Notes: generated from the sequence alone by a model not told the origin. A stretch of 40,000 nt of DNA from Pseudomonas fluorescens (GCF_001902145.1 NZ_MRST01000026.1:524095-564094), one strand, 5' to 3'; counted from the first letter of the stretch, positions 1 through 40,000 are shown. Numbers and translations are program-made.

Positions 1-243
1 GATGCCGCCCAAGGGGCGCGCCAGGTAGCCGGCGGCGAAGATGCCGAAGGTCTGCATCATGCGCAGCCATTCGGGCATGTCGACAGGGAAGAACAGTTTC
101 CCGACCACAGTGGCGAAAAACACAAAGATGATGAAGTCGTAGAACTCCAGCGCTCCACCCAAGGCAGACAGCGACAGGGTTTTGTAGTCGTTGCGGGTCA
201 GCGGGCGCGAGGGTTGCGCACTGCTTGCGGGCACGGAGGACAT
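1..243 (-). CDS. MFS transporter (metabolite:H+ symporter / ProP-like family), N-terminal part; the gene continues beyond the window start
   Basis: Reverse-strand ATG at 243-241. My translation is MSSVPASSAQPSRPLTRNDYKTLSLSALGGALEFYDFIIFVFFATVVGKLFFP...GIFAAGYLARPLGGI, which has the GxxxExYDF and RPLGG signatures typical of MHS-family MFS N-termini. It is absent from the ORF track because it runs off the edge. Confidence 0.7.
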   Translation of the reverse strand, partial: MSSVPASSAQPSRPLTRNDYKTLSLSALGGALEFYDFIIFVFFATVVGKLFFPVDMPEWLRMMQTFGIFAAGYLARPLGGI

Positions 244-646
244 GGCAAGGCTTCTCTTATAGTAATCATCGTAAAGGACTGCACGCCCGACTTGCGGCGG
301 GTTTGGCAAGATAGCAAATCGCCTGAAAAAGCACAGCGCCAGGAGCACAGTTGCGCGCAAAAGCCCCGATACAGCGCCTATTTACCGACCAAATGAGCGT
401 CGGGAGGTCGTCGTGGCGCCAGGGTCTCGATATACTCGCCGGTGCAAGCGCCAGACCCGCTGTCTTGAGGGGCTGCTGTGCCAAAACGTTGTTGGGTGCC
501 ATCCAGCCGATTTGGCAGAGTTTCCCTTTAGTTCGCCTTACGAGAAACGCATCGAGCGGTGTATGTTGGTGCGCAAACGTTTTTCCAGAAGACGGCTATC
601 CACTTGAAATACCCATGAAGCGTCACGGGTCAGAGGCACCCTCGGC

Positions 647-1051
647 ATGATCGAACTCGAACAAGAAGATCCTATCCCGCAAGGCGATCTCGCCCTGCAA
701 ATCACCGCGCTCCCGCGTGAAACCAACGGTTTTGGCGATATCTTCGGCGGCTGGCTGGTCGCGCAGATGGACCTGGCCGGCACGGCAATGGCCAGCAAGG
801 TCGCCGGTGGGCGCGTGGCCACCGTGGCCATTGATCGCATGGCGTTCCTGGTGCCGGTGGCCGTGGGTGCGCAGCTTTCTTTCTATACCCAGGCCCTGGA
901 AATCGGCCGCAGCTCGATCCAGATGATGGTCGAAGTGTGGAGCGACGATCCGTTGTCCAGCGAATGGCGCAAGGTGACCGAAGCCGTATTCGTGTTCGTC
1001 GCCATCGATGGCAGCGGCCGCACGCGCTCGGTACCGTCACGGGCGCGTTAA
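647..1051 (+). CDS. Acyl-CoA thioesterase, hotdog fold (YciA-like)
   Basis: 134-aa ORF with ATG at 647. The sequence ...TNGFGDIFGGWLVAQMDLAG...ATVAIDRMAFLVPVAVG... matches the YciA-type hotdog thioesterase pattern. Confidence 0.8.
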   Translation: MIELEQEDPIPQGDLALQITALPRETNGFGDIFGGWLVAQMDLAGTAMASKVAGGRVATVAIDRMAFLVPVAVGAQLSFYTQALEIGRSSIQMMVEVWSDDPLSSEWRKVTEAVFVFVAIDGSGRTRSVPSRAR

Positions 1052-1109
1052 ACCTCGCCGGGTTTTAACGGTCAATTGCCCCATTGCCTGCCACTAAGAG
1101 AGCTTTGTT

Positions 1110-2009
1110 ATGCCTACGCCCCACGTTGAGACGGTAAAAATCGACGAGCTGGACTGCTGGCGCATCCGCCACAACGGCACCGAGCTGATGGTGGCCCAAC
1201 AGGGTGCGCATATCTTCAGTTACCAGCGCGAGGGCGAACAGCCACTGATCTGGCCGAACCCTGAGGCAGTGTTCAAGCAGGGCAAAGGCATTCGTACCGG
1301 CGTACCGGTGTGCTGGCCCTGGTTCGGGGTGTTCGACCGCAACCCGCAAAGCGTCAAAGCCATGCGCCAGAGCGATCAGCCTGCCGGCGCCCACGGTTTT
1401 GTGCGCACCGCACGCTGGGAACTGGCCAACACCGAACTCGACGGCCAGACGCTGCGAGTGGACCTGGTATTGCCGGTGCCGGCTGGCGGCTTTCCAGGCT
1501 GGCCCCATCAGGTAGACCTGACGCTGAGCCTGCTGTTGGACGACCAACTGCACATCCGCCTGACCAGCCACAACCGCGGCGCCGACACCGTGACCCTCAG
1601 CCAGGCATTGCACACCTACTTCGCCGTGAGCGATGTGCGCAAGGTGCAGGTCGAGGGCCTGGATGGCGTGGCTTACATCGACACCGCCGATGGGTGGGCC
1701 GAGAAACAGCAAGCCGGACTGCTGCACTTCAGCGCCGAAACAGACCGCATTTACCTGAATACGCCGACACAGCTGAATATCGTCGATAGCGATTGGCAGC
1801 GCCGTATCCAGCTCACCAGCGAAGGCTCGAAATCCACCGTGGTCTGGAACCCCTGGACCGAACGCGCCAAGGCTTTCGACGATATGGCCGATGACGGCTG
1901 GCAGGGTATGTTGTGCATCGAGACGGCCAACGTGCTGGACGATGTGGTGAGCCTGGCGCCCGGCGAAAGCCACACCTTGGGCGTGAGCGTCACGACCCTG
2001 GCCTTGTAA
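1110..2009 (+). CDS. D-hexose-6-phosphate mutarotase (aldose 1-epimerase family, YeaD-like)
   Basis: 299-aa ORF. Motifs GIRTGVPVCWPWFG, ...HGFVRT..W and ...DRIY...VVWNPW are typical of glucose-6-phosphate 1-epimerases. Confidence 0.85.
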   Translation: MPTPHVETVKIDELDCWRIRHNGTELMVAQQGAHIFSYQREGEQPLIWPNPEAVFKQGKGIRTGVPVCWPWFGVFDRNPQSVKAMRQSDQPAGAHGFVRTARWELANTELDGQTLRVDLVLPVPAGGFPGWPHQVDLTLSLLLDDQLHIRLTSHNRGADTVTLSQALHTYFAVSDVRKVQVEGLDGVAYIDTADGWAEKQQAGLLHFSAETDRIYLNTPTQLNIVDSDWQRRIQLTSEGSKSTVVWNPWTERAKAFDDMADDGWQGMLCIETANVLDDVVSLAPGESHTLGVSVTTLAL

Positions 2010-2020
2010 ACCCAATCCAA

Positions 2021-2107
2021 TGTGGGAGCTGGCTTGCCTGCGATGCAGACAACTCGGTGTGTCAGAAACACCGAGGCGCTGCTATCGCAGGCAAGCCAGC
2101 TCCCACA
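2021..2107. repeat. REP-like extragenic palindrome (imperfect inverted repeat)
   Basis: Left arm tgtgggagctggcttgcctgcgat (2021-) pairs with right arm atcgcaggcaagccagctcccaca (2084-2107). There is an inner hairpin ctcggtgt...acaccgag. The element is intergenic, between two convergent genes. Confidence 0.85.
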
Positions 2108-2125
2108 GGGGCTATGCTTTGGGCT

Positions 2126-2662
2126 TTAGAGATCAGACTCCTTCACCACCCGCACCTTCCCGGCCTCCAGCGCATACGCGGCATCCGCCAAGTCGTTATT
2201 GACCTTCTCCACCTTCAACGTGCCCGTGACCCACAGCGGCGTGTAGATGTCATCCAGCTTCAACCCCTTGGGATAGCGCACCAGCACCAGTTGATTAGGC
2301 GGCGGTGGCGGCACGTGTATGCAGGCGCCCGGGTAAGGCACCAGGAAGAACAACGTGCTGCGGCCCTTGGCGTCCGTTTCAAGCGGCACCGGATAGCCGC
2401 CAATGCGGATACTCTTGCCGTTCATGGCCGCTACGGTCTTGGTGGAATACATCACCGCAGGCAGGCCCTTGCTCTGCTTCAAGCCACCCTTTTCGGTGAA
2501 CGTGCCTTGAGCTTCGGGGGAGTTGTGGTCTATTTCGGGCATGGCCTCGAGGGCTTTCTGATCCGACAGCGGCATCAGGTCGAGCCAATCGGTTTCCGGC
2601 AGTTCGCCAGCGTGCGCCAGGCCAGAGCCCAGCAGAAGAAGCGTTAACAGAAGACGGCGCAT
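2126..2662 (-). CDS. DUF3299-family exported protein
   Basis: The ORF-track start at 2683 is a TTG. The ATG at 2662 gives MRRLLLTLLLLGSGLAHA, which reads as a signal peptide. The conserved block FFLVPYPGACIHVPPPPPNQ is characteristic of DUF3299. Confidence 0.75.
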   Translation of the reverse strand: MRRLLLTLLLLGSGLAHAGELPETDWLDLMPLSDQKALEAMPEIDHNSPEAQGTFTEKGGLKQSKGLPAVMYSTKTVAAMNGKSIRIGGYPVPLETDAKGRSTLFFLVPYPGACIHVPPPPPNQLVLVRYPKGLKLDDIYTPLWVTGTLKVEKVNNDLADAAYALEAGKVRVVKESDL

Positions 2663-2739
2663 GGAGAGGCTCGGCAAATACAAGTGCCGAGCATTCTAGC
2701 CCTCTGCGCCTGCGCAGCGCAGAGGACTTTGTCGGCTGA

Positions 2740-2985
2740 TTACTTCTTTTTGATCAGGCCGTAGATCACCAGCAACACGACGGCACCCACCAGCGCACCG
2801 ATGAAGCCTGCACCCTGGCCTGCCTGGTAGATCCCCAGGGCCTGACCGCCGTAGGTCGCGGCCAGGGAACCGGCGATACCCAGCAGGATGGTCATGATCC
2901 AGCCCATGCTGTCGTCGCCAGGCTTGAGGAAGCGCGCCAGCAGGCCGACGATCAAGCCGATAAAGATGGTTCCGATGATACCCAT
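2740..2985 (-). CDS. GlsB/YeaQ/YmgE family stress-response membrane protein
   Basis: Internal ATG at 2985 gives an 81-aa product, MGIIGTIFIGLIVGLLARFL.PG.....W..TILLGIAGS..., the typical transglycosylase-associated (YeaQ) pattern. The upstream 28 codons of the ORF look non-coding. Confidence 0.85.
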   Translation of the reverse strand: MGIIGTIFIGLIVGLLARFLKPGDDSMGWIMTILLGIAGSLAATYGGQALGIYQAGQGAGFIGALVGAVVLLVIYGLIKKK

Positions 2986-3090
2986 GGCATTTCCCTCTGA
3001 TTGGTATGAGTCATGCCAAAGCCTAGTCAGGCTTTGGCATCCTGCAATCAGAGAGACGCAGAACCCCAATGGTTCCCGCCGGGGAGAGGC

Positions 3091-4176
3091 TTATTGTTCG
3101 GCGATCAGCGCTTCGACCTTGAGAATCTGCGCTTGCAGCGTCGCGCGGTCCTTGCAACGCAGGTTGGCGTGGCCGACCTTGCGCCCGGCCTTGAAGGCCT
3201 TGCCGTAGTGATGCACGTGGCAATCGTCGATCGCCATCACACGCTCCACCGGCGGTACAGAGCCGATGAAGTTGAGCATGGCGCTCTCGCCGACCTTGAC
3301 CGTGGAGCCCAACGGCAAGCCCGCCACCGCCCGCAGATGGTTTTCGAACTGGCTGCACTCGGCGCCTTCGGTGGTCCAGTGCCCGGAGTTGTGCACACGC
3401 GGGGCGATTTCGTTGGCCTTGAGGCCGCCGTCGACTTCAAAGAACTCGAACGCCATCACGCCAACGTAGTCCAGCTGCTTGAGCACACGGCTGGAATAAT
3501 CTTCGGCCAGGGCCTGCAACGGGTGGTCAGTACTGGCTACCGACACTTTCAAGATGCCGTTGACGTGGGTGTTGTGCACCAACGGGTAGAAGCGGGTTTC
3601 ACCATCACGAGCACGCACGGCGATCAGCGAAACTTCACCGGTGAACGGCACGAAGCCCTCCAGCAGGCAGGCGACGCTGCCCAGCTCGGCAAAGGTGCCG
3701 ACCACATCGGCGTCGGTGCGCAGGACTTTCTGGCCCTTGCCGTCGTAACCCAGGGTGCGGGTTTTCAACACCGCCGGCAGGCCGATGCTGGCGACCGCGG
3801 CGTCCAGGTCGGCCTGGGACTGGATGTCGGCGAAGGCTGGGGTCGGAATACCCAGGTCCTTGAACATGCTCTTTTCGAACCAGCGGTCGCGAGCAATGCG
3901 CAAGGCTTCGGCGCTCGGGTACACCGGCACGAACTGCGACAGGAAGGCCACGGTTTCAGCCGGGACGCTTTCGAATTCGAAGGTCACCAGGTCGACTTCA
4001 TCGGCCAGTTGGCGCAGGTGATCCGGGTCGCTGTAGTCAGCCCGCAGGTGTTCACCCAGGGCCGCAGCGCAGGCGTCCGGCGCCGGGTCCAGAAAAGCGA
4101 AGTTCATCCCCAGCGGCGTACCCGCCAAAGCCAGCATGCGGCCCAGTTGGCCGCCACCGATTACACCGATTTTCAT
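3091..4176 (-). CDS. purK: 5-(carboxyamino)imidazole ribonucleotide synthase
   Basis: MKIGVIGGGQLGRMLA... is an ATP-grasp N-terminus, and the length and overall sequence are typical of PurK. It lies directly downstream of purE. The ATG at 4176 is preferred over the TTG at 4185. Confidence 0.95.
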   Translation of the reverse strand: MKIGVIGGGQLGRMLALAGTPLGMNFAFLDPAPDACAAALGEHLRADYSDPDHLRQLADEVDLVTFEFESVPAETVAFLSQFVPVYPSAEALRIARDRWFEKSMFKDLGIPTPAFADIQSQADLDAAVASIGLPAVLKTRTLGYDGKGQKVLRTDADVVGTFAELGSVACLLEGFVPFTGEVSLIAVRARDGETRFYPLVHNTHVNGILKVSVASTDHPLQALAEDYSSRVLKQLDYVGVMAFEFFEVDGGLKANEIAPRVHNSGHWTTEGAECSQFENHLRAVAGLPLGSTVKVGESAMLNFIGSVPPVERVMAIDDCHVHHYGKAFKAGRKVGHANLRCKDRATLQAQILKVEALIAEQ

Positions 4177-4187
4177 CAATAACAACC

Positions 4188-4679
4188 TCAGGCGATGCGT
4201 GGGTCTGGATTGTCCAGCACGCTGTCTGTCTGCTCAGCACGGAATTTTTTCAGCACCGCATGAAACTGCGGGTGCTTGGCGCCCAGGATACTGGCCGACA
4301 GCAAGGCTGCGTTGATCGCGCCGGCCTTGCCGATCGCCAGGGTTGCCACCGGAATGCCGGCCGGCATCTGCACGATGGACAACAGCGAATCCACGCCCGA
4401 GAGCATCGACGACTGCACCGGCACGCCAAGCACCGGCAGGTGAGTCTTGGCCGCACACATGCCAGGCAAGTGCGCCGCGCCGCCGGCACCGGCGATGATC
4501 ACCTCGATGCCACGGGATTCTGCTTCATCGGCATACTGGAACAGCAGATCCGGGGTGCGGTGGGCGGAGACCACCTTCACTTCGTACGGAATGCCGAGTT
4601 TTTCCAGCATATCGGCGGTGTGGCTAAGGGTGGACCAATCGGACTTGGAGCCCATGATCACGCCAACCAATGCACTCAT
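4188..4679 (-). CDS. purE: 5-(carboxyamino)imidazole ribonucleotide mutase
   Basis: 163 aa. [11 protein letters not shown]...SAHRTP...[14 protein letters not shown] are class I PurE hallmark motifs. Confidence 0.95.
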
Positions 4680-4719
4680 CGTCGTGCCTCTTCTCTCTGG
4701 GCGCCCGCAGGCGCGTCAA

Positions 4720-4756
4720 AAAACAACAAGCCACGCGGGAGACCGGCGTGGCTTGG
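4720..4756 (-). terminator. Rho-independent terminator candidate downstream of hipA
   Basis: On the minus strand: aagccacgc (9-bp stem), a 9-nt loop, gcgtggctt, then gttgtttttt. It sits about 120 nt after the hipA stop. Confidence 0.6.
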
Positions 4757-4875
4757 TGTACGAATTAAGGCCGGTTTGGACCGGCCGAAGGCCGCGCAGT
4801 ATACCGTAATAATCCAGATAAACAGCCCCTGGGATGACCATCTGTCTAGCGGCGCAAAGTGGCGGTTTTATTGAC

Positions 4876-6183
4876 TTAAGAGTCAGGCGAAAGGTCCAGC
4901 CGATGGGTCTTGGCAATGGCATCGATCATGACCGACGAGAGCCCCACTTTTGCAGCGGTCACAGGCCATTGCGTCACCGCCTCATGCACCTCTCGGATGA
5001 TCTGCTTGGCCTTCAGCCCTTTGATCTGGCTGCCCACACTGAGCAGGTCAGCCATCACAAAATTGTCGCGCTTACCGTTGATACTCATCTGATGGCTGTC
5101 GACCCAGAAGTTTCCAGGCATGTAGGACCAGGTAACGTCATAGGCAGGCGACAAATACCAGGTACCGTCAGTGTCCAGCAAAAAGCTGATGTTCTTGGTG
5201 TGGTCGTCCTGGTTTCGAGCGATAACGTTGAACACCATGCGCCTGAAAAACTGCTCCGCCTCCCGGCGCCCCAGTTTCAGCGCCCTGAACACGTTCAGGG
5301 CCTCGGCGTAGGAGTACTCGCCAGGTTTGTTGTAGTCAGCATGATCCAGTGCGCACAAGGTCGCGGTATGAATTTTGTCACCTTCATCGGTCCGGTCGAA
5401 TCGCTTGGTCATGAAGTGGGCACGCCCACCCTCTTCGAGCAAACGGCACTCAGTCATTACCACACCTGCTTGCCTGGCCATCAGGTAATAGGCGTACTCG
5501 ATGCGACCAAACCCCTGGCTATCGGCAAGCACATCGGTGTTTTTTGCGACATCAAATTTGAGCAACCAGTAGCTATAACCTTTGGGCGCTGGCACCTGCC
5601 CTGACCTGATGTGCCCTTCGCTATTGATGGCAATGATCGCCTTTGCGCGAGCGCCACCGGCACTTGTGCCCACCTGAATCAAGCGCTGCAACGCGGCGTC
5701 GTCGACGCTAGGGTCATTGGATGTCAGCCGGTCCTCCAGGCTTTGGCGCCCCGAGAGCACCTCCCCAGCCAACTGGGCCAACGCCGCGATCTCGATGGTT
5801 TCGGCCTCATTAGCCTCAGTATTCATGGCCGGCCGATATTCCAGCGCGCCCATACCGCGATTACCTTGGTAGAGGAGTCGATCCACCGGAGTGAACGAAA
5901 GCTTGTCGCGCCCCTGCTGCGCCAACCATGCGTTGATCAATGCATTACCGAAGTCATCCGGAAGCGAGTCGGCAAAAATCGCCGGAAGCGCCTTATAGGT
6001 TTCCCGGTTCAGGTTGGTGAATGCGTAGGTGTACCCGGCGCGGGCGGGCATGTGAATGGGCGAGATCTCAAGCCCCGTGGAGACAAACTCGGGTGAAAAT
6101 TCGAACTCGCCCACCTGGGTTGTCTCGTCCCAATTGAGCGCTCCGACGTATAAACCCCATAAATAGATCTGTGCAATCACCAA
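4876..6183 (-). CDS. hipA: HipA-family serine/threonine kinase toxin (type II TA)
   Basis: 435 aa. The N-terminal coupling-domain pattern is IYLWG..VGAL.WD...F.F...F...GL.ISPIHMP. Central and C-terminal blocks are LDRLLY.GNRGMGALEY, GTSAGGARAKA, WLLKFD and RNQDDHTKNISFL (the catalytic-loop DxHxKN). The start is TTG 6183 or GTG 6180, overlapping the hipB stop (GTGA). Confidence 0.9.
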   Translation of the reverse strand: MVIAQIYLWGLYVGALNWDETTQVGEFEFSPEFVSTGLEISPIHMPARAGYTYAFTNLNRETYKALPAIFADSLPDDFGNALINAWLAQQGRDKLSFTPVDRLLYQGNRGMGALEYRPAMNTEANEAETIEIAALAQLAGEVLSGRQSLEDRLTSNDPSVDDAALQRLIQVGTSAGGARAKAIIAINSEGHIRSGQVPAPKGYSYWLLKFDVAKNTDVLADSQGFGRIEYAYYLMARQAGVVMTECRLLEEGGRAHFMTKRFDRTDEGDKIHTATLCALDHADYNKPGEYSYAEALNVFRALKLGRREAEQFFRRMVFNVIARNQDDHTKNISFLLDTDGTWYLSPAYDVTWSYMPGNFWVDSHQMSINGKRDNFVMADLLSVGSQIKGLKAKQIIREVHEAVTQWPVTAAKVGLSSVMIDAIAKTHRLDLSPDS

Positions 6184-6557
6184 CGGGTGTCCTTTTTGAC
6201 TGCGTCGGGCACAAGGCGCTTTTTCTGGCCCGGTATAGAGATGGTTTCGGATGAGTCTTTGCGGGTGGTATAGGCGCGCTGACGTTTTTTCCCAGCCATT
6301 TTCGCCATCTGGATGGGGCTTGAACGCACCTCCTCGACCAGAGAACTCAACCGATCCAGTTCCCCGATCACCCGCAATACCGCAATCAGATTGAGCAAGG
6401 TGCCCTTGCCCGCCATCAACTGCCGTAACGTCGTGCGGGAAATACCCGCCTCCTCGGCAACCGTTTCCTGATTGATGTTCTTCTTCACCCTCAAGGCTTC
6501 AACACGCGAGCCAATCGTTTGTGCGATAGCTTGCTCACTCATCGTCGTCATTCGCAT
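6177..6557 (-). CDS. hipB: XRE/HipB-like helix-turn-helix antitoxin with a long basic C-terminal tail
   Basis: The HTH core is ...NINQETVAEEAGISRTTLRQLMAGKG..., immediately upstream of hipA and overlapping it. Candidate starts are at 6557, 6551 and 6542, with GGAA about 11 nt upstream of 6557. The protein ends ...KKDTRW. Confidence 0.8.
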   Translation of the reverse strand: MRMTTMSEQAIAQTIGSRVEALRVKKNINQETVAEEAGISRTTLRQLMAGKGTLLNLIAVLRVIGELDRLSSLVEEVRSSPIQMAKMAGKKRQRAYTTRKDSSETISIPGQKKRLVPDAVKKDTRW

Positions 6558-6725
6558 TTTGTGCAGTTTCCTGATCAAAAGATGGATTTACACAAACCTT
6601 TGATCAGTATTCTAGCCAATATTTACCCGACAAGTGATTACGCATTGAACAATACTTTTTGGGCAGAAAAGTGATCAAAACATGATAAAAAGCGATCTAT
6701 TGAGCATTAAACCACTCAATTTCAT

Positions 6726-7646
6726 TCAAGCGAGACCTCGGTCTCCTTGCGCTGCCCCACCTTCCAGCTTGCGCCACAACAACCGCACATTCGCCTTGCG
6801 CACCAACGCGCAGCGGTACAAGCGAATCTCCAGCGGCACATGCCATTGCGGCCCGCCGCACACCACCAGTTCGCCGCGCGCCAACTCCGCACGTACGCTC
6901 AACTGCGGCACCCAGGCGATCCCCAAGCCTTCGAGCGCCATGCTCTTGAGGCTGTCGGCCATGGCGGTTTCATAGATGGTGGTAAAGCGCAGAGCCCTCT
7001 GACGCAGCAGCAAATTCACCGAGCGGCCAAGGAACGCGCCGGCGCTGTAGGCCAGCAGCGGCACGCTGCCCTCGCCTTCCAGGTCGAACAACGGCTTGCC
7101 CTCGGCATCGGCGGCGCACACCGGGAGCATTTCGGTGTTACCCAGGTGCAGCGACGGGAAAATCTCGGCGTCCATTTGCATCGCCGCATCCGGGTCGTAG
7201 AACGCCAGCATCAGGTCACAACCGCCTTCGCGCAGGGCGTGCACCGCATCGCCAACGTTGGTGGCGACCAACCGCGTGGCGATGTTCAGGCCTTCATTGC
7301 GCAGTTGTGCGATCCAGCGGGGGAAGAAACCCAGCGCCAGGGAGTGCGCCGCCGCCACTTGCATCACTTCGCCCTGCCCGCCTTCGAGGTGATGCAAATG
7401 GCGCAGCACTTCGCCGAGCTGTTCGACCACGGTGCGCGCCGTCACCAGGAACAACTGCCCCGCTGCTGTCAGCTCCACGGGCGTGCGCGAGCGGTTGACC
7501 AGCGTCAGGCCCAAGGCGGCTTCAAGGCTGCGAATACGCCGACTGAACGCCGGCTGGGTGACAAAGCGCCGCTCAGCCGCCTGGGAAAAGCTGCGCGTCG
7601 CCGCCAGGGCGCTGAAGTCTTCCAACCACTTGCTCTCAAGGTTCAT
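6726..7646 (-). CDS. LysR-family transcriptional regulator, divergent from aspA
   Basis: ATG at 7646 gives MNLESKWLEDFSALAATRSFSQAAERRFVTQPAFSRRIRSLE..., the canonical LysR wHTH. The 28 upstream codons of the ORF are unlikely to be coding. Confidence 0.9.
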   Translation of the reverse strand: MNLESKWLEDFSALAATRSFSQAAERRFVTQPAFSRRIRSLEAALGLTLVNRSRTPVELTAAGQLFLVTARTVVEQLGEVLRHLHHLEGGQGEVMQVAAAHSLALGFFPRWIAQLRNEGLNIATRLVATNVGDAVHALREGGCDLMLAFYDPDAAMQMDAEIFPSLHLGNTEMLPVCAADAEGKPLFDLEGEGSVPLLAYSAGAFLGRSVNLLLRQRALRFTTIYETAMADSLKSMALEGLGIAWVPQLSVRAELARGELVVCGGPQWHVPLEIRLYRCALVRKANVRLLWRKLEGGAAQGDRGLA

Positions 7647-7827
7647 CACTGCCTCCCACGGAATGCACCATTTTGGCACACACGCCCGCCAAGATAACCG
7701 GGTCACATCCACATTATGCCGTTTGTGCATAGGCCAGTGCTTAACAGCATTGGCCCAAAAACTTCCACAAGCCTAGCATTCGCAGCGTTCCGGCCAGTTC
7801 CGGGTCCATATTGAGATGATTTCCGTC

Positions 7828-9252
<1,425 letters not shown>

Positions 9253-9304
9253 GCGTTTGTTGCACCGCTCACCAGGCTGAGGGACTAGACACCTCTCACC
9301 TTTT

Positions 9305-9341
9305 GAGGGCTTGAAGACTCGTTCTTCAAGCCCTTTTTTTT
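9305..9341 (+). terminator. Rho-independent terminator of aspA
   Basis: gagggcttgaaga-ctcg-ttcttcaagccc followed by an 8-T run (9334-9341), about 50 nt after the aspA stop. Confidence 0.85.
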
Positions 9342-9586
9342 GCCCGAAATTCCTCTTCTTATATAAAGCGCTGTTAGTGCGTTTCACATATAAAACATCA
9401 CACCTTCAGCGTTACTTGAAAAAGCATTCATTCATTGCAAGTTCCCATCGCATGCACAAACGGTGTGCAGTTTCGTGCCATATAAAAACAATGGTTTCAT
9501 ATATGAAACGTCCAATATTTAGTCATAATCTCGTAACCCATTAATTCAAAAGGTAATTCAACAAACATTTGTAGGAATTAACTCAC

Positions 9587-9602
9587 TGGCATTGTTCATG
9601 CA
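9587..9602 (+). promoter_or_regulatory. Sigma-54-type (-24/-12) promoter candidate upstream of the ABC/catabolic cluster
   Basis: TGGCATtgttcATGCA has GG (9588-9589) and GC (9600-9601) at the canonical GG-N10-GC spacing. It lies 45 nt upstream of the ATG at 9647, and an AT-rich region with palindromes lies upstream of it. Confidence 0.4.
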
Positions 9603-9646
9603 CTAAACGGCGTATCACCTATAAAACAGACCAGAGTACCTTCCTG

Positions 9647-10498
9647 ATGGCTGTGAAAGAGATGTACGCCGTGACGCCCCAATGGAATACGCCCGCACTT
9701 AAGGAAGAGCTGGAGCCGACTGAAATTGAATTCCGTAATGTCGGTAAATGTTTCCCAGCCAAAGGTAAAACAGAAGCGCCCTTTGCCATTCGCGATGTGA
9801 ACTTCAAGATCCGTCGCGGCGAGGTCGTGTCGATCATCGGTCCGTCTGGTTGTGGCAAGAGCACCATCCTCAATATGGGTTCTGGCCTGTATCGGCCCAC
9901 TGAAGGAGAAGTCTTCGTGGGCGGCGAGCCGGTGACCGGGCCCGTGCCGCAAGTCGCGTTCATGCTGCAAAAAGATTTGCTGATGCCCTGGCGCAGCATT
10001 CGCCGCAACGTCGAACTGGGCCTGGAGATTCAAGGCGTGCCCAGCGCGACCCGGCAGAAGGTGGCCCTGGACTTGCTCGACCGTTGCCACCTCAATGGCT
10101 TCGCCGACCACTACCCGTTCCAGCTCTCTGGCGGCATGCGCCAACGCGCCGCCCTGGCACGCACCCTGGCCATCGACCCCCAGGTGTTGTTCCTTGATGA
10201 GCCGTTTTCCGCCCTCGACGCCCAGACCAAGATGATCCTGCAGCAGGACATGGCCCGGATGCTGTTCGATGAAAAGAAGACCGCGCTGTTCATCACCCAC
10301 GACCTGATCGAGGGCATCGCCATGTCCGACCGGTTGCTGGTCATGAGCGCCCGCCCCGGCACCATCATCGAAGAAATCAGCATCGACCTGCCGTTTCGCG
10401 ACAACCCGCTGGAGCGTCGCAAGCTACCGGAGATCGGCCCACTGGTCGGTCGCCTGATGGAGCTGCTGCACGTCGGCGCCGACACCGAACTGCACTGA
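9647..10498 (+). CDS. ABC transporter ATP-binding protein (NitT/TauT-like family)
   Basis: Walker A GPSGCGKST, signature LSGGMRQRAALAR and Walker B LFLDEPFSALD. The 283-aa size is typical of the nitrate/sulfonate/taurine-family ATPases. Confidence 0.9.
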   Translation: MAVKEMYAVTPQWNTPALKEELEPTEIEFRNVGKCFPAKGKTEAPFAIRDVNFKIRRGEVVSIIGPSGCGKSTILNMGSGLYRPTEGEVFVGGEPVTGPVPQVAFMLQKDLLMPWRSIRRNVELGLEIQGVPSATRQKVALDLLDRCHLNGFADHYPFQLSGGMRQRAALARTLAIDPQVLFLDEPFSALDAQTKMILQQDMARMLFDEKKTALFITHDLIEGIAMSDRLLVMSARPGTIIEEISIDLPFRDNPLERRKLPEIGPLVGRLMELLHVGADTELH

Positions 10499-10537
10499 TT
10501 ACCGCGCTTGCGGCCCCCAACCGATTCAGGAGTTCCC

Positions 10538-11530
10538 ATGCTCAAGTCTCTGTTCCAACGTTTTTGCGCGCTCAGCCTTGGCCTGGGCCTGGCCTGCGCG
10601 GCCCAGGCGCAGCCGACCGACGTCACGTACCTGCTGCCGGCCCCGCCTAACTTGCCAGCCTTTGCACCGTGGATCATCGCCAAGGAAAAAGGCTATTACG
10701 CGGCCCAGGACCTGAACCTCACGTTCATTGCCGCCAAGGGCGGTGTGGATGTGGCCAAGCAGATCGGCGCCGGCAATGCCCTGCTCGGGGGTGCCATCGG
10801 CGACACACCGATCATGGTGCGCGGCAACGGCATCCCGGTGCGCGCCGTGGCGGTGCTGGGCGCGGGCGGCGTGACCATGATCGCCACCCATTCCAAGGAC
10901 AACATCAATAACGTCAGCGACCTCAAGGGCAAGACCATGACGGTGATGTCGTATTCCGATACCACCTACTACGCGCTGCTCGCTTCGTTGCGCAAAGCCG
11001 GCCTTGGCAAGAACGACGTAGACATCCAGGCCGCAGGGCCTGCCGGAGTCTGGCAGTTGTTTACAGCCAACAAGGCCCAGGCCATGGCCGGCGTGCCCGA
11101 TTGGATGGTCACCGCCGAAGAAGCCGGCGCGCAGATCAAGCTGATTCCCCAAGCGCAGATTTTCGAAAGCATGGCCCAGGCCATCCTCGCCTCGGATGAT
11201 GCCATCAAAAACCACCCCGACGTGGTGCGCGGCGTGGTCCAGGCCACCCTCAAAGGCATGCACGACATTATCCAGGACCCGCGCGCCGCCGCCGTCACCT
11301 TTGCCAAGGCGGTCCCGACCTACGCCGGCAAGGAAGACTCGCTGGAGAAGATCTTCAAGCTCTATGTCGAGCACGTCTACGCCAACCAGCCTGTGCTGGG
11401 GCACATCGACCCCGAGCGCCTGGACAAGGTCCGCCAGTTCTACGTGAGCGAAGGCATCGTCCCCCGGGAAACCCCGCTGGATGAGCTGTTCACCAACCAA
11501 TTCGTCGACAGCCCGGTCGCCGCGCAATAA
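10538..11530 (+). CDS. ABC transporter periplasmic substrate-binding protein (SsuA/NMT1-like)
   Basis: ATG at 10538 gives MLKSLFQRFCALSLGLGLACAAQA, a signal peptide. The mature part resembles NMT1/THI5-like or SsuA-like binding proteins, and the gene sits between the ATPase and the permease. Confidence 0.8.
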   Translation: MLKSLFQRFCALSLGLGLACAAQAQPTDVTYLLPAPPNLPAFAPWIIAKEKGYYAAQDLNLTFIAAKGGVDVAKQIGAGNALLGGAIGDTPIMVRGNGIPVRAVAVLGAGGVTMIATHSKDNINNVSDLKGKTMTVMSYSDTTYYALLASLRKAGLGKNDVDIQAAGPAGVWQLFTANKAQAMAGVPDWMVTAEEAGAQIKLIPQAQIFESMAQAILASDDAIKNHPDVVRGVVQATLKGMHDIIQDPRAAAVTFAKAVPTYAGKEDSLEKIFKLYVEHVYANQPVLGHIDPERLDKVRQFYVSEGIVPRETPLDELFTNQFVDSPVAAQ

Positions 11531-11557
11531 CGCACCGGACAACAAGGTACGCATACG

Positions 11558-12334
11558 ATGAAAAACCTGAACCCCTCCGTGCTCGGTAGCGTGGCGCTGC
11601 TGATCCTGTTCCTGGCGCTCTGGCAGTGGGGCCCCGAGCTGCTCGGCATGCCCGAATTCGTCATGCCCAAACTCAGCCGCGTGGCCCAGGAAAGCCTGGT
11701 GATGTGGCACAGCGGCGGCCTGTTGCAACACACCCTGATCACCGCCATGGAAATTGTCGTCGGTTTCGCCCTGGGCGCCTTGCTGGGCGTGATGATAGGT
11801 GTGTCCCTGGGCCTGTCGCCCGCGGCTGAAGCGATGCTGTCGCCCTATATCCTTGCGTTGCAGATCGCACCGAAAGTTGCCTTTGCGCCACTGTTCGTGA
11901 TGTGGCTGGGCTACACCATCTACCCGAAGATTCTGATCGCGATCCTGATCGTGTTTTTCCCGGTGATGATCAACGTGCTCTCGGCGATCCGCACGGTCGA
12001 CCCGGACATGATCAACCTGGTGCGCACCATGAACGCCAGCCGCTGGCAGATCTTCCGCCTGGTGGAATTTCCTTCAGCCATGGCCGCGCTGTTTTCCGGC
12101 CTGCGCATCGCCTCGACCCTGGCCGTGATCGGCGTCACCGTCGGTGAACTGGTCGGCGGCAACCAGGGCCTGGGCTTCCTGTTGGTGGACGCCGAGGGCC
12201 AAGGCAACACGGCCGGTGTATTCGTCGCCATCGTCATGCTCACCCTGATTGGGGTGGTCGCCTACGGCGCCGTGGTGTGGGCGGAAAAACGCGTCCTGCA
12301 CTACATGCCCAAAGCCATGTTGAGCACGCAATGA
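11558..12334 (+). CDS. ABC transporter permease (BPD/MetI-like)
   Basis: 258 aa and polytopic. It has the EAA-like loop ...NLVRTMNASRWQIFRLVEFPSAMAALFSGLRIA..., typical of TauC/SsuC-type permeases. Confidence 0.9.
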   Translation: MKNLNPSVLGSVALLILFLALWQWGPELLGMPEFVMPKLSRVAQESLVMWHSGGLLQHTLITAMEIVVGFALGALLGVMIGVSLGLSPAAEAMLSPYILALQIAPKVAFAPLFVMWLGYTIYPKILIAILIVFFPVMINVLSAIRTVDPDMINLVRTMNASRWQIFRLVEFPSAMAALFSGLRIASTLAVIGVTVGELVGGNQGLGFLLVDAEGQGNTAGVFVAIVMLTLIGVVAYGAVVWAEKRVLHYMPKAMLSTQ

Positions 12335-13098
12335 TGAACGACCGGAATCGTTTGCTCGAAGGTCGTCGCGTGCTGGTAACCGGCGGCGCCCGTGGCCTGG
12401 GTTATGGGTTCGCCCAGGCCATCGGCCAGGCCGGTGCGCGCGTGGTGATTGCCGATGTGCTGGAAGAACGCGTGCAACAGGCGGCCTGTGAACTGCAGGC
12501 CCTGGGACTGGACGTGCAGGCAGTCACTGTCGACCTGGCCCAGCCGGCGTCGATCCAGGCGTGCATCAGCGCGACACTCGATTTGCTGGGCGGCCTCGAT
12601 GGCCTGGTGAACAACGCCTCCATCACCAACTCCGGCGGCAAAGGCTGCGAAGACCTGAGCATCGACACCTGGGATCAGGTGATGCAAGTCAACGTACGCG
12701 GCACCTGGCTGATGACCACCGCCTGCCTGCCAGCGCTGCGTGCCAGCGGCCACGGCGCCATCGTCAACCTGGCCTCCGACACCCCCCTGTGGGGCGCGCC
12801 GAACCTGTTGGCCTATGTCGCCAGCAAGGGCGCAATCATCGCCATGACCCGCAGCCTGGCCCGCGAGCTGGGCGCCGACAACATCACGGTCAACGCCATC
12901 GCCCCTGGCCTGGTGCTGGTGGAAGCCACCGCCTACGTGCCCGAGGCACGCCACCGTTTGTACAACGACCAGCGGGCGATTCAGCGCCCGCAATTGCCCG
13001 AAGACGTCAGCGGCGCCGTGTTGTTCGCGCTGTCCGACCTTGCCCGCTTCATCACTGGACAAACCCTGCCGGTCAACGGCGGGTTCGTCATGCCTTGA
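12331..13098 (+). CDS. SDR-family oxidoreductase
   Basis: TGGARGLG (TGxxxGxG), NNAS, and the Y...K catalytic pair (YVASKGA). The start ATGATG overlaps the permease stop (12331/12334). Confidence 0.9.
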   Translation: MMNDRNRLLEGRRVLVTGGARGLGYGFAQAIGQAGARVVIADVLEERVQQAACELQALGLDVQAVTVDLAQPASIQACISATLDLLGGLDGLVNNASITNSGGKGCEDLSIDTWDQVMQVNVRGTWLMTTACLPALRASGHGAIVNLASDTPLWGAPNLLAYVASKGAIIAMTRSLARELGADNITVNAIAPGLVLVEATAYVPEARHRLYNDQRAIQRPQLPEDVSGAVLFALSDLARFITGQTLPVNGGFVMP

Positions 13099-13111
13099 TC
13101 TGGAGACTGTC

Positions 13112-13651
13112 ATGACTGATCTATCTGCCCAAAACGACACCCCGAAAAGCTGGGACCGGCCGGCCGGTGCCAGCCTGGAAAGCTGGATGAACACCCGTAT
13201 CGCGCGTTACGAAACGCGCAAGTACGACTGGGATGCGCTGAAGTTCCAGGCCGACTACGACCCCAAGTTCCGCCGTGCACAAATGCGCTACATCGGCACC
13301 GGTGGCACCGGTATCAGCACCGACATGAACACCATCCCGTCGGAGCATTTCACTTTCTCCACCATGGTGATCCCGGCCGGCCACGAAGGCCCGCCGCACC
13401 TGCACATTGACGTCGAAGAAGTGTTCTTCGTGCTGCGCGGCAAGCTCAAAGTGGTGCTGGAAAAAGACGGCGAGCGCTTCGAGACCATCCTTACCGACCG
13501 CGACGTGATTTCCGTACCGCCGGGCGTGTACCGCGAAGAGATCAACATCGGCGATGAAGATGCGTTGATGTGCGTGATGCTCGGTGCGAAAAAACCCATC
13601 ACCCCGACCTATCCGCCAGAGCACCCTCTGGCTTCGATCAAGCGCGGATAA
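13112..13651 (+). CDS. Cupin-domain protein
   Basis: ATG at 13112. The cupin metal motif is PAGHEGPPHLHIDVEEVFFVLRG, followed by ...VPPGVYR.... Confidence 0.8.
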   Translation: MTDLSAQNDTPKSWDRPAGASLESWMNTRIARYETRKYDWDALKFQADYDPKFRRAQMRYIGTGGTGISTDMNTIPSEHFTFSTMVIPAGHEGPPHLHIDVEEVFFVLRGKLKVVLEKDGERFETILTDRDVISVPPGVYREEINIGDEDALMCVMLGAKKPITPTYPPEHPLASIKRG

Positions 13652-13655
13652 GCCC

Positions 13656-14534
13656 ATGCTGCCAGGACTCTCTCAAGCCGCGCCGACGGCCGACCTGCAA
13701 GCCCAGCTGGAGCGTGATTTTCCCCAACGCCTGGTGGCCTCGGCCGGTGGTCAGCAGGCGTTGCGCGAATGTGGCGCGGGGCCGGTGGTGGTGTTGCTGC
13801 ACGGTATCGGCTCCGGCGCGGCGTCCTGGCTGCAGGTGGCTCGGCAACTGGCCTCTCAGGCCCGGGTCATCGCCTGGGAGGCACCCGGCTACGGCGATTC
13901 CAGCCCGCTGGAGTCGGATGCGCCCAAGGCTGAGCAGTACGCAGCCCGCCTGGCGCAGATGCTGGATGCACTGGGTGTCGAGGAATGTGTGCTGGTCGGC
14001 CATTCCCTTGGCGCCCTCACCGCCCTGGCGTTCGCCCGCAGTTCACAGGCCCATCGCGTCAACCGGCTGGTGCTGATCAGCCCGGCGCGCGGCTATGGCG
14101 CACCACCGCTTGGTCAACAGCGCCAACAGGTGCGTCAGCAACGCCTGGACAACCTGCAACGCCTGGGCATCGCCGGCCTGGCCGAACAACGCAGCGCCCA
14201 CATGTTGTCGCCCCGTGCCACGCCCCAGGCCCTGGCTTGGGTGCGTTGGAACATGGCGCGCCTGAACCCCGGTGGTTATCGCCAGGCCATTGAATTGCTG
14301 TGCGGCGATGACCTGCTGCGCCATGGCCAACCGGCCATGCCCTGCGAGGTGCATTGCGGTGAAGCCGACAGCATCACCCCCGCCGAGGCCTGCCTGAGCG
14401 TGGCCAAGGCGCTGGGCGCCAGCTTCAACCTGATTGCCGATGCCGGCCACGCCAGCCCCATCGAACAACCGCAAGTGGTGGCCGGGCGCCTGGCCTATGC
14501 CCTCCAACAATCCCTGACAGGTAGAACCCAATGA
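13656..14534 (+). CDS. Alpha/beta-fold hydrolase
   Basis: ATG at 13656. HG-motif VVLLHGIGSGAASW, nucleophile elbow VGHSLGAL, and a C-terminal DAGH. Confidence 0.85.
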   Translation: MLPGLSQAAPTADLQAQLERDFPQRLVASAGGQQALRECGAGPVVVLLHGIGSGAASWLQVARQLASQARVIAWEAPGYGDSSPLESDAPKAEQYAARLAQMLDALGVEECVLVGHSLGALTALAFARSSQAHRVNRLVLISPARGYGAPPLGQQRQQVRQQRLDNLQRLGIAGLAEQRSAHMLSPRATPQALAWVRWNMARLNPGGYRQAIELLCGDDLLRHGQPAMPCEVHCGEADSITPAEACLSVAKALGASFNLIADAGHASPIEQPQVVAGRLAYALQQSLTGRTQ

Positions 14535-15364
14535 ACGATTCCGATCTGCTCAAAGACGCTCAGGACAAATACATCGTTCCAGGCCTGGAGCGTGGCCTGC
14601 TCCTGCTCTGTGAGTTCAGCCGGCGCAACCGCACCCTGACCGCGCCGGAGCTGGCACGCCGGTTGGCACTGCCCCGCTCGACCATCTTCCGCCTGCTGAC
14701 CACCCTGGAGACCATGGGTTTCGTCACCCGCAGCGGCAATGAATACCGCCTCGGCATGTCCGTGCTGCGCCTGGGCTTCGAATACCTGGCGTCGCTGGAG
14801 CTGACCGAGCTTGGCCAGCCGTTGCTGGCGCGCTTGTGCGACCGGGTCAACTACCCGAGCAACCTGGTGGTGCGTGACGGTCGCTCGATTGTCTACGTGG
14901 CCAAGGTTTCACCGCCTTCGGTGTTCTCCAACGCCGTCAACGTCGGCACCCGCCTGCCCGCCCATGCCACCGTGCTGGGGCGCATCCTGCTCGAAGACCT
15001 GTCGCTGGCCGAGTTGCGCGAGTTGTACCCCGAAGAGCACCTGGAACAACACTCGCCCTGCACGCCGAAAACCGTGATGGCGCTGTTCGACCTGGTCCAG
15101 GCCGACCGCCAGCGCGGGTTTGTCAGCGGCGAGGGCTTTTTCGAGTCGGCGATTTCCACGGTGGCCGCGCCGGTGCGTGACCAGAGCGGCGGCATCGTCG
15201 CGGCCCTGGGCGTGACCATCCCCACGGCGCAGATCGGTCACGTCAACTTTGAAGAACTCTTGAATCAGGTACGCCGCAGCGCTGATGAGCTGTCGCGACT
15301 GCTCAACTACAACGGCGGCGCCCATAACGGGCAGCCCCGCGTCACCGCCTTGATGAGAGACTGA
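14531..15364 (+). CDS. IclR-family transcriptional regulator
   Basis: N-terminal wHTH (LTAPELARRLALPRSTIFRLLTTLETMGFV) plus a C-terminal IclR effector domain. The ATGA overlaps the preceding stop. Confidence 0.9.
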   Translation: MNDSDLLKDAQDKYIVPGLERGLLLLCEFSRRNRTLTAPELARRLALPRSTIFRLLTTLETMGFVTRSGNEYRLGMSVLRLGFEYLASLELTELGQPLLARLCDRVNYPSNLVVRDGRSIVYVAKVSPPSVFSNAVNVGTRLPAHATVLGRILLEDLSLAELRELYPEEHLEQHSPCTPKTVMALFDLVQADRQRGFVSGEGFFESAISTVAAPVRDQSGGIVAALGVTIPTAQIGHVNFEELLNQVRRSADELSRLLNYNGGAHNGQPRVTALMRD

Positions 15365-15365
15365 C

Positions 15366-16163
15366 ATGAGCCTTTACCAATTGCAGGGCCGCGTCGCCAT
15401 TGTCACCGGTGGTTCTTCGGGTATCGGCCTGGCCTGTGTCGAACTGCTGCTGGAAGCCGGTGCGGCAGTGGCCTTCTGCGGTCGTGACGAAGAGCGCCTG
15501 CGCCGTGCTGAAGCCGGTTTGCGCGAGCGTTTCCCAAGTGCTCGCCTGTTGGCCCAGGCCTGCGATGTGCTCGATGCCGAGTCGGTCAACGCGTTTGCCG
15601 GCGCCAGCCTGGCTGCGCTGGGGGCGGCCAGCGTGCTGATCAACAACGCCGGGCAAGGCCGGGTCTCGACCTTTGCCGACACCACCGACAGCGCCTGGAC
15701 CGAAGAGCTGAACCTGAAGTTTTTCTCGGTGATCAACCCTGTGCGCGCCTTCAAGCCTCAGCTGGAAAACCAGCCTGACGCGGCCATCGTCTGCGTCAAT
15801 TCGCTGCTGGCCAGCCAGCCCGAACCGCACATGGTCGCCACCTCCGCCGCACGCGCCGGGCTCAAGAACCTGGTGCGTTCAATGGCCACTGAATTCGCCC
15901 CGCAGGGCATCCGCGTCAACGGCATCCTGATTGGCCTGGTGGAGTCCGGGCAATGGCGCAGGCGTTTCGAAGCGCGCGAAGAACGCGACCTCGGCTGGGC
16001 GCAGTGGACCGCACGCCTGGCACAACAAAAACACATTCCCTTGGGGCGCCTGGGCCTGCCGATTGAAGCGGCCCGCGCGATCCTGTTTCTGGCCTCGCCT
16101 CTGTCGGCTTACACCACAGGCAGCCATATCGATGTATCCGGAGGCCTGTCCCGCCATGCGTAA
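15366..16163 (+). CDS. SDR-family oxidoreductase
   Basis: TGGSSGIG, NNAG, and a classical SDR layout of about 265 aa. Confidence 0.9.
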   Translation: MSLYQLQGRVAIVTGGSSGIGLACVELLLEAGAAVAFCGRDEERLRRAEAGLRERFPSARLLAQACDVLDAESVNAFAGASLAALGAASVLINNAGQGRVSTFADTTDSAWTEELNLKFFSVINPVRAFKPQLENQPDAAIVCVNSLLASQPEPHMVATSAARAGLKNLVRSMATEFAPQGIRVNGILIGLVESGQWRRRFEAREERDLGWAQWTARLAQQKHIPLGRLGLPIEAARAILFLASPLSAYTTGSHIDVSGGLSRHA

Positions 16164-17841
16164 TGAAAACAACACTGTCACCGTGGGCGCTGCCATCACC
16201 GCCTTTCTCGAGCAATGCGACGTCAAGGCTGTGTTCGGCGTGATCTCGATCCACAACATGCCGATCCTCGATGCCTTTGCGGTACGCGGCAATATCCGTT
16301 TCGTCATGGCCCGGGGTGAAGCCGGCGCCGCCAACATGGCCGACGCCTACGCCCGCACCACCGGCGGCCTGGGTGTGTGCCTGACCTCCACCGGCACCGC
16401 TGCTGGCAATGCCGCGGGTGCGATGGTCGAAGCCCAGACCGCCGGCACCCCGCTGCTGCACATCACCGGCCAAATCGAAACGCCGTACCTGGACCAGGAA
16501 CTGGCTTACATCCATGAAGCCCGCGACCAGCTGAACATGCTCAAGGCGGTGTCCAAGGCCGCCTTTCGCGTACGCAGTGTCGAGACCGCCCTGAGCACCA
16601 TGAAGCTCGCGGTGCAGACCGCCCTGACCGCGCCCACCGGGCCGGTGAGCGTTGAAATCCCCATCGACATCCAGTCCACCTTTATCCCGATGCCGACCGA
16701 CCTGTCGCCCCTGCCGATCCCGGTGGCCGTGCCTGCACCGGAAGCCCTCGACCTGATGGCCGACCGCCTGGCCAGCGCCAAGCGGCCGATGCTCTGGCTC
16801 GGCGGCGGCGCCCGGCATGCCGGCGCACAGGTCAAGCGCCTGCTAACGATGGGCGTGGGCGTGATCACCTCCACGCAAGGTCGCGGCGTGGTCAATGAAG
16901 ACGACGAGCGTTGCCTGGGGGCTTTTTCGCAGAACAAGCGGGTCGAACAGTTCCTGCAAACCTGCGATGCACTGCTGATCGCCGGCTCGCGCCTGCGCAG
17001 TAACGAAACCTTCAAGTACGCCCTGAAACTGCCTTCGAACCTCTTGCGTATCGACGCCAACCCGGCGATCGAAGGTCGCAGTTACGCCAGCGAACTGTTT
17101 GTCTGCGGCGACGCGGCGCTGGCGCTCGAAGGCCTGGCTGATCGCCTGGAAGGTCGCTTGCACACCGACCCGAGCTTTCTCGCTGAACTCAAAGCCGTGC
17201 GCGAACAATCACGTAGCCAACTGATGGCCGACCTCGGGCCGTACTCGGCCATGGTCGAACAATTGCAGGCAGTGACCGGGCGCAACTTCTCCTGGGTACG
17301 CGATGTGACCCTGTCCAACAGCATCTGGGGCAACCGCCTGCTGACCCTGTATCACCCACGTGCGGGTGTTCATGCCTTGGGCGGCGGAATTGGTCAGGGG
17401 TTGGCCATGGGCATCGGCGCAGCGGTCGCCGCAGCGGAAACGGCGCCTGAGCGCAAAGTGTTCGCAATCGCAGGTGACGGCGGCTTCATCCTCAACCTGG
17501 GTGAGCTGGCGACCCTGGTGCAGGAGCGCGCCAACCTGGTGATCCTGCTGATGAACGACCAGCGCTACGGGGTGATTCGCAATATTCAGGATGCGGTCTA
17601 CGGCAGCCGCCATTGCTACGTCGACCTGCACACCCCGGACTACACCAGGCTTGCCGAGTCCCTGGGCCTGCGCCATGGCCTGGTCACCGACCTCAAGGAC
17701 TTCGGCACGGTGGTCGACAGCGCCCTGAGCCAGCCGGGCCCGTTCCTGCTGGAAGTAGACATGCTCAGCGTCGGCAACTTCGCCACCCAGTTTGCCGGGC
17801 CGCCCAACAGTGAAACCAAAGCCCAGAAGGCCACCGCCTGA
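16156..17841 (+). CDS. Thiamine-diphosphate-dependent enzyme (acetolactate synthase large subunit / decarboxylase-like)
   Basis: The in-frame ATG at 16156 (MRNENNTVTVGAAITAFLEQCDVKAVFGV...) overlaps the upstream stop by 8 nt. The TPP-binding motif is IAGDGGF...LLMNDQRYG. The longer ORF from 15931 overlaps the SDR gene and is rejected. Confidence 0.9.
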   Translation: MRNENNTVTVGAAITAFLEQCDVKAVFGVISIHNMPILDAFAVRGNIRFVMARGEAGAANMADAYARTTGGLGVCLTSTGTAAGNAAGAMVEAQTAGTPLLHITGQIETPYLDQELAYIHEARDQLNMLKAVSKAAFRVRSVETALSTMKLAVQTALTAPTGPVSVEIPIDIQSTFIPMPTDLSPLPIPVAVPAPEALDLMADRLASAKRPMLWLGGGARHAGAQVKRLLTMGVGVITSTQGRGVVNEDDERCLGAFSQNKRVEQFLQTCDALLIAGSRLRSNETFKYALKLPSNLLRIDANPAIEGRSYASELFVCGDAALALEGLADRLEGRLHTDPSFLAELKAVREQSRSQLMADLGPYSAMVEQLQAVTGRNFSWVRDVTLSNSIWGNRLLTLYHPRAGVHALGGGIGQGLAMGIGAAVAAAETAPERKVFAIAGDGGFILNLGELATLVQERANLVILLMNDQRYGVIRNIQDAVYGSRHCYVDLHTPDYTRLAESLGLRHGLVTDLKDFGTVVDSALSQPGPFLLEVDMLSVGNFATQFAGPPNSETKAQKATA

Positions 17842-17851
17842 GGATCGCACC

Positions 17852-18655
17852 ATGCTGCATATCACCATGATCGGCTGCGGCGCCATTGGCGTCGGTGTGC
17901 TGGAGCTGCTGGAGAATGATCCACAGCTGTGCGTGGATTACGTCATCGCGTCCCAGGGTTCCGAAGCCTTGGTACGCCAGCGCCTGGCCAGTTTCAAGCA
18001 ACCGCCGCAGGTGCTGACCGCCTTGCCCGCCGATGCCCGCCCGGATCTGCTGGTGGAGTGCGCCGGCCATCGCGCCATTGAAGAACATGTGCTGCCGGCG
18101 CTGGAGCGTGGCATTGCCTGCCTGATTGTGTCGGTGGGCGCATTGTCCGAAGTCGGCCTGGTGGAGCGCCTGGAGGCCGCCGCCGAGCGCGGCAAGACCC
18201 GCATCGAGTTGCTACCCGGCGCCATCGGCGGCATCGATGCGCTGTCGGCGGCCAAGGTCGGCGGGCTGGACGCGGTCAACTACACCGGCCGCAAACCCGC
18301 CCGCGCCTGGAAGAACACGCCCGGCGAACAAGCCTGTGACCTGGACACCATTCAGGAAGCCACAGTGATCTTCCAGGGCAACGCCCGCGAAGCCGCGCGG
18401 CTGTACCCCAAGAACGCCAACGTCGCCGCCACTCTGTCGCTGGCCGGACTGGGCCTGGACCGCACCCATGTGACGTTGATCGCCGATCCCCACAGCGATG
18501 AAAACGTCCACCACTTCGAAGCCCGGGGCGCCTTTGGCCGTTTCGAGTTGAGCCTGCGCGGCAAGCCCTTGCTGGCCAACCCGAAGACCTCGGCGCTGAC
18601 CGTGTACAGCGTGGTCCGTGCCTTGGGCAACCATGCCCACGCGATTTCCATTTAG
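17852..18655 (+). CDS. L-aspartate dehydrogenase-family protein (NadX-like)
   Basis: MLHITMIGCGAIGVGV (Rossmann), ...ECAGH.A......LE.G....VSVGAL.., and GAIGG.DAL.AA...GL..V.YTGRKP..AW are typical of the aspartate dehydrogenase family. Confidence 0.85.
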   Translation: MLHITMIGCGAIGVGVLELLENDPQLCVDYVIASQGSEALVRQRLASFKQPPQVLTALPADARPDLLVECAGHRAIEEHVLPALERGIACLIVSVGALSEVGLVERLEAAAERGKTRIELLPGAIGGIDALSAAKVGGLDAVNYTGRKPARAWKNTPGEQACDLDTIQEATVIFQGNAREAARLYPKNANVAATLSLAGLGLDRTHVTLIADPHSDENVHHFEARGAFGRFELSLRGKPLLANPKTSALTVYSVVRALGNHAHAISI

Positions 18656-18664
18656 GAGCCGTCG

Positions 18665-20161
18665 ATGAACACCGAACAGACATTACCCATCTGCATCGCC
18701 GGCCAGTGGCGCCCAGGCCGTGGCGAGCGTTATGCCAGCCGCTACCCGGCCACCGGCGAAGCCGTGGCCTGGCTCAATGCCGCCGACCTGCAGGACGTGG
18801 AAGAAGCCATTCAGGGCGCGCACCAGGCGTTCCTGCACAGCGGCTGGGCCCAGCGTAAACCTCACGAGCGGGCCGGCGTGTTGTACCGCATCGCCGAGTT
18901 GATCCGCCTGCACAGCGAAGAGCTGGCGCAGCTGCAACGCCAGGACAACGGCAAGCCGATCAATGAAACCCGCGCCCTGGTAGCCAGTGCTGCCGGCACC
19001 TTTCAATTTTTCGCCGCAGCCTGCGAGACCCTGGAAGAAACCATCACCCCGTCACGCGGTGATTTCGTCAGCATGAGCGTGTATGAACCGATGGGCGTGG
19101 TCGCCGCGATCACCCCGTGGAACTCGCCGATTGCCAGCGAGGCGCAGAAGGTTGCGCCGGCACTGGCGGCGGGCAATGCGGTGGTGATCAAACCGGCGGA
19201 AATCACCCCGCTGCTGGCCCTGCGCCTGGCGCGTCTGTGTGAAGAGGCCGGCCTCCCCAAGGGATTGATCAGCGTGCTGCCGGGCAAGGGTTCGTTGCTG
19301 GGGGATGCGCTGACGCGCCACCCGCTGATCAAGCGCGTGTCGTTTACCGGTGGTACGCGCACTGGCAAGCACATCGCCCATATTGCCGCCGACAAGATGA
19401 TGCCGGTGTCCCTGGAGCTGGGCGGCAAATCACCGACCATCGTGCTTGATGATGCCGACCTGGAGCATGCGGTGGCCGGGGTGCTGTATGGCATTTTCAG
19501 CTCGTCGGGCGAAGCCTGTATCGCCGGCTCGCGGTTGTTCATCGCCCGCGCCTTGTACGAGCCCTTTATGCAGCGCCTGGTCACCGCCGCCGCGAACCTG
19601 CGGGTGGGCGACCCAGCCGACGAGCACACACAGATGGGCCCGTTGATCAGCGCCAGCCACCGCGAATCCGTGGAGCGTTACGTCGCCCTCGGCCTGGCCG
19701 AAGGTGGGCGCCTGCGCCTGGGTGGGCAGCGCCCCAGCGGTGGTGTGTATGACCAGGGCTACTTCTACCCGCCGACCATCCTGGAGGGCCTGGGCAACCA
19801 CCAGCAAGTATGCCAGGAGGAAATCTTCGGCCCGGTGCTGGTGGCCATGCCCTTCGACGACGAAGCCCAACTGCTGGAGCAGGCCAACGACAGTGTCTAT
19901 GCCCTCGCGGCCGGCATCTGGACCCGTGACTACAAGCGCGCCTGGGCGCTGGGTCGGCGCTTGCAGGCCGGTACGGTGTGGATCAACACCTATAAGCAGT
20001 TCTCGATTTCCACGCCGTTCGGCGGCTGGCGCGACAGCGGCCTGGGCCGTGAAAAAGGTCGCCTGGGCATCCTGCAATACATGGAACAGAAGAGCCTCTA
20101 CTGGGGCATGAACGAACAGCCACTGGCCTGGGCCGGTGTGCCACGAGAGGTAGCGCAATGA
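18665..20161 (+). CDS. NAD(P)-dependent aldehyde dehydrogenase
   Basis: 498 aa with ELGGKSP, the catalytic Cys block GEACIAGSR, and EEIFGPV. Confidence 0.92.
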   Translation: MNTEQTLPICIAGQWRPGRGERYASRYPATGEAVAWLNAADLQDVEEAIQGAHQAFLHSGWAQRKPHERAGVLYRIAELIRLHSEELAQLQRQDNGKPINETRALVASAAGTFQFFAAACETLEETITPSRGDFVSMSVYEPMGVVAAITPWNSPIASEAQKVAPALAAGNAVVIKPAEITPLLALRLARLCEEAGLPKGLISVLPGKGSLLGDALTRHPLIKRVSFTGGTRTGKHIAHIAADKMMPVSLELGGKSPTIVLDDADLEHAVAGVLYGIFSSSGEACIAGSRLFIARALYEPFMQRLVTAAANLRVGDPADEHTQMGPLISASHRESVERYVALGLAEGGRLRLGGQRPSGGVYDQGYFYPPTILEGLGNHQQVCQEEIFGPVLVAMPFDDEAQLLEQANDSVYALAAGIWTRDYKRAWALGRRLQAGTVWINTYKQFSISTPFGGWRDSGLGREKGRLGILQYMEQKSLYWGMNEQPLAWAGVPREVAQ

Positions 20162-21123
20162 GCGTGTTAGGCATTGATGAAGTCACCTATGGCGTCGAAG
20201 ACCTGGACACCTGCGTACGCTTTTTCAGCGACTGGGGCCTGACCCAAGTCAGCGCGCAACCGGATGAAGTGGTGTTCGAGACCCTCAACGGCTGCCGCGT
20301 AGTGCTTGCCGACCTGAACAAACCGGACCTGCCGCCGGCCATCGAAGCCGGCTCTACGGTGCGCGAAGTGGTCTGGGGCGTCGCCAGTACGGCGGACCTG
20401 GCGCTGTACAGCCAGCGCATCGCCAATGACCCGGGGTTCGTCGAACGTGACGGGCGCATCGGCTGCACCGACCCCAACGGTTTGGCGATCCGCCTGCAAG
20501 TCACGCGCAAGCGTGAACTGGAGATTGAATGCAGCGGCCACAACACCTGGCAGACCAAGGGCCGGATCAACAAGGCGGCGCCGATCTATGAACGCGCCAC
20601 GCCGATTGAAGTCGGCCATGTGGTGTTTTTCGTCAAGGACGTGAACGCCTGCGAAGCCTTCTACCACGAGCGTTTTGGCTTCCAGGCCTCGGACCGTTAC
20701 CCGGACCGCGGGGCCTTCTTGCGCACCGCCGAAGAAGGTGGGCACCACGACCTGTTCATGCTGCAACTGCCGGCACCACGGGCCGGACTGAACCACGTGG
20801 CGTTTACCGTACGCGATGTTCACGAAGTGTTTGGCGGTGGCATGCATGTGTCCCGCAGCGGCTGGCCGACCGAAATCGGGCCGGGCCGCCACCCGGTGTC
20901 TTCGGCGTTTTTCTGGTACTTCAAGAACCCGGCAGGCGCGCTGGTGGAGTACTACGCCGATGAAGACCAACTGACCGGCGAATGGCAGCCACGCACCTTT
21001 GAGCCCGGCCCCACGGTGTTCGCCGAATGGGCAATTGCTGGCGGTATCGATGGCAACACCCGGCGCCAGCAACACGTCGAGGCGCCGCAAGGCAAATTCC
21101 TCACCGACAAACCGAAACCTTGA
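20158..21123 (+). CDS. VOC-family protein (two-domain glyoxalase / extradiol dioxygenase-like)
   Basis: 321 aa with two VOC-like halves (...VTYGVEDLD....FF.DWGL... and ...VGHVVFFVKDVNACEAFY.ERFGF). The ATGA overlaps the ALDH stop. Confidence 0.8.
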   Translation: MSVLGIDEVTYGVEDLDTCVRFFSDWGLTQVSAQPDEVVFETLNGCRVVLADLNKPDLPPAIEAGSTVREVVWGVASTADLALYSQRIANDPGFVERDGRIGCTDPNGLAIRLQVTRKRELEIECSGHNTWQTKGRINKAAPIYERATPIEVGHVVFFVKDVNACEAFYHERFGFQASDRYPDRGAFLRTAEEGGHHDLFMLQLPAPRAGLNHVAFTVRDVHEVFGGGMHVSRSGWPTEIGPGRHPVSSAFFWYFKNPAGALVEYYADEDQLTGEWQPRTFEPGPTVFAEWAIAGGIDGNTRRQQHVEAPQGKFLTDKPKP

Positions 21124-21136
21124 GCAGGAGTCGCCC

Positions 21137-22279
21137 ATGCCTTCCCTGAATATTGCTATCGCCGGTGCCGGTATCGGCGGCCTGACCGCTGCCATCGCCC
21201 TGCATCGCGCCGGTCACCAGGTCACCGTGTTCGAACAGTCCAAGGCGTTTTTGCGGGTTGGTGCCGACATCAACCTCACGCCCAACGCGGTCCGTGCGCT
21301 GGATGGCCTGGGCATTGGCCCAGCCGTGCGCATCCCGGCGGCCCGCCCTACTCACCGCATCAGCCGCATGTGGGACACAGGCGAAGAGACATCGCGCCTG
21401 GAGATGTCCGACGCCGCCGAACAGAAATACGGCGCGCCGCAACTGACCATCCACCGCGCCGACCTGCTCGCGGCCCTGGCCGAGGTGTTCCCACTGAACA
21501 ACGTGCAGTTCGCCAAGCGTGCCGAACGGATAGAACAGGCTGACGACGCCATTACCTTGCACTTCAAGGATGGCAGCCAGCACCGCTGTGACGTGTTGAT
21601 CGGCGCCGACGGTATCCACTCGGTGGTGCGCAACGCGCTGTTTGGCGAAGAGCACCCGCGCTTTACCGGCGTGGTGGCGTATCGCGCGGTGGTGCCGGCC
21701 GAGCAGGTGGCGCATGTGCCGAACATCCAGGCGTTCACCAAATGGTGGGGGCCGAACCCGCAAAGCCAGATCGTCACCTTCCCGCTCAACCAGGGCAAAG
21801 ACATCTTTATCTTCGCCACCACCGCCCAGGACAGCTGGCACGAAGAGTCGTGGACCAGCGCCGGCGATGCCGATGAGCTGCGTAGCCACTACCAGGCGTT
21901 CCACCCGGACGCCCGTGCCCTGCTCGATGCCTGCACCGATGTACTCAAGACCGCGCTGTATGAGCGCGACCCGCTGCCGTTCTGGTCCAAGGGCGCGATC
22001 ACCCTGCTGGGCGATGCCTGCCACCCAATGATGCCGTTCATGGCCCAGGGCGCCGGCCAGGCCATCGAAGATGCGGTGGTACTCGCACGCCACCTGCAAG
22101 ACCTCGACAGCCAGGCCTCGGTGGCCGGCGCGTTGCAGGCTTACCAGCAAGCGCGCCTGGAACGCACCAGCCAAATCCAGATCGGCTCGCGGGGCAACCA
22201 GTGGCTCAAGGACGGCGGTAACGCCGATTGGGTCTACGGCTACGACGCCTGGGGCGTCTCGACAACTCACGCAGCCTGA
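21137..22279 (+). CDS. FAD-dependent aromatic monooxygenase (salicylate / 3-hydroxybenzoate hydroxylase-like)
   Basis: ATG at 21137. IAIAGAGIGGLTAA (GxGxxG), GADGIHSVVR, and GDACHPMMPFMAQGAGQAIEDA. Confidence 0.9.
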   Translation: MPSLNIAIAGAGIGGLTAAIALHRAGHQVTVFEQSKAFLRVGADINLTPNAVRALDGLGIGPAVRIPAARPTHRISRMWDTGEETSRLEMSDAAEQKYGAPQLTIHRADLLAALAEVFPLNNVQFAKRAERIEQADDAITLHFKDGSQHRCDVLIGADGIHSVVRNALFGEEHPRFTGVVAYRAVVPAEQVAHVPNIQAFTKWWGPNPQSQIVTFPLNQGKDIFIFATTAQDSWHEESWTSAGDADELRSHYQAFHPDARALLDACTDVLKTALYERDPLPFWSKGAITLLGDACHPMMPFMAQGAGQAIEDAVVLARHLQDLDSQASVAGALQAYQQARLERTSQIQIGSRGNQWLKDGGNADWVYGYDAWGVSTTHAA

Positions 22280-22296
22280 ATACGGAGGTCAACACC

Positions 22297-22524
22297 ATGA
22301 GTACTCACGAACCCTACCTGCAACCCCATCAGGCACGTAAACGGCCCAACACCCAGTTCGAAGAGTTGCTGGGCGACTCCATCGAGCGCGCTTTTGGAAG
22401 TGGTGTGACCGAACTGCCGGCCCTGCTCGCGCACTTGAACCTGGCCGGCCCACCGTGCCCGCTGACCAGCGGCGAGTGGACCGAAGATGCCTACCAAACC
22501 CTGATGGCCCGGCTGGGCGAATGA
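22297..22524 (+). CDS. Small hypothetical protein (75 aa) between the monooxygenase and Rieske genes
   Basis: ATG at 22297 is preceded by ggagg (22285-22289). The ORF fills the gap between two co-directional genes with 17-19 nt spacers. The product, MSTHEPYLQPHQARKRPNTQFEELLGD..., has no motif I recognise. Confidence 0.5.
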   Translation: MSTHEPYLQPHQARKRPNTQFEELLGDSIERAFGSGVTELPALLAHLNLAGPPCPLTSGEWTEDAYQTLMARLGE

Positions 22525-22543
22525 CCCGGCAGAAGGAATAAAA

Positions 22544-23578
22544 ATGAACATGCAACTGACCGCCGACCCTGTTGAGCAGCATCTGGCCAATGGCCTCAAA
22601 GACCTCTGGTTCCCGGTATTGCCGTCGGACCTTTTGGGCGAGAAGCCGCTGTCGATACGACGCCTGGGCTACAAGATCGCCCTGTGGCGCGACAACGATG
22701 GCAGCGTTCACGCACTGGAAGACCATTGCCCCCATCGCGGCGCCCCGCTGTCCCAAGGGCCGGTGCTGGGCGATCGCCTGCAATGCCCTTACCACGGCGT
22801 CGAAGTGCGCTGCGACGGCACCGTCACCAAGGTACCCGGCAGCCCCGGCTGCAAGCTGGAGGGCAGCCGGCCCACGCGTATGTTCCACACCCGCGAAGCC
22901 GCGGGGGCGATCTTTTTGTTCAACGCCACCGACCCGCACCTGGACGTTGCGCCGGAGCTGGTGCTGCCCGAACAACTGACCTCGCCCGAATGGAGCAGCT
23001 TCGTCTGCTACACCGAGTGGAAAGGCGACTATCGCTACGTGATCGACAACGTCATGGACCCGATGCACGGCACCTACCTGCACAAGATGTCGCACTCGAT
23101 GAGCGAAGGTGAAGCCACCGCCAAGTTCGTCACCCGCGACACCGACACCGGTTTTTTCTTTGAGAAGGAGGGCCAGCGCGGCGTGAACTTCGATTGGACC
23201 GAGTTCGTGGACAACGACTGCCACTGGCTGCGCCTGGAAATCCCCTACCCGAAAACCGGCGGCCCCGGCGGCAACTTCACCATCATCGGCAGCTACACCC
23301 CCAGCAGCCGTTCGCTGGCCGCCGCATTTCACTGGCGCTGCCGCCCGCTGACCGGCTGGCAGCGTGACACCTGGCGCTTCTTGTACAAGAACCGTCTGGA
23401 AGCGCGGCATTGGGCGGTGCTGGAACAAGACCGGGTGCTGCTGGAATTCATGGAGCCGGATGCCAATCAGCGTGAAAACCTCTACCAGCACGACTTGGGC
23501 GTCGTGCGGCTGCGACGCTACCTGAAGAACGCCGCCAAAGCCCAGCTCGAACTGATCGACGCGAAGCAATTGCCATGA
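22544..23578 (+). CDS. Rieske [2Fe-2S] non-heme-iron oxygenase, alpha-only (VanA / phthalate-family type)
   Basis: The Rieske motif is CPHRGAPLS...CPYHG. The C-terminal catalytic domain has ...DNVMDPMHGTYLH. It is paired with a VanB-type reductase. Confidence 0.9.
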   Translation: MNMQLTADPVEQHLANGLKDLWFPVLPSDLLGEKPLSIRRLGYKIALWRDNDGSVHALEDHCPHRGAPLSQGPVLGDRLQCPYHGVEVRCDGTVTKVPGSPGCKLEGSRPTRMFHTREAAGAIFLFNATDPHLDVAPELVLPEQLTSPEWSSFVCYTEWKGDYRYVIDNVMDPMHGTYLHKMSHSMSEGEATAKFVTRDTDTGFFFEKEGQRGVNFDWTEFVDNDCHWLRLEIPYPKTGGPGGNFTIIGSYTPSSRSLAAAFHWRCRPLTGWQRDTWRFLYKNRLEARHWAVLEQDRVLLEFMEPDANQRENLYQHDLGVVRLRRYLKNAAKAQLELIDAKQLP

Positions 23579-24534
23579 ACAAAGCCGCGCTCCTCAACGC
23601 CCGCGTCCACACCCTGCGCTATGAGGCTGAAGGTATCATCAGCGTCGAACTGCGGCCATTGGGCGATACCGTGTTCCCGCCGTTCGACGCCGGCTCGCAC
23701 ATCGACCTGCACCTGGCCAACGGCCTGGTGCGCAGTTATTCGCTGCTCAACTCGCCCAGCGACCGTGGGCGGTATGTGGTCGGTATCCTGCGTGACCGCA
23801 ACAGCCGTGGCGGTTCGGAGTATGTACACAGCCAGTTGCGGGTCGGCATGCCGTTGTCGATTTCGCCGCCACGCAATAACTTCGAGCTGGACTTGAGCGC
23901 CAGCCACAGTGTGCTGGTGGCCGGCGGTATCGGTATCACGCCGATCTACTGCATGTTCCGCCAGTTGTTGGCGCTGGGAAAATCCGCCGAGTTGATCTAC
24001 TGCGCCCGCTCACGCCAGGAAGCGGCGCTGGCGGAAGCCTTGAGTGGGCTCGATGCGCGAGTGACCTACCACTTCAACGACGAAAAAGGCGTGCCGCCCG
24101 ATCTTGCCGCCTACCTCGCCGGCCAACCTGCGGATACACACCTGTATTGCTGCGGCCCGACGCCGATGCTCGACGCCTTCGAAAGTACCTGTGAGCGCCT
24201 GGGTTATCCCCATGCCCACATCGAGCGCTTTGCCGCCGCCGAACTGCCGCCCAGCGAAGACGCCCAGAGCAGCTATAGCGTTGAACTGAAAAGGTCCGGC
24301 AAGACCCTCGCGGTGGAGCCCGGCTTGAGTTTGCTGGATGTGCTGCTTGACGCCGGCTGCGACATTGATCACAGCTGCCGCGAAGGCGTGTGTGGCTCCT
24401 GCGAGACGCGGGTGGTGGAAGGCGAAATCGACCACCGCGATGGGGTGCTGACCAAGGCCGAACGGGCGGCAAACAAATCGATGATGGTGTGCGTTTCCGG
24501 CTGCAAGAGCCGACGGTTGGTGCTCGACCTCTAA
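23575..24534 (+). CDS. PDR/VanB-family oxidoreductase (FMN/NAD-binding plus plant-type 2Fe-2S ferredoxin)
   Basis: RSYSL flavin-binding motif, GGIGITP NAD motif, and a C-terminal CREGVCGSCETRV...C cluster. The ATGA overlaps the Rieske gene stop. Confidence 0.9.
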   Translation: MNKAALLNARVHTLRYEAEGIISVELRPLGDTVFPPFDAGSHIDLHLANGLVRSYSLLNSPSDRGRYVVGILRDRNSRGGSEYVHSQLRVGMPLSISPPRNNFELDLSASHSVLVAGGIGITPIYCMFRQLLALGKSAELIYCARSRQEAALAEALSGLDARVTYHFNDEKGVPPDLAAYLAGQPADTHLYCCGPTPMLDAFESTCERLGYPHAHIERFAAAELPPSEDAQSSYSVELKRSGKTLAVEPGLSLLDVLLDAGCDIDHSCREGVCGSCETRVVEGEIDHRDGVLTKAERAANKSMMVCVSGCKSRRLVLDL

Positions 24535-24544
24535 CCCCCCACCC

Positions 24545-24648
24545 CTTGTAGGAGCGAGCTTGCTCGCGAAGAACGTCCAGGCACCGCGTTATTCCAGGGT
24601 GCACGCATTATCGTTAACGTTTTTCGCGAGCAAGCTCGCTCCTACAGG
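24545..24648. repeat. REP-like extragenic palindrome
   Basis: cttgtaggagcgagcttgctcgcgaa ... ttcgcgagcaagctcgctcctacagg, starting 10 nt after the reductase stop. Confidence 0.85.
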
Positions 24649-24821
24649 ATCACCCGCAAAGTGCCCGTTTCATTGGCAGCGTGCAATAAATACGCACCTA
24701 TCACGGGCAACTTTGTTACCGCACTTTCGGGTTGTTTCATGGGTTATACAAGCAGCTTTGTTTCTCATATAAACAATTGTTTTTAATGATATTTTTATTA
24801 AATACAAACTAACAAGCGGCC

Positions 24822-24837
24822 TGGCACACTTCCTGCT
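24822..24837 (+). promoter_or_regulatory. Sigma-54-type (-24/-12) promoter candidate upstream of the outer-membrane protein gene
   Basis: TGGCACacttcCTGCT has GG (24823-24824) and GC (24835-24836) at the canonical spacing. It lies about 150 nt upstream of the ATG at 24985. Confidence 0.4.
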
Positions 24838-24984
24838 CTACTCCTGCGCATTCACTGATTAAACGGCGTTTCGCCGATAAAACAATAATAACCAACACTT
24901 AAACCCGGTAAGACCCGCTCCTTCCTTAGTTGCCTTTAAAGGCAAGCGGACGAGTGTTGCCGATCACCCGGTAGAGAGGTCTCT

Positions 24985-26211
24985 ATGAAGCGCGTCTTGT
25001 GTGCAGGATTGATGTTTGTCAGTTTCAGCTGTTTCGCCGCAGAACCCATTCCTTCCGAGCCGGTACGGGCCAACGCCGCCAACAAACCTTTCCCGCATAT
25101 TTCCTGGCGCAGCGATAGCGGCGACAGCAGCCTGGACATCGGCGGGGCGCTGCGCACCAACTACCGCGACGAGCATTGGGACACCACCGAGAACAACGGC
25201 CGGTTTCTGTTCGATACGTTCCGCCTGGATGTCCAGGCTACCTACAAGAGCCTCTACAGCGACATCGGCTACTGGTTCCAGGACGACGGCAAGCGCGCCA
25301 TTGATCGCGGCTTCGTGGGCTATCGGCTCAACGCCAATTCCAATCTGCAACTGGGGGCGCCGTTCAAACCCTTCGGCCTGGAGCCTTATCCGCAATTTGG
25401 CTGGAGCTACCACTTGCCGTTCTTCATGGGCTACGCGGTGAGTGCCGGCACCGGCCTCAAATACAGCTACAAGGACCAGGACTGGGACGTACAGCTCGGA
25501 TTTTTCCCGCGCATGCTGCCCAGCGATTTGCGTTACTCGCCGGAAGTGGGGCGTTACGCCGACTTGAATGACAACGCGATTGCCTTCACCCAGTCGCGCC
25601 AGGACAACGAGAAGCGCAACCAATTCAACGCCCGCGTGGCGCGCACCTTCAACAACGAGGGCTGGAAGACCGAAGTGGGAGCCTCGCTCGCCACCGCTCA
25701 GCTCTACAACGCCACCACCAAAGACAATGGCGACTACTGGGCCGCCGGCGTACACGCCATCATCAGCAAGGGCCTGTGGACCGTCACCACCCAAGCCATC
25801 CGCTACGAATACGACCCCGAAAACCCGAGCGGCGTGAGCAACGACTCGGTGCTGATGGGCGGCAATGGCCTGACGCCTGCGTACCTGATCGCCTCCAAGG
25901 CCAGCCTGGCCTCGCTCAACGTCGGCTACGACATCCACACGCCCCGGCTGGGGCAACTGAAGAAGATCAAGCTGTACAGCGATTACAGCCGAATGATGAA
26001 AGACAAAAGCGCCTGGGACGACTCACAGATGTTCACCGTAGGCGCGCAGTTCCTGGCGATGCCGGTGATGGCCTGGGTCGATCTCACGTGGGCGCGCAAT
26101 GCCAACCCCTATGGCGGTGCGGAGAATGGCAGCGGTTTTACCAGCACCAATTCGGTGGGTAGCAACGACTGGTATTACCGCACCAACGTCAACATCGGTT
26201 ACTACTTCTGA
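24985..26211 (+). CDS. Outer-membrane beta-barrel protein (porin-like), unknown specificity
   Basis: Signal peptide MKRVLCAGLMFVSFSCFAAEP. The sequence is rich in alternating aromatic and Gly/Asn/Asp residues. The C-terminus ...NVNIGYYF ends in Phe, as in the OMP beta-signal. Confidence 0.7.
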   Translation: MKRVLCAGLMFVSFSCFAAEPIPSEPVRANAANKPFPHISWRSDSGDSSLDIGGALRTNYRDEHWDTTENNGRFLFDTFRLDVQATYKSLYSDIGYWFQDDGKRAIDRGFVGYRLNANSNLQLGAPFKPFGLEPYPQFGWSYHLPFFMGYAVSAGTGLKYSYKDQDWDVQLGFFPRMLPSDLRYSPEVGRYADLNDNAIAFTQSRQDNEKRNQFNARVARTFNNEGWKTEVGASLATAQLYNATTKDNGDYWAAGVHAIISKGLWTVTTQAIRYEYDPENPSGVSNDSVLMGGNGLTPAYLIASKASLASLNVGYDIHTPRLGQLKKIKLYSDYSRMMKDKSAWDDSQMFTVGAQFLAMPVMAWVDLTWARNANPYGGAENGSGFTSTNSVGSNDWYYRTNVNIGYYF

Positions 26212-26218
26212 CACAGAC

Positions 26219-26316
26219 CCCTTGTGGGAGCGGGCTTGCTCGCGAAGGCGGTGGGTCAGTCAACGTATGTAGTGGCTGGTATGGCGCATTCGCGAGCAAG
26301 CCCGCTCCCACAGGGG
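26219..26316. repeat. REP-like extragenic palindrome
   Basis: cccttgtgggagcgggcttgctcgcgaa ... ttcgcgagcaagcccgctcccacagggg, immediately after the porin stop. Confidence 0.85.
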
Positions 26317-26374
26317 TTGTGCGCTGGCAGTTCGCTTTTTGCTGATATCGGGCCTCGGGTGAGGCCCGTTTGGG

Positions 26375-26764
26375 TTACCTGAACTTTGCCAGAATGTATG
26401 CAGCCGCCAACCAAATCAGAGCCGTACAGATCAGCGTCGTAGTGATGATGAGAAGACGTTTGAGATAGCGTGGGAAGTTTTCAAAGTCCACTGGATCCAA
26501 GTTGCCGTGCCGGATATGCACCTTTGGCATCAGGATCATTCCGGCTATTTGTGACATTTCCAAAAGAGACCAAATCAAACCGCGCTTCCCAAGGCTGTCT
26601 CCCCAAAGATAGATATAACGGCTGTTTTTCAAAGCCTCTTTTATGGCATCCATGTGACGGTGAGTAAGATATAGGTTTAGCGCGAGACCCGTTAATCCTA
26701 GAAGGAATGGGCTGGCCAAAAGCCAAATTTCTAACCAGGCGTTCCAAGACTCATCCGTTGTCAT
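26375..26764 (-). CDS. Small polytopic membrane protein; candidate immunity protein for the upstream PAAR toxin
   Basis: ATG at 26764 overlaps the TGA of the upstream gene (ATGA, 26761-26764). The 129-aa product MTTDESWNAWLEIWLLASPFLLGLTGLALNLYL...GLIWSLLEMSQIAGMILMP...LLIITTTLICTALIWLAAAYILAKFR has three hydrophobic helices. The longer ORF to 27007 overlaps the toxin gene and looks spurious (Arg/Trp-rich). Confidence 0.6.
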   Translation of the reverse strand: MTTDESWNAWLEIWLLASPFLLGLTGLALNLYLTHRHMDAIKEALKNSRYIYLWGDSLGKRGLIWSLLEMSQIAGMILMPKVHIRHGNLDPVDFENFPRYLKRLLIITTTLICTALIWLAAAYILAKFR

Positions 26765-28173
26765 GGCAAAGTTTTCTCGTACAGTTTTTCTCCTATCTGT
26801 TCTCCACGCGTACCGCCGATAGTCGTGCCCGCCCATGCGCCTGCCCCAACCAAAGTCGCGACACACACAACGCCCCCTATACCTGTCGTAACACCAAGCG
26901 CCAGACAGATCGCGCCACCAGCAACACCGCCTGCCGATCCACCAAATGCGCCGCCGACAACCGAACCGCCGAACTTTCCACCCTCTGTAAACTTGATCTT
27001 TTCGCAAGCCGCTCCGGAATCGTTATTGCAAACCTGCTGTATCGCCAATGAGGCGGATACGCCGCCAAGGGCAATTCCGATGTAACCACCTGCCTTCATG
27101 TATCTGGCCGCGCGGCTGGTCGCTTCCACATGCGCCGAATAACCCGGAATCTGCCCAGGCCCACCCGCTTTGTCCCAGTGATGCACCAGACTGCGACTGG
27201 AAATACCCAGGGCTGTTTTCAACTTGGGGTGGTCGCCCAGGGTGGTTTGGCCACGTAATCGCGTGGAGTTGAGCAGGTGGGCATCCAGCTGGTTCATAAG
27301 ACGCTGGCGATCGGTGAAGAACTGCGACGACTTGAGGTGGCCGTGTTGGCGATAATTTTCTTGATGTAAACGTTCGATAGCTTGGAGGGTGTCGCGTAGG
27401 TTGTTCATGTGCGTTTCCATCACCACAGCGCTAACGCCAAGCCAGGTTGAGGTATGGCCGATAAAGCCAGCGATCTCGGCACCGTGTCGATACAGAAAGT
27501 CGGCCTCGTCCGGCGTCAGCGAGTCCAGAGATGCGCTGACGTGTTGTGCAGCCTGCATCAGCTGCGCTTCCTGATAGGTGCAGGAGGTGTTGTTCGGATC
27601 GCTGAGCACGATCATCGAGCCGGCTTTGACGTGGCTCGTATTGGGATTCAATGCCTGAAGCTTGCGCATTACAGCCGGGTCGAGCGTCGGAAAAAGTGTG
27701 GCCTCCAGCGCCTCGCGGGTCATGCTCTGCGGCACGATATAGAAGCCAGGCTCCTGGCCGTGCGCACCGTTGTATGTTGTTGGCACTGTATGAGCGGATG
27801 GCGCGAAACCAGATTGACGCGGTGCTGCAGGGCTGCCATTTACAGCTGATGCATTCGATGAAGCAACTCGCTGCCCCATAGGAGATGCGGCGCTCTGGTT
27901 TGAGTAGGTGGCCGAGTACACCGAGGGAATCAGGCGAGCTCGACAGGGGCAACTGCTGAAGCTATCCAGCGTGCCAGCGACACGTTTTCCATGACTTTGA
28001 ATATGGGAAATGCCGCCTAGAATCTGGTAAGTCCCTGTGTGTTTCCCGCACGTCACTCGGTCGCCTTCGCGCGCGTGGAGAACACCGTGCATATTTACCC
28101 TGGGGTCACCGTCGAGAATCTTACCGCCGCATGTGGTTTTGTCACCTAGACCAACAAAGTACCCTTCACTCAT
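26761..28173 (-). CDS. PAAR-domain protein with a C-terminal glycine-zipper membrane domain (candidate T6SS pore-forming effector)
   Basis: 470 aa. The N-terminus MSEGYFVGLGDKTTCGGKILDGDPRVNMHGVLHAREGDRVTCGKHTGTYQILGGISHIQSHGKRVAGTLDSFSSCPC has the repeated GD...CGG / x-I-x-GG / G...A PAAR-type pattern. The C-terminus is GGKFGGSVVGGAFGGSAGGVAGGAICLALGVTTGIGGVVCVATLVGAGAWAGTTIGG (GxxxG zippers). Confidence 0.8.
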   Translation of the reverse strand: MSEGYFVGLGDKTTCGGKILDGDPRVNMHGVLHAREGDRVTCGKHTGTYQILGGISHIQSHGKRVAGTLDSFSSCPCRARLIPSVYSATYSNQSAASPMGQRVASSNASAVNGSPAAPRQSGFAPSAHTVPTTYNGAHGQEPGFYIVPQSMTREALEATLFPTLDPAVMRKLQALNPNTSHVKAGSMIVLSDPNNTSCTYQEAQLMQAAQHVSASLDSLTPDEADFLYRHGAEIAGFIGHTSTWLGVSAVVMETHMNNLRDTLQAIERLHQENYRQHGHLKSSQFFTDRQRLMNQLDAHLLNSTRLRGQTTLGDHPKLKTALGISSRSLVHHWDKAGGPGQIPGYSAHVEATSRAARYMKAGGYIGIALGGVSASLAIQQVCNNDSGAACEKIKFTEGGKFGGSVVGGAFGGSAGGVAGGAICLALGVTTGIGGVVCVATLVGAGAWAGTTIGGTRGEQIGEKLYEKTLP

Positions 28174-28607
28174 TGTTTTGCCCTTTATCCATATAGTGTT
28201 TGGTCGTGCTTTCCTCCCCGCCTCGATAAGAAAACTGACGCGTGACGCATTTCAATCGAGGTAAACGAGTAAGGGAAAGTCAGCGGCAAGCCAAACTTTG
28301 GAGAGGGATTTACTTAGGGTAAAGTCGGACGATTCCGGGAGTTTCGTCGTATAAATCTGATAGGGCTGCGGCACCCGATGCCGTGCACCGGGCGCGAATT
28401 ACTTGCCACTAACATTTCCAGGCGAAGAGAGGCAGCTGTACGCGGGCTGGAAACCGGGGCAAAAGGAACCCGGCAGACCCGAAGGTCTCCCACGCTCAGC
28501 CGCCATAAAGCACAAAGGGCAGGCATAAAAAAAGCGTCTGCTGATTGTTTGACGACGCTGTAGCGTCCTTGAGCATCGGGTTTCCAGGCACGGTCGTCAA
28601 ATGGCTG

Positions 28608-28703
28608 TTGTGGCGAGGGAGCTTGCTCCCGTTGGACTGCGCAGCAGTCCCATTTTCCGGGGCCGCTTCGCGACCCAGCGCGAGCAAGCTCGCTCGCCAC
28701 AGG
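28608..28703. repeat. REP-like extragenic palindrome
   Basis: tgtggcgagggagcttgctc ... gagcaagctcgctcgccaca, with one arm mismatch and an inner hairpin ggactgcgcagcagtcc. Confidence 0.8.
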
Positions 28704-28973
28704 TAAGATATTTATCGGCCCCAGCGCGCCTTTTCCTATTGACCGTTCCTCGGTCAATTGCGCCCCTTGCAGACGGCTGGCGCGCAGCTAGGTATAGTGC
28801 CGCCCCTCTTCGCGTCTGCGGCCGTCGGTAACGAGGCCCGGGTACCACGCGAAAGCGCATGAATAACAACACCCGCAAAAGGATGGGGATCGAGCGTCGT
28901 GCACTGCCTGGTGCCGAGCGATGTGTCGGACCGTCCTGCGTTTGCCATCAGAAAAATCAGCGAGGAACACTCC

Positions 28974-30419
28974 ATGCTCGAAGTCATCAACGACTTCCTC
29001 TCAGGGAAAGTACTGATCGTGCTCATTGTCGGGCTCGGCGGTTATTTCACGATCCGCTCGCGTTTCGTTCAATTGCGTCACTTTTTCCACATGTTCTCGG
29101 TGTTTAAAGACAGCCTCAAGAGCAGCGCCGGTCAACTCAGCTCGTTCCAGGCGCTGATGCTCAGCCTGGCCGGCCGTGTGGGTGCCGGTAACATCGCAGG
29201 CGTCGGTATTGCCGTGACCCTGGGTGGCCCGGGCGCCGTGTTCTGGATGTGGGTCACCGCACTGGTGGGTATGTCTTCGAGCTTTATCGAGTGCTCCCTC
29301 GGCCAGTTGTACAAGCGCACCGACGCTGAAGGCACCTACCGTGGCGGCCCGGCGTATTACATCCAGCACGGCCTGCACAAGCGCTGGCTGGGGATGGTCA
29401 TGGCGTTCCTGTTGCTGGTGACCTTCGGCTTTGCCTTCAACGGTCTGCAAGCCCACGCCGTGACTCACTCGCTCAATAACGCCTTTGGCCTCGACACCAC
29501 CTACACCGGCCTCGCGCTGGCGGTGTTGCTGGGCCTGGTGTTCATTGGCGGGATCAAGCGTATCGCCTCGATCGCCGACCTGCTGGTGCCGGTCAAGACC
29601 CTGGTCTACATCGCCGTGACCCTGTACGTGATCGTGCTGCAATTCGACCACGTACCGGCCATGCTCGCGACCATCGTCAAGAGCGCCTTCGGCCTCGACC
29701 AAGCCTTCGGTGGCCTGGTGGGCAGCGCGATCATCATGGGCGTGAAACGCGGCGTGTTCGCCAACGAAGCAGGCTTAGGCAGTGCGCCTAACGTGGCGGC
29801 AGTGGCGTCGGTAGAGCACCCGATCGCCCAGGGCGTGGTGCAAGCGTTCAGCGTGTTCCTCGATACTTTCGTGATCTGCACCTGCACTGCGTTGCTGATC
29901 CTGCTGTCCGGCTTCTACACCCCAGGCTTTGAAGGCGACGGCATTGCCCTGACCCAGAACTCCCTGGCGGCGGTGGTGGGTGACTGGGGCCGCATGTTCA
30001 TCTCGGTGGCCCTGGCGTTGTTCGTGTTCACCTCGATCATGTACAACTACTATTTGGGCGAGAGCAACCTGCGCTTTCTGGTCGGCAACAACCGCAAGGT
30101 GCTGATGGGTTATCGCGCCTTGGTGCTGGTGCTGATCTTCTGGGGTTCCATCGAGAACCTGAGCACGGTGTTCGCCTTCGCCGACATCACCATGACCATG
30201 CTCGCGTTCGTCAACCTGTTCGCCCTGGCGTTCCTGTTCAAGATTGCCATGCGCATCCTCAACGACTACGACAACCAGCGTGCGGCGGGTATCAAGACCC
30301 CGGTGTTCGATTCCAGCCAGTTCCCTGACCTGGACCTGGACCGCAAGGCTTGGCCGGCTAACCCGGTGAAACCTGAAGCGGCACCGGCGGCTGAACTGAG
30401 CGCTCAAGCACAACGTTAA
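28974..30419 (+). CDS. Alanine/glycine:cation symporter (AGCS family)
   Basis: ATG at 28974 (MLEVINDFLSGKVLIVLIVGLGGYFTIRSRFVQLRHF...). SSFQALMLSLAGRVGAGNIAGV and GVFANEAGLGSAP are AGCS hallmarks. Confidence 0.92.
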   Translation: MLEVINDFLSGKVLIVLIVGLGGYFTIRSRFVQLRHFFHMFSVFKDSLKSSAGQLSSFQALMLSLAGRVGAGNIAGVGIAVTLGGPGAVFWMWVTALVGMSSSFIECSLGQLYKRTDAEGTYRGGPAYYIQHGLHKRWLGMVMAFLLLVTFGFAFNGLQAHAVTHSLNNAFGLDTTYTGLALAVLLGLVFIGGIKRIASIADLLVPVKTLVYIAVTLYVIVLQFDHVPAMLATIVKSAFGLDQAFGGLVGSAIIMGVKRGVFANEAGLGSAPNVAAVASVEHPIAQGVVQAFSVFLDTFVICTCTALLILLSGFYTPGFEGDGIALTQNSLAAVVGDWGRMFISVALALFVFTSIMYNYYLGESNLRFLVGNNRKVLMGYRALVLVLIFWGSIENLSTVFAFADITMTMLAFVNLFALAFLFKIAMRILNDYDNQRAAGIKTPVFDSSQFPDLDLDRKAWPANPVKPEAAPAAELSAQAQR

Positions 30420-30434
30420 TCACCGCTAGATGAC

Positions 30435-30478
30435 ACGCCGCCCGGCCTTGGGCATGCTCTGGGCCCGGCGGCGTTTTT
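30435..30478 (+). terminator. Rho-independent terminator after the symporter gene
   Basis: acgccgcccggcc ... ggcccggcggcgt is a 13-bp stem with one mismatch, followed by ttttt (30474-30478). Confidence 0.8.
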
Positions 30479-30496
30479 CGTTCAGGAGATTTTTCA

Positions 30497-31480
30497 ATGC
30501 TTTCAGCTAACAACGTGATGGTGCTCTACACCGGCGGCACTATCGGCATGCAGGCCAGCGCCAATGGCCTGGCGCCCGCATCTGGTTTTGAAGCGCGCAT
30601 GCGCGAACAACTGGCAGACCAACCCGTGCCTGCCTGGCGCTTTCGCGAAATGTCACCGTTGATCGACAGCGCCAATATGACGCCCGAGTATTGGCAGCGC
30701 CTGCGTACCGCCGTGGTAGAAGCTGTGGATGAGGGCTGCGATGCGGTGCTCGTCCTGCACGGCACAGACACCCTGGCCTATAGTGCGGCGGCGATGAGCT
30801 TCCAATTGCTTGGCTTGCCTGCCCCGGTGCTGTTCACCGGTTCCATGCTGCCTGCCGGGGTCCCCGACAGCGATGCCTGGGAAAACGTCAGCGGTGCCTT
30901 GGCCGCGCTCGGCGCAGGCCTGCCGGCGGGGGTGCAACTGTACTTCCATGGTCAGCTGTTGGCGCCGACCCGTTGCGCCAAAGTGCGCAGCTTCGGCCGT
31001 CATCCGTTTGCCGCCCTGCAACGCCAGGGCGGTATGGCCCGCGCCGAATCACTGCCGGCCGCGCTGGACTGTCGCCAACCCAAGGGCATTGCCGATATCG
31101 GCGTGTTGCCGTTGGTGCCCGGCCTGCGTGCAGCGCTGGTGGACAACCTGATCGATAGCGGTGTGCAGGCGTTGATCCTGGAGTGCTACGGCAGCGGTAC
31201 CGGTCCCAGCGACAACCCCGAGTTCCTTGCCAGCCTCAAACGCGCGCAGGCCCAAGGTGTGGTCGTGGTCGCGATTACCCAATGCCATGAAGGTGGCGTG
31301 GAATTGGACGTCTACGAAGCCGGCAGTCGCCTGCGCGAGGCCGGGGTGCTGTCAGGCGCCGGCATGACCCGCGAAGCGGCGTTCGGCAAGCTCAACGCCT
31401 TGATCGGCGCAGGCCTTGCCACTGACGAAGTGCGCCGCCTGGTCGAATTGGACCTGGGTACCGAGCCGCACGCTAGATAA
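30497..31480 (+). CDS. ansA: L-asparaginase, type I (cytoplasmic)
   Basis: VLYTGGTIGM (catalytic Thr motif), HGTDT, and an overall length of 327 aa. The RBS aggag is at 30484-30488. Confidence 0.9.
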   Translation: MLSANNVMVLYTGGTIGMQASANGLAPASGFEARMREQLADQPVPAWRFREMSPLIDSANMTPEYWQRLRTAVVEAVDEGCDAVLVLHGTDTLAYSAAAMSFQLLGLPAPVLFTGSMLPAGVPDSDAWENVSGALAALGAGLPAGVQLYFHGQLLAPTRCAKVRSFGRHPFAALQRQGGMARAESLPAALDCRQPKGIADIGVLPLVPGLRAALVDNLIDSGVQALILECYGSGTGPSDNPEFLASLKRAQAQGVVVVAITQCHEGGVELDVYEAGSRLREAGVLSGAGMTREAAFGKLNALIGAGLATDEVRRLVELDLGTEPHAR

Positions 31481-31573
31481 GTAGCCCCCACCCTGACTTG
31501 CCCTTTCCTAGCATGGGAGCCCCGAGCGCTGACCTCGGGTTGTTCCCATCAACCGGCAAGACAGGGATGTACC

Positions 31574-34500
31574 ATGACCACACCAAGCGCCACCCCGCAG
31601 GCCCCCCAGCCAGAAGATTTAACCCAGAAGCTGATCACCCAGTTTTGCGTCGGCCCCTCGCTCACGGAGGTAGCCGGCCAGTTGTTGAGCGAGGCCCTGC
31701 AGCAGGCTTATCCAAACCTGCATATAAACCCGGACACCACGCTGATGGGCACGCCGGTCTGGGAGCTGGCAGACAATCAAATTGTGTCCAAGCCCCCTCT
31801 CTACAAGACGCTCAGCACCCAACTGACATCGCAAACACTGTCGGGCGTGCCGACGCTATGCCTTGAGGGAGAGCACTTTCTTACCCAGCCTCCGGTCGCG
31901 GAGCCTGCCATTCACTTGCCGGTGCGCATTGTCGAAGTCGCCAATACGATCAATGTCCTGGCTCCTGTCATGCTCCAGGCACTCAAGGAAAAATTGGTGG
32001 AGTTCTGGAACCACCGCAACGGCAACGGTCCTCGCTGGCAGGATTTTTCCAGCACTTTGCACAAAATATGGAATGTGCAACGCGTGGACGACTGGACCGA
32101 TGAAGACTGCGCACTGGCCCGCACCCTTTACCGCTCACCCGACTCTGCGAACCGCACGGCTGACGACAAGCTCAAGCTGCGGGCCTGCCTGGTCGACGTC
32201 GATCTGGTGCGCGGTGGCAAAATTACCCATTCCCATCAAGTACCCATTGCCGTGCTGCTAGGGCGCGAGCAGAACAAAAGCGTCATCCTCTGTCATTCGT
32301 TCGCCGGCTACCGGAAATTCTCCGACATGTCTCAGTTGGGCGAGTACCTGCCTACGCTGTTGTTACTATCGGATCAATACGAGCGTTTGGAGTGGCGTTT
32401 GTATGAACCTTCCGGCAACTTTTTCGAACAGCTGGCCTGCTCAATGATCGCGTTACAAATTGAGCTCTCCATTGCCACCTCCGGCGGTAAGACAGCCACA
32501 TCCAGCGAGCAGCACGTAGACGTACTGACAGTGACCCAAGGCCAGGTAACCCCCAAGGGACCGGAGCTCCAGTGGTACCGCGAATCCCTGCCGGCCTGGT
32601 TGGCCACGGCCTCCAGTTCAGACCAGGTGTTTTACTCGCGTTATTTGAAAGACCTGGCCGCATTGAACAGCCTGAACGCAGGCAAAACCTACCAGGACGG
32701 CATTCCCGACATTCGGCAGTACGCCCTGGACAGGCTCAAGGCGCAGATCATCAAGGACCATCCCGAGGCCGCACACCTGGCCCTGGACACCCTGACCCTG
32801 AAGGTTGAAAGCCAGGTGGTCTGGGGCTTGTTTCCGGTGCCGGGCCAGATCCTGACCAGCAGCTTCAGCCTTGCCGACCTGGCCCTGCAAAATCTGATCG
32901 CGATACCTCTAGGGAACAAAAGCCTGACGATGGGGACACGCCACACATTGCCAGCGTGGCTGACTGTGCAATACGTGGAAGGGCTGATTACTCAAGTTGA
33001 TATAGGCACCACTTATCCGGCGCTGATCCGCAGCAAGTTGATCGATGACCCAGCCGAGGTATTGCGGCGTAAAACCCTATACACCGAACACCTGCGCCTC
33101 CAGCTGCCGCTGTTGGCCCTGCAGTTCAAGATCCGTCAACAGAACGGGCTGGACGAGCGCGGCTACCGTTATGTGGCGGCCGTCATGCAGCCTGAAATCA
33201 GCGACCGGTACGTCGACGGGCAGGCCATTGTCATGCGCTACCTGGGGTTCATTCCCAAGCGCCGGCAGGGCAATAGCCAGGATGTGGTGACCAATATGTA
33301 CGTCATCGGCCCACAAAACGCCGACACCGGTCCCTGCCTGCTGTATCGCCCACTGTTCCAGCCGGTGTTGATTCAATACCCGTCACAGGCGAACCTGCTG
33401 TACGCCATCGCACAATCTCACCCCCTTCGAGACTCGGTGCTCGCCTGGTTACCGGACTCGGTGCGCCAGGACTACACCAACTACGTCTTCCCCAGTGAGC
33501 TGCCTTCACCCTGGGCCGTCGCCGATTTTCTGGTAGAACCGGACAAACTCTGGACGTTCAGCGGCCCAATGAGCCTTGGCGAGCAAGTGCTCAATGGTGA
33601 TCTGTTCAGCACCTTGTTCGAGGCCAACGCCAAGGCCCTAGTGGTATTGGCTGACCGCCAGTCGGTGTCCAATGCCGAAAGTCGCTGGGCCACTCTGAAA
33701 CAGGCCGGCTGGCTGATCTTCAATGCGGGCCTGCCTTTTATGGGGCGTATCGCCGGCACGGGGGCCTGGATCTGGCAGATCGTCGATCAAGTACAGGCCT
33801 TCGTCGATGCACATGAGCACGGTGACCAGCCAGCGCAGTGGTCGGCGCTGACCGATGTATTGCTCAACCTGGGCATGGCCATCACGCTGCATGTCGCCAG
33901 CCGTCATCCCGGTACGAAAGTCATCACCTCAGAACCTGAGACAGCAAAACTCCCCGTTGCCCCGCCCATTACGGTCAAACAACTGCCTGAGCGCACGACC
34001 GATCACCTCCCGGCCGGTCATGAACTGGCGCTGCACACCAGCGGCGCGATTACGCGCACGGCCAGCAGCCTGGCAACATTGCTGGACAGCTTCAAAACTG
34101 AAAAGCCTGCTCAGTTGCCGGATGCCATCAGCGAACAGAGCGCCTACCAGCACCTTTATTTGCTCAACCAACACTATTACGCGCCGGTGGGCACGCGCTG
34201 GTTTGAAGTCACGCTGGAGGGTGACGAAACCATCGTGATCGTTGATCCCAAGCAGCCCCAGCGTACTGGCCCGCCATTGATTCATAACGCCAAGGGTGAA
34301 TGGTTCATCGACACACGCCTGCGCCTGCGCGGTGGCGGCCGCAAACAGCAGTTGAAAAGCGCCAAAGACAAGGCGCAGGCAGAGAGCGCCACGTTGCGCA
34401 CGAAACTGGAAACCTTCGAAAAAAACAAAACTGCGGCACAACGTGAACTGCAGCAGACCCACCAGGCCATCGCCGATGCCCCTGGCACTTCGGCCCAGGC

Positions 34501-40000: not shown

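Follow-up and report, generated by a model that had tools for sequence, protein, structure and literature searches.

A PAAR-fused glycine-zipper protein and its coupled membrane partner form a probable orphan T6SS effector-immunity pair in Pseudomonas fluorescens

PAAR proteins sit as a cone on the tip of the VgrG spike. To our knowledge, only a handful of pore-forming effectors of the T6SS have been investigated, and each so far has revealed a new fold and a new mechanism of ion conduction. For each of the known T6SS pore formers, i.e., Ssp4, Ssp6, Tse4, Tse5, Tme, and Tke5, the immunity protein is integral to the membrane. A further pair, Tke6/Tki6 of P. putida KT2440 (PP_0646/PP_0647), was predicted to comprise a colicin-like pore-forming T6SS effector and its immunity protein (Bernal et al., 2017; PMC5363822). 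Tke6 is 466 aa long and contains an N-terminal PAAR domain followed by a C-terminal region of ~370 aa with two predicted TM helices, and its residues 242-460 were modelled on colicin N using Phyre; Tki6 is a 129-aa inner-membrane protein with three TM helices, and the pair is orphan, with no adjacent vgrG (PMC5363822). The Ssp4/Sip4 pair of Serratia marcescens has recently been described (Reglinski et al., 2025; PMC12669606): Ssp4 acts in the periplasm and forms cation-selective pores, three of its cysteines (C47, C123, and C165) are essential, and its activity is DsbA-dependent. In Vibrio parahaemolyticus, the Tme effectors (Tme1 and Tme2, with Tmi immunity proteins) are toxic in the periplasm through a membrane-disrupting C-terminal domain, which across the family follows N-termini of PAAR, VgrG, MIX, or unknown type (Fridman et al., 2020; PMC7046647).

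We analysed a two-gene cassette on a chromosome of the P. fluorescens group, within a stretch of 40,000 nucleotides that is referred to here as the window. Both genes lie on the minus strand. The first is an ORF for a 470-aa PAAR-toxin (26761-28173, with its stop codon at 26761-26763) and the second, immunity-like gene encodes a putative three-helix inner-membrane protein of 129 aa (26375-26764). The TGA of the toxin gene shares bases with the ATG of the second ORF in an ATGA stop/start overlap on the same strand (26761-26764), which suggests translational coupling. An earlier note on this DNA had proposed the PAAR-headed ORF, the ATGA overlap, and the three hydrophobic segments of the smaller protein, all of which were confirmed. 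With 470 aa and 129 aa, the two proteins have the same layout as Tke6/Tki6, which come from the same genus. The toxin is 100% identical to WP_073526264.1, a record titled 'PAAR domain-containing protein [Pseudomonas fluorescens]', and has more than 1000 homologues.

The cassette differs in composition from its surroundings, as had been noted from spot counts: GC content is 46-49% in the immunity gene and 56-59% in the toxin gene, compared to 60-67% in the flanks. A Pfam scan of all sizeable ORFs likewise upheld the claim that the 40-kb window holds no hcp, vgrG, or tss gene, its other sizeable ORFs being metabolic or housekeeping genes plus hipA. The earlier note had also placed the pair between REP elements. 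Inverted REP pairs (REPINs) do flank the cassette, downstream at 26214-26321 and upstream at 28609-28701, but the bracket is uninformative because such pairs are numerous here (two more lie at 2022-2106 and 24548-24645) and represent ordinary intergenic furniture. We therefore rejected the idea that the REP bracket signals mobility; REPs are common in the window, and five further species-representative genomes carry the cassette at this position.

The toxin opens with a PAAR domain (residues 1-95; 27889-28173, minus strand) that is recognised by Pfam. Residues 9-71 match PAAR_motif (PF05488), scoring 38.9 bits (cut-off 27; E=1e-9), and AF2 models residues 1-90 as beta strands with a block pLDDT of 78-91. 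Three of its cysteines (Cys42, Cys75, and Cys77) are invariant in alignment A2, and a fourth, Cys15, reaches at least 90% conservation; these residues may bind Zn. PAAR structures were absent from the whole-chain Foldseek matches, and sequence searches of the PDB, with the whole toxin as well as with the first 100 residues (phmmer), returned nothing. The Ser/Ala/Pro-rich linker that had been described behind the PAAR domain spans residues 96-140 (27754-27888, minus strand); it is predicted to be disordered (pLDDT 24-43 in AF2) and is the least conserved stretch of the toxin, with a mean pairwise identity of 0.33. It leads into a small beta-alpha-alpha-beta domain (residues 141-200; 27574-27753, minus strand) that is modelled with a pLDDT of 89-95 in the AF2 model of the C-terminal module and in which N176 and G185 are invariant family-wide. 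One UniRef record calls a toxin homologue 'LysM domain-containing'. We dropped this identity for residues 141-200, given that Pfam LysM matched 0 of 54 family members and the PDB profile search with residues 141-204 yielded no LysM; the model suggests a LysM-like arrangement in topology only.

The remainder of the module comprises a conserved helical core and a hydrophobic end. The core (residues 201-395; 26989-27573, minus strand) is the most conserved part of the toxin, with a column conservation of 0.84-0.98 and a dN/dS of 0.05-0.06, and holds a near-invariant block, LKTALGISSRSLVHHW...IPGY (about residues 318-345), plus the Cys382/Cys390 loop. Hydropathy, motif counts, and AF2 define a glycine-zipper hydrophobic helical hairpin in residues 396-470 (26764-26988, minus strand), bearing out the Gly-zipper C-terminus that had been read from the sequence. 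The last 90 aa contain 24 Gly; nine overlapping small-xxx-small-xxx-small motifs occur between residues 399 and 457, a single 50-residue hydrophobic stretch covers residues 405-454, and AF2 predicts two long helices (388-425 and 432-468). Conservation is lower in the hairpin (0.52-0.86), where dN/dS reaches 0.15-0.30, though Cys423 and Cys437 are invariant. Together with Cys382 and Cys390 these make up the conserved cysteines of the module, Cys198 being conserved in the Pseudomonas set only. Pfam Gly-zipper_Omp was reached by only one of 54 family members (E=0.005), and the likeness of the glycine-zipper toxin to Tse4 and Ssp6 is best read as analogy.

The earlier note had been unable to assign the central region to any family, and neither profile nor structure searches altered this. 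The AF2 model of the module (mean pLDDT 78.7) is all-helical and closes with the long hairpin. Searches of Pfam, NCBIfam (E<=1), and the PDB gave no match for the module; its best Foldseek match in the PDB has E=0.83, and searches of the module against PDB plus BFVD and of the full-length protein against PDB gave nothing below E=0.19. The top PDB profile match, to the channel domain of colicin E1 (2I88), is not significant (E=0.26). Pore-forming colicins (E1, N, S4, and A) are likewise soluble helical toxins with a hydrophobic hairpin that enters the inner membrane from the periplasm. However, no Pfam match to the colicin pore domain was found for the toxin and no colicin occurs among its Foldseek PDB matches, and colicins use receptor and Tol-Ton import whereas spike delivery by a T6SS is proposed for the window toxin. 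With neither Pfam nor Foldseek pointing to colicins and no significant profile match, the colicin likeness of Tke6 was thus not reproduced here. A relationship to BTH_I2691/VasX/Tke5 was not borne out: the toxin has no NF041559 match (NCBIfam, E<=1) and no VasX_N or MIX match in Pfam, and is 470 aa long compared to about 1000.

The 129-aa protein contains hydrophobic segments at residues 9-34, 62-80, and 99-129, loops that carry six and five Lys+Arg, and an acidic N-terminus. It has 305 homologues, none with a functional name and, among those carrying an organism name, all from Pseudomonas; no Pfam, NCBIfam, or PDB match was found. E1-type colicin immunity proteins are also small inner-membrane proteins with three TM helices and recognise their toxin within the membrane. 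The window gene is co-oriented with its toxin gene and appears translationally coupled to it, unlike colicin immunity genes. The 129-aa membrane protein probably protects the producer.

Comparison across genomes showed that the module (residues 140-470) matches 399 clusters at 50% identity and occurs in three forms: fused to PAAR (~470 aa), fused to VgrG, and stand-alone (~325-348 aa). The VgrG-fused protein P0311 contains Phage_GPD, Gp5_C, and Phage_base_V (Pfam); P0332 is counted with this form on a sub-threshold match to DUF2345. Stand-alone modules are found in Enterobacterales, Photorhabdus, Saccharophagus, and the P. putida group. PAAR is matched by 19 of 54 aligned family members (best E=1.8e-25), the remainder being mostly stand-alone modules without an N-terminal domain. 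The family abounds in plant- and food-associated Pseudomonas, whose genomes each carry several copies, and it reaches the P. putida group in L037 (65% identity) and P0493. On the basis of this spread and the shared architecture, this large, fast-evolving, and unannotated family very probably includes P. putida Tke6/Tki6. The earlier suggestion of an uncharacterised family stands as regards Pfam, NCBIfam, and PDB, but the family had very probably already been noticed through the prediction of Tke6/Tki6 in 2017 (PMC5363822). In the literature, we found no experiment on any family member, Tke6 included.

Toxin and immunity genes are tightly associated throughout these genomes. An immunity homologue lies directly 3' of the toxin gene in 48 of 48 related loci, and among 35 toxin-immunity pairs taken from other genomes at least 30 retain the 4-nt ATGA overlap. 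In ~14 loci there are arrays of additional immunity genes, most of them situated behind an orphan C-terminal fragment of a toxin. These orphan fragments begin at residues 312-317 or 418-434; the longer ones start immediately ahead of the LKTALGISSRSLVHHW block, and the short ones consist of the hairpin alone yet still have their own immunity gene. Rhs and CdiA loci are alike in joining a conserved N-terminal body to a variable C-terminal toxin and in carrying displaced fragment/immunity arrays, and Tse5-CT of P. aeruginosa is a spike-delivered pore former. In contrast to Rhs/CdiA, the window toxin has no Rhs/YD repeats and neither the PxxxxDPxGL nor the VENN demarcation motif; in this family, LKTALGISSRSLVHHW takes their place as the block ahead of the orphan fragments. 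The proposal that this is an effector-immunity pair is strongly backed by these comparisons: obligatory pairing, the kept ATGA overlap, the occurrence of PAAR-fused, VgrG-fused, and stand-alone forms, the orphan arrays, and accelerated evolution (see below) lead us to read the cassette as a polymorphic effector-immunity system. Our favoured explanation is that the pair is a chromosomal orphan T6SS effector-immunity cassette with a pore-forming toxin, which we regard as likely.

We considered whether the module has simply diverged, as a PAAR fusion, within a family that has already been characterised, either the Ssp4-like proteins of Serratia or the Tme proteins of Vibrio, in which case it would bring nothing new to them. 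The likeness to Ssp4 is considerable: this protein has 332 aa arranged in 13 helices and one small sheet, with no PDB match, and the module is similar in its ~330 aa, helical make-up, single small sheet, C-terminal membrane helices, and want of database and PDB relatives. The Ssp4 homologues likewise include large Pseudomonas and marine groups; they are often encoded at a distance from T6SS genes, and their immunity partner is an integral-membrane protein. Membership was checked indirectly, by accession, in the complete homologue list of the Ssp4 authors (hmmsearch with their model, score >100; Dataset EV2). Family members A0A3G7U377, A0A0B1YXP2, A0A0R2ZJK7, A0A127HY06, Q21P72, and A0A090VN94 are all missing from it, and the P. 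vulneris entry in the list is A0A090VWR9 as opposed to the family's A0A090VN94. The listed Pseudomonas matches start at residues 1-12, occasionally 45-70, and none follows a PAAR domain. Ssp4 is an Hcp-dependent stand-alone cargo whereas the window toxin is a PAAR fusion. The positions of the essential Cys47, Cys123, and Cys165 of Ssp4 do not fit the conserved cysteine pattern of the module, and Sip4 has four TM helices compared to three hydrophobic helices in the 129-aa protein.

The Tme family resembles the window pair in its C-terminal membrane domain, its fusions to PAAR, VgrG, or MIX, and its downstream immunity proteins of 3-6 TM helices. However, the defining DxxK-TM-D motif of Tme, including its DxxK element, was not seen in the aligned family (alignment A1), the segment ahead of the hairpin reading C-x-K-x-x-F-x-E-x-G. 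Tmi immunity proteins are DUF1240 or DUF1240-like, yet DUF1240 was matched by 0 of 30 immunity homologues at E<=1 (Pfam). Moreover, about 70% of Tme genes lie beside T6SS genes, whereas vgrG was found within 6 kb in 0 of 48 loci of the window family. Descent from either of these characterised families is consequently unlikely.

We compared the cassette with syntenic loci in sister species (L001, L004, L005, L011, and L043). The flanking genes, encoding a symporter and a porin, are 96-99.6% identical, compared to 74-88% for the toxin, and the immunity proteins share 71-75% identity (L001, L005, and L011). Synonymous divergence follows the same pattern, with a dS of 0.46-1.6 for the toxin and 0.15-0.21 for the flanks. 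In-situ positive selection was rejected as the cause of this divergence, since dS itself is raised 2.5-8-fold and dN/dS stays below 0.3, peaking in the hairpin (at the values given above) and the immunity gene (0.19-0.24). The locus is a recombination hot spot, with old toxin/immunity alleles exchanged at a fixed site.

These patterns bear on which part of the toxin kills. The hairpin is the variable and probably immunity-specifying end of the toxin, although immunity divergence tracks the core as well: its correlation with divergence of the conserved core (rho 0.60) is at least as strong as that with the hairpin (rho 0.55). This result and the strong conservation of the core, with its dN/dS of about 0.05, would suit a T6SS toxin in which the hairpin serves for entry or anchoring only and toxicity resides in the helical core, directed at a non-membrane target. 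There is precedent for an entry role in prePAAR effectors, which have N-terminal TM domains, and in Agrobacterium Tde1, in which a glycine zipper reportedly helps a DNase to cross the inner membrane. Such a division of labour is nevertheless quite improbable: the core has no detectable enzyme-like family or fold, the immunity protein is a small integral-membrane protein with short loops rather than a soluble enzyme inhibitor, and the orphan fragments reduced to the hairpin keep their own immunity gene.

For the favoured pore-forming cassette, we propose the following sequence of events. On firing, a T6SS encoded elsewhere in the genome would deliver the PAAR-toxin, mounted on its spike, to the periplasm of a Gram-negative neighbour. 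There, the glycine-zipper hairpin would enter the inner membrane, aided by the preceding amphipathic helices, and hairpins would self-associate via their small-xxx-small faces into an ion-conducting pore, dissipating the membrane potential. The Cys382/Cys390 pair may become oxidised in the periplasm. In the inner membrane of the producer, the 129-aa protein would neutralise the toxin through helix-helix contact with the variable hairpin. The pore, its toxicity, the protection by the 129-aa protein, and the dependence on a T6SS are all predictions. A PAAR fusion implies that each firing delivers a single molecule, which sits awkwardly with an oligomeric pore, and characterising one member would show how a pore former copes with delivery of one molecule per spike. 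It would also settle the 2017 prediction for P. putida Tke6 and annotate more than 1000 proteins that are now just 'PAAR domain-containing protein'. The family deserves attention in being abundant, missing from Pfam and NCBIfam, and without a solved structural relative; further, the allele series of hairpins and immunity proteins, from one site and from the orphan arrays, is a ready data set for the recognition of toxins by membrane immunity proteins.

Upstream of the toxin gene lies the 5' leader and promoter region of the operon (28174-28424, minus strand), which contains the RBS ggataaagggcaaaacaATG and is conserved as near-identical sequence ahead of the toxin in L011 and L043. No convincing match to a sigma-70 promoter was found in the leader. 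Further upstream is a C4 antisense RNA (Rfam RF01695; 28425-28510, minus strand) that matches the model over its full length (positions 1-87) at 69.7 bits, above the gathering score of 45. At the syntenic locus L011, a DUF3077 gene comes after the C4 RNA; the window lacks this gene. The C4 RNA of the window is a phage-type remnant whose own target gene has been lost. A role as a conserved regulator of the toxin was considered and dropped: at other loci, changes in the C4 loop go together with changes in the RBS of a gene for DUF3077 or DUF6124, not in that of the toxin, and L001, L029, and L043 share the toxin RBS sequence GGGCAAAA but have no C4 loop to match it.

This decay upstream, with the DUF3077 gene deleted and its C4 RNA left behind, could mean that the cassette is intact but inert in this strain, i.e., a stranded allele without its cognate VgrG or accessory protein that is kept mainly for immunity against relatives. 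The lack of nearby T6SS genes fits this explanation, as does the absence from the window locus of an extra gene for a 161-182-aa protein, a gene that about 22 of 48 loci carry immediately ahead of the toxin. Yet the same gene is missing from all five syntenic loci, where the toxins are intact. In addition, both ORFs are full length with an intact coupling overlap, dN/dS is well under 1 throughout, and the leader and RBS are conserved, making an inert cassette an improbable explanation.

PAAR-like tips also cap the spikes of phages and tailocins. The PAAR protein might accordingly belong to a tailocin or other phage-like contractile particle instead of a T6SS, and the phage-type C4 RNA upstream and one database record that titles a homologue 'Pyocin large subunit' could be taken to favour this origin. 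We consider it extremely unlikely: neither the window nor the related loci contain a phage or tailocin gene, the module is also fused to a full VgrG, and the C4 RNA is part of a separate DUF3077/DUF6124 module.

Returning to the pore-forming T6SS cassette, a more elaborate joint reading can be offered tentatively, being doubtful as a whole. Its parts are that the ~330-aa module is a structurally new family of alpha-helical pore formers, unrelated to colicins, Ssp4, Tme, and VasX; that alleles have been swapped through recombination at the near-invariant LKTALGISSRSLVHHW block; that specificity is read in the membrane, where the hairpin would meet helices one and three of the immunity protein, both of them variable; and that the C4 RNA has been co-opted. 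In the last of these, the target-less RNA would pair through its loop UUUUGCCC with the toxin RBS GGGCAAAA and dampen translation in the source strain. At the other end of the operon, a GC-rich, terminator-like hairpin with a T-run on the plus strand lies just past the immunity stop codon (26349-26368) and may have a role for the minus-strand operon.

The cassette consists of a 470-aa toxin ORF (26761-28173, minus strand) and, 3′ of it, a 129-aa immunity ORF (26375-26764, minus strand), with the toxin TGA and immunity ATG sharing an ATGA overlap. The protein sequences quoted in the earlier note are the translations of these two ORFs, and its observation is confirmed. Residues 9-71 of the toxin match the Pfam PAAR_motif model (38.9 bits against a curated 27), in agreement with the proposed PAAR domain. 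The described glycine zipper is likewise present: the final 90 residues contain 24 glycines and nine overlapping small-xxx-small-xxx-small motifs, and the single 50-residue hydrophobic stretch spans residues 405-454. The immunity protein contains the three described hydrophobic helices (segments 9-34, 62-80, and 99-129), along with an acidic N-terminus and basic loops. The reported AT shift was also recovered, GC content being 46-49% in the immunity gene and 56-59% in the toxin gene compared to 60-67% in the surroundings. REP inverted pairs do flank the cassette (26214-26321 and 28609-28701), but this bracket is not special, since the window has two additional pairs belonging to that family (2022-2106 and 24548-24645). 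As claimed, Pfam scans of every sizeable ORF in the window detected zero T6SS components; the genes recognized include purE/purK, hipA, transporters, dehydrogenases, a Rieske oxygenase system, a Na/Ala symporter, and an asparaginase.

Homology searches show that the pair belongs to a large family. WP_073526264.1, 'PAAR domain-containing protein [Pseudomonas fluorescens]', matches the toxin at 100% identity, and more than 1000 toxin homologues are found at E<1e-3; among the top 120 matches, all those named by organism are from Pseudomonas. The immunity protein has 305 homologues, all unnamed and sometimes several per contig. Pfam and NCBIfam searches gave zero model matches for the toxin region after PAAR or for the immunity protein, and nothing was retrieved for either by PDB sequence search. 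We used toxin residues 140-470, hereafter the module, to search 1.8 billion cluster representatives and obtained 399 clusters, 82 of them at <1e-30. The module occurs C-terminal to PAAR in proteins totaling ~470 aa, C-terminal to a complete VgrG (e.g., the 1037-aa P0311, with Phage_GPD, Phage_base_V, and Gp5_C; P0332, listed with this architecture, has a sub-threshold DUF2345 match), C-terminal to other, unannotated N-termini, and as stand-alone proteins of 325-348 aa in Pseudescherichia/Enterobacter, Photorhabdus, Saccharophagus, and the P. putida group. An alignment of 27 diverse members shows N176, G185, F285, C382, C423, and C437 to be invariant, and G246, G278, R289, S325, H331, G363, and C390 nearly so. 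T6SS effector domains are classically marked by the attachment of one module to two different spike components, as seen here with PAAR and VgrG; judging from these fusions, the C-terminal module is portable T6SS cargo.

An AlphaFold2 model of the module, based on a 54-sequence alignment, had a mean pLDDT of 78.7. It begins with a small beta-alpha-alpha-beta unit (pLDDT 89-95), continues as a bundle of long helices, and ends in a hairpin of two ~37-residue helices that holds the glycine zipper. In the full-length model, the PAAR part forms beta strands (block pLDDT 78-91) and the linker is disordered. The predicted beta-alpha-alpha-beta unit has a LysM-like topology and one UniRef record names a toxin homologue 'LysM domain-containing'; none of 54 family members matches Pfam LysM, and a dedicated profile of this unit retrieved no LysM structure.

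The closest description is that of Tke6/Tki6 from P. putida KT2440, an orphan pair that a 2017 study named as a putative colicin-like, pore-forming effector, in which Tke6 is a 466-aa PAAR protein with two TM helices whose residues 242-460 were matched to colicin N by Phyre, and Tki6 is a 129-aa protein with three TM helices (PMC5363822). Probable shared membership is based on architecture and genus. The family, though large and unannotated, appears to have been flagged earlier on architectural grounds. We found no test of Tke6/Tki6 in the literature after 2017. The Ssp4-like family (PMC12669606) resembles the module in outline. However, six accessions of our family are missing from the complete Ssp4 homologue table, the P. 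vulneris accession in that table differs from ours, and the cysteine pattern and immunity topology differ from those of the window pair. The Tme family is marked by a DxxK motif and by immunity proteins of the DUF1240-like type (PMC7046647); the aligned module sequences show no such motif, and none of 30 immunity homologues matches Pfam DUF1240. Membership of the BTH_I2691/VasX/Tke5 group was ruled out by the NCBIfam search and protein size.

We compared the cassette across 43 loci from species-representative genomes and five more (loci are designated L0xx). An immunity homologue lies 3′ of the toxin in every locus, and 30 or more of the 35 full pairs conserve the four-base overlap. In several genomes the cassette occurs two or three times, at separate sites, and its varied contexts include a P. 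lactis xylose operon and, in P. frederiksbergensis, a sulfate transporter adjoining a GGDEF-EAL gene; not one of the loci has a vgrG within 6 kb of the cassette. Downstream arrays of additional immunity genes occur in ~14 loci, mostly with a toxin C-terminal fragment 5′ of each (L002:3882-4948 and 7863-8478; L023:7810-8657; L025:7810-8645; L031:7967-9196; L033:7897-9340; L034:1444-2273; L009:7808-8322), and some loci contain additional immunity genes that lack a fragment. The orphan fragments begin at residues 312-317 or 418-434, the former immediately preceding the most conserved block, LKTALGISSRSLVHHW...IPGY. In Rhs and CdiA loci, new toxin tips displace old ones via recombination within a conserved segment, and the arrays seen here show the same pattern. 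A conserved 161-182-aa protein is encoded directly 5′ of the toxin in ~22 loci (e.g., L021:5456-6004, overlapping the toxin start; L044:7434-7919). This protein, which has no Pfam or NCBIfam match, may be an accessory protein or chaperone; its gene is absent from the window and every syntenic locus.

At the window's own site, beside the symporter, the cassette is present in five genomes: P. libanensis (L001), P. lactis (L005), P. paralactis (L011), a MAG (L004), and P. trivialis (L043); the convergent porin is also found in L001, L005, and L011. Protein identity at this site is 96-99.6% for flanking genes; relative to the last three loci, it is 74-88% for the toxin and 71-75% for the immunity protein, and dS is 0.15-0.21 for the flanks, 0.46-1.6 for the toxin, and 0.56-1.05 for the immunity gene. 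The dN/dS ratio is 0.01-0.05 for the flanking genes and 0.05-0.06 for the helical core but reaches 0.15-0.30 for the hairpin and 0.19-0.24 for the immunity gene. These contrasts show that the cassette alleles predate the surrounding chromosome and are swapped at a fixed site, which also accounts for the compositional 'pocket'. Variation across the family is concentrated in the hairpin and linker of the toxin and in the first and third helices of the immunity protein, and immunity divergence correlates with that of both core (rho 0.60) and hairpin (rho 0.55). The asparaginase gene (30497-31480, plus strand) has a dS of 0.74-0.85 versus the syntenic genomes, compared to 0.15-0.21 for the adjacent symporter, showing that the recombination mosaic reaches beyond the cassette.

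The PAAR fusion, portable module, obligatory small-membrane-protein partner, and polymorphic-toxin population genetics are established here. The cassette is a real, well-formed orphan T6SS PAAR effector-immunity pair, and its most likely action is a membrane-depolarising pore. We infer that the toxin would travel at the tip of a VgrG spike, part of a T6SS whose genes lie elsewhere, and be freed in the target periplasm, where its glycine-zipper hairpin would enter the inner membrane; small-residue faces could then associate into an ion-conducting pore that causes depolarisation, with the immunity protein blocking the toxin within the membrane. Oxidation of the Cys382/Cys390 loop in the periplasm may activate the toxin, as suggested by conservation of this loop, as in Ssp4, for which oxidative activation in the periplasm was shown (PMC12669606). 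Weak points of this mechanism include that a PAAR fusion delivers one molecule per shot and that the window lacks the putative upstream accessory gene. Our literature search found no experiment on any family member.

A full-length C4 antisense RNA (28425-28510, minus strand, as the toxin; Rfam RF01695, 69.7 bits) sits 250 nt 5′ of the toxin start. With a covariance model from six copies, we located C4 at 13 loci besides the window (14 in all), usually ~1.3 kb or less from the toxin start and in either orientation. In the other loci it is always directly 5′ of a DUF3077 or DUF6124 gene (L011:5337-5770; L020:4556-5055; L021:4692-5188; L026:4702-5195; L037:4758-5200; L019:3015-3105; L038:4969-5457; L047:7269-7798; L044:910-1361). 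In seven loci, the second hairpin loop of C4 includes 7-9 nt complementary to the DUF gene's ribosome-binding region, with a locus-specific sequence. Phage P1 c4-icd has the same loop-to-ribosome-binding-region arrangement, and the covariation indicates that C4 would likewise provide cis-encoded translational control of the DUF3077/DUF6124 genes. These modules cluster beside toxin cassettes, an association for which we found no report in the literature. Syntenic L011 retains a DUF3077 gene that has been deleted from the window, where only the RNA and a hairpin are left. The window C4 loop UUUUGCCC is complementary to GGGCAAAA within the toxin ribosome-binding site; given that GGGCAAAA is also found in loci without a matching C4, this pairing is probably coincidental, though it provides a testable lead.

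Several minor features were also observed in the window. The conserved toxin leader contains a short palindromic/direct-repeat element (28238-28250, minus strand), ATGCGTCACGCGT, followed by a T-run; the element is shared with L011 and L043 and could be an operator or attenuator. Convergent with the cassette is a 408-aa ORF (24985-26211, plus strand) that has no Pfam or NCBIfam match and is 98-99% conserved in sister species; with its signal-peptide-like start and C-terminus ...NIGYYF, it looks like an outer-membrane beta-barrel. A 1531-aa ORF (31574-36169, plus strand), with no significant Pfam, NCBIfam, or PDB sequence match, has homologues of 64% (L011) and 53% (L043) identity, compared to 96-99% for nearby genes. 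Finally, a hipA-family toxin kinase gene (4876-6183, minus strand; HipA_C and Couple_hipA) adjoins purE/purK, and a hipA gene likewise lies near the cassette in L047.
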